A DNA stretch of 64,000 nt from Octopus vulgaris. Taxonomy: Eukaryota. The translations under genes were made by a program, and so were the position numbers. The stretch covers positions 31,248,001 to 31,312,000 of the forward strand of contig OX597829.1 in the NCBI GenBank assembly GCA_951406725.2, given 5' to 3'. Below the pieces are notes generated by a model. That model was not told the origin of the DNA. It did no database searches and worked only from the letters and a program-made list of their open reading frames with translations. This document shows positions 1 through 64,000 of the stretch, piece after piece; the first letter of the stretch is position 1, and every line of letters starts with the position of its first letter.

Positions 1-66
1 ATCGTCCAACCCATGCCAGCATGGAAAGCGGATGTTAAATGATGACAGTGATGATGATGATGATGA
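1..66 (+). mobile_element. 3' tail of an RTE-like LINE or LINE-tailed SINE
   Basis: CCAACCCATGCCAGCATGGAAAGCGGATGTTAAA followed by (GAT)n. The same tail recurs at ~1750-1797 and, inverted, at ~1816-1860 and 16421-16475. Confidence 0.75.
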
Positions 67-455
67 CTAAGCACAAGCATATCATTATCCATTCACATAC
101 ATTTCTCACCTACCACATCTCTATTCTCTCTAACACACTGCTTTGTAATTCTGAACACCTCATGCCTCTGATCCTTGTGCTGTAGAACATTAGCAAACTT
201 CTTACATTCTGCTATTCCTTTTGCTATGTAGACCTGTCGCCTAGCCTCCCTTCAGGCTCACTGGTATAATGCTTTGCTTACACTGTTTTCCCAGTCCTGT
301 CTCTTTGCTTTTATAACACTGTCCACCTTGTTTCACCACCAAGTCACCTTTGGCCTTTGCATCAGCCCTAGATTTGGTCAGCGTCACACAGTAAATTGTC
401 CTGCAGGAATTTCCAGTTGTCCTCGGAGCTATATGTCCCTTCCTTCTCCTCTGGG
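67..455 (-). mobile_element. Decayed RTE-clade LINE ORF fragment (region upstream of RT)
   Basis: Minus strand reads approximately RPKVTWWWN...IKAKRQ...REARRQVYIAKG...KKFANVL with stops and frameshifts. A related fragment lies at ~4090-4300. Confidence 0.6.
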
Positions 456-480
456 ACATATATATATATACATATATGAT

Positions 481-638
481 AGGTTCTTTAAGTTTCCATT
501 TACCAAATCCACCCACAAGGCTTTGATCAGCCCAAGGCCATAGTAGAAGATACTTGCCCAAGGTGCCATGCAGTAGGACTGAACCCAAAACCATGTGGCT
601 GGAAAGCAAACTTCTTATCACACAGCCACATCTGCACC
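481..638 (-). mobile_element. tRNA-derived SINE head with CORE-like motif
   Basis: Reverse complement has GTGGCTGTGTG..AAG (A-box-like), GGGTTCAGTCC (B-box-like) and ACCTTGGGCAAGT (CORE-like). Same family as 24945-25331. Confidence 0.8.
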
Positions 639-837
639 AATATATATATATATATATATATATATTTCAACACAAATGCTAAACAGTATATATAAAGGAT
701 AAAATCCTTTATATATACTGTTCAGTATTTACATGTTGAAAAAAATTTATCTTTCTATTCGTTCCAACGCTTCAAAAACAAACTTGTTTGTTTACATATG
801 ATATTATATATACATACATACATATATATATATATAT

Positions 838-1797
838 TGGATGTGTAATGTCAGTGTGTATACTTGACAAAGTGTAGGTACCTTGAGATAAATGTTGGAC
901 CTAAGAAGCATCAGATGTGGTGGGCAAGAGAGACAACTGCGCTGGTATGGTCATGTGGTGAGAATGGAGGAGGATGGCTGTGTGAAAAAGTGCCACACCC
1001 TAGTGGTTGAGGGAACCTGTGGAAGAGGTAGACCCAGGAAGACCTGGGATGAAGTGGTGAAGCACGACCTTCAAACATTAGTCCTCACTAGGGAAATGAC
1101 TAGCGACTGAGACTTTTGGAAATATGCTGTGCTTGAGAAGACCCGGCAAGCCAAATGAGACCATAACCTCGTGGCCTATGCCAGGGGTGTAACCTGCCCG
1201 CTTATGCGTACCATTTTCTTCCTTGAACACTAAACTCTGCTTGCGAAGACCTGTTGAGGCAAGTGAAATCAAAATCACATTTGATGACTGGCATCCATAC
1301 TAGCGGGGTGCAAAGAGCACCATACGAGCGTGATTGTTGACAGAGCGGTTAATCAGCTTCTGTGCCAGTGGCACATAAAAGGCACCATTCGAGTGTGATT
1401 GTTACCAGCGACGCCTTACTGACACTTGTGCCCATGCTAGTAGGGTGCCAAGAGCACCATCTGAGCATGATCATTGCCAGAGCAGCCGGTGGCATGTAAA
1501 AGGGCACCATTTAAGCGTGATCGTTACCAACGTCGCCTTACTGGCACCTGTGCTGGTGGCATTTGTAAAAAGATTCGAGCGAGGTCGTTGCCAGTACCAC
1601 CTGACTGGCCCCTGTGCCAGTGGCACGTAAAAAGCACCCACTACACTGTCGGGGTGGTTGGCATTAGAAAGGGCATCAAGCTCTAGAATCTCTGCCAAAT
1701 CAAGATTGGAGCCTGGTTCAGCCATCTGGTTCGCCAGCCCTCAATCAAAATCGTCCAACCCATGCTAGCATGGAAAGCGGATGTTAAACGATGATGA
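838..1797 (+). mobile_element. 5'-truncated RTE-like LINE: ORF C-terminus plus 3' UTR with internal tandem repeats
   Basis: ORF 892-1110 LRWYGHVVRMEE...GRGRPRKTW is a typical RTE C-terminus. Imperfect GCCAGTGGCACGTAAAA..GCACC repeats at ~1300-1640, ending in the (GAT)n tail. Confidence 0.85.
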
Positions 1798-1815
1798 TAT
1801 ATATATATATATATA

Positions 1816-3250
1816 ATCATCATCATCATTCAACATCCATTTTCCATGCTGACATGGTTTGACAGGAACTGGTAAGGCCAGAGGTTGTACTAGGCTCCAT
1901 TGTTTGTTCTGGCATGGTTCCTTTGGCTGGATGTTCCTCCTAATGCCAACCACTTCACAGAGTGTTTACTGGGTGTTTTTTTATATGACACCAGTATGAG
2001 TGCTTTTAACACGAAACAATCACTAGTGCTCTTTAAGTGGTACCAGCACCAGAATCAATTTCCCTTTTTTCTTGGACAGCTCATTTTGAAAACAGCAGGG
2101 CTCCAGACATCTTAGTCCTTTGTTATCTCCTTCACAAGGCTCAGTGTCTTGAGATTGGCCTTCATTACTTTATCCCATGTCTTCCCCTTCCATAAGTTCC
2201 ATCCACTTTAAGTGATTGACACTTCGGTATACAACTGCCCTCATCCAAACACATCACATGACCAAACCAGTGCAGTCTTCTCTCTTGCACACTGCAGCTA
2301 TTTTCTCTTAAGCCTAACTTTTCCCTCAATGCATTTTGATTTTGTTGCGCATGTACACTGATGTTGCACATCAAGCAGAGCATACTAGCTTCATTCCTCT
2401 CTAGTCTTCACATTTCCTCTGCATTTAAGCCCCCATATCTCACCACCATATAGAATTGCTGTTCGTAAACATGCACCATACAACCTTCCATTAACTCAGA
2501 GATCGAGAAATTTGGTTGCCAACAGAGGCAAAAGCATTTTGAATTTTCTCTATCCTATTCTTATTCTAGCGATTATGCTTTCTGTACATCCTCCCCCACT
2601 ACTAATTAGGTCACCTAGGTAGCAGAAATTATCCACTACCTATAAAGAACTTCCGCAACATTTAAGAAAATCAATTTCCCAAGTAGTTCTTATGGCTCCT
2701 GTGCATCATCCACATACAAACACTACACTCTCTGATAACCTTATTATTCTATTGCACCTCTTGTGTGTCCATAACTTGCACTGGGTACACCAAATGGAAT
2801 TGTTGCCTACACCTTTCCTGCATATCAAGCTGAGCCATTTATCTAATGAGGGAAGGGTCCTGTCCATTTTCTTGCTTACTAGACCCCTAGTCTTTGCTAA
2901 GTTAACCTTAAGGTCCTTTGATTCCAAGTTTTACTTCCACATCTGGAATTTTTATTTCTAGTTCTGTTATAGAATCAACCATGAGAGCTAGATCATCAGC
3001 ATATAGCAGTTCCTGGGGGAAGCCAGTCTTGAATATTTCTGTTATGTCCTGGAGGACGATGATGAATAGGAGGGGACTGAGAACCAAACCCTGATGAATG
3101 CCTACATGCACACTAAATTCATACCTATACTCATGGTTAACTCTCACCTTACCAACAGAATCTATTCTACATGACCTGTACAGCTTTCAAAAGCTACTCA
3201 TCTGCCCCTAGCTTCCTCAGAGCCTACCATATCACACAGTGGGGTACACA
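1816..3250 (-). mobile_element. Decayed RTE-like LINE containing the reverse transcriptase domain
   Basis: Fragmented ORFs: GIHQGLVLSPLLF and ELLYADDLAL (RT motifs, 2908-3147), LKVNLAKT..CRKGVGNNSIWCTQC (2706-2927), RLHWFGHV..GRGR (2165-2383). The 3' tail is at 1816-1860. Confidence 0.9.
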
Positions 3251-3879
3251 CACAGTGTCATCAGCAGCTGCTTTCTATGCTGGTATGGGTTCGATGGTTT
3301 AACAGAATCTTGGATTGGAGGATAACTTTTTCCTCTAATGCCTCAGTTTTGGTATGCACTTTATGGCAGAATGCCTTTTCTAACACCAACCAGTTTGCAA
3401 TGCATTCTGTATAATTTTTCTTAGTAGCAGCATTACAAAGTTGTCTTGACAAGGGAAAGACTAGAACTTTCTCTTAATCCTGTGTTATCCCAGTTCGATT
3501 TAGCAATGACTTTACAGAATGTATTGAGTCTTTTGATGGCTCCTGTACTTCTGATGTCACCTTGCAACTAAAGAGAGAGCTCCTATGAATGAGAGAAAGA
3601 GAATAAAAGAGCAAGTGTTGAATTTAGGTGAGGTATTGAGAAGTTAAAGTATGACGGATGAGGGGGAGGAAAAGGTTTATTGCTGTCACACAGTTAGGGA
3701 GGAGAGTAATAGAAACATCGCTAGAGAAGGGGGGAAAGGGAAGGAGTAATGTCAGGAGTTAGCAAGAGTGATTCAGGAGATAATAGAGTGGGTTGAATAG
3801 AAAGAGATTCAGAGCTATTTTGCAGTGAATGTGGGTGGGGTGGGTAGGTGGAGTTAGGGGAGGCTCCCCCCCCCACCAG

Positions 3880-4367
3880 CCTTCACATTCTTAATTGTTG
3901 TATCTATTATACAACTGTCTGCTGGAATGGCCAGTCTTTTCCTTGGGTTTATGATGGGTAGACCTCTCCCACTGCCTTGCAATTTCCAGTCTGTTATAGC
4001 AGCACTTCCCATGCCTTTTTCATTTCAGAATTACTAAGTGCAAGTGTACCATTATTCATGTCTACATACATAATGTAGAATATTGACAAAGCTCCTATTT
4101 CTGGGTTTCCCCCTTGCTATGTATAACTGATGTCTAACTTCTCATAAAGTTTCTTTGCTCTTCCTCTTTTCATAACTCTTTCCAAGCCTATTTGCTTTGC
4201 TTTTATACCTCTGTTTTCATCACCACATCACCTTCAGTTTGTCTGGAACCTCACACTAGCTACAAGTTTGATCCGTAGCCTTCAGGTTTTCCTGTAGGAA
4301 CATCCAGTTGTCTTTCATGCTGTAAATTTCTACATCTCCCTCATTTTCTTAAATACTTCAGCTTGTA

Positions 4368-4400
<33 letters not shown>

Positions 4401-4455
4401 TTCTGGCTGTTTGATGGATCTTTGAACTTTCCTATCTTCTTTCTTCAAACTGACT
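3880..4455 (-). mobile_element. Further decayed RTE-like LINE fragment
   Basis: Similar to 67-455 (CACCACATCACCTTC versus CACCACCAAGTCACCTT; CCTTGCTATGTATAACTG versus TTTTGCTATGTAGACCTG). Boundaries are approximate. Confidence 0.5.
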
Positions 4456-4509
4456 TGTGTCCCTGAGTGTATCTAGTTCTAGATCTGAAATCACTAATTT
4501 TGTCACTAA

Positions 4510-4825
4510 CTATATGTATATATATGTGTGTGTGTGTGTATGCATATATGTATGTAGGTATATATATTTATATAAATATATATATATACATACATATACA
4601 CATACACACACACATATGTATACAGACAGACAGACATAAATATACACACACACACACATATATATATATTTACATACACACAAGCACACACACTCGCATA
4701 CACATATATAAATACAATATATACAAAAATATTTTACAAATATATTATGCATATACACCTATATAATATTTAGATTATACACCGTGTATATTATTTATAT
4801 ATTTTACATGTATGTACGTACACAC
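4510..4825. repeat. Compound (AT)/(GT)/(AC) microsatellite
   Basis: Directly visible. It explains the spurious Y/I/C/V/H/T-rich ORFs here, and many similar tracts occur throughout the window. Confidence 0.9.
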
Positions 4826-4878
4826 CCTCTTTTCTGATAGTTGTAGCTTAATATAAGTCACTTAGTTACATGCGGTCA

Positions 4879-4894
4879 TTTGTCACGTGACAAA
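4879..4894. promoter_or_regulatory. Perfect 16-bp palindrome TTTGTCACGTGACAAA (E-box, GTCACGTGAC)
   Basis: bHLH-ZIP (USF/MITF-TFE type) consensus ~3 kb upstream of the Nova ATG, in CpG-retaining DNA. A second CACGTG is at ~5000. Confidence 0.4.
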
Positions 4895-5699
4895 AAATGC
4901 TTTGCTTTTGGTGTTGTCGCTTGGTAATAATACAGATTGGTATATAGTCACCGACTGATCGACATCTCTCCGTCTAAGTTGATTTAGTTACAAACCGGCC
5001 ACGTGTCTGATACCATATGTATTCATACCACGGCTGCCACACCGAGCAATGGTTCAGTAAGCAGAATACTTTAACATGGTCGTGCAGTCAGCTGATCTTC
5101 CACCCATGTTCAGGGTTGGGGGAGGTAGAAAAAAACTGCTAAATGTTAAATGGGGTTCCTTTTAAGTCCATAAGTTTAAACGTAGACGATTTGTTGTGAC
5201 GCCTACTAGATGCTTGTTTTATCAAAAAGTTCTGTAAATGCTTAATTGTAAATTTAAGAGAAAAAAAGGAAAAAAAATGAACTCATGTGAGTGTTACTAT
5301 GCACCAGCATGTGCATAAGTATGTGCATGGGATGTCTATTTTATTTACTGCTAATTTGTTTTTAAGACTAACTTTCTAAAAGTATGCTTCTGTTTTGAAG
5401 AACGTTTATATACATGTATGTATGTATATATATAAATATATATATATATATACACATGTATATACACTTCGTATTTAATTTCAAATGATTGTTCTCTTAT
5501 ATAATCCACTAAAAAAAAAAATTAGGATATATAAACGGTAACATTTTTTTCCTTTAAAAACATTTTCTAAGAATACTTCATATTTCTGTTAATGCTATGC
5601 TATTGTTACATCTGTTTGCAGTTTTTAAGCATTTAAAAAAAAACATCCCTCATTCATCAGTTCACAATGTAATATCTATTGAACAAAAAAGAGAAAAGA

Positions 5700-5732
<33 letters not shown>

Positions 5733-7200
5733 TATATACATACATACACACACCTATATATTATTTTCTTACTTTCGTCGAACCATCATTACGTTGTTAT
5801 ATAAAACATTTTTATACTCTTGGATTGTTCTGTATATGTAGTAAAGGAAAATTCATAAATATATTAACTATGCTGTATCTATTTTCGTAGAGTTGTATAT
5901 AATTAAAAAAAAAGAAAAACATTATAACATGTATATAAAGAGCAAACTTATATTGAGTTTGTCAATATGTTTTTATAGAAGTCGTTTTGTGTCTTGTTAT
6001 TGTATTTTGCTCAATTCCTCATATTGATGTTTTATGCTCATTCAGAGTGTTGCATTTATCATTTTTCCTCTCTCTTTCTCTCGTTCTCTATAAATATTAA
6101 CAAATGGTAATAATCGATACTGCATTTATACGTGTCCATTCGACCCTTTTAACGCCCGTAAAGCATCCTATTTGCGTATTAAGAATTGCGCTATGATATT
6201 TGATAATTTTTGCAAGATATACTGCCTTAAGTATATGTTTAAAAACAAATAAATATTGTATTCCATATTAATGTTCTATGATATAATCCAGATTTAATTG
6301 AAATCGCTATAAGATTTGTCCTACGTGCTACGCAGCTTGGACCAGCTGATTTCTCTTTTCTTTCTTTTTTTTTTTTTCCTCGTCTAATGAAATATACATA
6401 ATGGTGCAGGGAAGGAATCATTCTGGATCACGTTATTCAGATGCGCAATATTTTAGTCTCATTTATAATGAAAAAAGTTATTTATAATTGTAAGACAATC
6501 GCTTAGGTATGAAATAAAATGTAGATTTCGATATAATGATCTTGTCTGTTGCTTCTAAGACCCATTCGTTTATGTGCATTTATCAAATGTATTAATTACT
6601 GGCAAAATGTAATAAAGATGAAAAGAAGAAAATCGTTCACCAGAAATTATACATATTATACATGAAACTGTGTATTATATATGTAGCAAAAAAAAAAATG
6701 TGCATTTTACGTTGTAATAATATTGTTGCATGTTCTTCGCACTTGAAAATTCATCAATCTGTGATAGGTGATTGAAACACGCTATAAGTGATTCATAAAA
6801 CACTAAAGGTTATCATCTATCATCCATGTAAGTAGTGTGCAAAAATATAACATGTCCGATTTGTATTATTTTTATAATAGTAGTAATTAGGTGTTCCTGA
6901 ATTTGTGTCAATTTATGCTTGTACTTCGAACTACAAACACACTCGCTCTTTTTTCTTTTCTTGTTTTCTCTTTCGCACTTTGTTCCCCTCCCCACCCTTC
7001 TCTTTCTTTGCTTTTCTTTTCCTTTTTTTTTTTTTACAAATACACTTGTGTTGTGTGTGCTTGTTGCTGTTTACATTAAATAATTGGGGGATGGGGGGAT
7101 ATGTCCGTAATTCTAGTTTTCTTAATAGGATTTTTGCAACGTGAATAAAATCAATGAAAGGAAAATTGCTGCTATCAATTGTGATTGTGCGTTGTGGTGC

Positions 7201-7237
<37 letters not shown>

Positions 7238-7340
7238 CGAGAAACAATTTGAGAGAGGGAAGAGAGAGAGAGAGACAGAATGGGAGAAGAGAGACCAAGA
7301 GTGAGGAAAGAGAGAGAGAGAGATGATAGATAGAGAGTAG
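7201..7340 (+). promoter_or_regulatory. (GA)n purine tract in the putative Nova promoter region
   Basis: Long GAGA repeat ~650-750 nt upstream of the start codon. The TSS itself cannot be fixed from sequence. Confidence 0.45.
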
Positions 7341-7735
7341 TTTAACAGTGGGAGTGATAGATGCAAATTATTTGCCAGTCTTCTTTCTACTGCCACTACA
7401 ACACACTACAGTTATAACAGACATTCTCTGGATATATTATGGAGAGAGAGAGAAGTTGTAGATGATATTGTTGCACTTTGTTTGCCAACAAGTCCTAACT
7501 GCTTAACTACATTATACAATAAGAAAACATACATACACGCACACATAGAGAAGCTCTGGAGATACACACATACATATATATATATATATAATAATAATAT
7601 ATATATATATATATACGTTTTTTTTTTTCATTTTCACCCTTTCTCTTACTCTCATGTTCACATTCAACTTGCTAACTTTCTAATATCGTCGACGGCTACT
7701 TGAACTACCTACCTAACCAGGCTGGCTCAGCCCTA

Positions 7736-7898
7736 TCACCATCGCCACCACCGCCATCATCATCATCATTATTGCTACAACAACCACCACCACCGCCGTC
7801 ATCATCATCATCATTCACCGTCTCACTCAGTCTCTCACTCACTCTTTCACTCACATACACACTCTCACTCTCTTTCATTACCTCTACTCTCATTCCAT
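7736..7898 (+). repeat. YCAY-dense (CCA)n/(TCA)n/TCAC array just upstream of the Nova start codon
   Basis: About 27 YCAY tetramers in ~165 nt by manual count. Confidence 0.8.
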
Positions 7899-7970
7899 TT
7901 TATAAGTGAACTATTCAATTAGTCTCGTGCTCGTGCCGTGGTACTCCGCGAGATCTGGGCTTAGCGAAAG

Positions 7971-8088
7971 ATGGCGATGAGTTTCGATGGCATGAATGGG
8001 TCAGATATGGACACATCCGACTCCCGAAAAAGACCCTCAGACGCCGAAAGTGATAGCGGGGTGACGAAGCGCTCAAACCAAGGCGGAG
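7971..8088 (+). CDS. Nova: Nova/pasilla RNA-binding protein, coding exon 1 (N-terminus with NLS-like motif)
   Basis: AAAGATGG start. Reads MAMSFDGMNGSDMDTSDSRKRPSDAESDSGVTKRSNQGG, matching the vertebrate NOVA1 DSRKRP...TKRTN motif. Donor GGAG|GTTAGA, phase 1, compatible with 41201. Confidence 0.9.
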
Positions 8089-9923
8089 GTTAGATACATT
8101 TTGAATATCCTTTTGTATTTTTTTTTTTTAACCATTTTATTTTCTCCATTTCTATGTCTTTTTGCCTTTTTCTTTTTTTTTTTTTTTTGCATCCTTCCGA
8201 AACGGCAATTTCTACTTCACTCATAATATCTCTCTCTCTCTTTCGGTCTCTCTCTACCTTCTACGTAATATATATATATATATATAATAAATATATATAT
8301 GTATATATATATATGTGTGTGTGTATATATGTATGTATTTATGTGTGTGTGCCTCTTCAATTAGCATTATTCCTTCGTTTCAACTTGGTTTTTTTTTTAA
8401 ATCTATGGGTTTTCTTTTATACGTTAGACTGGAAAACGCTATCGCTTGTCTTGTATCCCCCCTTTCATTCCGTTTCTTGCCTTTCTTTCTCTTCACCCCT
8501 CTCTCCATAGAACGTTCTCTATCAATCTATCCTCATTATAACACATTTTGGTATTCAAAGTAAATCGTTATTGCTTACAATAATGACCACTTGTCCAAAA
8601 GAAGTGAAACGAAGGAGAAAGAAGCAAGCTTCACTTCAACCGACATGCAAGAAATGGCAATGAAATCTTCCTCCTTATACTACTGCCTGAATTAGAATTA
8701 GTAAAAAAAAAAAAAAAGAGAGAGAAAAGTAGGGGGGGAGAACGTATTAGATAATGTAGTCCTAGTTACATCAGTACATAAATGATATATATACATACAC
8801 ACACACATAATGTTACACATGTATATTCTATATGAAATACGTACATTTTAAATATACTGAAAACTGCATTTATTGAGATTAAAATATTGAGGAGTATATA
8901 TACACACACACATTCTAAGCTCTTCACTGTCGCTATTCAGAGTTTCTTGCTAAACGTCCTTTCAGATGACGACTAATATTAACTCTTTTTTTTCCTATAC
9001 GAATTTTATGCTTTATTCCCTTCTGTATCTCTATGTGTTCTCTTTATATATATATGTATATATATAATATGTATATATATATATATATATACACACACAG
9101 TGTATTGGTGTGTACTCCCTCTATATAATGTTTGAGACGGGATGGTCATGGTCGGTAGATCTTTTGAAACACATTGAAAAGTCTTGATAGAGGAGGAGGA
9201 GGGGGTGTTAATTATGTGAGTCGGTGAGGGACTAGGCAACACCAACCACTTGTCCAAATAATTTGCGTTGTCATACAATACACACACGCATATATGTATG
9301 TATGTATGTGTGTGTCTATACATGTATAGATAGATAGATATGTATATATTATATACATATAAGATATATGTGTATATATATCGAGTAAAAGTCGGCATCG
9401 GTTGAGAGGAAACCAACGATTGTTGGCAATATGGCCGACGCCACCATCAGCTCCGACGACGTCGTTTACTGCTTTCACCAATGTTGTTGGCTGCTTAAAC
9501 ACTGCTGCTATATAAAACCTACTGCGTATAAGGCAGTATAAGATAGCAGCAAGGAGAATTTTAGTGTTTTTATTACTAATCATCTCCTTTCCTTTTTTTT
9601 TGTTTTATATATATATATTACATTATTTTTGATTTTGGTATATTTCCTACCTACCCTCTCTCTCTCTCTCTCTCACATGAATAATTACTCTTGACTTTGC
9701 AAAAAAAACACTCATTTTAACAATTTTATTTTTCTTACCCCCTTTTATTCACACCACCTTCCCCATTCTTTTTCACCATTGATATTGGAAATATCCCACT
9801 GGGTGTTTTTTTTTTCTCTATCGTTTTAGATTAGTTTCGTTCAGTGTTAATGAAAAATTAAGCTAACATAAAGTGACGCTATTAACACATTGACGTGTAT
9901 ATTATGTGAATATGCGTGTGTAC

Positions 9924-9967
<44 letters not shown>

Positions 9968-10340
9968 ATGTATGTATGTATGTATGACACTACTAGTACA
10001 TAAATGTAGATATACGATGTATATATTAATCACATCTATATGACAGTATTTAATACACAGTATGTGTGTATGTAATTCTGTGTGTACTTACGTATGTATA
10101 TCTAATATATATATATACACACACACACAATCTAGTGGAATATTGCTAATTTTGAGTGCGTACATCTATATATAATAATTTCGATTTTTGATTTATATAC
10201 ATACGCATGTAATTTTGATATGAAATTTTAATGTTTATTCAAAATGTTTGTCATAGGAATATTAAAATTTTATATAAAGTTAAAATTATGCATATAGGTA
10301 CATTTGTGCAATATTAATTCATATACGTATTACTATATAT

Positions 10341-10386
<46 letters not shown>

Positions 10387-11069
10387 TATATAAACATTTG
10401 TACAGTAAATGTTAAAGAATATTGGAATATCGAGAAAAAAAAAAGCGAAAAGAATATATCTAAATGTCCTGTTATAAGTTAATTTTTGTAAATTTTCATT
10501 ATGAAAGAAGTGTGGTTGTCCTTCTTGGTGTTCCGTACGGGACAGATAGAGATTAGTTTGTCATTCAAAAGTGTGTGTGTGTCATAGGATGGTTGTTGGA
10601 CCTTTTTGATAATTCTGACACAAGTAAAGCAATTCGTATTCTTGGCTGGATTATTTAAAACCATTTGTTCTATATTTAAGATTTTTTTTCCTTCTTTAAT
10701 ATCAATTAAATTTATATTTTCTGTGTGTATGTGTGAAATAAATCCTTCAGATATGTCGGTGAACTAGATGACTATGTTGTATGATCCTGAATTGACTTTT
10801 ATATAACTACAGTCAATAGTTAGAAACCTCTCCATCTTTGCATTTTTATATCGGCTTGTGTGCCCCTCCCACCTTTACTCCAATCCCTTCCGAGATGTAA
10901 TTGTTCATAGATCCACTCCACCCCCTAATTATTAAAGTTCTAAGCTATTAGTGCGTTCTGCCAATAAACCGAATACGTGCGCGCGCGCGTACGTGCACGT
11001 TCTCAATTCATTTTGAATAGTTCCTATAAATTAATTTCAGCTGTGAATTATAACGATCAAAAGAATAAA

Positions 11070-11102
<33 letters not shown>

Positions 11103-11979
11103 GCTTAATTTTTTTTAATGTAGAAGGATTTTCAAATACAAAATATGCTCAGGAAAACGAAGGTTTAAGATTTACTAAAGTCGACATTTTATCGAATTAT
11201 AAATGTACGATGAACATGTATCGTTTTAGAGCCGATATTTTATGGCAATCTTTAGAAGATGGTATTTCAGCGACATGCAAGAGAAGAAAAGAAGAAAAAA
11301 AAACCCTCATTCTGATATCTCGTTCTGAATATTACGTATGACAGGCAGAACTATATATAGCAATGAATTCGGAGTACGCGATTCAGACAGCCTGAAGGTG
11401 GGAGCCGACATCACTTCGCATTGCGCAAAAAAAAAAAAAAAAAAATGACTCGACTCGACCTACATACTTCCGTCTATAATATTGAAGACAACAACCTTTT
11501 CGATAGATGTGAGCTAGCAAGTTTTCCTGCATGGAGAGGTATTATCTTGCCTTCTTCGGAGTTAGGAAATTTGAGGTTTATAATTTTATTACATATAACA
11601 CTTAGTGATTTTAACGGGTTTCTCTTGATTATCCATCCTGTTTAGTGCTCGTTGGATTGGATGGATAGCTAAACAGATAGCTAGGTAGATAAATGATCGC
11701 AAATGTATGTAGGACTTGTGTGGCCACGTCGTAACAAGAGCAACACCCACTGACACAGCTAACGTGATGTCTAGCTATCACTTGTAGACATTTCTTTTGC
11801 TAATGCGGACACGTGTCAATTAATATCAAGTATTCTTTTTAATAATTTTGTATTATATTTAGATGTTGAGACAGTTTGCTCTCTACATTCTTTAAGTCGA
11901 ACTATATATATATATATATTTAACCGATTGGTATTGTATTGCTGCTTCGTCTGTTGATCATGTCAGAACAAGTATAACG

Positions 11980-12025
11980 ATGGCTACGTATGGCACATCT
12001 GATATATCTACACCCGAACTACCAG
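11980..12025 (+). CDS. Candidate alternative first coding exon of Nova (MATYGTSDISTPELP-G)
   Basis: ACGATGG start context and 46 nt to CAG|GTATCT, phase 1. It lies in a CpG-retaining, promoter-like region. No transcript evidence. Confidence 0.35.
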
Positions 12026-12378
12026 GTATCTGATATCTACCTCTCTACATCGCCCCTCCCTTATTTGTCTCATTATATATATATGTATATATATATATCT
12101 ATATATATATATATATAGGAGCAAATAGAAAATACTCATTTGTTACGTACTTCTTCGTCCTTTTCTATCCTCTGCCCTCAACCCCTTAGTGGTTTTGCGA
12201 CTGAACGTCGTTCTACCACTGTGTATGTGTGTTCGTCGTTTCTACATCCTTTTTGCAAAACTATGCGTCAGCCAGTTCTACGCATTCTGAGATAGTCATT
12301 TAACTGATTCGTGGGGTGGTTTCAATAGAAATCCTGCTAATACGACTGAAGATATCTTGTAATATATTAATACACTCA

Positions 12379-12415
<37 letters not shown>

Positions 12416-15400
12416 ATATATATATATATATAATATATATATATATATAATATATATATATAACACGCAGACACGTACAGGCATAGAGTAAACTATTTTC
12501 CCATTGCTCTCTCATTTACGTAGGAATGTAGTTTATTTGCATGGGTATTTCTCGACTATAATACTCAAACACGATTGTATAGCAGTTTTGGCTGTAGGTC
12601 ATTTGTGTCATCTTAGAGGTCGTAGCTTAAAATACTTTTTACCGTCGTCCTCCTTTGAAAACTATAAATAATTTCGGCTTCATTGTTATGTTAATTTAAT
12701 TAATTAGGATAGCATATTCTTTGGTTTTAATTACGTTTAGTATAAACTTATAATTAAATACTGTCCTTTTAATCTGCCTGAAATGTATTCGAATCCCTAC
12801 AAGAAATATTGGTAGTCTGATATATTTGGAAGTGGAATGTGGCATAGGCTACAAGTATTATTTCTTTGTAGGTTGATAGAGCAATTAAAATGATTAGTTG
12901 GGTTAAATCTGTTAGTGTGATTGCATCAGATACTTTTGAAGGTTTCATGAACAGTGTATTACATTTTCTGTCTGTCGTTTGTTGAGTTTTAAAAAATAAA
13001 ATGTATTAAAATTAATTTTTGACATTTCATTTTCAGTAACATACTGTTTCCATCGATGACCAAGGCGTCATTTATTAGTACTTGAATGAAATATGCGTGC
13101 AATTTTAAAAATGACAGTATTTGTTGCTTAAACTGATATAAAAAAATGCTTTTAAGACTTCTTTTTTAGTTGAAAGTATATTTTAAATCGTCTATGATAT
13201 AATTTGGTGGTAGGTAGTGTATTCAGAATATTCAATACATTTTTTTTCTCATTATTAATGGCTGCATTCATAAAAATCAGCTGATTCTTGATAAGCTATT
13301 GAAAGTTGCTGTAATATATTATTTTCCCCTGTAGACAATGAATTTACAATTAAAACGTTGTCACATGATCAAATTATTTGAAATATTTTTACTCATTTCC
13401 AAATATAAGTTTTTCTTCATCCTGTTTTGGAGAATGTCTTTTTTGTTAATTATCTAAAAGGCAAACAAGTATAATTTAGATCATTTAAATTAAATGATAT
13501 ATTATTTGAATGTATATATTAGTCAGTCAATTAAAATATTTTGAAACAAACTATCTGTAATAATTAAAGCTTTCATTTTAACAATATGTAAAAATATACT
13601 GGAATTTGATAACTATTAGATATTGATACACAGTTGTTATTTCAAACCCCTTTATTTATATTGTCAGATTTAATTAGTTTATTTTCGTAAATGTAGAGCT
13701 CTGGATATTTCATTATATTTTGTGATTCAGGAAACATTCATTTGAGAGCAAACATATGCAAGTATTAAGAGGGGTTAAGGTACAAGAAGACCATGTGCAA
13801 AAGTACAGCTTGAGGTTAATGTGCTGTGCTGGGTGTCAATGCAAAGTTATATCTAATTATATAACTATATTTGAATAAATATTTGTCAGTGAGTGACTTA
13901 TAAAATTTGTTTTGTACTATAGATTTTAACTTAGTGTATGAAAACTTCACAACAGACTGTGCTTTGTTGAAGATATCTACTTTGCTGGAAAGGTCATTGA
14001 AAAGGATTTAGTTTGTTAGGTGAACAGATAAGGTATTGTTTGTTGTGTTTAACTATTTATTGAATGTTACAGAGGTTGTGATACTGATTGCAAGATACAA
14101 ACGGAATATTGTTAATTACTAAACATTCAGTGAACTGTTGGGGTGGGGGTGGAGTGGGAGGACTGGAAGAAATAAGTGAAGTCAAGTATTTAAAGTATTT
14201 ATGATGTTTACTGCTTAGCTGAATATATATTAATCTAGATATTTTATAAACAATAATCATTTTAGTGGGTTTTTTTTTTTTTATAATTGAAAAAAAGTGT
14301 TACATTTTTGTTGTGATACAAATGTTAACTTTTACGAATGATATAGTTTTTACTTTTTCATTTATATCACTAAAACTAATCGTAATTAGAGTATTATAGT
14401 AACTATTTTAAAACTAAAACTTGCATCTTAAAATGAAAAATACTTCCAGAACGTAACTAGATTTTAGTAAATGTAAATTCAGTATTTAAGTAATAAACGT
14501 TTTTAGCATACCTTATTTAATCTTGAGATATTCGCTATGTTTAAATTTTTTCATCCTTTTTTCACTCCATTAGTATATTTTATGATCTAATATCTTCTTG
14601 TTTTCATCATTAGTGTATTAAGGATTAACTCTGTTCCCAAAGCAAATTCTCAAATTATGAATTTGTTATATTGTTTACTGCTACTATTTCATAAATGTCC
14701 TCAGGGAATTAAAGTGCTGGGAGGGATGGTTTGGTGAAGTTTGCAGATATAACCGCATTTCGTATTTTTCATGTGATGAGTCACGTACTCAAGTTTATTG
14801 TAAAAGAATTAATTTTGATAGCGTTTAAAATTTTTTTTTGTCGTTTATTGCAATTAAAATATTGCAACGATTGCAAAGGAATTAGTGGGTGTAGCTTATT
14901 GTATAGTGAGAATTATCTCCCTTGCATTGAGTAACGTGGAACATGAATACTTGTTTATGAAATTAATGAAATATGTTAACTAAGATTTGTTACATATGGG
15001 CTAATTAATGTTGTGCTCATATATTTATATATGTATATATATATATTTTTTTGGCGGTGGGGCATTGCAAAAAGGAAATTTCTAATTTGTTATGGAAAGC
15101 AGCATGGCTAATGTATAATAAATTATTTAAATATTTTAATTTGTCATGTGTAGGTTATCATATTCTAATATTGTAGATTTTTCGAAAATTCATTTCAACC
15201 CAAATGTTCACTTGATTCCTGGTCTTATTTTTTCAATTGTTGGTTTTCAGTTTTTATATCTTCATAGTCTGCTACTCTAAATAAAATCTGTTCCATAAAT
15301 TTGTTGACCAGAAATAAATGATTTGAGTGTTATAACAGAAATTTACATATCTTCAATAAAAAGAAAAAAAAATATTGCATTTTATAATCACAATATATTA

Positions 15401-15465
15401 ACCAGCTTTTTAGATTGTTTGGTCTCAATTATTTTAGTAAACATATTTTCAACATATGCTTATAG

Positions 15466-15750
15466 TCGGTTCTGGGTTCAGTCTCACTTCATGACTCCCT
15501 GGGCAAGTGTCTTCTACTATAGTTTCAGGCCAATCAAAGCGTTGTGAGTGGATTTGGTGGATGGAAATCCTGTGTTTTTGTGTATGTTCTCCACCTCCAC
15601 TTGAGAACTGGTGTTCAACAAAAAAGACTGGTAGAATAAGCATCAGGCTTAAAAAAGAAAGAGGACTGGGGTTGATTCATTCAACTAAAATTCTTCAATG
15701 CAGTGCCCCAGCATAGCTGCAGTTCTAATGACTGAAACAAATGAAAGAAT
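15466..15750 (+). mobile_element. tRNA/CORE-type SINE, degenerate
   Basis: GGGTTCAGTC..GGGCAAGTGTCTTCTACTATAG..CAAAGC.TTGTGAGTGGATTTGG, ending in AATGACTGAAACAA like 24945-25331. Confidence 0.8.
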
Positions 15751-16029
15751 AATATAAATAAATACATGACTGATCAGTTGTTGTTGAAATAACAATCGGT
15801 CTCATACTTAAGATGAAACCTTTTTCTTTTCAATTTTCACATATATGTTCTTCAGTTTCATATCTGTTGACCATTAGGTATCTTATTTGTACCGGGCCAA
15901 ATTAAGAGTAGGAATCTTCATTTCTAAATTATGGAAGTAATGTCGTTATCTACCATATTGCTGACATATGTTCCCATTGATTGAGAAATAAGGATTCTTG
16001 TTTGAATCCAAGAATAAGTGGTTGGTGAT

Positions 16030-16220
16030 AAAGAGATATGTACTGTGTATAAATCTTAGAGTGTAAGTGATTTAAAAAGAAAACTGGGTATATGACGCAT
16101 TAGATGTTGAGAGGACTATGCTGGTTTGGCCATGTGATGAGAACGGATGGGGATAGCTGCATAAAGAAGTGTCAATCTAATTGTGGAAGGAGTAGATGTG
16201 GGATGAAGTGAGAAAGTATC
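16030..16220 (+). mobile_element. RTE-like LINE C-terminal fragment
   Basis: Encodes LCWFGHVMRTDGDSCIKKC, homologous to 892-1110. Confidence 0.7.
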
Positions 16221-16420
16221 TTCTGTATAGAGGAAGAGCAAAACTGGAAATCTGGGAACATTGATGATAGATTTAGGAACTTTGTTGTTCTAAACAAACT
16301 TCAAGGAAATTAAAAAAAAGACCTTGATAAAATTTTTGTGGAATAGTATGAAATTAACTGTCAAGGTTTTGCTGTGTTCACTTAAATTTTGATTTAACAG
16401 GTGGTATTTATATTGTTACA

Positions 16421-16547
16421 CATCATCATCATCGTCGTTTAATGTCTGCTTTCCATGCTGGCATGGGTTGGACAGTTTGACTGAAGGCTGCACCAGGCTC
16501 CAATCTAATCTGGCAAAGTTTCTACTGTTGGATGCCCTTCCTAATGA
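16421..16547 (-). mobile_element. LINE/SINE 3' tail, minus strand
   Basis: (CAT)n CGTTTAATGTCTGCTTTCCATGCTGGCATGGGTTGGAC is the reverse complement of the tail at 1-40. Confidence 0.8.
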
Positions 16548-17254
16548 CATGAAATTGTCTGAAATATCCTCATCTCAGTTTTTTTCTTATTTGCTATCAA
16601 CACTTGTTTAAAGTTTAACTACAATGTCATTGTATGTACATGTGTATGTACACACACACACACACATTATGGTTAACCTTTCTGCCAATTTTGGCATCGT
16701 TTTAATAGAATAAACTATGAAAATAAATCTAGATATATGTAATGTATAAATTCAACTTAAACTAGAAACCTTATTTGTAAATCAGTAGTAACATATGTCA
16801 GTGGCTGGCAAATAAACGCAATATTCCCTTAGTTCAGAAATTGTTTGCTCATAGGAAGTGCTTGATAATTGATAGAATATTCAGGCTAAGATGTAACATA
16901 AGCTATTTTATTCCATTACACATTGTCTTTGACTTACACAATTTGACAAATTGAATTCAGTGTTAAAAGAAGTTACAAATTGCCATGTCTTTGTAGTTTA
17001 TATAAAAATTCCAGTGATATAATTTTTTGTTGAAATTTTTACTTATTGATATTAAAGCTTGGTTTCAAAGGATAAGGGCATTTACAAACTATTTTGCATT
17101 AAATTTCATCTTCTGTAAAAAAAAAAATCCTACATTTTGCTCAATTTATATTAATTTCTCAATTAGTTGGAAATTGAGGTTTTCATAAAGATATTTTGTG
17201 AACTTGAAATAAATATTGTTACCCTTTTGTAGCTCTTTACTTGTTTATTTCTAG

Positions 17255-17305
17255 GTACTATTGGGACACCTGATGACTACAGCTGTGAATATAAATCTGA
17301 TTCAG
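17255..17305 (+). CDS. Candidate 51-nt in-frame cassette exon of Nova (G-TIGTPDDYSCEYKSDS-G)
   Basis: Acceptor TTTACTTGTTTATTTCTAG|GT and donor TCAG|GTAGGT. Length is 17 codons, phase 1-1, with no stop in the Nova frame. Confidence 0.6.
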
Positions 17306-20300
17306 GTAGGTTGACTAATCTTTACACACACACACACACACACAAGTGAATAAAAGTTATACATATACGTGTGTTTGTAAATATATTTATATACATGTTT
17401 ATGTATATGAATGTATTATGTTCATGTGTAATCTGTGTGTATATGTATGTGTGCATATTTGTGTTATGTGTATGTGTGTATATGTGTGAATATGTATATA
17501 TGTTTGTGTATGTATGTGTGTGTGTACTTTATATACATGTGTGTGTGTACATTTATATACATGTTAAATGTGATTGTATGTATATATATATACACACACA
17601 TACTCACAAATAGACATGAACTACGTATATTTGATAATTAGTTCTGACTTAACATGAAATTATCAATATTCTGTCTTGTATCCTGTTAACTTAGCATTGT
17701 CAAAAAGTTGCATTTGTGAATATGCATTTTTTCCACTCCCCCATTTTGTACAATTTCAACTATCATTCATTGCTAGTTTACATTAACATTGCAATCATCT
17801 GTTCATTTGCTTTTCATTAATTAACTAAAATTTCATATTTCATTGATATTGCCAGAATTGAATTTCCGAATTTTTATTATGAAGAAACAAAAAATATCCA
17901 AAGCAAGAATTTTAATTTCATTCCTCCCAGTTGAAGATGGGATTCATTCTTTTTTTTTTTTTTTTTTATCAAATTCATTTTCACAGATTGACTGTGGAAA
18001 TATTCATAGAATCTGAAATTTCATCACATTTCATGAAAATGTTTGCTAAATCTAAAAATATAACTGCTTTTCTTAGAATTACATAAGGATTATTGTAGAG
18101 CTTTAGTTAGAACAAAATCCAGAGAAGTTATTTTCACAAGTTTAAGGATGAATATGAATTTTAAATATGGTTATTTCTAATTCCTACTTTACTAGTTATG
18201 CCAGATTGATCAAATGCATGCAATTATTCCTATACTAAAACATTTCACTTTAAAAAAAATTTTTTTTACCAAGTTTGTTTGCTCTTCTTGCATTTTCCAT
18301 CAAAATTCACAACTGATTTATAGAATTTCTACCAGTTAAGCATTATTAATATTGGGCTTGTTTTTGTAAAAATATAGACACTTCGATAAATTACAAGTAC
18401 TGTCATTTAGCAAGAAAATATTTCAGTTTATTGGTTTTTCTACATTAAAAGGAATTTCATTTGTCAGGGAAAAAAATTTGTTAATATAACTGATTTGTAA
18501 CTGATACTTAAAATTGTAACAACTGATATCCAAGCATTCTGGAATGTGTGTGTGTATGCATATACCTAGAAATTTTGTTGCCTAAGAATTTTTGAACATT
18601 GGTTAAAAAATTATACCATTACACATGACATTTGCTGTTATATCTGCTTAAAAGGAGATTTACCAAGAAAATTTTAAAGAAATGAGATTCTGGTTTTTGA
18701 AGTAAAATAGGGAATTTCAGTAAACATGCCCACTGATTTTAAATGTGCGTGTAATATATATATAATTACATTATATTCAACGTGTTTGTAATGGATGAAC
18801 ATTTATATTTTACATGTGATTGTGTGCAGATTTGGTTAAATTATGAGGTTTTGATGGCTGAAAATAATTTTTAAAAAAAATAGAAATAATGATAATGGTT
18901 GTCTGATTTGTAACATTATTTTTCCTGATAATTTTTCTGTAGTTTTCTGAAGAAATGGCTTATTGTGATAAGTTAATGTTGCATTGCAGAGAGTAGTTAC
19001 AAATCAACAATAGTTGTATGGTCAATGTAGGGTATTGGGTGTGTCATTTATTGGTGGTTTATAAATGTTATATGTGGCTGTATAGTTGAGTTACATTGTG
19101 CAGCACCATGGGCAGGTGTCCATTATATATTTGTGCTTGTATGTACCCTTGTTTTGACATCATGTGATGGCTGCAAGTGAGAGTGTCACCATCATATATG
19201 ATGTTTTCAGACTGCCATGAAAAACAGGTCTAGCCATGCATCAGAGAATTCTGTCTGTCCCATGAAAGGAAGGAAAATTGATGTTGAAATGATATGTATT
19301 TAGTATTTGTATGTTGTATGCAACAAGCATTTTGCAACTAGTCTCTTTTTGCACTAATTAATTGCTCAGTTGGCATCTTTGCTGGACAAGTTGCTCAGGA
19401 ATAATGAGTAATGGATTTGCAGAATGATATCTAAAATCAATTATAATGAAATATTTAAAATCAGTTCACCTTGTATGATTCATCAAGATGAAGTATGAGC
19501 ATTAGTATACATTTCTTGGTAATTCTGGTAGTGAAAAGGAAGTTTGGTGTGTATAAATCTTAGAACTCTTTTTGTATCTTTTAAAAAACCAAGTGAAAGC
19601 CTAGTGAGAATCCTTTCCCCTTTCTTTACTGCTATATACAGAAACATTTATAAGGAACTGTGTTCAGTTTCCACTTAGTTCTCATTTTTTTTTTTTTTTT
19701 GCTTTCATATTTGTATGTTAACATTAAAGCACTGCTAATTATCATTAAAAGGAAATGTAAAATATAAAAATCAATTATTTTTAAGAGTTGTGAAAAATAA
19801 GGGATGCAAATTTTCTTAGAACACAAGAGTTACAGAAGCAATAAAAAAATAAACTATTACACTGTAAGCAGTGTTATAGTTAGAAACTTTTTACCCAATA
19901 AAAGATAAGAATGATAAGGAATTTCAAAATTAATGGACAGAATACCAAATAAAACTATTGAAGTACTTGGTTGCAATTGCAAACCATACAACTTTTAGCG
20001 GACACCATGACTACATAGTAAATGCTGTGTGAAGCAGAACTACTTGAAGAATGACGTAGCAACACTTATCTTTCCTTTGTTTCTATAGAAATTGTCTGAA
20101 TGGATAACATTGTGGTTAAGTAACTATTGATTATCTCACCAACCACTTGTAAATATAATATCCTGTAAATATAACATCCTGGATACACATTTTTTTAATT
20201 CAGTCATTATTCAAACCATAAATATGGAATCTAGAGGTGCGAATTATTTGGTTTCTAGAAGATTGTTCATGGGTGGTAATTTAATGGTTTGCAAATGAAA

Positions 20301-23300
20301 ATTAGCTAAACATCTTGATAACCATTCTCATCACATTACAAAATGACCCTGTCCTTGTTATAGGAATATGGTAAGTATTCATCATTATCAATTTAACATT
20401 TTTCTATTCTGGCACAGGTTTGCTGAACAGATTTTTTTTTTCCTACATCTGTCATTTCATCTTAACTTTCTAATCTCTGAATATGATTGCTTTGAGTCTT
20501 CCTTCGCTAATTTTGTCAAATTCATGGCAGTTTTTATTTAGCATGTCATCTATTTTCATTACATGTGCATACAACATGATTATTTCTTGCATGTACCAAC
20601 TAATTATATCAATACTTCACTAATTCCCACCCCATATGTCATATTTCCTTGCCATTACATAACATTTACCTTTCACCCTTATTCTATCATTGGATCACTT
20701 CAGCATGATTAAGTGCCCTATGTTATTAAGCATTGCTACTAAGTAAATCACAATAGCAATCAATTTATTTTACAAGTAACTCATGCTGTTAGTCACATTG
20801 AGGAATTTGGATTATGCAAAGTGTTGACTTTATCAACATCAAATCACAGTATGGGTTTTCTTTCCCATTAACTATACAGCATATTTTGTTTCTCAGTATC
20901 ATTCTACGTAGTGAGCTACTAAACTACATCAACTTTTTTTAAGTATCTTTATTAGTGGTTAGTATAGTGTATCATTTGGGACATATCTTGGATGCTGTTG
21001 AACGTCATTTGTATACTGTTACAAATATTCTCTGTTTAACTTTTATTATGCGTTTTCATGTCCCTTCTACTTGATTTATTGATTTATTACACATTTTCCT
21101 TGGCTAATTGCTAATGGAAGAAACCTAAAGAATGACCAATTGTCCAAACTGTCAACTTGTTCTGTTTCCATTCTTGGTGGACTTGGATATTTAAGTCTTC
21201 CATTGTTTTGAATCTTGCTTAGCTATTTGTCATCAAAACATTCTGAAGGGAATGTATCAGTGTTGAAGTATAAAAAGATTGATTGAATTTGGTCATTATA
21301 TAAGATGAAAAAGGGCAATCCAATGATAGATTAGAATAAAACTATATTTTTGATGAGTTGGTTGTAGTATTTTACTTTTAAGGATATGGACAATATGTAA
21401 AATGGCAACATTGATATTACAATGAATTTCAGTTGGTAAACAGCCTTTTGGATTATATTAATTATTGAAGCAACTGAGTATTAAAGAAATAAAATTTTTG
21501 CAAAACTTAATTTTGTCATTCATGTCTAGTTTTATGTAAAAATATATATATATATATATACAAAAAAGAATGCCTTATCAAAAAGGTTCTGAAGGGTTTT
21601 TTCCCCAATTAGAATTCATTTTCTATATATAATGTAACCAGAATCATTGACCATTGAAAGTATGTATGCACTTTCTTCAGAATAAAATTTTGTTTGTATT
21701 GCACTGTCATTTTTTCCCCATTTTCAATGTAACTTTTCATTTAGTTATCTCTTCATTTTAGTATAAATAGCATTTAAAGCATAGATATGCAGAATATGGA
21801 ACCTGGCCCTCTAAACACTTTTTTAACTGCCAGCATCTTCAACAAGCTTATTAAAATTGACAATTTCATATTTAATTTTTTCATCAACTAACAACACAAT
21901 CAAGCTGCATGGATTTTCCTGTCTGTGTGAACATTTTTTTCAAAATATACAGATGCTTTCTTTTTGGCTTGAACTCAGATCTTTAATTTCTAATGTAGGA
22001 GACCTCAGTGTTCTTATCTAGAGAAATATACACTTCAGTTCAGAAGCTCTGAGTTCTCTCATTCTACATGAGAATATGTAGCAAAATATACTGCTTTATC
22101 AAAATTGAATCACTTCAAAGTTAATTTAGGTCTGCAAGCTTAAGACTCAAGCAAAATAATTTTGAAGCCACTTTTTTTCCCTATATTTAAATCATTTAGC
22201 ATACATATAACTATGCAGGCAGGGATTAATCAATGATTTTTAACAGTTTCCAAGTCCTGCTTCATTATGTATGTGAGGGATAATTTTTCTACATTTGGAT
22301 CTTTCATTTATGACATTTTAGTCAACCTCTACTGCAAGCTTATATTCCTGTTTGCCCATCATTCATTATCTACTCGAATAGTGTCTCCATTGCAGCATCA
22401 ACCATTCTTTGTTCAACCATTTTCTCATCTTGCATTCAACCTTCCTAAGAAGTTGACCTTGCTCATCAACCAATCAATATTCGACATCTTCCTTTTCAGT
22501 TGCTCCAGATGGTTTTCTTTCACTATCCATATTTCATTGCCATTATGTGTTTTCACATGATTCATAAAGACTAGTTGTTGTGCAGAGGGAAATATTTTGT
22601 TGCCAGCTGGTAGCATTCCCCTAAATGTCTTCTTTCAAACAGTCACTTTGCTTATCATTAGCTATGATCACAGTTTATGTACATGTACATTAAAGTACTA
22701 GTTGGAAGGGATGGGGATGTGGATGTTACCTTGTACACTGTTCAGTTTTTAGTTGCGTAGTAGACAATTAATAGTTTGTTGCCAGCAAATTTGTTGGCTG
22801 AATTAATCAATCTTAATTCTGATTAAATCCTATAAACAACTGTCATTTCTAATTGCATCCCTGTTTACTTTGGAAATCTGTTCCAACAGATACTCTGATA
22901 TTATGCTAGTGATGTATAACTATGTAATTTACCACATGATATTTTTACTTTATAATGCAATTGGTGGACGATAGTGTTTCCAATATGCCAGTCACTGGTT
23001 TGCTACATTTGTGACGGTAGCAGCAGCTCAAAATGGAACAAAAAAACAACCAAGGATTTTTATTCAAGAGCACTATTGCAATTTTCTTGCCAAAATATAT
23101 TGGTGAAAGATCCACATAAAGCACTTCTTCAAAATGAGTTACAAAATCAATGGTTGATATGCAGTTATATGGTAGAAGATACTTACCCAAAATGCTGCAC
23201 ATTTGGATTAAACCTGGAATCACTTGGATACAAAGCAACAACAGCATTGCCTGCTGGGATAAAATTTATTGCTGGATTGATATATTTTTTTACAAGATGA

Positions 23301-24130
23301 AACCATCTAAATTTCAATCTTATTGGATTGAAATTTTCTCTGCTAGTGTTTTTCGTTCTTTGTTTCTGTATACTTTACATTTAGAAAAAAAAAAACAATG
23401 TTTTGCATGATTGGTTTTCACATCTTGTGCACATTTCTAATATTGCCCTAATTACTGAATCTGAGATGAATATGTATTGTTGACTTAAATAGTTAATTCA
23501 TTCCTTCTCATGTATATGTCCACGAATTGTATATTTAAATATCTCACATAAAGTCTCTTGAATCCATTCTCCAATGGAACATTGACTTCATCTGAAAGCA
23601 CACTGACGTATGCTTCTGTTCTTCCATCAAATTTCATTATTATAGCTATTTATTTTTAGAATCTTTATAATTTAATTTACAGTTAGTTGGAAATCATATT
23701 TTTATTGAGGTTTTTCCTATGAACAAGTAATATTTTGAAACCTCAATGCTATAGATATTCCAGTACCATTCATAGATTAAAATTTTGAATGGATGTTCTT
23801 TTGCTATAACACAGACTAGCAACTGGTACTTTATGATGCCTGATCATAAATCACTTAGTGATTGACCTTTTAGCATTTAGATTGTACTGTCAAATATAAT
23901 TTATTCACATTGTTTTGAATTAATCATGCATTATCTTGTAGCTTCAGAATTTTCATGTGATTATATTACCTTGCATTGTACGTAGGTGTGACTGGCTAGT
24001 TTGAACATAGAACAGGTAGAATATTTAGGTCAGATATGGCCAGTTTAAATGCAAAAGGGTTAAGAAATGTTTTTGTTTCCTTCCACTTCAGTTGAGCTTT
24101 TTTCCTTAACGATAACAGATTTGTGTAATG

Positions 24131-24173
<43 letters not shown>

Positions 24174-24364
24174 AACTGCATGCAGACGAGATTTAACATA
24201 CTAATTTTAAGTGTATTTTCCCTTTTTAGAGGAATAGCATGCTTCATATGAAATTATACAAATGAAACATTATGGTAGTAGAAATAAATGAATCTATGTA
24301 AAACACTCTACATATTAAAGCAAGAAGATTGTCATATCCTTATAGTTCAGTGATATTTTTGTGT

Positions 24365-24735
24365 GTGTGTGGTTAAAAAGTTTGCTTGGCGACCATATGT
24401 AGGTTTTCAGTTCAGTCCTATTGTGCAGTGTTTTTGGCAAGTGTCATCTGCTACATTTGTTGACCACCCAAAGCTTTGTGAGTGAATTTTGTTGATGAAA
24501 ACTGTAGGAAACCTGTAATGTGTGTGTGTGAATGTTTATGAAAATTAACATTTGACTGCACGTATCACTGCCAGTGATATGTTTCCATTCCTTTCAAAGA
24601 TTTGTGGAATAAAAAAAAGATTTCTTACTTGAAAATGAGGTAAAGTTTGGCAACAGGAAAAGCATCCAGCCATAAAATCTTGCCTCTTCTTCCTGTTCAA
24701 CCCACTCTAGTATGGGAAAATAGATGCTAGAGAAT
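24365..24735 (+). mobile_element. Degenerate tRNA/CORE-type SINE with LINE-like tail
   Basis: GTGTGGTTAAAAAGTTTGCTT..GTTCAGTCC..GGCAAGTGTC..CAAAGCTTTGTGAGTGAATTT, with tail GGCAACAGGAAAAGCATCCAGCC..CAACCCA. Confidence 0.65.
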
Positions 24736-24944
24736 GTTTGTGTGTGTATATCTGCATTTGCAACTTGTTGAATTTGGTGGGGTGGAGTAACAAAAATATT
24801 TTAGGTTCTTATGCAGTTATATGAAGAACAAAACATTGATGAGGAGACTTGTATTAAAAGTAATATAATTTATTACACAATTAAGTTTGACTAGGTTTGT
24901 AAGCCATCAGGTGAAATTGAATGGCTTAGTCAAAAAGAAACATA

Positions 24945-25113
24945 TGGTGTAGGAGTGGCTGTGTGTTAAGTAGCTTGCTTACGAACCACATGTTCCGGGT
25001 TCAGTTACACTGCATGATACTTTGGGCAAGTGTCTTCTACATTAGCTTCGGGCCAACCAAAGCCTTGTGAATGGATTTGGTAGACAGAAACTGAAAGAAG
25101 CCCATCATGTATG

Positions 25114-25144
<31 letters not shown>

Positions 25145-25331
25145 TTGTTCCCCCAACATCGCTTGATAACCAATGCTGGTGCGTTTACATCCCTGTAACT
25201 TAGCGGTTCAGCAAAAGAGATGAAAGAATAAATACTAGGCTTATCAAGAATAAGTCCTGGGGTCAGTTTGCTCTACTAAAGGCAGTGCTCCAGCATGGCC
25301 AAAGTCAAATGACTGAAACAAGTAAAAGAGT
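24945..25331 (+). mobile_element. Near full-length tRNA-derived CORE-type SINE
   Basis: GGTGTAGGAGTGGCTGTGTGTTAAG (A box), CCGGGTTCAGT (B box), TTTGGGCAAGTGTCTTCTAC, an internal microsatellite, and a 3' end AATGACTGAAACAAGTAAAAGAG. Confidence 0.85.
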
Positions 25332-27184
25332 ATTGTTATTGGTCAAAAGAGTTACAGCTGTGATTGCCGTCTTTTATGTCCATTCCTCAGGTGTAGGCTC
25401 TCTTGGTAGGTTTGAAAAATTGTGTTATACAACATGGATAAAACTAATTTAAAATTTTAAAAAACTGAATAGGCAAGTGCATTACCGGCAACTTTTTTTT
25501 TTTTTTTTTTTTTTTTTTGTTGCAAAATTTGACTCTTGTTTGAAAGTAACCTTTGGGTGTAACGTTTCTGACTGCTACTTGGAAAGAAGTCACCATATTT
25601 TGGTTAGCTATTATTAGATTGAAAATAATTCTGTTAAAATGAACAATAGTTGCAACAAACATTTTTGTAAGCATTTTAACTTAGATTTGTGTCTTGTTGG
25701 TTTGAAGAAGTAAACCTCAGCCAGCATGTTCAATTGAATAACTTTTCTCAGTTTCATTCATTTAACATGAAGATGCTAGAATTAAAAATTGTGTTTAAAG
25801 ACCTATTATGAAACTGATTATGAACAAATATGAACTAATCGGTCTATTTACTAATTGCTTCAGTGAAGATTCCAATAAATAATAGTCAGATTAAGTGCTT
25901 GAAAGATGGTTTGGCTATGATCAAATTAGATTGAATTGGCAGTTATTAATGTTAGATAGAATGCTCTGTCTTCAAATACCACTGAGGTCAGTTTTCATGC
26001 TTTTGATGATTGGATTGACAGAATTGTTGCACAATTGAGATTCTTTGTGGTTGCAATGTGTGTTTTGACTCTTTGATTTCAAATCCAACCACTCGCTGGA
26101 AAAATGGTGATAGCTCTTTCAGGGCTTCTGACCATATTATTGTGTCAGCAATTTGAAAACCAATAAATCCATAGAGTTCTTGATTTGATCTGATGAACTG
26201 CTCTCACCATGCCTTAAACCATCTGTGGTCATGTTACCAAAGCGTAAAATACCAGCATAAACTGTATGTTTGTTAATAGTTACAAGTTAGATTAACACTT
26301 ATATATCAACAAATTGTTTACTTTACTAGTATACAACTAGTGTTCTCAGAGTTAATTTTCTGTTCTTGGAAATTTATTTTTCAATATCCTTTCTCTCATG
26401 GAAAGTGTTCTACCATTTTTTCCTAATTAAGCTAACTCTGAATTTGAATAATCTTTGAATGCAGTAAATAAAAGAAATGCTATAAGCATATCAATGTAGT
26501 TGACTTGGAAAGGAGTACTCCAATGTCTAATAATGTTAACTGGTATAGTGTAAACAATTTCCAGAAAGTATAACATTAAAACTTTAAGAAGTATTTATGT
26601 TTCAAATTTTCAAAAGGCATTGGACTCAGTCAGTTGACTTCATGATTCAAAATCATTATTCCGAATAATAATGAAAGGAAAACTCATTGGTACTTAGGGG
26701 TCAGCATAAAGTATGATTGACAAATTGGACCAAATAAGTGCATTATTTGTTATATTTCTAGTGGGCTTTCCATGTAAATTTTTGCCTATAATAATCTACT
26801 GAAAATATCTGAATAATGAGTAGCCTAACTACACTGCTGAAACTACTTATGTGATCTATCATGTAAATTTAAATGATTTACATTTTTGTTTTGAGACTAA
26901 CATTATATTGTTGTCTTATGGAAATGATCTAAATACATAGTTATTTTAGAATTTTGAAACAAAATGTAGTAATGAAAGAATAGTAGTTAAAGAATAAAGA
27001 ATTATAAAAAAATTATTATTATTACAAATAAAGATTTTAAAACTTTGAGATTTTATATTATCCGTAAAATTCTCTTGCTGGTCCTTTGTGGTCAGTTTTC
27101 TGGGGTTTTTTTTTCCTGCTGAGCTAGCAGAATTATTAGTGACAGAACAAAATGCCTCATTGTATTTCTTTTGGCTCCTACACA

Positions 27185-27330
27185 TTGAGTTCATATCCCA
27201 CCATGATCAACTTTGCCTTTCATCCTTTCAGGGTTGACAGTCAAGAGTGCCAGTCAAATATTGAGATTGAACAGCATCGACTGACTCCTTTCTCCTAATA
27301 TTACTGGCATTGTTCTTTAATTAGAAACAT
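27185..27330 (+). mobile_element. Fragment of a second SINE family (GAGTTCA...CAACTTTGCCTTTCATCCTTTC; Meta-domain-like)
   Basis: Shared with 57915-58055. The family name is recalled from memory and uncertain. Confidence 0.55.
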
Positions 27331-27669
27331 CTTAGGAAAACATGAGCAGAGGTTACAGTGTGGAAGAAATAAGTGGTTTGAGACAATTGGGGTTGTTTGT
27401 GAGATAGGGAGGTGTTTACAGATGTTTTAAATTATTTAAAACATTGAATAACAGACTTTTAATACCCTTTGGTGTTTTTGTTTGTTTTTTTAAGTAAAAA
27501 TAAGTGACTCTGGAGGTTAAGTCTTCCGACCTGTATTAGTTGGTAATCCTTAAGTAAATATTGTGGAATTGATTGTTGAAAGACAAATGTGTATCTAGGC
27601 TTAAACAATTTCACGAGTGTAGTATGCTAGAAATTTATTTTCAAATGAAGGTATTTTAAGTAGTTATTA

Positions 27670-27709
<40 letters not shown>

Positions 27710-27817
27710 TTTCCTACAGAGTTTAGTGTACTGATTCAGCAAAAATAATTTTTTTTAGCATGTTTAAAAGATTAGGTTGAAATAAGTAAACATTGAAAAT
27801 ATTAGATTGTCATCTTC

Positions 27818-27938
27818 AAGTACTATTATTACTTGTACTTGTGGCGATATTCACCCTGGGCGGGTTGAGTCGGCTTCTTCCACCACCCTTAAGTCATTGT
27901 ATTCACCATTGAGAATTCATGGAAGAAGTACTATTATT
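27818..27938 (-). mobile_element. 95-nt insertion flanked by a 13-bp target-site duplication (probably a 5'-truncated retroposon)
   Basis: AAGTACTATTATT at 27818-27830 and 27926-27938. The insert is GC/CpG-rich and ends on the minus strand in a CAAGTA repeat. Confidence 0.7.
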
Positions 27939-30900
27939 CTCTATATATGAACATATTTTTGAGTTACGACTAAGCTTTTGATGCCTTTTATTTATAAATA
28001 TTGTTACTATCTTTAAGAAAGGCATAAGTAGCTCACAAATACCACCCTTCAACCCCTTTTATAGTGAATTTTTTTTGTGCCACTCCTTAATATGAAGAAA
28101 CAAAATAGTTTGCTTACACAAAATTCTTTCTTCACAGTATTTAAAAAGTTAGAAGCCATCTTGATTTTATTAAACATGGCAATGTGTTCACCTCTTTTCA
28201 GTCCTCAAATGCCTCACCCACCTGAGAAACACTACACCAGATAATGAAAGAATGGGAGTGTAGACAATTAAAATGTTAATAGTCATTTTGTTCATGGCAT
28301 ATTACTCTAGAAATAGTTTATCTCAGCTATGCAGAGGGCATAAATCACTCCTAATTTGACATTCACCAAAGACAGCATTTTTGTTTTAGATATGAAGCAC
28401 ATCTTTTTTGTGAAACCAAGTCCTTTTCATGACATTACACTTTCACTCTAAAAAGTGGTGACATTCTCCAGTTTTCTCTTCACACTATTGAACAAATTTC
28501 TTTCAAAATTTTAGTACAAACATTTTCTTGCTAAAATTATGTAGTGAGGCTTTATAAAGTAAAGGAAAAGGCAATCGACATATATTTCCCTTTTGTTGTA
28601 AGGGAACTTAGCATAGTCTATGAAATATATGCATTGTTAGTATTATATAAAAAAAATAGCTTGTAATAGTATTTTGTATATCTTCTGTGTATATGTGAAA
28701 CTGTGTATGTCTTAATTTGATTTGATAATTACTGCTGCATTTCACATCATTTCATCCACTTCTACTTTTCAATGAGTTTATAATTTTTAAATTCTAAAAT
28801 TTGTATAAGTAACTGAATTATATAAAATTTGATGATGACAGACTGTAGTTTAAATTCTGATCCTTTCATTAAACTATCAAAATAACTTTTTATTGGTGCT
28901 GCTTAACACTTCTCACTCTTGTTATCTAGCTTATTTGCGTGATATATTGATTTGCTTTTGTGAGTGAAAATGCTTGTTCCAAAGCTAATTAAAAACCTGA
29001 TACTTCAGTGTATAAAGTTTTGTTGGGCTGCTAAGTTCCTGACAGTTATGTCCAGTGTCTAAGCATAGTAGTACTATTTCCAAATATGGGGAACAATAGT
29101 TTTTCCTTTCTCTAATTCCTCAACTATCAGCTGAATATAATTCTGATAGAGATAATGAATTGAGATTAATTTCAAAGCTTGGTACCTGATGGTATCAATG
29201 AAAGAAATGAAAAATTATCAGAATTTTGCTGTCACTTGAACTTAGGATCAAGCTAATTATTTTATAATAGAATTCTTCATTTTTTTTTCTGATTTTTATA
29301 ATTGTATCTGTATTTCAATTTGTCAGATTGTTCTTACGGCTTACAGCCTGCTCTTGCTTCTAAACTGTCCTGATTTTTTGCCATTTACTTATAGAAGTAT
29401 GCATATTTAATTTTACTTAACAGTACTGTATAAATCTGATTACTTAACCATTTTATTCATGACCCAGTATTTTAAGAAGCTTCTATTTAGATTTCACTGA
29501 TAATACAGGTTATAATTTTTCATTATGAACTTGTTGGTCAAGTTAATGAAAAAAAGTCATCTTGCTTAGGGATGTTTGCAGCCTTGTAAGTTACACTGGG
29601 TTATGTGTAGCGATAGCTCTAAACTTGGTTGAAAACAATATTTTAATATATTTCTATTTCAATAAGAGTCCCTATAAAAAGTCATCATTAAAGACAACAG
29701 CAGAGGCAAGAAGCAGGAGTGGAGCTGAAGCCAGTGGTAAACTGAATGGAAGAGAGAGCTCAGTGGACAGCAGGAGTGGTCCATAATAAAGGGAATTTAG
29801 AATGAAAAGCAGTGATGAGCAAGATATTCAGAATTGCAGACAGAGCTAACAGTCTATCTTCTAATAGATTTTTTTCATGATCAATATTTTTATTCAAGGA
29901 ATATTGAATAGTATTTTTAGTAGAAAGTTATTTTCTAAAGATTAACATATCTCTAGGTTAACATTGCATTTTTTTATATTATGAAAATATAGTCTTCAAT
30001 TTTCATCCTTTGTAACTTAATACAAAACATCAGAAGCATCACTCAAAAGTTCTTATTTCTCTGATTTATTTTTTCCTTTCTTGCTCACTGTAATATAATC
30101 CTTTGACATTGAAAAATCATTTGAGTTATCGAAATTAAATTTCTATAGGGCATCAACAAGATTCATTACTGCTGCTAAATTATGTAACAAGACATGTCTA
30201 ATTTTTCAAAATTAAACAAACAATTCAGATTAAATCTTGGAACAAAGCTGAAAGAAACCAGTTCATATTAAAAGGAATGTTTTATTTAGTTTCTTAAAGT
30301 TTGTTAATTTCATACTAAATATGATCTGCACTGATGTAATATAATCATCCCATCTTTTCAACCTGAAAGAGCCCTAAAAGTTATCTCTTCTTTCTTGGGA
30401 TTTTTTGAATTTTTATTGATACCATTACTAATTGTTGCAGTGTATTGATGCTCACCATAATTTTAGTAATATTAAGTTGATAAATATGTCTCCACTATCA
30501 GGGTTTTTTAGTAAGAGAATAACTTAGTGTTCTAGTATTTTATTAGATTTAGCTAGTACGCTAATGACCTCAGTTGTTGGTTGTAGCACTTTCATAGTCA
30601 AATTAAAATTCTCAACTGAAACCATGTTGTTATAAGACAGAATGAAAACTGCTTGAATTCTGGCTGCATTCCAAACATCAGTGAATGGAAGAAAAAAAAT
30701 TAATACAAACCTCTGTAAAATACTTACTTTAAAAATACATTGAAGCACATGAACAGTTTAATGTAGATGACAGATAGAAAAATGGGTTTGATATTGTTTG
30801 AAAATGATTAATTACATGTAGTTTCCAAATTCAGTTAATGAGACACTATTGAAATGTGAAGTGATATTCAGTATTCTTTTGTCAATGTAAATCATGAACT

Positions 30901-33900
30901 CTCATCAATTAATATTGTGTAGCCTCTGAACTTTATATTTGAGCATTTATTTGTTAAATGTTATTACAAAAATTGGTAGATTAGAAGACATTTGTTAACA
31001 TAATGTGCTGCATTGAAGCATCTGATGTTAGAAACATTTATAATCAATATATCTGCATAGTTATTATGCTAACAAAATTTTTTGATCTGAACTAAGAAAT
31101 TGGTAAATTTTGTTTACATTACAAAAATGAAGAACTTGAAAAAGTATTTTGAGCAGAAGTAATTTTTTTAATATTTTGTAAATCTCTTAAATTCTTGGTT
31201 GTTGGTAACCTAGTTTTTAAAATCTTCAGATAACATGAAAGATGGTAACAAATTTAATGTACTTACTCTTCACTAATATTAAAAGATGTGGAATTGTTTT
31301 GTAATTATGTAATGTATTGGTAGTTGAGTTTTAAAAAACAATTTCATTCATATTTCGTGTATTAAAAAAAGAGAAAATATTGAATGTTCAATCAAATCCT
31401 AGTTACATCTTAACTATTATAATTAGATGATTTGTTTTTAATTTTTTTTTTTTAATGCAAAGAATAGTCCATTTGTATTTTTTTTCTGTAAAATGGTGTA
31501 GCCTTTTATATTTTACTGAATCTTTTTTCTTATATTCACACCCTTTATCTCAGAATTTTCAAATAACAGTAAAGTTTGATCATGTGAAATATTTTTTAGT
31601 TTAAATTTTGTTTTCCTAAAAACAGTTGAAAATTTCTAATTTGATTCTGTCAGGTTAGCCTTATAAAATCTGTGTCATTTTCTTCACATTATTGTTGAAA
31701 GAGAATTTCTTGAATTAATATTTCTGGTTAATATAAACTGATCTTTAAAGAACTCATTACTGCCCATCATTGCAGGAGCTTCAATGTTTACGTTGAAAAA
31801 TATCCTCATGAATCAAATAACGAATTACGAAACTGCTGAGATACTTAGTGTAAAGTTATACTAGGCATTATAAAAGTACTATTCAGAAATGTCTTTCTTT
31901 TGTGTCTCAACAGCACATATAATGTTGCTTACAGTGTTGGGCATTATTTTTTAAATTTCAAATGGAACCCAAAACAGCCCTTATTCATTATGTATGTACA
32001 CACATATACTTGCAAGATCTTGCGTAGAAAATTACTATCCACCCTACATTCTTTACTGGTTGCTACTTGCTAAGTATGTATAATTTTTCTAATGTGCCAT
32101 ATTTGGGTTTTAAGTAAGATTTCCATTTCATATTTCAGCTACCATATAGTTACTATCTAAAGGTTAGCAACATTAATTTCTCAGTATTAAAATAAATTTG
32201 GTAGCTGTAATTTTATAATTTCATATACGATATTTAGGACATTCTCTATGAACTGTTGATATCCTGATACTAAATAGTTATTACATTTAAATTTATTCTG
32301 CATTTGACCTAGTTGCTAATGCCATTGGATTACTTTCTGTTCTATTAATACTAGCATATTGTTCTTGTATAGTGTAAGCTGTCTTATTGAGCTATGTCTG
32401 GTGCTAGTAAACAACTCTTGCTGACAAGCTACCTACCTGGCAAGCAAATAGGAATCAATAAAAGGTTTTGTTTTTTTTTTTCTTCTTGTAAATATATATG
32501 TTAATATATTCAAGTTATTCCTAAAATACTTATTGTGTGGAAGATTGATGCAGTTATTTGTTTTAACACAAAAATTAGGATTGGTTTAAATAAGTTTAAA
32601 CTATATTTTTGATCTATAAGCTTATTAAAATTCATATTTATTTGATGGTGTATACATGTGTATACACTGCCTTTTGGAAGAAAAATTCCCAGTAATTAAT
32701 ATTACACTTTATATTCACAAGAAAATGCCTGTCAAAGTTAATTACCAACATAATTATGCTTAATGCTTGATTCACTTCTTGTAGTATTAATAATTTAGCA
32801 TGCAACCTTGATTCTTCATATCACATTTACATTGGTTCCAAGAACATATCTCAAAATATAATCAATTGGAATCATACCAATCTTGTCTCCTTTGGCAGTA
32901 CAAATACAATCACTAGGCATAGAAAGAAAACATACCTTACCCACCTAAAATTTGAACAAAATGCATCAAGAACTCTCAAGAAAGGTACTGATGCCAGGCC
33001 TCATTGCTAAGAATTGCTGCTGTCAAAGTGTTTTCAACACAGCTAAAACTTTAATCTCTAATGCGTTTTCTTCAGGGTGGGAAAATAAATCTAAGTCAAG
33101 GACTTCTAATTTCCACAAAACTTAGACCCACAACAAAATGTTGCTTTCACATCTAGGTCAGTGCAGTTGTTAAACATACATTTTAAATTGCATTGTAAAA
33201 CAAGCCAAAAAAAGGGGCTGCCTATTTGATTGGCAAGAACTTACCTGCCTCCTTCCTCTGCCTTTTGTCACTACTACTTCAGTGACCTCTGCACCTTTCG
33301 ATTTGGCTTAATCTCATATCCGGCCATTTCAGGCACTTCCAACTTGTTCCTTGCTACTACCTCCTGTTGATCACAGATCCTACACTAACTACATCTTTCT
33401 TCTTAGAAATATTTTCATATCCTTGTTTTCCCTGCAGACATCAATTTACAACTTGGGGAGAAACATTAACTGCATTGACTTTGTCTTAGAGGTTGTGGGA
33501 TGATCATTGAGTACTGGCTCTTCGACACCAAAATAGGACCCTCCCAAAAAATCACAAACTGTTGTATTTAATTTAAGAGATTTGCAAACAAAAAGTCTAG
33601 AATTTTTTTAATCAAAAGTAAATGTTTTGTTTTTAAAGATTTCATTATGTCAATGAATATAAATGGATTAGAAGTTAAATACACAAAATGACTTCATCTG
33701 AATTTACAGTGTTTACATTTAACAATTTTGAACTACTTAAAATCACAAGGTCATGCGTTATAAGGGATTACATCGAGAATATAACTTGCAATTAAGTTCA
33801 TGTGTTACCAGAATCGTGTAGTTTGTGCATTTAAATTAAAACTTGCAAAAGTCATTGTCATCATATAAGATAAAACTTCATCAAACTGTGGTAACGGTAA

Positions 33901-34385
33901 AAGAAATAAACTTACTCTAGTAATATATAACTACCCATTATGAAAACCATGTTTCATGCTTGCATAAAAATATAGATTTTTAAAACAATAAATGAATTGA
34001 AATCTACATAAATCTTAACATTTATTGACATGATATTCATGTTTAGGATCATTTCATTTCATCTCATTTGATATTTTCCTTTCTAGTTGTGTGTGCATAT
34101 TTTCAAATCAAACTAGTTCATTGTTAGAAATATTTGATTTTTAATAAAACATTAAATATATTTGACAAATATTTCTATAAAATATTGAAATTTTTAAGAA
34201 TTTTTTTATCGTATAAATTAATTGAAATACCTTATACAAATTGCTAAAATATTGAATATTGATACTTTCATGGTTTTCTGCCAGAACATTGCTTTCTTCA
34301 CTTTTCAAAATGTTTTTTTTAATGGTTGCTTGTATTGGTCTATTTAATGTTTTAAAAATATATATATAAATTATATATATATACA

Positions 34386-34424
<39 letters not shown>

Positions 34425-35513
34425 AATTTTTTAGTATATTATCTAAATTCTAATATATTGAAATAGTAAAAATTACTAAATCATATCAGTACTTTATTAG
34501 AAAATGATTCTTTACAGCACTTAGAAATTCTTCCTTTGTGGATGGCAAACCATTAACTTTTAGATTGTAGGAATTTAATGGTGTAATAAATTAGCATGGT
34601 TTAAAATTTAGTATTAAAGGTAAGAAAAAAAAAATAGGATATAAGTTTTCTAGTTTTGTTACCATATTTACTATAAAAACGTCAACTTTGTAGTAGTATT
34701 AGGGGGTCAGATATTGATGTTCCATACTGTTTATATTTCTACTAGTGTGGAAAGTGCACAACTTGTGTGGATAACTATTCAAAAAAGAGAGGAAAAAAAT
34801 CTACAGCAATAGTGCCAATCAATTGCTTTAAGCCATCTTTCAGAGATGAATGAACAAAGATTTATTATAATTAATTTTAATTTGCTTTTAAGTTTCATTT
34901 AATTCTCTGTTTATTTATTCAATTTTCCTTTTCTCTTGGCTCACCTTGGTACAACTCTGTGATGCCTGTTATATTAGATGAAATACAGTAACCATGCTAC
35001 TGCTGGTAATATAATTCTGAAAACTTCTGGCTTCAGTATCTTAGCAGTTAGCTTAGATATCTTTTAAAGTCTTCCATATAGAAGTTATATTTTAATTGTA
35101 TATTATGAAGATACTTTGGTAGGAAAATGGGAATGGATTTAGGAAGTTATTGAAGCCAGTCTTTCTGAATTATTTTTTATATTACAATAATATTTAGGAA
35201 TGCTGCTGTTGAGTACCTATTTTGAGGAGATTAGATTATAATAGCAGCACTATTCCTCACTTTATGCATATACAAGATGCATAAAATATCATTCATTTGA
35301 ACTCTATTTACTTCTTTCTCTCCACTTTTCTTTTTACTCTTCCTCTCTTTTTTTTTTTTTCTTAGTTGGTTCAAATTTCCATCTTCGACAGTTTTAATCC
35401 GGGTAACAATTTGTATCCAAATGATGCATAATAGTGTAGACATTTATAGAAACAAACATTTATAGATTTTATTTAAATTAGGCTGAAAGTTCCACTCAAT
35501 GGTATCTTGATAG

Positions 35514-35627
35514 GTATTGAAAGTCAGGTCTGGGCACCCTCATATGCATACGAAGATTGTCAACCCGGGGACGAACCGTTGAGACATAATATGATGGCTT
35601 CTCTTCAAATTTGGCACAAAAACCAAG
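35514..35627 (+). CDS. Candidate 114-nt in-frame cassette exon or alternative N-terminus of Nova
   Basis: Strong donor CAAG|GTGAGC (phase 1) and a weak acceptor TCTTGATAG|GT. Open frame G-IESQVWAPSYAYEDCQPGDEPLRHNMMASLQIWHKNQ-G. Local GC/CpG island within an AT-rich intron. Confidence 0.45.
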
Positions 35628-38375
35628 GTGAGCCATGAATGCATTGCTTTGATTTTTCCCATAGCCAAATTTTTCATTTGTTCTCATTACAATATCTGTC
35701 AGGAGAATGATGTCACTTGCCAAATTTAGCATAATTCTATTTTGTGAACGAGTGGATAAAACATGCATGTCTTAAATAACTTTTTAAAAAATGGTAAAAT
35801 CAAACATATCCATGCTTTTTGTTTGTGTCTAACATTAAAGTTTCAGGTGGCTGATTCTGGACATCACTGTTACTTTTGTCCTTTTCCCTTCGGTGTCCAT
35901 TTATTCCCATGCAAAATTTTGCCTGGCTTGATTGGAAATTTGCGATTATCATTTTTTCAAGGCATTTATGTAATGAGATTTCAGAAAAACTTTTAATGCT
36001 TTAAGCCCTTGCCTAGCCTTCCTCTTTAGTGGCTATTAGATTCTTTATTTCTCAAATTGACAGCACTATCCTTATACATTTATGGCCATTGCTTGTTGCA
36101 CACCTGTAATCTAATTTTTTTTTTTTCATTCGAAAGTTACAGTATTGTATTCTAGATTTAGTATTCCTTTTCTGTATTTACTAACAAATTTTATTTTTCC
36201 TTATATACATTCATTAGTTTACTCAATTTTACACCAGATACACTTTTAATTTTATTATATATAGTTTAGATGGTTTTGAACTGCTTCTATACAGTGATAG
36301 CAGTATGTGCAAGTTCCAGTGTTTATAAGTGTTCATTTAAGTAGATATCCTTAGCAGTGAGGGTTGAGACCTTCAAAACTTAGAGCAAGCCATAAATAAC
36401 TAATGAATATGTTGGTTTCATACATTCTATGTAACTGAAAAATTTTCTCAGGATAATCACTGGATCTTAATGTAACATATTTTGCTTTATGACTAATGTA
36501 ATTAAAATATGAGAATAGTTGTGAAGCAGTTTTTTTATGGAATAAAAATAATGTACAATTTGTGATAGGAAAGATTTGCTTGTGAATCTTGTTTTCACTG
36601 CTAAAAACCAAAGAATAATATCTATTACAAACAAACAAATGGTATGGTCCTCAGTCCACACTTGCAACACATTCAGAAATTGAGTTTTGAATCACCATAT
36701 TAAAATCAAAAGCATCATCTTCCAATAGTTGAAAAAAGTGGGTTTGTGTACATAGTAATGAAATATTCCATAATTGATTTCTGCATTTATGTGACTGCCT
36801 GACATATGCTACACTGCAATAAGAATATATGCTCCATAAAATTGGGGAACCAAAGTTTATACACACACAGACATACATGTCACTGGCAATATTAGTTTTT
36901 CAATTGCCCTAATGCCCAAGAATGGCATATGCAGGCAAAAATATCAAGATCAATATTTCAAATGTACTGGAAATAGGAAGAAATAGCTTACAAGATTACA
37001 AATGATGGGCGAGAAATGGTACCAGTGAGAAATTTTTATTTTTTTCAAAAAATCCTTTTTTTTTCTTTTTTCTAGCAGTTGTTAATAAATTTATGGATAA
37101 ATAAGTTTATAACTGAGGTGTTTTACCATCAGTGATAAAATTATGAGTTTGTTATTTAAAAAGATCTCCCTTGGCATATATTTCACAAAGACTTACTTTA
37201 TTTTTTAAAGGTACATATGTAGGCATTATTTAGTTGATCACTTAGACTGCTGAAAAATGGCAAGATCTGATTGAATATCTACTTAGAATGATCCACTAGT
37301 TACCAGTTTACATTTTCATTTATTTTTACTAACAGACACTTGGACTACATTTTTTTTTTTTTTTTAAACATTTAGCAACCTTGGCAGTCTTTTGATCTTC
37401 CTCTCCCTTATGTTTTTTTTAAAGTTTATAAAAGTGTAGCTAAGAAAATTGAAAAAAGTTATTCCTTGATCTTGGTTCTCATAAATATGAGTTCTGGATT
37501 TTCTTTTTGAACAATTTTATATTTCATTAATTGAAATTGACTTTGTCTCACGTTTCCTTTCTGTACTCAAATGCAACTAATATAAAATAATTCAACATTA
37601 AAAAATAAGCTATTTATATAACATTTGCTGTGGTTTTGAACATATATAATGCATATATATGTTATATATATTGTATATATTATGTATATATTGTATATAT
37701 TATATGTATAATATTATGTATATTTTATATATTGTATACATTATATATATATTTTGTATTAACTGTTTTTGCAAAATCTCATTGCCTAATACTAATTTGG
37801 ATTTTTTTTTCTATTAAAAGCTGAATTTATTTCAATTTATTTTAAATGACTATTATTTTAATCAATGAGCATTTTTATATTTTTATATAACTATATTAGG
37901 ATTTACTACATCAACTGTGGCTAGAAATAAATTAAAATTATATGCCATTGTAGTAAATAATTTTTTTAATGTTTTACTTTTAGTATTGAGTGATTATATA
38001 TTTAACTCATCTGAACGTTATAACCAGTATTTTTCTTGTGTAGGTGGGGTAAGTCATTTTGGCAAATCTGCTCCTTTCCAAACAATACCCATTTAAGCTT
38101 ACTATTTTGCAAGTTACTAATTTTGGTATTTGTTTATAGCAAGTTGATATTGACACCATATAAATCAACCAATTTTTGGTTGATAGCCAAGTATCTTTGC
38201 TTCACCCACAGTTTCTATCTTAACAATAGTAAAAAAAAAATCACCACATACCTGGCTTATGAATAAATATATATGTATATAATGTCTGCACTCTTTCTGA
38301 TTGCAGTGTAAGTACTAAATAAGCAGAACATGTCCACAAAGGGAGCCCAGCATTTTTTTTTCTCATTTGTTTGTT

Positions 38376-38650
38376 CAGGTATGGCTTCATGGTGTAGAAA
38401 CTTGCTTCTCGACCACATGATTTTGGGTTCAGTCCCACTGTGTGGCACTTTAAGGCAAGTGTTTACTAAAACCCTTGATTGGGCAAAGCCTTTTGAGTGG
38501 ATTTCATAAATGAAAGGAGCCTGTTGTATGTGTGTATCCCAGTATTGACATTGTACCATAATAGTAAATTTGGTGACAAAGGTCATTTAGCTGTAGAAAA
38601 TCTGTTGCATTCTTTGACTCATGCAACTATGGAAAATTGGATTCCAAAAT
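38376..38650 (+). mobile_element. Degenerate tRNA/CORE-type SINE
   Basis: CCACATGATTTTGGGTTCAGTCCCACTGTGTGGCAC..GGCAAGTG..CAAAGCCTTTTGAGTGGATTT. Confidence 0.75.
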
Positions 38651-40408
38651 GAAATTTTTAAAAATTTTGGTTGCTATTTTTAGCTGGTAAAGCAACTCAG
38701 TGGAGGCTCCTTTGTAAATTTAAAACTAAAATTGTTAGTATAGGAAATTTTTTTTTTTTACCTGAGATAGAAAAAAAATTTACCCTTTTCAAGAATTCTC
38801 TATTTCAGAGAAAGGGTCCTTGTAAATCTCAGCTGACTAGTTTTCCTACTGGGCTTGGTTTTGCCATATAAATTAGCAAAGCTTAAAATTTGTGGTTGTT
38901 GAGATAATATTCAGTCAGATATGTGGTATGTTCAAATGATAGAGTAAACTACCTTTTAATATCAGTCTTCTGATATCACCACAGGACCATTAAATTTATC
39001 ATGGTATTTTCTATTATAACATATTGCCATATTTTCAGAGTACTTGCTAGTGCATAGTATTTCACAGATACTAATGTTGATGAACAAGTGGTTAGTGTCT
39101 TAACATTTAATACAGTAATATCCATCCCTTTTCATATAGAAAGTCCATATCCTTGCTATGGATAGTTTAGTTATTTGAAGATGTTTATTATTTATTCAAG
39201 CAATTGCATTAGTAAAGGCTGAGATTTTATGCCAATAATGTTAATGCGATCTGTAATACACACAACACATTTTGATTCAAGCCTTTGCTGATGTGGCACA
39301 TTTTCCCCACCTTTGAATAGTGTTGTTTACAAATAATTGCTTGATTGTATTTCACCTTCCTCTCTTTAGAGCCAAACTTCTTTGCATAAAACCAAATTTC
39401 ATTAAAGATTGTGATTTTTCTCGAAAGCCAAATGCCACTTTAGCATTGTATGGAAGAAAACCCTTATGAAATTTAATAATTAATAAAACTGAAATCAATA
39501 TAATGAATTTGGTGTTGCTATTCCTATTTTTATCTTTGTGCCATTACTGATTTACATTACTTAATTTTTTTAGTTTTGAAAATTTTCCTGATAATTTCTG
39601 AATTATTTCTATTTTCCCTATTATATAGTAGTAGTATGTGAGAAATAAAACACAGCTATACTATTTTAACTTCCTGCATGTAAATATATGGAAGAATTCA
39701 GATAATTTACTGAATTCTTCCTTGAATTGGTCTCAATTATTTTTGTCATGGTCTTTCAATTAATATACAAACAAGTATCATTAAAAACAAAATGATATAC
39801 ATTAGAGGTGTGGAGAGCCTATGTGGTAACTAGAACTACTTCACACCTACTAGACTACTAATGACCTTTGGCTGACTACAAAATAATTAAAGCTGTTACA
39901 AGCAAGGTGTACTGTTTTGTTGGAGTGAGTTTCATTTGTAGTTAATATTAAAACTACCTGGGCAGTAGATTGACTGTATCTATTGAATGATAGATAAAAT
40001 GCCTTGTAATATTTAGTTACAGATGTTTCTGGGATGGTAAATCATGTACCAGTGAGTAACTATTAAATATAGTCAGCTATACAACTTCCTCTATATAAAA
40101 TCTTAAAACTCAATATTTGGAAGTCAATCCAGTTGGAAACAGTTCTAATAAAGACCAATTCATCCTGTTAGTTTTTTTTTTTAAAGTTTTTTTTTAATCC
40201 TGGCATATCATACATAAACTAGTACTGTTAAATCATTTACTTGTCAACCTGAAAATGTAATGATATTTAGTGTCTTTGTTCTGTCCACACCATGTAGTGG
40301 AACAGCTGTACTTAAGCATTCAGTTAAGCTATATAAATGCTCAATCTTTAACCTCAGCTACAAAACCAAGGTTAACTGTCCATTCTAACTGAAGCGGTCT
40401 ACCCTGGC

Positions 40409-40440
<32 letters not shown>

Positions 40441-41200
40441 GATCATTTCTCTATATGCTTGTACTAAATCCCTTGCAAAGCATTCACTGCTTTCAACAGT
40501 TACTGTGTGTGTATTAATAACTTTTTGTGGTATCATGTAAAGAAATTTAGGAATTCCTAAAGAAATGGTTTAATTTCAAACTACCAGCTGTTTTAGTTGA
40601 AGATATTTTCCCTTAATTATAACATGGCATAATGTCATTATTGTTTTTGCTCCGTCAATGTTTCTTTTCATACTTTATAAAAACCCACATTCTGAAATAC
40701 ACCCTTTTTTTTTTTTTTTTTTGTGAATTCTTTGGGCATATTTTTCAAACATTCAATTGGACTTTTAAAAAATTACTACTTAACACATTTACGTTTTGCT
40801 GCCTAAAGAAAAGAATTCTTAAATATTTCAATCTTGTCAGTATTAACTTGCATTTTATACTTTTACTATTAATGCTCAAAACGTAGTTTATCCTTTTAAT
40901 TAGTGAAGATTGCAGTTACATTTTTGTCTTTTCTATTTAATGTTTGAGTGTTTTAAAATGACTTTACATTTTTTAACCATAAAAATATTGTTTAAAAATT
41001 ATGCAGTGTTTTTTCTTCTTTAAACAGTAATTTTTTTTTTGTAAGCATTAAAAAAATGTTTCAAAGATGAATTACAGATATTATTAATGTGAAATTTTGT
41101 TAGTGTATTGTATTAAAGATAACTTGTTCATCTTAAGGGTGGGGAGATTTGATAAAATTTTGAATAGAAATTATTAAAGGTAAATTAATTTTTATTACAG

Positions 41201-41341
41201 GGGAGAATGTCCACCTTAAGATTTTAGTTCCAAGTGCAGCTGCTGGAGCCATTATTGGCAAAGGTGGAGAGACAATTGCACAAGTGCAGAAAGATGCAGG
41301 AGCCAGAGTAAAGATGTCGAAAGCTAATGATCATTATCCTG
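41201..41341 (+). CDS. Nova: Nova coding exon 2 (KH1, first part)
   Basis: TTACAG|GG...CCTG|GTAACT. Reads [46 protein letters not shown] with a GKGG loop. Phase 1-1. Confidence 0.96.
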
Positions 41342-41597
41342 GTAACTATTTTCTGTTTGTGAGGACTAACACATTTTTAGGTTATTAGCTGAGAAGTGGG
41401 GGGGCATTATAATTAACAAATGAAGACATCTGGATGAATGTAGTGAGTGTTTACAATGATTGTCTATTTTATTATCTTCTAGTCAAATAAAAGAATTATG
41501 AAAATGTTTTAGATTACTGATGTGGCAAATATCTTACTTTGACTAGTTTAAGTTGAGAAATAACTGATTTTAACTATAATTTGGTATGTCTTGGTGT

Positions 41598-41628
<31 letters not shown>

Positions 41629-41922
41629 ATAAAAGCTAATCTGTTTTAAAATTGAATATGTAGACCTAAGTTGTAAATTTTTTGCATGTTTGTTTTTTTT
41701 TTTTGGCAAATTTAAATTGGACTTAGTTTAATGATATCTTAATGTATTTGCATTATTTATTGCTTAAAATATTTAATTATTTTCTGTGTATGAATAGCAT
41801 ATTTTCTTCTCTTTAAAATCATTTTATGTCATAAAAATTGGAATATATTGAGGAGGCACCACATTTTGGTGATTTATTTTATTTATTAGATTAACAGTTT
41901 GTTATTTAAAAAAAATTTCCAG

Positions 41923-42068
41923 GGACATCCGAACGAGTGTGTCTTATAACTGGTTCAGTTGAAGCTGTTAGGAAAGTCCATACTTTTATTATGGAAAAAA
42001 TCAGGGAAAAACCAGAACCTAACCCCAAATTAGATGAAAATAAAAGTACCTATGAACGGCACCGGCAG
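41923..42068 (+). CDS. Nova: Nova coding exon 3 (KH1 end plus linker)
   Basis: TTCCAG|GG...CAG|GTAATA. Reads TSERVCLITGSVEAVRKVHTFIMEKIREKPEPNPKLDENKSTYERHRQ. Phase 1-0. Confidence 0.96.
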
Positions 42069-42760
42069 GTAATAATGTTATAAATTTTCTTTTATATTAT
42101 ACATATATATATATACACAAATATATATATATACACACAATATGCACATATATATATACATATTTATGCACATTATATATACTCACATTTGTATATACAT
42201 GTTTATATATATACATTTATAAATGTGTGCATATAATTATCCCCTTTGTGTGTGAGTGTGCGTGTGTACATATATAGTTTAGAGATGTATTTAAAGTAAA
42301 TAAAATCTATGAAGACTTAATTTTAATTTTTCATATTTTTGTCTACATACTTTAATTAATTTGTGTAACTGAGAAAAAATTGGAGGAAGTGCATGAAACT
42401 GAGGAAAATCTATTCTTAGTTACCTAAGCATCTTCCTTTCCAATTTGATTGAGTCGAATCTTTTGGAATTTCTGATATATTTGAAAGTAGATTAATAATA
42501 TTGTTAAATTATATTTAACTATAGTTTTTGTTCATTTTGCTTTTTCATTTTGTTAATGCTACTAAATCAGTGGTCAGAATTAGCTCTTCTACCTCCAACC
42601 CAGGCAGCAAGAGCCCTTTATTAAATAGGCTGTCTGATAGGCTGCTATTTCCAAACTATAAAGTTTCTCTTACATCACCTTCTGATCTGCTCACTTTCCT
42701 TACTTTTTGTACATACTGAAATCCCAAAATAGGTTAAAAAGAAATCATTCTTACTTTCAG

Positions 42761-42832
42761 ACAATAGATTTAGCTGCTCCAACCCAATTTGACAGGCTCC
42801 AGCCCTCTGATAGTCTAGAACCATTTTTACAG
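42761..42832 (+). CDS. Candidate 72-nt cassette exon between KH1 and KH2 (TIDLAAPTQFDRLQPSDSLEPFLQ)
   Basis: Acceptor TCATTCTTACTTTCAG|ACA and donor TTACAG|GTCAGA. It is 24 codons, phase 0-0, matching the host intron, with no stop. Confidence 0.65.
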
Positions 42833-43793
42833 GTCAGAGAGTCCTTTGAACTTTTTGAAACCGCTAAGGTCAAGTTTTGGCCTTTTTATTTACATATGGC
42901 TGGACATTTTGTTTCAGTATTCAAGGAAATTGAAATTGTATTCCAAACCATTTATTGATGGTAATAAATGTTCAAATAAATATATAATATATATTTTGAT
43001 CTAGCTCTGAATGTATAGGAAGTTCTTACTAAAGTATGTTTACTGTGGATGAGAACTCATTTTTATATATTTAGAAATGTTAAACATTACTATATTTTAG
43101 TACAAAATTCTTAAGGATGACTTTATTTGGAAATTAAGCATGTTATTTAAGTATATATATATATATATATATATATTTTATATATATATATATATACACA
43201 CATACATATATTAGCTGGTTTTTACATGATGATCAGGTCACTGCTGCCTCCTCTTTCCAACTGCATTCAGCATGTCCAAATTAATTTAGCATTTACCTGT
43301 TTCATTTTTAAGGCTAAGACAGTTCTGCATTTTATAATAAATAACTGTTAACCACATTTGTTTGATTTGGTCCTTGATTTAGTAATGAATTATAGTTAGT
43401 TTGTTTTTTATACAGTTTGAACATTAGTCAACTAAAGATATGAAATTGTCTTATAGTATGTTATACTAATGAAATATTTATTCAAATCTCTCCAAAAATT
43501 TGCTGATAATTTTTAATTTCACAAAAAAAAAAACCTGTGGTTAACTAAATAAAAATAAGAATTTTATTAAAAAAGTTTTTCTTAAATATTTTAAAATGTA
43601 ACAGACAATAGATCATTTTTAACAAGATTAACAATTTAAATTTGGTTTGATACATATAAAGTCATTCATTTTGATCATAAAAAAATCATAATTAATTTGT
43701 AACTGAATCAAAATTAAAGCTATTTATGTATTTATTATCTAATGCTCCATGTTTGTTTTTAATTATTAATTGTTGTTTTACCAATGTTTTCAG

Positions 43794-43947
43794 GTGAAAA
43801 TCTTAGTCCCTAATAGTACTGCAGGAATGATAATTGGTAAAGGTGGCATTTATATAAAACAAATTAAGGAGGAAAGTGGAGCGTATGTGCAGATATCTCA
43901 AAAGTCAAAAGAAACAAATTTGCCAGAACGCTGTGTAACAGTTGCAG
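43794..43947 (+). CDS. Nova: Nova coding exon 4 (KH2)
   Basis: TTTTCAG|GTG...GCAG|GTGAGT. Reads [51 protein letters not shown]. Phase 0-1. Confidence 0.97.
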
Positions 43948-44640
43948 GTGAGTGCAGCCTTGTTTTAGTGTGTTTATTGTATTTTGAATTATTGTTTGAA
44001 ACTGAATTTGTGACTAGGAAACAAGTTCTCTTGTGTAGTATTATTTTTAATTTTATGCATGTATTATGAAATTGTTTGACATTTTGAAAGCTGTGTTTTG
44101 CTGTAGTGTTTTGAATTAAAACATTGTGAACTTGATGATTTGTTGTCTTGGGCAGATTTTTACTAGTGACCATCCATCTATAATAAAGTTGGACTCTTTT
44201 CTTTTTATAAATTACATTGCATTTGTTATTTAGTTGCCATAAGCCTATTTATTATATTTATATTGCAAATGACTTTGGTATATTTATCACTAAAATTTAT
44301 AAACCATTCTATATTTAAATACTTAATAGGGTGTTGGTGGGTAAATTATGAATTTCTAAGAAATTTGTTTATCTGTTCCGGACTCTGCATTTGTTGCTAC
44401 TGAATATTTCTTGTCATCTTGACTTAGAAAAACAGCTCCTAAATATTTTTATTAAATGTTTAGTATGTAGCCCTATATTATCTATTTTAGTAACTTGGCT
44501 GAAATGTTAATACATTCATTGTTTAGAAAATTATTGTAAATAAGGTAGTTTTTGTTTAATACTTTTTCTTAAATTTTAGTTAGTCTAAACTGTTTTTTTT
44601 TTCCATTTTTTTTTTTTCCTTCTCAATCTTTGTTTTGTAG

Positions 44641-45806
44641 GTGATGTTGAGTCCAACAGAAGAGCTGTTGACATGATATTACAGAAGATTGTTGAAGATC
44701 CTCAAAGTGGAAGCTGTCCAAATATCAGTTATGCAGATTACACAGGACCAGTGGCCAGTGCTAATCCTACCGGGTCCCCTTTCGCTAACACGGACTATAT
44801 ACAAAACAGAAGTACAGAGATAGGATTAGCTAATAATAACTTTGGTGCTTTTGGTTTTGGTTTTAATGGAAATGCCTTTGGAAACAATATAGGAGCTAGC
44901 ATGACGAATCTGAACTTGAATGCAGCTTTAAGTGGTGGCACTAGTAATAGCATTAACAGTACAGCTTTGGATAACATAAAAATAACTCTGCGAGGAAATG
45001 GATTTTCAGATCAAGCAACCGAAGAAATAAGTACTGCCATGAACACTTTAGCTAGCTATGGTATATTAGCTAGTATGGGTTTAGGAATGGGCAGTTTGAA
45101 TAATTTGGCAAACTTAGGAACTGGAAGCGGTCTAGGAACAGGACTGAATCTTAATTCATCTGGCTTGCAAGGCTCTAGCATGATGTCAAGTAGTACAACT
45201 TCAACCACAAGTGTGAGCAGCCCTTTCTTTAACACTACCACCAGTACTAACAGTGCTGGTAGCCTTTTTGGTCCAGTTGGCAGTGGGTCATCCGGATTAG
45301 GAAGTTCAGGCTCCACTGGAGCCAACTCTAGTCTTTTCAGTAATTCCTCTCCTAGTATTGGCAACGAAAGATATGGGGGAAGTCCAATGCTTAATGATTC
45401 ATTTGGCAATGCTGCTAATTATCCCAGCAATCCTGGGTTCACTGGAACTCCAAGCATAGCTGGCGACAGGTCTCCTAATGTTAATCAAAATTCTTTTGGC
45501 CTCGGAACTGGCATCTATAGCCCTGCTGATGACAAATCAGCCCCGGCAACTAAGCAAGAGATGGAGGTTCCGGAGACAATTGTTGGAGCTATCCTGGGAC
45601 CTGGCGGGAAAGGCATCGTGGAAATACAACAGTTCACGGGCACCAACATTCAGATTTCAAAAAAAGGAGTCTATGTACCTGGTACCCGTAATCGTGTTGT
45701 CACCATAACTGGTACTCCTAACAACATTTCCAAAGCCCAGTTATTTATCCAGCGGCGCCTCCAGCAAGAGGAAATGAAGAGGGCTCGTCAAGCTTCTACC
45801 CGTTAG
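44641..45806 (+). CDS. Nova: Nova last coding exon (KH2 end, long G/S/N-rich linker, KH3, stop)
   Basis: Long pyrimidine tract ending TTGTAG|GT. Contains KIVEDPQSGSCPNISYA..GPVASANPTGSPFA (Nova signature) and KH3 EVPETIVGAILGPGGKGIVEIQQFTGTNIQISKKG..PGTRNRVVTITG. TAG at 45804-45806. Confidence 0.97.
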
Positions 45807-46028
45807 GGTACCCTCTCCCGCCATTTCATTGCACGGAAATTCCCCCTTTTTCTTTCTTTTTTCTTTTTTTTTCTTAAATCCTCTCTCCCTCACTCTCTCA
45901 CCCATTCCTCTTTTTTTTTCTTAACTTCTCCCACTTTCATTTAAACATTTTTATTTATTTTATTTTATATTTTTTGAAATCAAATTAAACCCATCCCGAA
46001 TCCTAACCATAAATATAATTCAAACAAA

Positions 46029-46063
<35 letters not shown>

Positions 46064-46283
46064 CATATATATACATATATATATATGCACAGACACACAT
46101 ACACACGTGTGCGCGCATACATATTCATGCATATTCAAATAAGCACGCCATGTACATACATGTGTGTCTGTGTATATACGCATATAGGTGCGAGTATATA
46201 TGTATGTATATACTACACTCATACACTTTTGTGTATTTGTGTGAATATGTGTGTGTGTGTGTGTATATATATATATGTGTATA

Positions 46284-46317
<34 letters not shown>

Positions 46318-49115
46318 CAAAAATCATTTTCCTCTTTCCACAGCCTTGGAAATAGGAATAGAAAACTTAAATACATTGCCTCTCCAATTTCTAGATATAA
46401 CAAGATGAAAGCTAACCTTTTTTTCTTTATTTTTTCATCAAATTCATTCAGTATATAATTCATTTATAAATTAAATTTCAAATGCTCTAAATGAATCCCA
46501 TACAGCCTCAGAAGTGTTTAGTATCACATGCACACATACATCCATATACAATTACATACACACACACACTCACATGCATATATCTTCTCAAGGTGGGGAA
46601 AATTGAAATGCCTATGTTAATGAGCTTTTTTAGTGTTACGTTTTGTGTTTATATATATAAATGTATATATGTGTATGAATGTGTTTATGTGTTTAATTGG
46701 TATTTTTTACGTCTGTTTTCCATGCTATCATGGATTTAGATGTTCTAAATATGGATATTTTCATGAACTGTGTGACTGTGTGTGTGCCTTGTGCATTGTG
46801 TGTATATATTTGTATATGTTTGTGTGTGTATATATATGTGTATATGTATATACATACATACATACATAAATGTGCACACAGATTTTTTTGATTATATCTT
46901 TTGAGTTTTTATTTATATTAATTTAATGCTTTGAAAATATTTGTAAAAAATCAAAAATTGAAAAAAATCTATTTAAAATGTTACACTCATCGTATTCATA
47001 TTCTAGAAATAAGATACATTCTAATCTGGATATCTAATCATCAGTATGTTCTAAAATCGTTTAAGAACGTTTTGGTTTTATTTATTTATTTTTTTTTCAA
47101 ATGGAAATCATAACTTTAATGTTCAGGTCAAATTTGTTAGCTAATTGAGGCATTTATTTCTATATTTTTTAAATGTTTCTAGATTTTACATAATTTATTC
47201 AATAGCTATCTGATTGCCATATTCTCACTACAGAAAATCATCAATTTTTGTCTGATTGTCATAAACATGTTTGTGGCTGAGTTTAATGTATTCTGATAAA
47301 TCTTACATCTTATAGTGAAAAGGTTGGCTTAATTTGAATTTCTGGTAGTTGGAAAGACAAAGTGACTATTTCTGTTATTTTCTTTTTGATTCACAGAGGC
47401 TTCCCTGAATATTATGAAAATGGAATGTGGTATTGAAATATCTGTTGCAGTCTCTTCAAGCAGCTTTAAAAACTGTTTTATTGAACCAAAATAGAATTAA
47501 CTTTTCAGTGCTTAGGTCAAAATTTGTCTTTCACTGATACTTCTCATCAAGTATCAAAATATGTAGGTTGGCCTAAGATGAAAAAGAAATCTTGAGCAAG
47601 AAAGATGGTTATACCTGATTATAACATTATACATTCATTATTGTTTCATTTTGCAAAAAGAAAAATAACAAAAAAAGACAAAAAAAAGAAAAAAAATATG
47701 AAGATAAAATGTAAAAAAAAAAAATCATTCTCTTTTTATTTTCCTAATAACCTATGTTTATTATATCAATGATTTATTAACTCGTATTTCAGAGCACCTA
47801 TGTAATGAGAAATCAAAATCATCTTAATTCTATTAAAGCAATTTTTCACCCTATAGATTCCATAAAATCTCCACATATCTATCTCTAAACTCTATTTATA
47901 CCTATTTATATCCATGTATTTATATTGGTTATATCAACCTTTTTCCTTGCATAAATAACTTCTAATTTCTAAACATCTCATTATTTGATTTATATTTTCC
48001 TCATTAAAATGTTTTAGTCTCTAAATTTCAGTTCAATTGTTATAGAATTTAATATTAAAATATATATTTATATATAGTATGTATATATATGTATATATAT
48101 ATGCATACGTATATATCTTGTTGCAATGTTACAGTGATTCAGTGATTATAGTTTTCAATACTGTTGCCCTGTTTTGTAATGTACTAGTTTCTAGTAGCTC
48201 CACACATACACACACACAAAATAAAACCCATCCTTTAATGTTTGTAATTCATTTGCAGAATTTAAAATATTTACTCCATAAAGTACTTTAAGTTACACAT
48301 GCTTCTAAATAGCTCTAATTTAAATCTTGTCTGATGAGAGAAACTTTACTCTATAATAGTCTTGTACTTATATTAGATATTGAAAATATTTTAAGTATTT
48401 CTAAAAAATTTTAAGCACATTTTGTGTGTGTGTTAGTCTCTGTCTTTTAGCAAGGTGTCTCATTTCATTAGGGTTTTAGGTGAATCCTTTAGCTTAGGTT
48501 ACATAGTTAATTTTCTCTCTATTATTTTGCTATCAATATTTATTCGTGAGTGTAATCTTCACAGCATTTTATTTAACAATTGTATATGAAATGATTAATA
48601 GTTAGTCATGTGTCAGTAGATTTATACTCTTCCTTTTCATGTTGCATACATATTTTTGGAGAATTTAATTAAGGAAACAATGTAACAAAAGGCATTTTAA
48701 TGCAATTATCTTCAGGTGTTTTCTTCTGAATCTTAATATTTTAATCTTAAAAGTAGTTATGAATACACTATTTTCACAGCTTTCTAAATATGCAATCAAT
48801 TTTGAACTTTCCATTTATTTGTGCAATTACGTCATCATGATTGTACTATATTAATACTATTTTATCTTCTAAACCATGACAATATTTCATTGAAACTATG
48901 AGTATATGATATTTGGTTTCATTTAATTAGATAGTTTGATGTTACACCCCATTCTATCAGTATATTTTACTAAGGCTAATCACTGAACTATCTAGTTGTT
49001 ACATTTTTTGCATGTTAGCACATTTTATTTAATTAGAAATTACATTTTGCAAAGTGAACTCTATGCAAATATTTTGCCTTAATATTGGAAATGGTTAAGA
49101 TATATAGTCCTAGTC

Positions 49116-49155
<40 letters not shown>

Positions 49156-50028
49156 GATTTGCTAATGCAACAATTTAATGTAAAATTTCATTTTTTGAGG
49201 TATGGCTTGAAAATATCTAAAGTGAAAGAGGAAAGCAAAACATTTACAATACTAAACACTTCAAAGGCAATTATTAATTTTCCATCTATTTATTTTAAAT
49301 TGCAGTGTCATTGTTTGAATCATAGAGGCTTTGTGTTATCACCTAAGGGATATGTATATCATTTGTATATACATACACATGCATATTCTACATATACATA
49401 CATACATTCACACACATACATTTGTACCCCTCTTTCATTTTTCCTATCCCTTTAAAATCTGATATATTTTTTAAATTATCATTTCATTATTTGATTATTT
49501 TGTTTTAGGGGGCATTTACAGTTCCAAGAATGGCTGCACCTTTTTCTTCCATTTTTATGGTCAGCAGAGATATCTGGAATTATAAAGAATGATGCCTTCT
49601 GCTCATACCAACTTACAATGTGCCAGATATTTTTTATTACACAGCAAAGATGATGTACATGTTTGCATTGTATATTTAAATTTTGCAATAATATAGTTAT
49701 TCATGTGATATAATGAAAATTTTCATAAGTCTCTCTGCTAATCAGAATCAAGTAGAAAGGCTTCATAACTAGTCACAATAACTTTACTCTATACTACATA
49801 AGCACCAATAAATTGTCAAGATATGACTACTATACATCATTTTCACTCTCCCTCTAAAAAAAAAAACTAAAACTAAATAGATCTATTTAAAATGCTAACA
49901 ACATTTTGTCATAGTCTGTTAAAATTTTCCAATATTTACTTTTATATATGTATATATATATATGTATTCATGCACACATATGCACATATATACACACACA
50001 CACATACACAATGAAGCATATATGTATA

Positions 50029-50075
<47 letters not shown>

Positions 50076-52502
50076 CATATCAGGGTGTGTGTGTGTATAT
50101 ATATGTTTGTGTGTGTGTGTGTGTGTAGTTTAAAGGTGAGCAATATCTCCTCATGCTGAAAGCCGTTTGAAGCTGGCATGGTCATAACAGAAAAAGCAAT
50201 TGTTAAGTTTGCACATTTTGTTGGTCAATAATATATTTTGATATATTGCTTTTACCATTTGTTTACATGCCTGCTAATAGCAACAGCTATGCTATGAGTG
50301 CATAACGCATATTGGAAATTTATTCTTCCATGTTAACACTCATTTGATGGTTCCTTCCAATCTTTTTATATTTCTGTGCTCACTGTTCACATTTAGTTTG
50401 TATTTGCAAAATTAATCTTCAATTTTAATCTGAAGAAAAAAAATCACACAACATAGAAAAATGATTGATTCAGCTTTCACTTTATTTATGTGTGTGTGTG
50501 TGTTTGTGTGTATATGTGTTTTGTGTATATTATATATACACACATACATGCGCACACACATGTACATACCCATGCATACACATGAAGGTAGTATCATTTG
50601 ATATAGTGATTTAAGGTACAAGTTGAAAAAAAAACTGTTATTTGCACCTGACATATTTATCATTAGAAATTTCATTATATGCTATATAAATGATTATACG
50701 AAATTGGAATTGTTTATTTGAATATATAGTGCAAAAATGCTGTGTTTTTGCTATGTAATTAAAACATGTTGTGCTCAGAAATAAAAGCGGCCATTTTTTT
50801 AGGAAAGCTTTGTGAATCATACATCTGTGCATGAGTTCCAAATTGTGGAAAGACAAGAAAATGGATTTTCTCTTAATGCTGCGGTGTCACCCATGTGTGT
50901 TTGTGTGACTAATCAACCAATCACTTCCAGGTGTGTCCACTCTACTTTGCCCTCTTCTATATTCTCACAAAAGGAAAAAGTGGCATACTTACAGGGCTGT
51001 GCATCTTCGTTTTTCACTAATAGTCATACCAGAATTGGTTGCATAATGTACATTAAAACACAAGCCATTAGTCCTTGCATTGCTGTATATAATTCACCCA
51101 CAAACTCTGGCTGTAGCCATCACTCTCATGTGCCCATCTGTGACAATGCACGGATCACACTAGGAAATGTAACATGGGCACTCATTAAATTTTTTTTTAT
51201 AGTCAAGTTAACACACTAAAATATGACATTGCTCAGGCATTTGAGGAAAGTTAAAAGTTGTGAGGTCAGTGAAATATTATTTGTATTGATGATGATTATC
51301 ATTCCAAGGTTATATAATTTTTCATTTTTCCTCTTCAGACAGATGGCTTATGTAATGTCATAATATATTTTCTAGCTGTTGGATCGACATTGAAGAAGAA
51401 ACCTTTATATATTATATATTGTTTTTTTTTTTTGTTTTTTTCCCCCCTCCCCGTTAGAAAAATGTCAGCTTGAACATTATCTTCGATATTTGTTCAACTG
51501 CTTTACCTTGTATTTCTTATCTGTCACATTCAGTTTGTTACTGTTATTGTATAGTATAAATTTTTTAGGGGGTCTTGGGAAAAAAAAATTCTGCAAAATC
51601 TGTCCTATCCAAAGGAAGTAATTTTTTTTATTTAGTTTCATTTCCTTTTTCTTGTACTGCCTTAAAGGCTTAAATTATTTCATGGCAGTCATTTTTTTTT
51701 CTTTTATCCCCTCTGCCCCTCCTTTTTTGGTTGATTAGATTAACAAGCTTTTGTTTGGTAAATTGTGAGAGAAAGCAATGAAATGGAGACTTTTTTTTCT
51801 TTTTTTCTTCTCTCTATGACTTATTGAGGCTATTACTTCTGTACCACTTCGCCATAAAATTTCCATTCATGCAGGAAGAATAATTGTTCATATTGATTAT
51901 TCTTCCATCCCTTCAATCTGCCACACTATTACAAAACAATCGTAACTATTTAGCCACTACAATATTGCAATGACATATTTATTTAGGAATTTGTTGTATT
52001 CATTTTCTCCTGCAAAAAATAAACTAGCAGCTTTTTAGCCATTCTTTATTTCCATTCTCCTCCCCGCTTCTAACACTCTTTTACCCAATATTCACTTTTT
52101 CTGTTTCAATTCCAGTTACACTCATTTACTGGTTCCAGCAAGAATGTTGTGGCCATGCTGGTTACTCTTTTATCTTAGATATCAAGTTAATATTTAAATG
52201 CTATTAGCATTAGAAAGTATGTCCTCTTCATCTATAATATCTTTAGATAATGGCCTTTTAGTTTGTTTTTCTTTTCATTTGATATATTGATATTTTACTG
52301 ATGCCAAAATGGCAGAATTACTTATCTCCTTTCCCAGTTTCTTCCTAATATTTAGATGCGAAGTGCCATCTGTATTTATATGGTTTTTCTTCACATTTTC
52401 TTCTTTACCCCTTTATTTTATTTTCAAGTAGAATGTTTGATTGCCGCAATAGTTATCTATGAAAATTAATAAATCCCCACAGTCTTTTATTGTTTATACA
52501 CA

Positions 52503-52552
<50 letters not shown>

Positions 52553-52734
52553 GTGGTGTGTGTTTATATATATCTGTATATAATTTACACACACACTTTA
52601 GTGTAACAGTAAGCTGCCACAATAGTTGTCTCATTACCGTGAGTGATAGATGAACTTGATTACATGTTCTTAATTCAACTGTTTGTGTATATGTGTGAAT
52701 ATATAACATACATGTGTAACATGTTTGTGTGTGC

Positions 52735-52792
<58 letters not shown>

Positions 52793-52830
52793 AATGTTGC
52801 AAAAGGAAAATAGAAACTATATGTGGCAAT

Positions 52831-53264
52831 GTAAGGGGAAAGTAAAGAGGAAAATAAATGAAAATGAACATTGGAAATCAAAAAAAAGTCGAAGCTTTTT
52901 TTATGAAAAGTAATGAAAGATATATACAATTGGATGAACTGAGGTAGGAATAAAAGTAATAGGTCATTATTGGGAATTGTTGGAGATTTAAAAGTATAAC
53001 CGTTTCATAAATTACTAATCATTGCTTTGTATACAGGTATTCATTGCTTTGAATGCACGTCCATTCTAAGTAATGATTAGTAATTTATGAAAGTTATGCT
53101 TTTAAATCTCTTTAACAATTCACAATGATTTTTATTACTTTTATTCTTACCTCAATTCATTTAATTGTATATATCTTTTGTTATTTTTCATAAAAAAGGC
53201 ATGACTCTTTTTTTTTTATTTCCAGTGTGCATTTTCGCTTATTTTTCTTCTTGCTTACCACTAT

Positions 53265-53266
<2 letters not shown>
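52831..53266 (+). repeat. Long imperfect inverted repeat (~200-nt arms, ~38-nt loop at ~53029-53066)
   Basis: For example TTTCATAAATTACTAATCATT pairs with AATGATTAGTAATTTATGAAA, GATATATACAATT with AATTGTATATATC, and GAATAAAAGTAATA with TATTACTTTTATTC. Confidence 0.92.
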
Positions 53267-53295
<29 letters not shown>

Positions 53296-56200
53296 AACAC
53301 ATGCACTGCAATTATATTCAACATTTTGAGCTATGGGAGTAATCATTCTGCAATACTTCTATTTTCATTGGCCTCTTATTTTCTTTTTAAGCATTTCTTT
53401 AAGAAAATTATAAAATCATAAGATTAGTTTCTGCTTTAAAATACCATTTTTCTGCACATATCCTGTTCTCATCACTTGAATGTTTTTCTAAAGAAAATAA
53501 TGGTCACATAAACATAATCCCATGCAACACTCATGCATACATACAAACATACACATGCATTTGTTCATTCACTCATTCAAATGCATATTTATATTCTAAT
53601 CAGATACATAAATGCATACAGATTACACATGCATCCTTATTTTTTCCTCAGACATATACAGTTATATATGCATTTGCTTATATATATATATATATGTATG
53701 TATATATATATATATATCGTCATTACTAGCTTCATACATTTATCCACAGACACTCTTGACTTATAAGAGTTTATTTAACATTCTTGCAATCTCTCTGCAG
53801 GGAATATTCATACCTTAAAATTAAGGTAATCTATTGTGATATATAGAGGCATAATGTTTAGGGCTATAACGGGTACTTGTCTACTCGATGAGCCTAGCTG
53901 TTGTCCAACCAAGAATAGATTGTTCTATCAATATCTTGCATTAATAACATTCTGTACATGCATATGTGTGCATACACATACTTTTGTGTGTCACACTCTT
54001 ATGTTCACAAATTAATATAAAATATTAGTTTGTGAATACACACACATAATATATATATATATACATATATATATATATTTCAGTTTTATACATAAGAATA
54101 TTAGAATATATTATTTCCAGACACCCAGATTTAAAAATCTTGTAATTTTAGTATTTCCTGGATATCTCACATCAATTATTTTCCAGTAAGCATGTTGAAA
54201 ATTTTCATGCAATATATGTATATAGATCAAAAGCAAGGTCATATTCTGATATCCTTATCTTCAGAGCAATTTAAAGCTTCTGTGATATTGAAAGTTCTTC
54301 AGGCAGTGCATATTTCAAGCATTTAAAAGTGGTCTTATAAATTAGTTATTTGACTAAAACAAAGAGCTTGGCTGGGCCAATAAACTATTTGGTACAATTT
54401 GAAGATATGACAAGTTGCTGATTGATTCATTTTTATTACATCAAAAGGACTTCATGTTAATCTAGTTGACTCAAGTATAACATTTTCTTCACAGTTAAAC
54501 TGTTTTCTGATGTTGGTGTTTTGCGTGAAATTGAATTGTACTAATTTAAACGAATGTTTATTTCAATATTCACTGTTATATCATATGTAAAGTTTCAAAG
54601 TTCAAGGGTGGATAGTTGTGAGTGCTTATAAATTTGTTAGCTTGTTATTTTATTGCTAATATGATAATAAAATAAGACTTTACCAATGGATGTTTTTTTT
54701 TTTATTTTGTTTGTACTCTTATCTCTATCTACCTTTCTCCCCATTCCTCTTGGTTGGACAATAGTGATTTTGGATTCTAGTGTTTGCTGGGGCTTGTAGT
54801 GTCCTTTGTTCATTGGCTGTGTCAAATACTTGTAGCCCTATATTGGTCACTCAGGGAAAGAACAGTCATTTGGAATGAAAAGTTTATTCACTTGCAGTTG
54901 TAATCATTGATTGTTCCAAAGAGTTTTAGACTCAAGAAGTTTATATAAATATATCATTCATAACCATTTATTTCAATTAAGTTATTAAATACATGTATTA
55001 TATAACAATGCTACATAATCAACCTGATTAGTTTGTTTTATTGCAATCAGCAGATACATTAAAATTTACTTTACAATTATATAATTATACTAGTTATTGA
55101 AAAAATACTTATTAGATTGTCATAGTTTAGTAAAAAAAAAAAAATTCCATTATTAGCATTATATTTAATACATAACCATTTTAAAATGTATATTAAAACA
55201 TTTAAACTATTAAATTCAATTTACTTATATTCCTAATTGAAAAATAACTCATAGATTTACTTTCTAGCATTTGCTTCTATATCAAATTATCTAATCAGGC
55301 TCGTATGTGTGTATGTATTGGTATGGTTGCCAAGTCGGATGTCTATTTCCTAAAGAGCAAATTACAATAGAAATTATCTCCCCTTCTTTCTTGAGTAGCG
55401 CTTTAGTTAAAAACGAAATGAGGTTATTCTGTTGAAGGCATTCACTCTAGAACTGAAAGGATATTGTCTGACTGTCAGTCTAATAAATTACTATTCTGAT
55501 TCCATTCCTGCTTGGATAAAAATAATTTTAGTTTCTTTCAATATTTACTGATGCAATAGGTCTTGAAAGTTTTCGTTGTTTTTAGCATTTTAGGGTTTTT
55601 TCTTTTTTTTCTAACTGCAATATCTTAATGTCTTCAACTTTTCAGTTCATAGTAGTGTATATATAATAGGCTGCTGAATGTATAGTAGATGTGTGCATTT
55701 ACCTTATATTTGAATCTGCCTCTTCACATGAATGAATGTATTACAATCCATCAAAGACCTAATTTTGGCCAACACATTATGTACATGTGCACACATTCTT
55801 GTACCAGTCCATTGTTGCTCATTGAAAGTTGAATAATTTGTGTGTACATGTGCATATATACATAATGCATAATATGTGATATTAATAGAAAGAATAATTA
55901 TTTCTATTACAAATTTATACTTTAGCATACTTTAGAAGTAGATTTTTGCTTGGCTTCTTTAAAATTATTGTAATTCTTCATGGAAATACAATAGATTGAT
56001 TTAGGAAGAACCTAAACAGCAAGTATTTTTAAGTGTTTCATGTCATCAAATTTTGCATTTCTCAAACACTTCAAACAAGAGGTTTGGGAGTCTGGGATTG
56101 TTGGTGAAAATGGCAAAAGTATTTCAAATACTGGAGAAAAATATCATTAGCATAATTTACAAAAAGTTTCTGACTGGAGTTACAATGAGGATGCTTCTGA

Positions 56201-57165
56201 TGTGACTTGCAGTATCTTAATACAGAATATTCATTGTGGTAGTATCTTAGTAAGAAGACTGGCTGTTTTGTTGGTCTAATGATAAATGAAAAGAAACAAC
56301 ACAATGTACTTGAAAATTTAGTAAAGCATTGTACTATCTATGCTTCTTGGGGCACTGTTGAGGATTAAGAATTTGTAATATATCTGATACTTGTCAGGTT
56401 GGCAAGAGCCCATTTCTCTTTACCAATTCAAGTTTTCAAAAATGGTAAATTATTTTTATGGTGCTACCTGCCTCTTAGAACAATACATTACTCTGTAGTA
56501 GTTATTGCCGGGTGGATTAGACCATTGAGAATTAGTGTCTTTGCTCAACATAATTCAGTATGTCAGTAGCCTGAGCACTATGCCAATAAGAGCAGTTGTC
56601 TTTCTCATTTCAACACATGATTACAATAATTCTGGAGATTCCATTTGTTTTGTTTTGATAAGCATTAATCACGCTTACCATTAAGACAAAAATGTCATCT
56701 GAAACTTAATTTCTTAACAGTTCATTATGGATTTTAATATATGGCAAGAGCTAGGAAAATATTACATCTTTAGGAGTAATAAATTTTATAAAGATTAGGT
56801 GACACATTAGACCATGAACATTTTTGATCTCCTCTTTGATTTGTTTTCCTCAACGTCTGACAAAAGGAAACTCTTGTAAAGATAGTTTTTAATGCATAGC
56901 AGCTGAATTATTTCTGTTGTATGCCTCATTTGTTTTTAATTTGACTGACAGACCAATTAATTAGTATAAATCCAGTGGAACTTGCCTTTGTAGATGAAGG
57001 AAGATATATGGTCCTGCCTTATGGAATAGATATTGGTTTATATGAGAGATTCCTTTCTTTCATTTCAATTACTGAATTATGCCACTGTTCTGGAGATATT
57101 TCACCGCTATTTCTTCATATGTACATACATGCATATATATGAATATTTATATGAACATATTTTCA

Positions 57166-57216
<51 letters not shown>

Positions 57217-57914
57217 GTATACACACAATAAATATGTAGTATATGTTTAGTTAAAATTAATGGTGAATCATTGGGTTTTGGCTCTTGCCCTCTTTTTGCG
57301 CGTGTGTGTGGAAATTTGTAGACATGGTAATTTTGCTTTCCATATAATTAGTGAGTTACAAATGCCTTTCTTAATACTCTGACATTAATTTTAGACTGAA
57401 ATTATATCTTTATCCACCAACTTAGATATGTTCAACCCTTAGTATTTTTTTTTAAGCACCAACTTTGAAGGATGTTAGCTGATGAAATATAAAGTTGAAA
57501 TTTTCAAAGTTGTCAGTTTTGATGCTTTAACGCTATCAAAATATGTAAGTAGCCTTATAGTGACACTGTCATGTTACTTGGAGACATATAGAGGAGAAAC
57601 TGAATTTGGTTTTTAAAGTTGTAAAATATAAGTTTTCTATTTTAGTTCTTGGATTTTTTCTTTTTTTACAAATTTTTGTGAAGCTGAGTTTGTTAATCTG
57701 AACAAAAATGCTTGTTCAGTAGAAGAAATTTAAAGATAGCTAGGAATATTTTTCAGTGCTATTGGAAAGTATCTATTCTTTAAGGGAAGTAGATTTGTTT
57801 TTTTATTTGCTATAGTTTTTGATATCACAGAAAGAAAACATTCTGATCATTTGGATAGCATCAATATATGTATTTCTAGCTTTATCAAATAGAATATATA
57901 AATATATGAACCAT

Positions 57915-58055
57915 ATGCTCTGAGTTCAAATCCTGCCAAGGTCAACTTGGCCTTTCATTCTTCCAAAGTTGATAAAATGAGGTACCAGTCAAGTACTAGG
58001 CTCAATATAATTGACTCTTCCTAACTCCCTAAAATTCAGGCCTTGTATCAATGTT
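57915..58055 (+). mobile_element. SINE fragment, same family as 27185-27330
   Basis: GAGTTCAAATCC (B box) GGTCAACTTGGCCTTTCATTC..GATAAAATGAGGTACCAGTC. Confidence 0.65.
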
Positions 58056-59635
58056 ATAAAAATTTACTAGTGTTTTATCTATATATATATATATATAAAA
58101 CTTACATTACAGTACCGAGTATTAAAGTCAGGCATTTTTAACGATATGAGCATTTTTCCTTTTTTTTTTTTTTCTAATTTCAAAAAGTTTCATCTCCCAT
58201 TAGTTAGATTCATACAGAAGACAGACTTTTGATTTGAAATTTTTTTTTTTTTCCAGTCATTATCATTTTCTTGTTATTGATCTCTTAGTATAATAATGTC
58301 CTCTTGAACCAAGTAAAATTAGTTTTTATCAATATTGAGGATTCTCATTTCTTAGTTCATTTTGATAATTCTAATGAAATAATTTGTGCATACGTAAATA
58401 AATACATACATACATACACCAAACTTTCATTTTGAATATTTTTTAAGTTCATCACAGAAAAAAAGAATCAGACTGTCATTTAATCCATTTTCAATTTTTC
58501 CTCTATCTCTTTTTAAAAACTTCCTCAAGACAGTGTATGTGATAAACTAGGGAATCACTGTCCAAATTTCTGTACACCTCAGTTCTGTGAACTTCAGTCT
58601 ATATGATGTTGCCTTTCTTTAAGTGCCTGTCCACACTAATTTAGACGGTATTTAAATTTAAAAAAAAAAATAAAATAAAAATAATAAACAAAACCAAGCA
58701 TTACAAATTATCAGAAAGAACGAAAACATGACTTCAAAAGGTTCCCATTCTATCAAGCTTTATATTTGTGTGTGTGCATATACAATTGTATAAATGTGTT
58801 TGTGTTTATATACATGTGTGTGTGTGTGTATGTATGTTTATGTAAATGTAATACCTTCAAGAAATAATTTGTGAATAATTGGTACATTTATTGTTTACAA
58901 AGTGCAAAAGTTTTTAAAAAAGGACATCTTTCATCATTGCAGTTACATTCAGTTTAAATTGATTACACACATCTTTCAGTGAAGTAATGTTTTATCCCTT
59001 ACTTGAGGTTTAATGAAATTAAGCAGTTTGTTTACAGCACAGCGAGTTTATTTAATTTTTTTTTTTTTCATGTTTTTAGTATTAGTTTTGATAATTCTTG
59101 CCATTGTATTATGGAGTTGTACCTTTTTTTATTATTATTAATGGGTTTTCATTTGCAATTTTTCAGATTTTTTTTTTTTAAACAATAAGAAAAAGTATCT
59201 TTAGTCTCCTAAATGGTGGTAATACAAACTGATGTAACTCTTTGAAACTCTACTTTTTGTTGAATAAAATAACAGATAATTATAGAACCCTTACCCTCTT
59301 TTTTCATAAATCAAAATTAGGTTTATTTAATTTAATCTGATTGGTTGTTAATGAAATTAAACATAAAGTGCTATTTTATCTTGTATTTCATTGTTTACTA
59401 ATTTTTCAAAGTTTTATCCGTCCGCTGGGGTTTATTATTCGTTCCCGTCCCATTGATTAGTGTTATTTTAATGATTTAAGTATCCAGAATACCATGTCCA
59501 AGTTTGCATGTAGTAAGTGTAGCATAAAATGTTATTGCATATTCTGGTTAGTTTGTATTTATGGGACTAGGTTTATGATTTAAGGTGTTTTGTTTTTATA
59601 GGCATTAGGAGTACATTTGTTGTGTGTGTGTGTGT

Positions 59636-59686
<51 letters not shown>

Positions 59687-60902
59687 TTATAAATTCTTGT
59701 TTGACTTTGTTGCATAAAAATGTTTAGTTTTTTTATATAAGAGAATTCACACAAAAAGGTTTAAAAGTGCATTTACTTACACTTTCCAATCAAGAATTAA
59801 CTTCATGGAAAGCCTGAATATTCTCTAACTATTCAGTTTGTTTTAATTAATTTTTCAACACAGTGTATAATTTCAGTTTTATATACAATAGTTCTCAAAA
59901 ATATTGAAATTAAATTTGAAAATTTAATTAATTTTTTTTTTTTCCTATTTGGTTTAAATTAGTTCAAAATGAAAACTCTTGAAGTCATATCTTTCTGATG
60001 AACAAAAATTGAATTTAGGTAATTATCTTTATTGTTGAAAACTTAAGCCGTTATTCCTAAAGTTAATCAATATTTAGAAAATTAAACATTTAATTAGTGG
60101 ATAAATAGGGACTGGTATTGTTTTGTTAGTGTGGATAGGCACAAAACACTAATCAAATGTAATTTTCAACCTTTCCAATCCTATAAATATAAGACTATAC
60201 AAAATATTTATCTTTTCCTTTACAAGGTATTTGTTAAAAGTGATTTTAAATATGAAAAATAACTGATATGTATGTGCTGGGAAAAAGTTGGTTATCTAGT
60301 GGGTTTTACTTTATTTTTCTCTCTCAATAGTGTGGATGTTGAACACTTCATTTTATTGGAGTCTTGTATGTTGGAGTATTTTTTTTTAATAATAGTGGTG
60401 AAATAAGGTTAAATCTTATTAAAAGAACAGTTGAAAAGTATTTTATTCTTGTTAGGCATTGGCAATTTCTGTAGCTTTATAGCATTAGCTTTAGGCTGAC
60501 TAACATGTGAGAAAAATTTTTACACACCAAAAAAAAAAAACCCCATTTAGAAGAATAAAATTATTTTCAAATTAGTTTCTCGGTATAAGCATCTAAATTT
60601 ACATACCAAGCACTTTTATTTTTAAGCCTGTATTAGTTTACATTCATTGTAATATGATTTTGTTATATTTTAATTCTTTGTTATGTATTTTAATTTTACT
60701 AAATTCCTAAAAAATTTTTTTCAACCTTTGTATCTTTGAATATTTTTATTTTTCACAGTTATGCTTTCAAGTTTATATTGGTGATTACTGTAGATGTAAA
60801 TTAAATTTCAAGTATATTTTTTACCCATAAAAAGGTTTTAGGTAGATATTTCAACTAATATATATACATGTATATATATATATATGTATGTATATATATA
60901 TG

Positions 60903-60939
<37 letters not shown>

Positions 60940-63900
60940 TACAATAACATCTTTCTTGCTCATTTCTTTTTTAATTCAATATAAAACCTAGTTTCTCTGA
61001 ACACTGAATAAGATTATTCAAATATTCTAGGTAAATTACATTATTTTAAGAGCTTTTATATTATTATTTTTTTTTACTAATTTATATTTGGTTCATTTGT
61101 CAACCATCTGGCTTATGATAGGTAGAACTATATTTCTAACCATTGATAAATTAGTGTTAATTAGTAACTGCTATGTTTCTTAATTTCTCTCTTCAACTTA
61201 ACGCTAGACTTTGCTGGTTTTTAACTTATGGGTTGCTGATAGAATGGGACCTTTGAACAGTTATGTTTGACATCATCCTATCCCTTTTCACAACATACAC
61301 ATTATCTAGATGATCCATTAACTTTACAGTGCTCTCAAATATTTTCATTTTTTTTTTCTCTCTTCTTCTTCCCCTCCATTTTATTTATTTGGTAATTATA
61401 TTTTTAGCAGACCATAATGATAGTCTGTTTATTTCTATTTGAAACTTGTACTCACATATTTTGCAGCAGTCAGAAACATTGCAATGCTGTAAAAAAATAT
61501 ATATATATAAAAAATATGAAAAAAATTGTACATTATAAGAAACTCCCGAATAAAGTGTTCAACAGCTACATAACTGGGATTAACTTAGTAAAATTAAAAC
61601 TTCGTTTATTAACCGCTGCAAATCTCCTACATAGCAACAGAATCTCTATTGATCATCTATTGCATTCAGAACCCCATTCTTATAATTACTATTATTATTT
61701 CATTCTTCTAATTCAATTATGAATTGAAAGTTTATACTTTATTGATTAACATTAATAATTCCATGAAAAAAAAAAAGATAGGTCCTGCTAAGCAAATTTT
61801 TTTTTTTTTTTTTTAATAAAGAATTTGTCATTGTTTTTTCTGCTATACATTAACATAAACATAAATGTCCTTACAATTGTATACTTCTTTATATCAATAT
61901 TGGTTCAAAGGCATTCCTTGATTCTATATGACAGTTTTTAACAGACTTATTACATTTTCGAACATTCACAAATTCGGAAGCTGTCCTGTTTTTTGTTTTT
62001 TTTTTTAAAAAAAAAGCTTCAACATATTTGCATGTCATGCAATTTTTATTTGACTTTTTATGAATTAATTCCTCCATCCAACCATCCTTTCTATAAAAAA
62101 AAATATAAAATAAAATGAAAAACAAAAACAACCCATCCCACCTTTTTTTTTTGCAGCAAAACAAAAAGATAAATATATTTAGCTGAGTCTATGTCATGGG
62201 TATTTGCAGCGGTTAGCTATCATTTAATTGTGATTAGGTGATGTCTTGTTGGTTGTTTTTTTTTCTTTTTTTCTTTTTTTTTTATTCGCTTGATGCTGAT
62301 TAAGGTTGTTGGTCCCCAGTTGCTGTTGTTGAATCCTGAATATATCATAATTTTAGTCATCCATGATATGTAAACAGCATCTTACCATATGTTACACTCT
62401 CAGTATTTAAATTGTTCTCTAAGAAAACTTATTACATTTCATGCTCAACTACATATACCCATCCTGTGACTATTTGCAAATTTTTACTTAGTATGTTCAA
62501 TAATGATGAAATGCCTTTCTAGCACTGAGTTTGGCATTCATGGTAGTAAGTTTAAGTAATTAGTAAGATATGTAATAAAGAAAATTCACCAGTGATCAGT
62601 TATTATTTATACTTAAGAAGTAGTTTGGTTTTTCTTTTTTTTCTTTGCTTTTTCAATATATGTTATATATTAAAGACATTTTATTTAGCAATATAAATGG
62701 ACTTGGTTTATATATATTTTCAATGTTTCATTTCATTGTTTGATAGATTCAAAAGTTTATTAGACACTTTAATTTTGCTTTGTAAATTCAAGAGATAAAA
62801 ATTTCTTAATTACAACTAATAACTGGTCCTTTTCAGTTAATAAGTTTATAGTTTCACTGATATATAAAAAAAAAAAGCAAAAACCATTTAGCATTTTTTT
62901 TTTTTTTTTAAGATTTTTTGGATCCAAAGAGAGAATATAAACAAACAAAAAAGGACTGCCCCCTCCCTCCCTCATAGTTGCAAATGTTATTTTAAGATAC
63001 TTTGCAACACTCAATTATCTTGAAGAAAAAAAAATATTGAAAAGTTGCAAAGATATGTATTGCCTATTTACATTTGTTACTGCAAATGTCTTTCATTATC
63101 AGTTTTGTACTTTATTGTTAGCAAAATGGACTCTGACATGTTCTCTTTCTAGCCATAGTATGCTGAAAGAAGGCTTTCATGATGACAACACCTGGAAATT
63201 GAAACTGGCATATTAAGATTAAGACACAATTGATGAGAATATGGTATTTAAAAAAAAAATAATAACAAACAACTTAAAACCCAGGAAAGATAGGTGAAAG
63301 TGGACTTTTTTTTCTTTTTAGGGTGGGTGGTAGGGTAGGCAAATATTTTGTAGGTTTCTTAATTTTATAGTAAATTATTGCTATTGTGGTTCCAAATAAT
63401 TTATTGATTTTGTGTAATTTCTAATTTTATTCAGATCTAATTTAATAGTTTTGTTTTTATTGATTTTTGTTAATTCTTTGGTTTATATATAAAAATATTT
63501 GCCATTTTTTTCAAATTCACCTTTCTACCTTTCTTTCCTTTTTCACCTCCCTAAATTAAAATGAAATAATAATAATAATAAAAAAAAATCTTTCATGTTA
63601 AAATTAACTTATATATAATATCCTGTAGTTTTAAATTATAGATTAAAAGTTATTACACTATTGAAAACACACCCAGGTCATTTGCTGCTTTCTATTTCTC
63701 ATATATATTCCCTGGGAGCTTTTGCAGCAATCAAAACCTTTGCAGAAAAATCTTTTCAGAGTAACTGCACATCTTGGATTATTATTTGTAGATGTTTGCC
63801 ACATTTTGTTTGATTTGAAAAATTTTTTCTTAGAAGTTGTTGATGGAAAAAAGAAAAAATTGCTAAATTTTGCAGTTAAATTTTTTTTTAAATGAACTGT

Positions 63901-64000
63901 ACTGTGGGCCCGGTCCATTTAGCTTTTTATTGATGTTTTCTTTGTTTTTAATGCTTTGTTGTTTTTTTTTTTCAGTGATTAAGAAGCCTGTGCTAGATTT

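Follow-up and report, generated by a model that had tools for sequence, protein, structure and literature searches.

The 5' untranslated region (UTR) of the octopus Nova gene carries an exceptionally dense array of YCAY, the motif of the Nova protein itself. The array comprises 27 sites at positions 7736-7898 on the plus strand of the DNA analysed here (a stretch of 64 kb, referred to as the window), 73 nt upstream of the ATG and 190 nt upstream of the donor of the first exon, exon 1a. Judged from the DNA and from assembled contigs, the element is real, unusual and transcribed, and its anatomy makes autoregulation plausible. We tentatively propose, at a little short of an even chance, that Nova binds the array in exon 1a of its own transcripts and thereby exerts negative feedback specific to the isoform that bears the N-terminal RKRP motif.

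By its sequence, the window is an Octopus Nova locus. It encodes three KH domains with intact GXXG loops, KH3 giving its best matches to the solved domains of NOVA2/NOVA1 (E 1e-20), and in its last exon the identity to Octopus sinensis and O. bimaculoides proteins that bear the name Nova-1 is 100%. The KH-coding exons were placed by sequence comparison and gene models at 41201-41341, 41923-42068, 43794-43947 and 44641-45806 (plus strand, the last including the stop). The ATG at 7971 opens the peptide MAMSFDG...DSRKRP...KRSNQGG, so that both the gene and the start codon had been named correctly in the earlier, sequence-only reading of this DNA.

According to RefSeq models, of which only the junction at 8088 was confirmed in reads, the gene has four alternative first coding exons (starting at 5238, 7971, 11445 and 11980), all of phase 1 and all joined to 17255 on the plus strand. 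The coding part of exon 1a (7971-8088; contigs, protein alignment and gene models) contains the RKRP motif and ends in a phase-1 donor at 8088. The upstream exon E0 (5238-5286, donor GTGAGT) is joined to 17255 in the O. sinensis isoforms X3 and X8, database gene models in which exon 1a and the array are skipped. Exon 1b (11445-11538; isoforms X2 and X7) and exon 1c (11980-12025; isoforms X5 and X9), also taken from database models, lack RKRP. The common acceptor belongs to the 51-nt exon 2 (17255-17305; contigs and models), to which the 8088 donor is spliced. The number of YCAY motifs in the 400 nt upstream of the first-exon ATG is 12 for E0, 31 for exon 1a, 2 for exon 1b and 5 for exon 1c; the array is thus found on exon 1a only and, per the models, is intronic in E0 transcripts. 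A role in first-exon choice, suggested earlier for the array, would gain a concrete substrate from these four exons if the database gene models are correct.

Among the four first exons RKRP is encoded by exon 1a only; E0 encodes a different basic stretch. The motif does not vary in any of the 19 N-termini aligned, a set picked for having it, and DSRKRP...KRS also occurs at the N-terminus of mouse Nova1 as printed in supplement 18 of PMC12445529. By sequence, the RKRP of exon 1a is homologous to the nuclear localisation signal (NLS) predicted for exon 1a of Ciona Nova in the portions of that paper available to us (PMC12445529). There, exon 1a (MMM, predicted NLS) and exon 1b (MLN, no NLS) are arranged in the same order as in octopus, and RKRP is included or omitted accordingly. 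The two systems differ in that the octopus models have four first exons and in that a YCAY leader element is not mentioned for Ciona, a statement that covers the main text, in which 'UTR' does not occur, and the ATG-distal part of the -922/-1 region. In bivalve Novas, alternative N-termini occur that are weakly similar to exon 1b (tblastn restricted to the window, E 0.09-0.16). From these resemblances, the choice between N-termini with and without NLS seems to be old in molluscs, as in Ciona.

To characterize the array, YCAY motifs were counted exactly on both strands of the 64-kb window. The earlier count of 27 plus four sites on the sense strand was reproduced: the starts of the 27 run from 7736 to 7895, the last site ending at 7898, and four upstream sites start at 7628, 7634, 7652 and 7658 (7628-7661, plus strand). 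The 27 tetramers are 11 TCAT, 8 TCAC, 5 CCAC and 3 CCAT, 20 of them non-overlapping. Minus-strand (RTGR-type) sites do not occur inside the array, the nearest one beyond it lying at 7906. The runner-up 165-nt stretch in the window holds 10 YCAY if sought on the plus strand and 13 if sought on the minus strand. When fixed 165-nt tiles of both strands were scored, 773 of 774 contained at most 10 YCAY, compared with 22 in the array tile, and none of 2396 tiles from 50 other Nova loci exceeded 12. The array is also denser than a mouse cluster of 23 YCAY in 200 nt that was called striking in the accessible part of PMC3737533. It has at least 3 YCAY per ~45 nt at close spacing, the density used in mCarts-type searches. 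In RNA folding predictions its YCAY sites are unpaired with a mean of 0.84 vs 0.49 over all 4-mers. A structured RNA element was ruled out, as the leader folds no better than its shuffles (z +0.9).

The array consists of 42% C and 4% G. Within it, 27 of 33 CA dinucleotides lie in a YCAY, vs 1037 of 3962 in the whole window, and stretches elsewhere that are equally rich in C have few YCAY (68 C, 4 YCAY). Mononucleotide shuffles of the array gave a mean of 8.5 YCAY and reached 27 in 0 of 10000 cases, and dinucleotide shuffles gave a mean of 19.6 and reached 27 in 3 of 10000; both frequencies are uncorrected for the preselection of the array as the densest stretch. After perfect tandem repeats had been reduced and the second copy of a duplicated 42-mer removed, 12 YCAY were left in 78 nt, a number that none of 10000 mononucleotide shuffles attained and that 5 of 10000 dinucleotide ones did, again uncorrected for the choice of the densest stretch.

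Transcript evidence was sought in 4 of 22 listed sequencing runs (X1, X15, X16 and X21). None of the listed runs is recorded as RNA, and the RNA nature of X1, X15 and X16 is deduced from the splice to 17255. In each of these three, 7637-7730 and 7878-8090 are joined in a single contig by 147 letters, in which the letters of the array are masked; the length across the masked part equals that of the window in all three. The contigs depart from the window at 8090, and their next letters match uniquely at 17257-17270, the start of the in-frame 51-nt exon. They therefore represent spliced transcripts with the array in their 5' UTR. This placement, which had been conditional in the sequence-only reading, now holds in three of the four runs in the sense that the array lies upstream of the ATG in a spliced transcript; starts and levels are beyond what such contigs display. 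In X21 (organism D) matches were confined to poly-T stretches and were uninformative. Between 0.83 and 1.00 of the words of 7660-8095 were found in 19 of the 22 listed runs, belonging to 6 studies.

As seen in the three contigs, the 5' UTR of exon 1a spans 7637-7970 (plus strand) and may extend further 5'. In X1 a gap at 7407-7636 is preceded by a low-depth piece at 7345-7406, neither of which places the start. It had been considered earlier that all starts might lie downstream of 7900, which is contradicted by contigs reaching 7637 or further 5'; a major start near 7900-7920 is possible and compatible with them. The sole upstream ATG in 7560-7970 opens a candidate upstream open reading frame (uORF) of 9 codons, MFTFNLLTF*, at 7654-7683 (plus strand, sequence scan), just 5' of the array. 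An N-terminal poly-His extension was ruled out by an in-frame stop 2 codons 5' of the ATG. An AG-free stretch at 7562-7718 precedes two weak candidate acceptors at 7720 and 7730, which are poor in T (0.20-0.25, where 7 real acceptors have 0.35-0.60). Junctions into either position were absent from the contigs of the three runs, which drop rare forms.

The bridging contigs stem from three studies with three organism labels. Organisms B and C show 0 differences from the window over 307 compared letters and are thus very close relatives, whose agreement has little bearing on selection. Their word share of 0.83 suggests a few changes within the masked array.

Next, conservation was addressed in more distant animals. 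A metagenome scan with an exon-1 profile gave 65 pattern matches that were reduced to 50 loci in 19 upstream-sequence groups; by their exon peptide many are insect-like, two are gastropod-like and the rest belong to other invertebrates. Over the 400 nt that precede the same exon, the densest 165 nt held 0-9 YCAY in 50 of 50 loci, and the whole upstream flank at most 10 per 165 nt. Some leaders of these loci may be spliced. A comparable array was absent from 46 of 46 loci whose upstream DNA measures 350 nt or more (17 of the 19 groups, all non-mollusc-like; maximum 9), and the leaders of the two gastropod-like loci comprise just 76 and ~5 nt. Conservation of the array, raised in the earlier reading, so far finds no support, as the 46 distant invertebrate loci lack it and its sole holders are near-identical relatives; in comparison with non-mollusc-like loci, it is not a pan-animal feature. 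In a scan of genome contigs no Nova locus was found, the one match, in Pseudomonas, being due to chance, and 0 of 19 candidates in viral contigs were Nova loci. The upstream extensions of 150 exon-1 protein hits, inspected by eye where at least 22 residues precede the motif and including few molluscan ones, showed no array-like runs of His, Ile or Thr.

The block at 7921-7965 (plus strand) resembles the leader of the gastropod-like locus L001 with a local alignment score of 30, which was reached by 96 of 20000 shuffles and was the best among 49 loci scored. The likeness is limited to this proximal block, and the L001 contig begins 76 nt 5' of its ATG. Since the block is common to both, 7921-7965 may be ancestral in the leader, with the array added at a later time. 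Both blocks (octopus 7921-7965 and L001:17-72) are short and lie just 5' of the ATG; by sequence they may represent a conserved core-promoter or translation element. A common hairpin in the octopus and L001 blocks was not supported (z -0.45 and -0.46).

The array is composed of repeats. Its first half (7733-7815, plus strand, repeat family D1) is a 42-nt tandem duplication of 83% identity within a degenerate CCA/TCA triplet run, (YCA)n, and its second half (7810-7877, plus strand, repeat family D2) consists of 12-16-nt units of the TCTCAC/TCAC type. The array had been described as built from several different units. All four YCAY tetramers do occur, but they are not independent, arising from the 42-nt duplication followed by TCTCAC-type units. 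The 64-kb window has 109 tandem-repeat rows and, besides the array, three further (CAT)4-5 runs; (GA)n, (AT)n and poly-T tracts lie in the same promoter region as the array. The array probably originated from microsatellite-like repeats within the octopus or cephalopod line. Statistics on octopus microsatellites were not found in the literature searched. One (CAT)4 run, at 1818, borders a retrotransposon-like repeat.

This anatomy raises the possibility, which deserves serious weight though we consider it the less probable side of an open question, that the array is a compound microsatellite specific to its lineage and situated in an unstructured leader with little G, its YCAY content being a by-product that Nova may bind without any effect on output. 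CCA/TCA slippage, the 42-nt duplication and the TCTCAC units would be expected of such a neutral mosaic, as would its setting among (GA)n, (AT)n and poly-T tracts, and dinucleotide composition alone yields 19.6 of the 27 sites. The absence from the other invertebrate loci examined fits as well, and with many genes and motifs scanned a match of a gene to its own motif will sometimes arise by chance. Against neutrality, the enrichment outlasts the collapse of the repeats (12 sites in 78 nt, reached in 5 of 10000 shuffles that keep the dinucleotides), all three unit types yield YCAY on the sense strand, and the sole outlier among 774 tiles falls in the leader of Nova. The equal length under three organism labels argues weakly in the same sense.

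For negative feedback on the RKRP isoform speak the density of the cluster, its confinement to the sense strand, its predicted single-strandedness, its position in a spliced leader, the intact KH domains and the restriction of the array to exon 1a. Such feedback would require that octopus Nova shares the YCAY recognition of mouse Nova and fly Pasilla, that 7736-7898 is occupied by Nova in vivo, and that binding lowers the output of exon 1a. In the available text of PMC3165201, Pasilla and Nova share a common position-dependent RNA map, in which exonic binding silences. Since this map is common to both and the cluster is dense and open, octopus Nova would very likely bind the array in vitro. 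Binding need not imply function: many YCAY interactions are described as non-functional (PMC3165201), and spacing alone as a poor predictor of binding (PMC3737533), in the parts of these papers at hand.

Two routes can be envisaged. In the first, which by itself seems rather unlikely, Nova bound to the mature exon-1a mRNA would hinder scanning to the AUG 73 nt downstream; as variants, the uORF at 7654 might be favoured, or export or stability altered. Against this route stands the finding that MBNL1, when bound to its own leader, did not affect translation directly (PMC5389549, as far as its text was available), and no paper on Nova acting through a 5' UTR was found in the literature searched. 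In the second, which we regard as improbable, Nova bound to the pre-mRNA would silence exon 1a, so that E0 transcripts skip it in an MBNL1-like manner. This route is weakened by the distance of 190-352 nt between array and donor, by the lack, in the contigs of three runs, of a junction into 7720 or 7730 and by the T-poor candidate acceptors at these positions.

If functional, the octopus array would most resemble, by analogy, the autoregulation of MBNL1 exon 1. According to the consulted portions of PMC5389549, MBNL1 occupies the 5' portion of exon 1 in its own transcript, which leads to skipping of this exon in transcripts from an upstream promoter. In both genes a cluster of the protein's own motif lies in the 5' UTR part of the start-codon exon. 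MBNL1 has several promoters and an upstream first exon that can skip the start-codon exon, and a corresponding arrangement is predicted for octopus by the database models X3/X8 (5286 to 17255). The octopus exon is described here by sequence and contigs, in which no acceptor into 1a was seen; for MBNL1, exon 1 has been proven to be internal, is supported by CLIP, binding and splicing data and is conserved between mouse and human. Skipping removes RNA-binding domains in MBNL1, whereas in octopus it would remove an NLS-like motif. The autoregulation of NOVA1 exon 4 (Dredge et al., 2005, as cited in the accessible part of PMC3737533) likewise involves Nova and YCAY clusters in its own transcript, but concerns a vertebrate internal cassette exon with its flanking introns instead of a molluscan first exon and 5' UTR. 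Action of Nova on mature mRNA outside splicing is exemplified by NOVA1 and the Impact 3' UTR (PMC10382602, from the part available), although there a 3' UTR of another gene's mRNA is stabilised and no leader is involved. In mouse, Nova is upregulated upon loss of a paralogue (PMC4930328), and Nova2 and Pasilla are mentioned as having a role in the use of first exons (PMC6953062), both as stated in the portions consulted. A search of titles and abstract openings, with most subscription papers lying outside it, gave no paper dealing with YCAY elements in the 5' UTR of a Nova gene or with the regulation of cephalopod Nova.

BTR1, a plant Nova-like protein, is said to act as a translational repressor. 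As a precedent it was set aside as unconfirmed, because the review, in the part available, gives only binding of viral RNA and restriction of movement (PMC6804339).

A bolder version of the feedback proposal, which we offer as speculation and think rather doubtful, is that an array arisen from a microsatellite mosaic in cephalopods has become a high-valency landing pad for Nova. Nova or its paralogues would throttle the NLS-bearing isoform while the NLS-less 1b and 1c forms escape, and the nuclear-to-cytoplasmic ratio would be self-set via the 5' UTR. Nova is a main neuronal splicing regulator, for which feedback via an internal exon and action at the mRNA level via 3' UTRs are known. If true, a leader element on the NLS-bearing first exon would tie dose control to subcellular localisation, would be a regulatory site born from repeats in a lineage whose brains are the largest among invertebrates, and would have Nova act in a way for which the literature searched gave no example. 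If the array has no effect, it calls for caution with motif counts in repeat-rich genomes.

Two further explanations have little chance of being correct. The metazoan initiator (TCAKTY, BBCABW) has YCAY at its core, and the array might act at the DNA level as a broad initiation zone in which initiator-like YCAY seeds dispersed starts, which would also explain the strand bias. The region 7600-7970 contains 4 TCAKTY and 12 BBCABW, where 1.1 and 5.6 are expected per 371 nt from the window, and the gastropod-like L001, similar in the proximal block only, begins 76 nt 5' of its ATG. The contigs of three runs, however, extend to 7637 or beyond, 5' of the array, and the CAT/CAC triplet runs surpass what an initiator needs. 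It is equally improbable that another reader, be it a KH protein of the poly(C)-binding or hnRNP K type, a CA-repeat binder of the IMP/IGF2BP or hnRNP L type or a cephalopod Nova paralogue, sets translation or localisation without autoregulation: the array is rich in C (42%), poor in G (4%) and predicted to be unpaired, and further octopus Nova-like proteins have intact KH loops (P0042, P0084, P0095), but pyrimidines flank 27 of 33 CA on both sides, and long C runs and pure (CA)n are lacking.

Nova-like proteins with intact KH loops whose first 150 residues are devoid of RKRP (P0042, P0084, P0095, P0097, P0035 and P0085) belong to a set named from Octopus, Argonauta and a cuttlefish, apparently the product of cephalopod duplications as judged by sequence. 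The start of P0042 resembles the peptide of the 51-nt exon.

Further features were observed in and around the gene. Two in-frame cassette exons, 35514-35627 (114 nt) and 42761-42832 (72 nt), vary in their inclusion among the named isoforms. The 114-nt exon is flanked by 6 YCAY within 300 nt on its 5' side and by 9 within 300 nt on its 3' side, and is a candidate for conventional Nova splicing feedback. A mild enrichment of 17 YCAY in 500 nt was seen at 17606-18105, 300-800 nt 3' of the 51-nt exon 2, and is a possible distal enhancer. Downstream of the stop, at 45807-48306, several 500-nt bins show a mild excess of YCAY over the reverse complement (12:1, 8:2 and 11:2). The highest density in loci outside the window, 15 YCAY in 165 nt, was found in the first intron of L036, ~3060 nt 3' of exon 1. 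A motif at 7967-7976, which we take from its consensus to be YY1-like, overlaps the octopus start codon, and GCCATCT-type matches were seen by eye 5' of the exon-1 start in L004, L026, L032 and L036. In intron 1 a GC-rich patch at 9380-9500, matched by none of the named isoforms, includes an ATG at 9431 and several half-palindromes of the CGTCG/CGACG kind. Finally, fragments resembling the reverse-transcriptase ends of non-LTR retrotransposons were recognised by eye at 890-3470 and at ~16000-16200.

Follow-up and report, generated by a model that had tools for sequence, protein, structure and literature searches.

A 24-residue cassette exon between KH1 and KH2 of octopus Nova, probably gained independently of vertebrate NOVA1 exon 4

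The Nova gene and its cassette exon

The stretch of Octopus vulgaris DNA analysed here (64 kb, G000:C16:31248001-31312000; referred to as the window) carries a Nova gene. The host gene is of the Nova/Pasilla family: its product has three KH domains, is nearest to Nova-1/2 and matches the solved Nova-1 KH1/2 and KH3 chains, while the last coding exon shows 100% identity with Octopus sinensis RefSeq Nova-1. The ESM Atlas returned generic KH matches alone, all under 0.9. A cassette exon lies between the exons that encode the end of KH1 and the start of KH2 (Table 1), and alignment to the solved Nova-1 KH1/2 chain (2ANN, E 2.7e-53) maps the cassette insert to the KH1-KH2 linker.

Table 1. Features of the octopus Nova locus and of two further Nova genes in the same genome. 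Positions are those of the window unless a prefix is given.
Feature	Position	Strand	Remarks
Nova exon A, first part of KH1	41201..41341	+	joint 41341>41923 in 4/4 runs; RefSeq protein match
Nova exon B, KH1 end and linker, phase-0 donor	41923..42068	+	
Intron 5' of cassette, 692 nt, GT..AG	42069..42760	+	
Block around cassette with zero differences from organism F	42547..43101	+	
Four scattered YCAY (42675, 42691, 42745, 42821)	42675..42824	+	background density, no cluster
Cassette exon, 72 nt, phase 0-0, 24 aa in KH1-KH2 linker	42761..42832	+	inclusion and skip joints; RefSeq
Intron 3' of cassette, 961 nt, GT..AG	42833..43793	+	
Sole published-pattern YCAY cluster between exons A and D	43662..43689	+	105-132 nt 5' of exon C acceptor
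Nova exon C, KH2 start	43794..43947	+	
Exon D, last coding exon: KH2 end, long linker, KH3	44641..45806	+	reads cover its start
C5 paralog (L012), intronless, skipped junction	G000:C5:48665463-48667037	-	single 556-codon ORF
C13 paralog (L011), obligatory 25-aa insert	G000:C13:53101600-53104302	+	

The cassette is confirmed as a real in-frame alternative exon of octopus Nova. The RNA basis is three raw runs of one study (X21, X22 and X23), of each of which about 6/100 was read and which carry no tissue labels. The upstream inclusion joint (42068>42761) was present in 11, 3 and 12 reads, the downstream inclusion joint (42832>43794) in 6, 5 and 9, and the joint that skips the exon (42068>43794) in 22, 1 and 3, with two further probable skip reads in X22 counted apart. 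The original prediction had named the two inclusion joints as its check: both were found, together with the skip joint, in all three runs. Inclusion amounts to approximately 0.28, 0.80 and 0.78; X21 differs from X23 (Fisher p 0.0045 and 0.003, for samples without tissue labels). Contigs of X1 and X14, which belong to two further organism codes, contain both inclusion joints, which places the cassette in the RNA of three organism codes. A 57-nt contig from X14 (depth 478) continues 12 letters past the donor into the intron with three mismatches: these are exactly the differences between the start of the intron and the start of exon C, and the contig is most likely the skip joint. Among the O. 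sinensis RefSeq Nova-1 isoforms (X1-X10) the identical 24 residues are present in nine of the ten and skipped in X4. Octopus Nova is therefore made as two in-frame isoforms that differ by 24 residues in the KH1-KH2 linker, at a ratio that depends on the sample; an artefact or a cryptic exon is ruled out by the reads plus the RefSeq annotation.

The exon occurs once in the genome, is flanked by ...ttcag and gtcaga... and keeps the reading frame open; the predicted length, phase and product agree with both sequence and reads. The splice sites, which had been called strong, are canonical but not notably so: the pyrimidine tract is short and preceded by a purine run. Four of the 24 encoded residues are S or T and there are zero S/T-P sites. 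No A-to-G change of the kind left by RNA editing was seen in the exon at 10-20 reads, a depth too shallow for exclusion.

Elsewhere in the gene, a second cassette exon of 114 nt (35514-35627) encodes 38 residues before KH1; reads join it, and also an exon ending at 17305, to 41201. Alternative first coding exons of the RefSeq isoforms map to 5238, 7971, 11445 and 11980, and the one at 7971 alone among these four has an RKRP...KR basic motif. In the last exon there is a possible alternative donor at 45212, with an acceptor at ~47397 followed by three codons and a stop: such splicing would fit KH3-less gene models in Octopus and Argonauta records (P0056, P0063).

Conserved flanks and control of the cassette

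Organism F, the one close relative on which the conservation test is based (~1% diverged), differs from the window by 11 substitutions and five indels over 1446 covered intron and exon bases. All 16 of these differences lie farther than 150 nt from the exon (p 0.009, or 0.04 when substitutions alone are counted); with 100-nt flanks the same test gives p 0.04 (substitutions alone, p 0.10). Runs X16 and X18 are identical to the window where they cover it and are uninformative on conservation, X16 having no coverage of the exon. The upstream part of the invariant block has a G+C content of 0.36, as against 0.22-0.23 in the remainder of both introns, and the block contains no RBFOX motif (TGCATG). 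The invariance of the flanks suggests that they serve regulation of the cassette, which is probably a regulated exon.

The original prediction went further: the cassette was taken to be under the same autoregulatory switch as the mammalian exon. PMC5343574 and PMC4191425 describe Nova1 as driving the skipping of its own exon 4, with multiple YCAY in that exon and in the intron behind it; in octopus there is no YCAY cluster in or just behind the exon. The four YCAY were predicted at the correct positions, but they are no denser than chance. From position -100 to the end of the exon (172 nt) there are four, against a gene-wide mean of 2.5 with four or more in 24% of windows (p 0.24), and dinucleotide-shuffled versions of this piece average 4.0 (p 0.62); across the whole 64 kb the density is 16 per kb. 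Enrichment at the cassette was thus rejected, the count being at background. The Nova cluster pattern printed in PMC8379844 has zero matches in or near the cassette; the mark by which Nova-silenced exons are recognised, clustered YCAY within the exon or shortly before it, was not found. The sole cluster near by lies ~830 nt downstream, close to the next acceptor, and the window as a whole holds 96 merged pattern clusters, where approximately one per kb is expected by chance. Motif content thus offers no support for self-regulation of the cassette by Nova, and the claim of a shared autoregulatory switch is unsupported.

An independent origin could nevertheless be combined with mammal-like logic, Nova binding its own pre-mRNA and so controlling the cassette. 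All four YCAY, one of them exonic and three in the last 100 nt before the exon, occupy what the Nova map (PMC3165201) gives as the silencing zone; they lie inside the invariant block, inclusion differs among samples, self-regulation is common among splicing factors, and there are strong YCAY clusters elsewhere in the gene (7628-7898 and 35633-35687). Against this, the YCAY near the cassette have spacings of 16, 54 and 76 nt, do not exceed background density and fail the published pattern, while the one cluster within reach (43662-43689) lies in a position from which bound Nova is described to enhance, which is the opposite sign. X21 has the most Nova reads and the lowest inclusion, while X22 and X23 differ twofold in reads at equal inclusion (three runs only). 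We regard control of the cassette by Nova as unlikely.

The long cluster at 7628-7898 lies 5' of the first ATG. Six YCAY occur within 200 nt 3' of the second cassette exon (35514-35627), where the published-pattern cluster at 35633-35687 falls in the enhancing zone; judged by motifs, that exon may be a better candidate for self-regulation by Nova than the linker cassette.

Inserts at the same junction and paralogs in the octopus genome

The short Nova1 of human, mouse and chicken has Q followed by V at the start of KH2 (PMC2014790, supplement 1), and the long mouse Nova1 has an insert after the same Q that starts TL (PMC12445529, supplement). Counted from these two supplements, the long and short forms have 507 and 483 residues, a difference of 24. 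Octopus cassette and mouse exon 4 therefore use the same Q|V junction just before KH2 (vertebrate phase being inferred from protein), and the predicted coincidence of junction and length is supported by the Nova1 proteins. Both exons are alternative and in frame, and both genes produce the two isoforms. The claimed likeness of the peptides fared less well: the initial T is shared, whereas overall identity to the vertebrate peptide quoted in the original prediction is ~3/24 (ungapped, by eye), which is unconvincing. The mammalian exon, reportedly the subject of Dredge et al. 2005, encodes an S/T-rich peptide; the octopus peptide is S/T-poor.

No 6-aa piece of the cassette occurs in the 672 proteins compared, octopus isoforms aside. 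Among non-cephalopod molluscs, 129 of 133 proteins span the junction (60 without an insert, 69 with one of 1-5 aa); in clusters of ray-finned fish, whose members may not be true NOVA1 orthologs, 174 of 181 span it and none of the 174 has an insert. The four mollusc and seven fish fragments lacking the junction were excluded. In a search of fish proteins, insert-free proteins rank first among the best 120 of 309, a bias of which the cluster listings are free. An insert is also absent from sea urchin and, in the supplement of PMC12445529, from Ciona Nova and mouse Nova2. Absence here is absence from annotated proteins, rather than from genomes or reads, and an exon of low inclusion may escape gene models; the junction survey does not include squid, nautilus, amphioxus, hemichordates, sharks or tetrapods.

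Other inserts are found at this very junction: 18 aa in one of two nemertean isoforms (P0442), 9 aa in 10 of the 14 members listed for penaeid shrimp (P0228), 7 aa in a stomatopod (P0257), 5 aa in a chiton (P0182), 4-5 aa in locust (P0117), 5 aa in clams, 2-3 aa in snails and 1 aa in scallop. Those of nemertean, penaeid, locust, chiton, clam, snail and scallop each occur alongside an insert-free isoform, and those of shrimp and chiton are of microexon size. The nemertean, decapod, stomatopod and chiton inserts were rejected as homologs of the cassette (shuffle p 0.12-0.98); those of nemertean and chiton have short by-eye likenesses to it, none of which beats shuffles. On these protein comparisons the Nova KH1-KH2 junction is a hot spot for inserts, and the fact that shrimp, nemertean, chiton and clams have alternative inserts there weakens any link to large brains.

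Two further Nova genes, C5 and C13, are present in the octopus genome (Table 1). The C5 paralog is sister to the C16 gene (support 95/92) and has relatives in argonaut and in other cephalopod-like records, including one of cuttlefish. An intronless ORF, located on another chromosome and nested with the parent gene, is what is expected of a retrocopy: C5 is, to judge from its sequence, a processed copy of the cassette-skipped form.

The C13 paralog is less simple. It has neither the A/B nor the C/D intron; an intron of 589 nt is retained at the Q| donor, and there is an extra 461-nt intron without counterpart in the C16 gene. The 25 codons that follow the 589-nt intron run directly into KH2 via CAC GTG, and since none of the five internal AG is in frame, the insert is obligatory. 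Insert and cassette align end to end, best at the C-terminal end (SGSLD vs SDSLE). The protein shuffle p is 0.005-0.007 (0.01 for the O. bimaculoides copy, 0.45 for that of argonaut), and an equally good score is reached by 7 of 1944 Nova linker windows and by 2 of 62 stop-free intron peptides. At the DNA level, with a gap of one codon, 30/72 positions are identical (p 0.004 by codon shuffle and 0.018 by base shuffle; 0.08 for a free-gap alignment): this is the level seen in the adjoining, certainly homologous linker (24/60), the end of the C16 intron giving 20/75. No leftover intron similarity was detected between C13 and the C16 gene. The C13 branch is long and lies among molluscs; the tree test does not reject a cephalopod clade (p-AU 0.275), though a quick tree places C13 lower. 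From these comparisons we put the chance that the C13 insert is homologous to the cassette at about two in three. If this is right, C13 would derive from an RNA that was partly spliced and included the cassette, or else be a duplicate from which introns were lost, and the cassette would have existed before octopus and argonaut split. Alternatively, a 75-nt acceptor shift would have added a further independent insert to the hot spot.

The two paralogs look like frozen isoforms, C5 without the insert and C13 with an obligatory one. It is an established concept that duplicated genes or retrocopies can divide splice isoforms among themselves, and the intronless, insert-free C5 and the obligatory insert of C13 resemble such a case; C13 departs from it in keeping an intron 5' of the insert plus an extra intron, and is thus at best partly processed. 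A possible partition of isoforms into paralogs is the most interesting lead.

Origin of the cassette and its meaning

The reading we favour, at a probability of roughly 0.65, is that the cassette is an exon gained in the cephalopod lineage, independently of NOVA1 exon 4, and predicted to tune Nova via the linker. The site of gain would be the KH1-KH2 intron, which is old and of phase 0. A new exon in this intron would be tolerated only if of phase 0-0 and a multiple of three in length: the same place and phase would therefore come for free, leaving equal length as the only coincidence. Because the intron is ancestrally phase 0 and the site is a linker, both frame-keeping exons and shifted splice sites would be tolerated, and would recur. 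Cephalopods and the NOVA1 lineage would each have fixed a separate 72-nt exon; that of cephalopods may (less surely) predate the octopus-argonaut split, because a duplicate common to these animals seems to carry the exon fixed. The invariant flanks would hold regulatory elements, likely read by factors other than Nova. Inclusion would lengthen the linker to 50 residues, from 26, between conserved anchors, and the longer, flexible linker, the insert being presumably disordered, would loosen the arrangement of KH1 and KH2 and so alter RNA binding or splicing strength without NMD. A change in linker length is thus predicted to alter the engagement of RNA by KH1 and KH2. The prediction is made by analogy with Ciona Nova, which needs both of these domains (PMC12445529), and with Nova1, whose short form was slightly more active than its long one when tested on a minigene (PMC5343574 and PMC4191425).

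For the Nova and eMIC programs, exons gained convergently in the same genes and positions are described in PMC8379844 and PMC8797185. As in the cases treated there (ExOrthist and eMIC, respectively), non-orthologous exons of distant phyla recur in the same gene and sometimes in the same intron; the octopus case differs in that the host is the regulator itself, and in the exact match of length. The latter counts against convergence, which must treat the 24-residue match with the vertebrate exon as chance.

The original prediction left open whether the exon is deeply conserved or convergent. Were it the ortholog of NOVA1 exon 4, of bilaterian ancestry and repeatedly lost or shrunken, then the shared junction, phase, length and initial T would be explained, and the alternative inserts of several phyla could be its remnants. 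Short linker exons can, moreover, diverge past recognition in 550 million years. Yet the short inserts mostly start with V or end with Q, as is expected of shifted donors (GT) or acceptors (CAG), and the octopus-type exon is missing from the examined lineages in between: orthology demands losses in at least chitons, gastropods, bivalves, other protostomes, echinoderms, tunicates, Nova2 and ray-finned fish. Together with the few identities to the peptide quoted in the original prediction and the contrast in S/T content noted above, this makes a conserved bilaterian exon very improbable, there being no matching exon in the other lineages examined, and convergence is favoured. Marginally less credible still is a young, near-neutral piece of intron that became an exon and is tolerated as frame-keeping in a floppy linker. 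The cassette was not found outside octopods and linker inserts are common and diverse, as such an origin would have it; inclusion nonetheless reaches ~0.8, with RNA from three organism codes, the exon and its flanks are invariant, and there is a probable fixed copy in an old paralog. A bolder version of independent gain – that cephalopods and mammals each built a Nova-controlled 24-residue switch, and that octopods froze its two settings in two copies – we consider doubtful in the extreme, if somewhat less so than orthology.

Part of this is already known: the exon is annotated in RefSeq, and convergent exons in the same genes have been described. The O. sinensis isoforms come from automatic annotation, and neither a comparison nor regulation is described in the literature searched; that search, which covered few subscription journals, returned no paper on the cassette, on a Nova hot spot or on the octopus paralogs, and supplements or exon databases may list the exon. 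What is new is the presence in the same genome of two paralogs that look like frozen isoforms.

The function of Nova1 exon 4 is only partly understood, and Nova shapes neuronal splicing in vertebrates. An exon gained independently, equal in size and position, in an animal whose large brain evolved separately, taken with the inserts of other phyla, suggests that linker length is a recurrent evolutionary dial. More generally, agreement in position, phase and length says little for the homology of two exons if they lie in an old intron and at a linker. The octopus provides a natural test set: a single gene that makes two isoforms, and two paralogs that seem to hold one each.

Follow-up and report, generated by a model that had tools for sequence, protein, structure and literature searches.

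A Penelope-like fold-back downstream of an octopus Nova-like gene: a probable ADAR substrate with a one-sided, probably neutral, excess of G-U pairs

Among described systems, the closest to the locus analyzed here are Penelope-like retroelements of the EN+ type (with a Neptune/Nematis-type linker) and hyper-edited palindromic repeats. The former encode a C-terminal GIY-YIG domain after the reverse transcriptase (RT) and a CX2-5CxxC linker, and their insertions show strong 5' truncation, an inverted truncated copy joined head-to-head and a preference for (TA)n (as described in parts of PMC3846280 and PMC8557442); Penelope-like elements have been reported in octopus as well (PMC13282606, in the portion cited). 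The latter, exemplified by frog Harbinger, lizard Penelope and coleoid 3' UTR repeats, fold on themselves and need no distant partner, and in the portions of these sources cited here octopus is placed among the most hyper-edited animals, with palindromic repeats as prime targets (PMC5625713), and ubiquitous squid edits are located in repeats of 3' UTRs and introns (PMC9068888). The hairpin that we describe lies in a 64,000-nucleotide stretch of the Octopus vulgaris genome (contig OX597829.1, positions 31,248,001 to 31,312,000), hereafter the window, to which all coordinates refer unless a family copy is named. It shares the listed traits of both groups, the coding ones through its family. It differs from the EN+ elements in that this copy consists of two inverted ends without an ORF and that the hammerhead core was not found in the ends scanned; the linker motif would suit the Neptune/Nematis clade. 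It differs from the hyper-edited palindromic repeats in that its palindrome was produced by insertion rather than by a consensus that is itself palindromic, and in a one-sided excess of G-U pairs that is absent in the sister copies. Drosophila hpRNA endo-siRNA loci and inverted-Alu 3' UTR duplexes are also long, imperfect, G-U-rich duplexes in Pol II transcripts; the present hairpin derives from a Penelope-like element rather than from a gene duplication or an Alu pair, and is known here from sequence.

The hairpin itself is real (Table 1). When the left arm is aligned, in a strand-neutral manner, with the reverse-complemented right arm, the result is 164 Watson-Crick pairs, 18 G-U pairs, 3 A-C mismatches, 7 transversion mismatches and 10 gap columns, and none of five gap settings alters the numbers of G-U, A-C and transversion positions. 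The original prediction had reckoned with about 15 G-U against about 2 A-C, close to these values, and had left the transversion mismatches unmentioned; it had proposed a binomial test and folding of both strands, which yield, respectively, p=0.0015 (two-sided) and a minimum free energy for 52831-53267 of -213.6 kcal/mol on the + strand versus -164.4 kcal/mol on the - strand, the better fold being that of the + strand. For the longer interval 52700-53300, the corresponding z scores against 20 shuffles are -42 and -27. The predicted + strand RNA duplex is about 190 bp long, and the flanking (GT)n/(TG)n and (AC)n tracts, which had been suspected of extending the stem, are indeed base-paired in the + strand structure, with about 77 nt looped out before the stem.

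Table 1. Coordinates of the hairpin, the candidate edited sites and the surrounding features in the window
Feature	Coordinates	Strand	Basis or remark
Left arm of the predicted RNA duplex	52831-53025	+	alignment, fold
Right arm of the predicted RNA duplex	53070-53267	+	alignment, fold
Loop/junction with 22-nt direct duplication	53026-53069	+	duplication also in other family copies
(TG)17(TA)17 microsatellite, left end	52722-52789		target site or tail
TATA(CA)n(TA)n microsatellite, right end	53262-53295		sequence
5'-truncated 3' end (pseudo-LTR region) of Penelope-like element	52790-53058	- (element sense)	3' end abuts (TA)n; 82-87% identity to family copies
Second, shorter copy of this element end, inverted (head-to-head)	53059-53267	+ (element sense)	
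Unpaired overhang of the left copy	52790-52830	+	relative to the family majority, A>G twice and C>T twice; 52827 ambiguous
Six A>G sites, left arm	52918, 52924, 52926, 52929, 52946, 52952	+	single 370-nt X1 contig across the loop; probable A-to-I editing
Nine A>G sites, right arm	53087, 53091, 53092, 53104, 53105, 53106, 53155, 53164, 53169	+	
Nova-like gene	41215-45806	+	KH1 exon piece 41215-41322, KH2 exon 43794-43949, last coding exon with KH3, stop 45806
Steady T>A skew region	1-64000	+	-0.04 to -0.09 per 6 kb; continues to ~72,000 (window coordinates)

Judged by their sequence, both arms come from the 3' end of a high-copy Penelope-like element and are joined head-to-head, and there is little doubt that the hairpin is a fold-back of this family. 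A search of the octopus genome (2.8 Gb, microsatellite-rich) returned 1412 candidates, and all 40 that were scored match. The family copies possess one fixed end adjoining (TA)n and another end that is variably truncated, and the longer copies carry RT, linker zinc-finger and GIY-YIG motifs on the strand pointing to the TA end. One frame of a long copy, L100, contains SFDV, GIAMG and YLDD, which we take to be RT motifs (an assignment at the motif level), followed downstream by LIY..YIGQTG, a GIY-YIG-type motif, with CGQPNCGTC (CxxxCxxC) as the linker upstream of the latter; the C-terminal ORF of L100 has an atlas feature score of 0.96 to GIY-YIG clusters, of whose members 13-56% carry PF01541. 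Pfam searches with the ORFs of L011 and L100 and a PDB sequence search with the RT piece produced no significant match. The hammerhead core CTGANGA is absent from the three ends scanned, and Rfam hammerhead models gave no match in L100 1300-3570.

Fold-backs are a recurrent product of this family. Among the 171 loci examined there are 15 inverted pairs (the hairpin under study and 14 others), all of them head-to-head, with differing junctions and loops of 7-1955 nt; in L100 and L102, an ORF lies between the arms. The latter two (L100 1300-3570, L102 1310-2537), being longer copies with an ORF remnant and an inverted 5' pseudo-LTR, are useful for classification of the family. Because Penelope-like elements make fold-backs on insertion, the existence of the hairpin needs no selection, and given that the inverted, truncated arrangement arises at insertion, the hairpin was born with it. 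Separately, we noticed CTACCTCA, presumably a let-7 8-mer target site, on the element sense strand at 52940-52947 and in copies L013 and L100, which may be due to chance; C>T at 53147 in the right arm shortens the match to it.

The upstream gene, called Nova in the original prediction, is Nova-like: its KH3 domain is most similar to Nova-2/Nova-1 (E 1e-20). The hairpin lies 7.0 kb beyond the stop codon, outside the coding sequence. The T>A skew, which upstream of the Nova region is -0.01 to +0.04, is consistent with a single + strand Nova transcription unit that would include the hairpin; strand, position and skew fit membership in a Nova 3' UTR without showing it. In mammals, Nova1 too undergoes RNA editing. 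AATAAA hexamers number 22 from the stop codon to the end of the window; two of these are in the left arm (52853 and 52949, + strand), and the X1 contig described below reads through both. With the limited repeat library used, the putative Nova unit (3300-64000) contains fewer common repeats than its flanks, mostly a few short fragments, and from the stop codon to 69 kb just two common-repeat fragments were detected besides microsatellite-like matches. Further observations in the window are a decayed RT fragment upstream (2165-3186, - strand; RVT_1, E 2e-8) and a weak Rfam match to the CPEB3 ribozyme (56149-56221, - strand; 24.7 bits against a gathering score of 35, E 0.01) that is probably fortuitous.

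The original prediction suggested, among several possible roles, that the hairpin is an ADAR hyper-editing substrate, and named lack of + strand transcription as grounds for abandoning the idea. At least half of the words of 52000-54000 are contained in 19 of the 22 sequencing runs listed, none of which is recorded as RNA; those of organisms C and D contain almost none of the words, to which no weight is given. Four runs were aligned over 52792-53260: X1, X6 and X10, which come from three studies and two organism codes, are transcriptome-sized (their RNA status is a guess) and consist of contigs rather than reads, and X18, which is large and swamped by paralogues. The X1, X6 and X10 contigs differ from the genome by A>G at 13, 4 and 8 places, respectively, which makes 15 listed differences altogether, every one of them A>G on the + strand; among the longest pieces listed for organism B, the differences are A>G and one poly-T indel. 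A>G is the sole type of base change in these contigs and none falls on a G-U position, so that an assembly error is an unlikely source of the G-U sites. The 370-nt X1 contig, which crosses the unique loop, accounts for 10 differences, 53164 and 53169 are A>G in all three probable RNA runs (and could be alleles), and 53087 and 53091 are supported by one contig at a depth of 3.4. For 13 of the 15 sites, at least 94% of the aligned family copies carry A, which argues that they are not bleed-through from paralogues; many family copies have G at the other two, 53104 and 53155, which are hence uninformative and were set aside. The 5' neighbor is A or T at every one of the 15 sites, but at 100 of the 137 adenosines that serve as background (p=0.009, or p=0.017 when the test is restricted to the 13 sites), and 14 of the 15 are opposite U.

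The region thus appears to be transcribed on the + strand, and it shows clustered A>G differences with the neighbor pattern of ADAR, as anticipated. The A>G sites include the adenosine of the inner A-C mismatch, 53155, a type of mismatch that the original prediction had named as preferred, although this site is ambiguous given the G in the family. Judging from these probable RNA contigs, it is very likely that the hairpin is transcribed in the sense of Nova and edited by ADAR, and we consider it highly probable that it forms an edited + strand duplex; against this stand the guessed RNA status of the runs and the derivation of six left-arm sites from one contig. As a side observation, the G-U-type change A>G at 53225 creates an AG behind a T12 tract (53204-53226, + strand), a strong-looking cryptic 3' splice site that the X1, X6 and X10 contigs pass unspliced.

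The excess of G-U pairs is the more difficult issue, for which selection on an RNA duplex was the explanation initially put forward. The arm-specific changes on the + strand, scored against the family majority over 174 sites, comprise 8 A>G, 8 C>T, 1 G>A and 8 of other kinds, with no T>C; because half of the G-U-type changes are C>T, editing alone cannot explain the excess. A bias inherited from the family can be rejected, given that the 14 other fold-backs pool to 49:70 (G-U:A-C) with no overdispersion (chi2 13.8 on 14), the most extreme being 1:8; this last fold-back, L112 1512-1897, is skewed in its own right (p=0.04). Transcription-linked asymmetry across the unit, which had been named as a possible alternative cause, is rejected as the sole cause: the five non-hairpin repeat fragments inside the Nova unit give 34:31 (103:109 for those outside), with rates of 12/219 for A>G, 7/233 for T>C, 22/191 for C>T and 24/222 for G>A, and under these in-unit rates p remains at 0.007 for 18 of 21 and at 0.0009 for the whole insertion (23:3). 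The unpaired parts of the insertion share the bias: the overhang and the loop have 3 A>G and 2 C>T against 0-1 opposite changes (77 sites; p=0.046-0.15), their frequency matching that in the stem.

In our judgment, the G-U excess has somewhat better than even prospects of a neutral origin, in strand-biased, deamination-type change compounded by chance. The selection reading is weakened by the lean of the unpaired parts (5:0-1), and also by divergence: among 95 aligned arms, the two of this hairpin have the highest values (10.6% and 11.2%, against a median of 4% in a sample weighted to young copies by searches that list near-consensus copies before others). The 7 transversion mismatches and 10 gap columns that have been tolerated favor a neutral origin, as do the T>A skew of the unit and the abundance of long inverted repeats (48 local ones within repeat-enriched loci that overlap in part and total 0.64 Mb). 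Furthermore, a p value near 1e-3 is weak when a striking hairpin is chosen after the fact among many inverted repeats. On these counts, the G-U asymmetry does not by itself establish selection. Several observations count against the neutral origin. The repeats in the unit are nearly symmetric, the lack of overdispersion among the other fold-backs argues against a general palindrome-linked strand bias, and the control formed by the unpaired parts comprises few changes. Paired parts, if they differ at all, have the lower share of transversions (5/330 versus 3/77 in unpaired parts, hand count, p=0.18). Five changes are common to both arms, against 0-4 in the other fold-backs, and these fit compensation, arm-to-arm conversion or a lost parent. 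The high divergence of the arms may reflect greater age alone.

Taken as a whole, the course of events that we regard as the most plausible, with moderate confidence, is that of a Penelope fold-back transcribed with Nova and edited by ADAR, whose G-U surplus reflects biased mutation and chance rather than selection. As its structure shows, insertion at a (TA)n/(TG)n microsatellite brought in a truncated copy together with an inverted shorter one, a near-perfect palindrome from the start. Nova transcription, either through a distal 3' UTR or by read-through, would then cross the hairpin, and the + strand RNA would fold into the duplex of about 190 bp. To go by the A>G-only differences, ADAR would deaminate both arms, mostly at A-U pairs, loosening the duplex and marking it as self. 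Finally, and this is the weakest step, the transitions that became fixed after insertion may have been chiefly A>G and C>T changes of the non-template strand, deamination-type changes that in a palindrome would read as G-U on the + strand and A-C on the - strand.

The strongest competitor to neutral origin, which we consider possible although clearly less probable, is that purifying selection maintains a long RNA duplex in the Nova 3' UTR, with A-C and transversion mismatches removed while G-U pairs drift through; in its full form, which we rate marginally lower still, a Penelope fold-back has been co-opted as an editing duplex of about 190 bp in a long octopus Nova 3' UTR and is kept paired by selection, possibly for ADAR or Staufen docking, nuclear retention or control of stability. 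The 18:3 ratio differs from that of the neighboring repeats (Fisher p=0.009) and of the first six other fold-backs pooled (22:27, p=0.0016), and survives correction for 15 fold-backs (p=0.022), although not comparison with the better strand of each other fold-back (Fisher p=0.15). G-U-type against all other mismatches, 16:9, exceeds the neutral share of 0.30 (p=0.0005), and the duplex appears to form in RNA. The five shared derived changes, including G-C to A-U at 53007/53088, could be compensatory, and pattern searches for a closer subfamily carrying them returned this locus alone; nevertheless, they may predate the fold-back or reflect arm-to-arm conversion. The same bias in unpaired parts, the seven retained transversion mismatches and several indels, and the choice of this copy after the fact weigh against the selection reading.

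The remaining alternatives are far less probable. The hairpin might have been copied in from an RNA already edited by ADAR, such that A>G was written into the DNA at insertion. The 8 A>G against 0 T>C on one strand (p=0.008) and the sufficiency of Penelope-like pseudo-LTRs for mobilization in trans (PMC3846280, in part) speak for such a copy, but it leaves 8 C>T against 1 G>A, several at CpG, unexplained (p=0.04), and the searches revealed no donor that has this junction or the shared changes; in its pure form, this scenario is rejected because half of the changes are C>T. Slightly less probable still is a hairpin-RNA gene whose Dicer products, endo-siRNAs, would silence the Penelope family: a long duplex 82-87% identical to more than a thousand candidate copies would suit such a role, but an Rfam scan of 44000-64000 found just microsatellite-driven miRNA matches below the gathering score, none on the stem, and heavy editing generally antagonizes Dicer. 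That the hairpin is a palindromic MITE, a DNA transposon with the arms as terminal inverted repeats, can be practically dismissed, its high copy number and TA-rich flanks notwithstanding, because most copies are one-armed, run into an ORF with RT and GIY-YIG motifs and are variably truncated, and the fold-backs vary in junction and loop where MITEs would be uniform, non-coding and bounded by two terminal repeats. The possibility, raised in the original prediction, of a high-copy repeat that has the same bias throughout is not borne out: the copy number is high, but the 14 other fold-backs are balanced.

Among the matches listed for the literature on octopus editing, octopus Penelope and wobble hairpins (titles and openings of abstracts), there is no description of this locus, and the word 'Nova' is absent from the main text of PMC9068888 and PMC9699675, the supplementary editing tables of which may list sites in the hairpin. 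As it stands, the hairpin is an ordinary product of two known processes, namely the inverted ends left by Penelope and the editing of repeat duplexes by cephalopod ADAR. It nevertheless provides a well-defined editing substrate near Nova, with an oddity, G-U 18 to A-C 3, that is absent in the sister copies and in the neighboring repeats. Should orthologs show no selection, the locus would serve as a caution that strand-biased mutation mimics selection on RNA structure in palindromes. Should they show selection, it would become a tangible example of a retrotransposon that connects ADAR with the neuronal splicing program of octopus; if co-option is true, a master neuronal splicing regulator would have come under ADAR/dsRNA control via a lineage-specific retrotransposon, and one-sided G-U excess would offer a single-genome screen for co-opted repeat hairpins.
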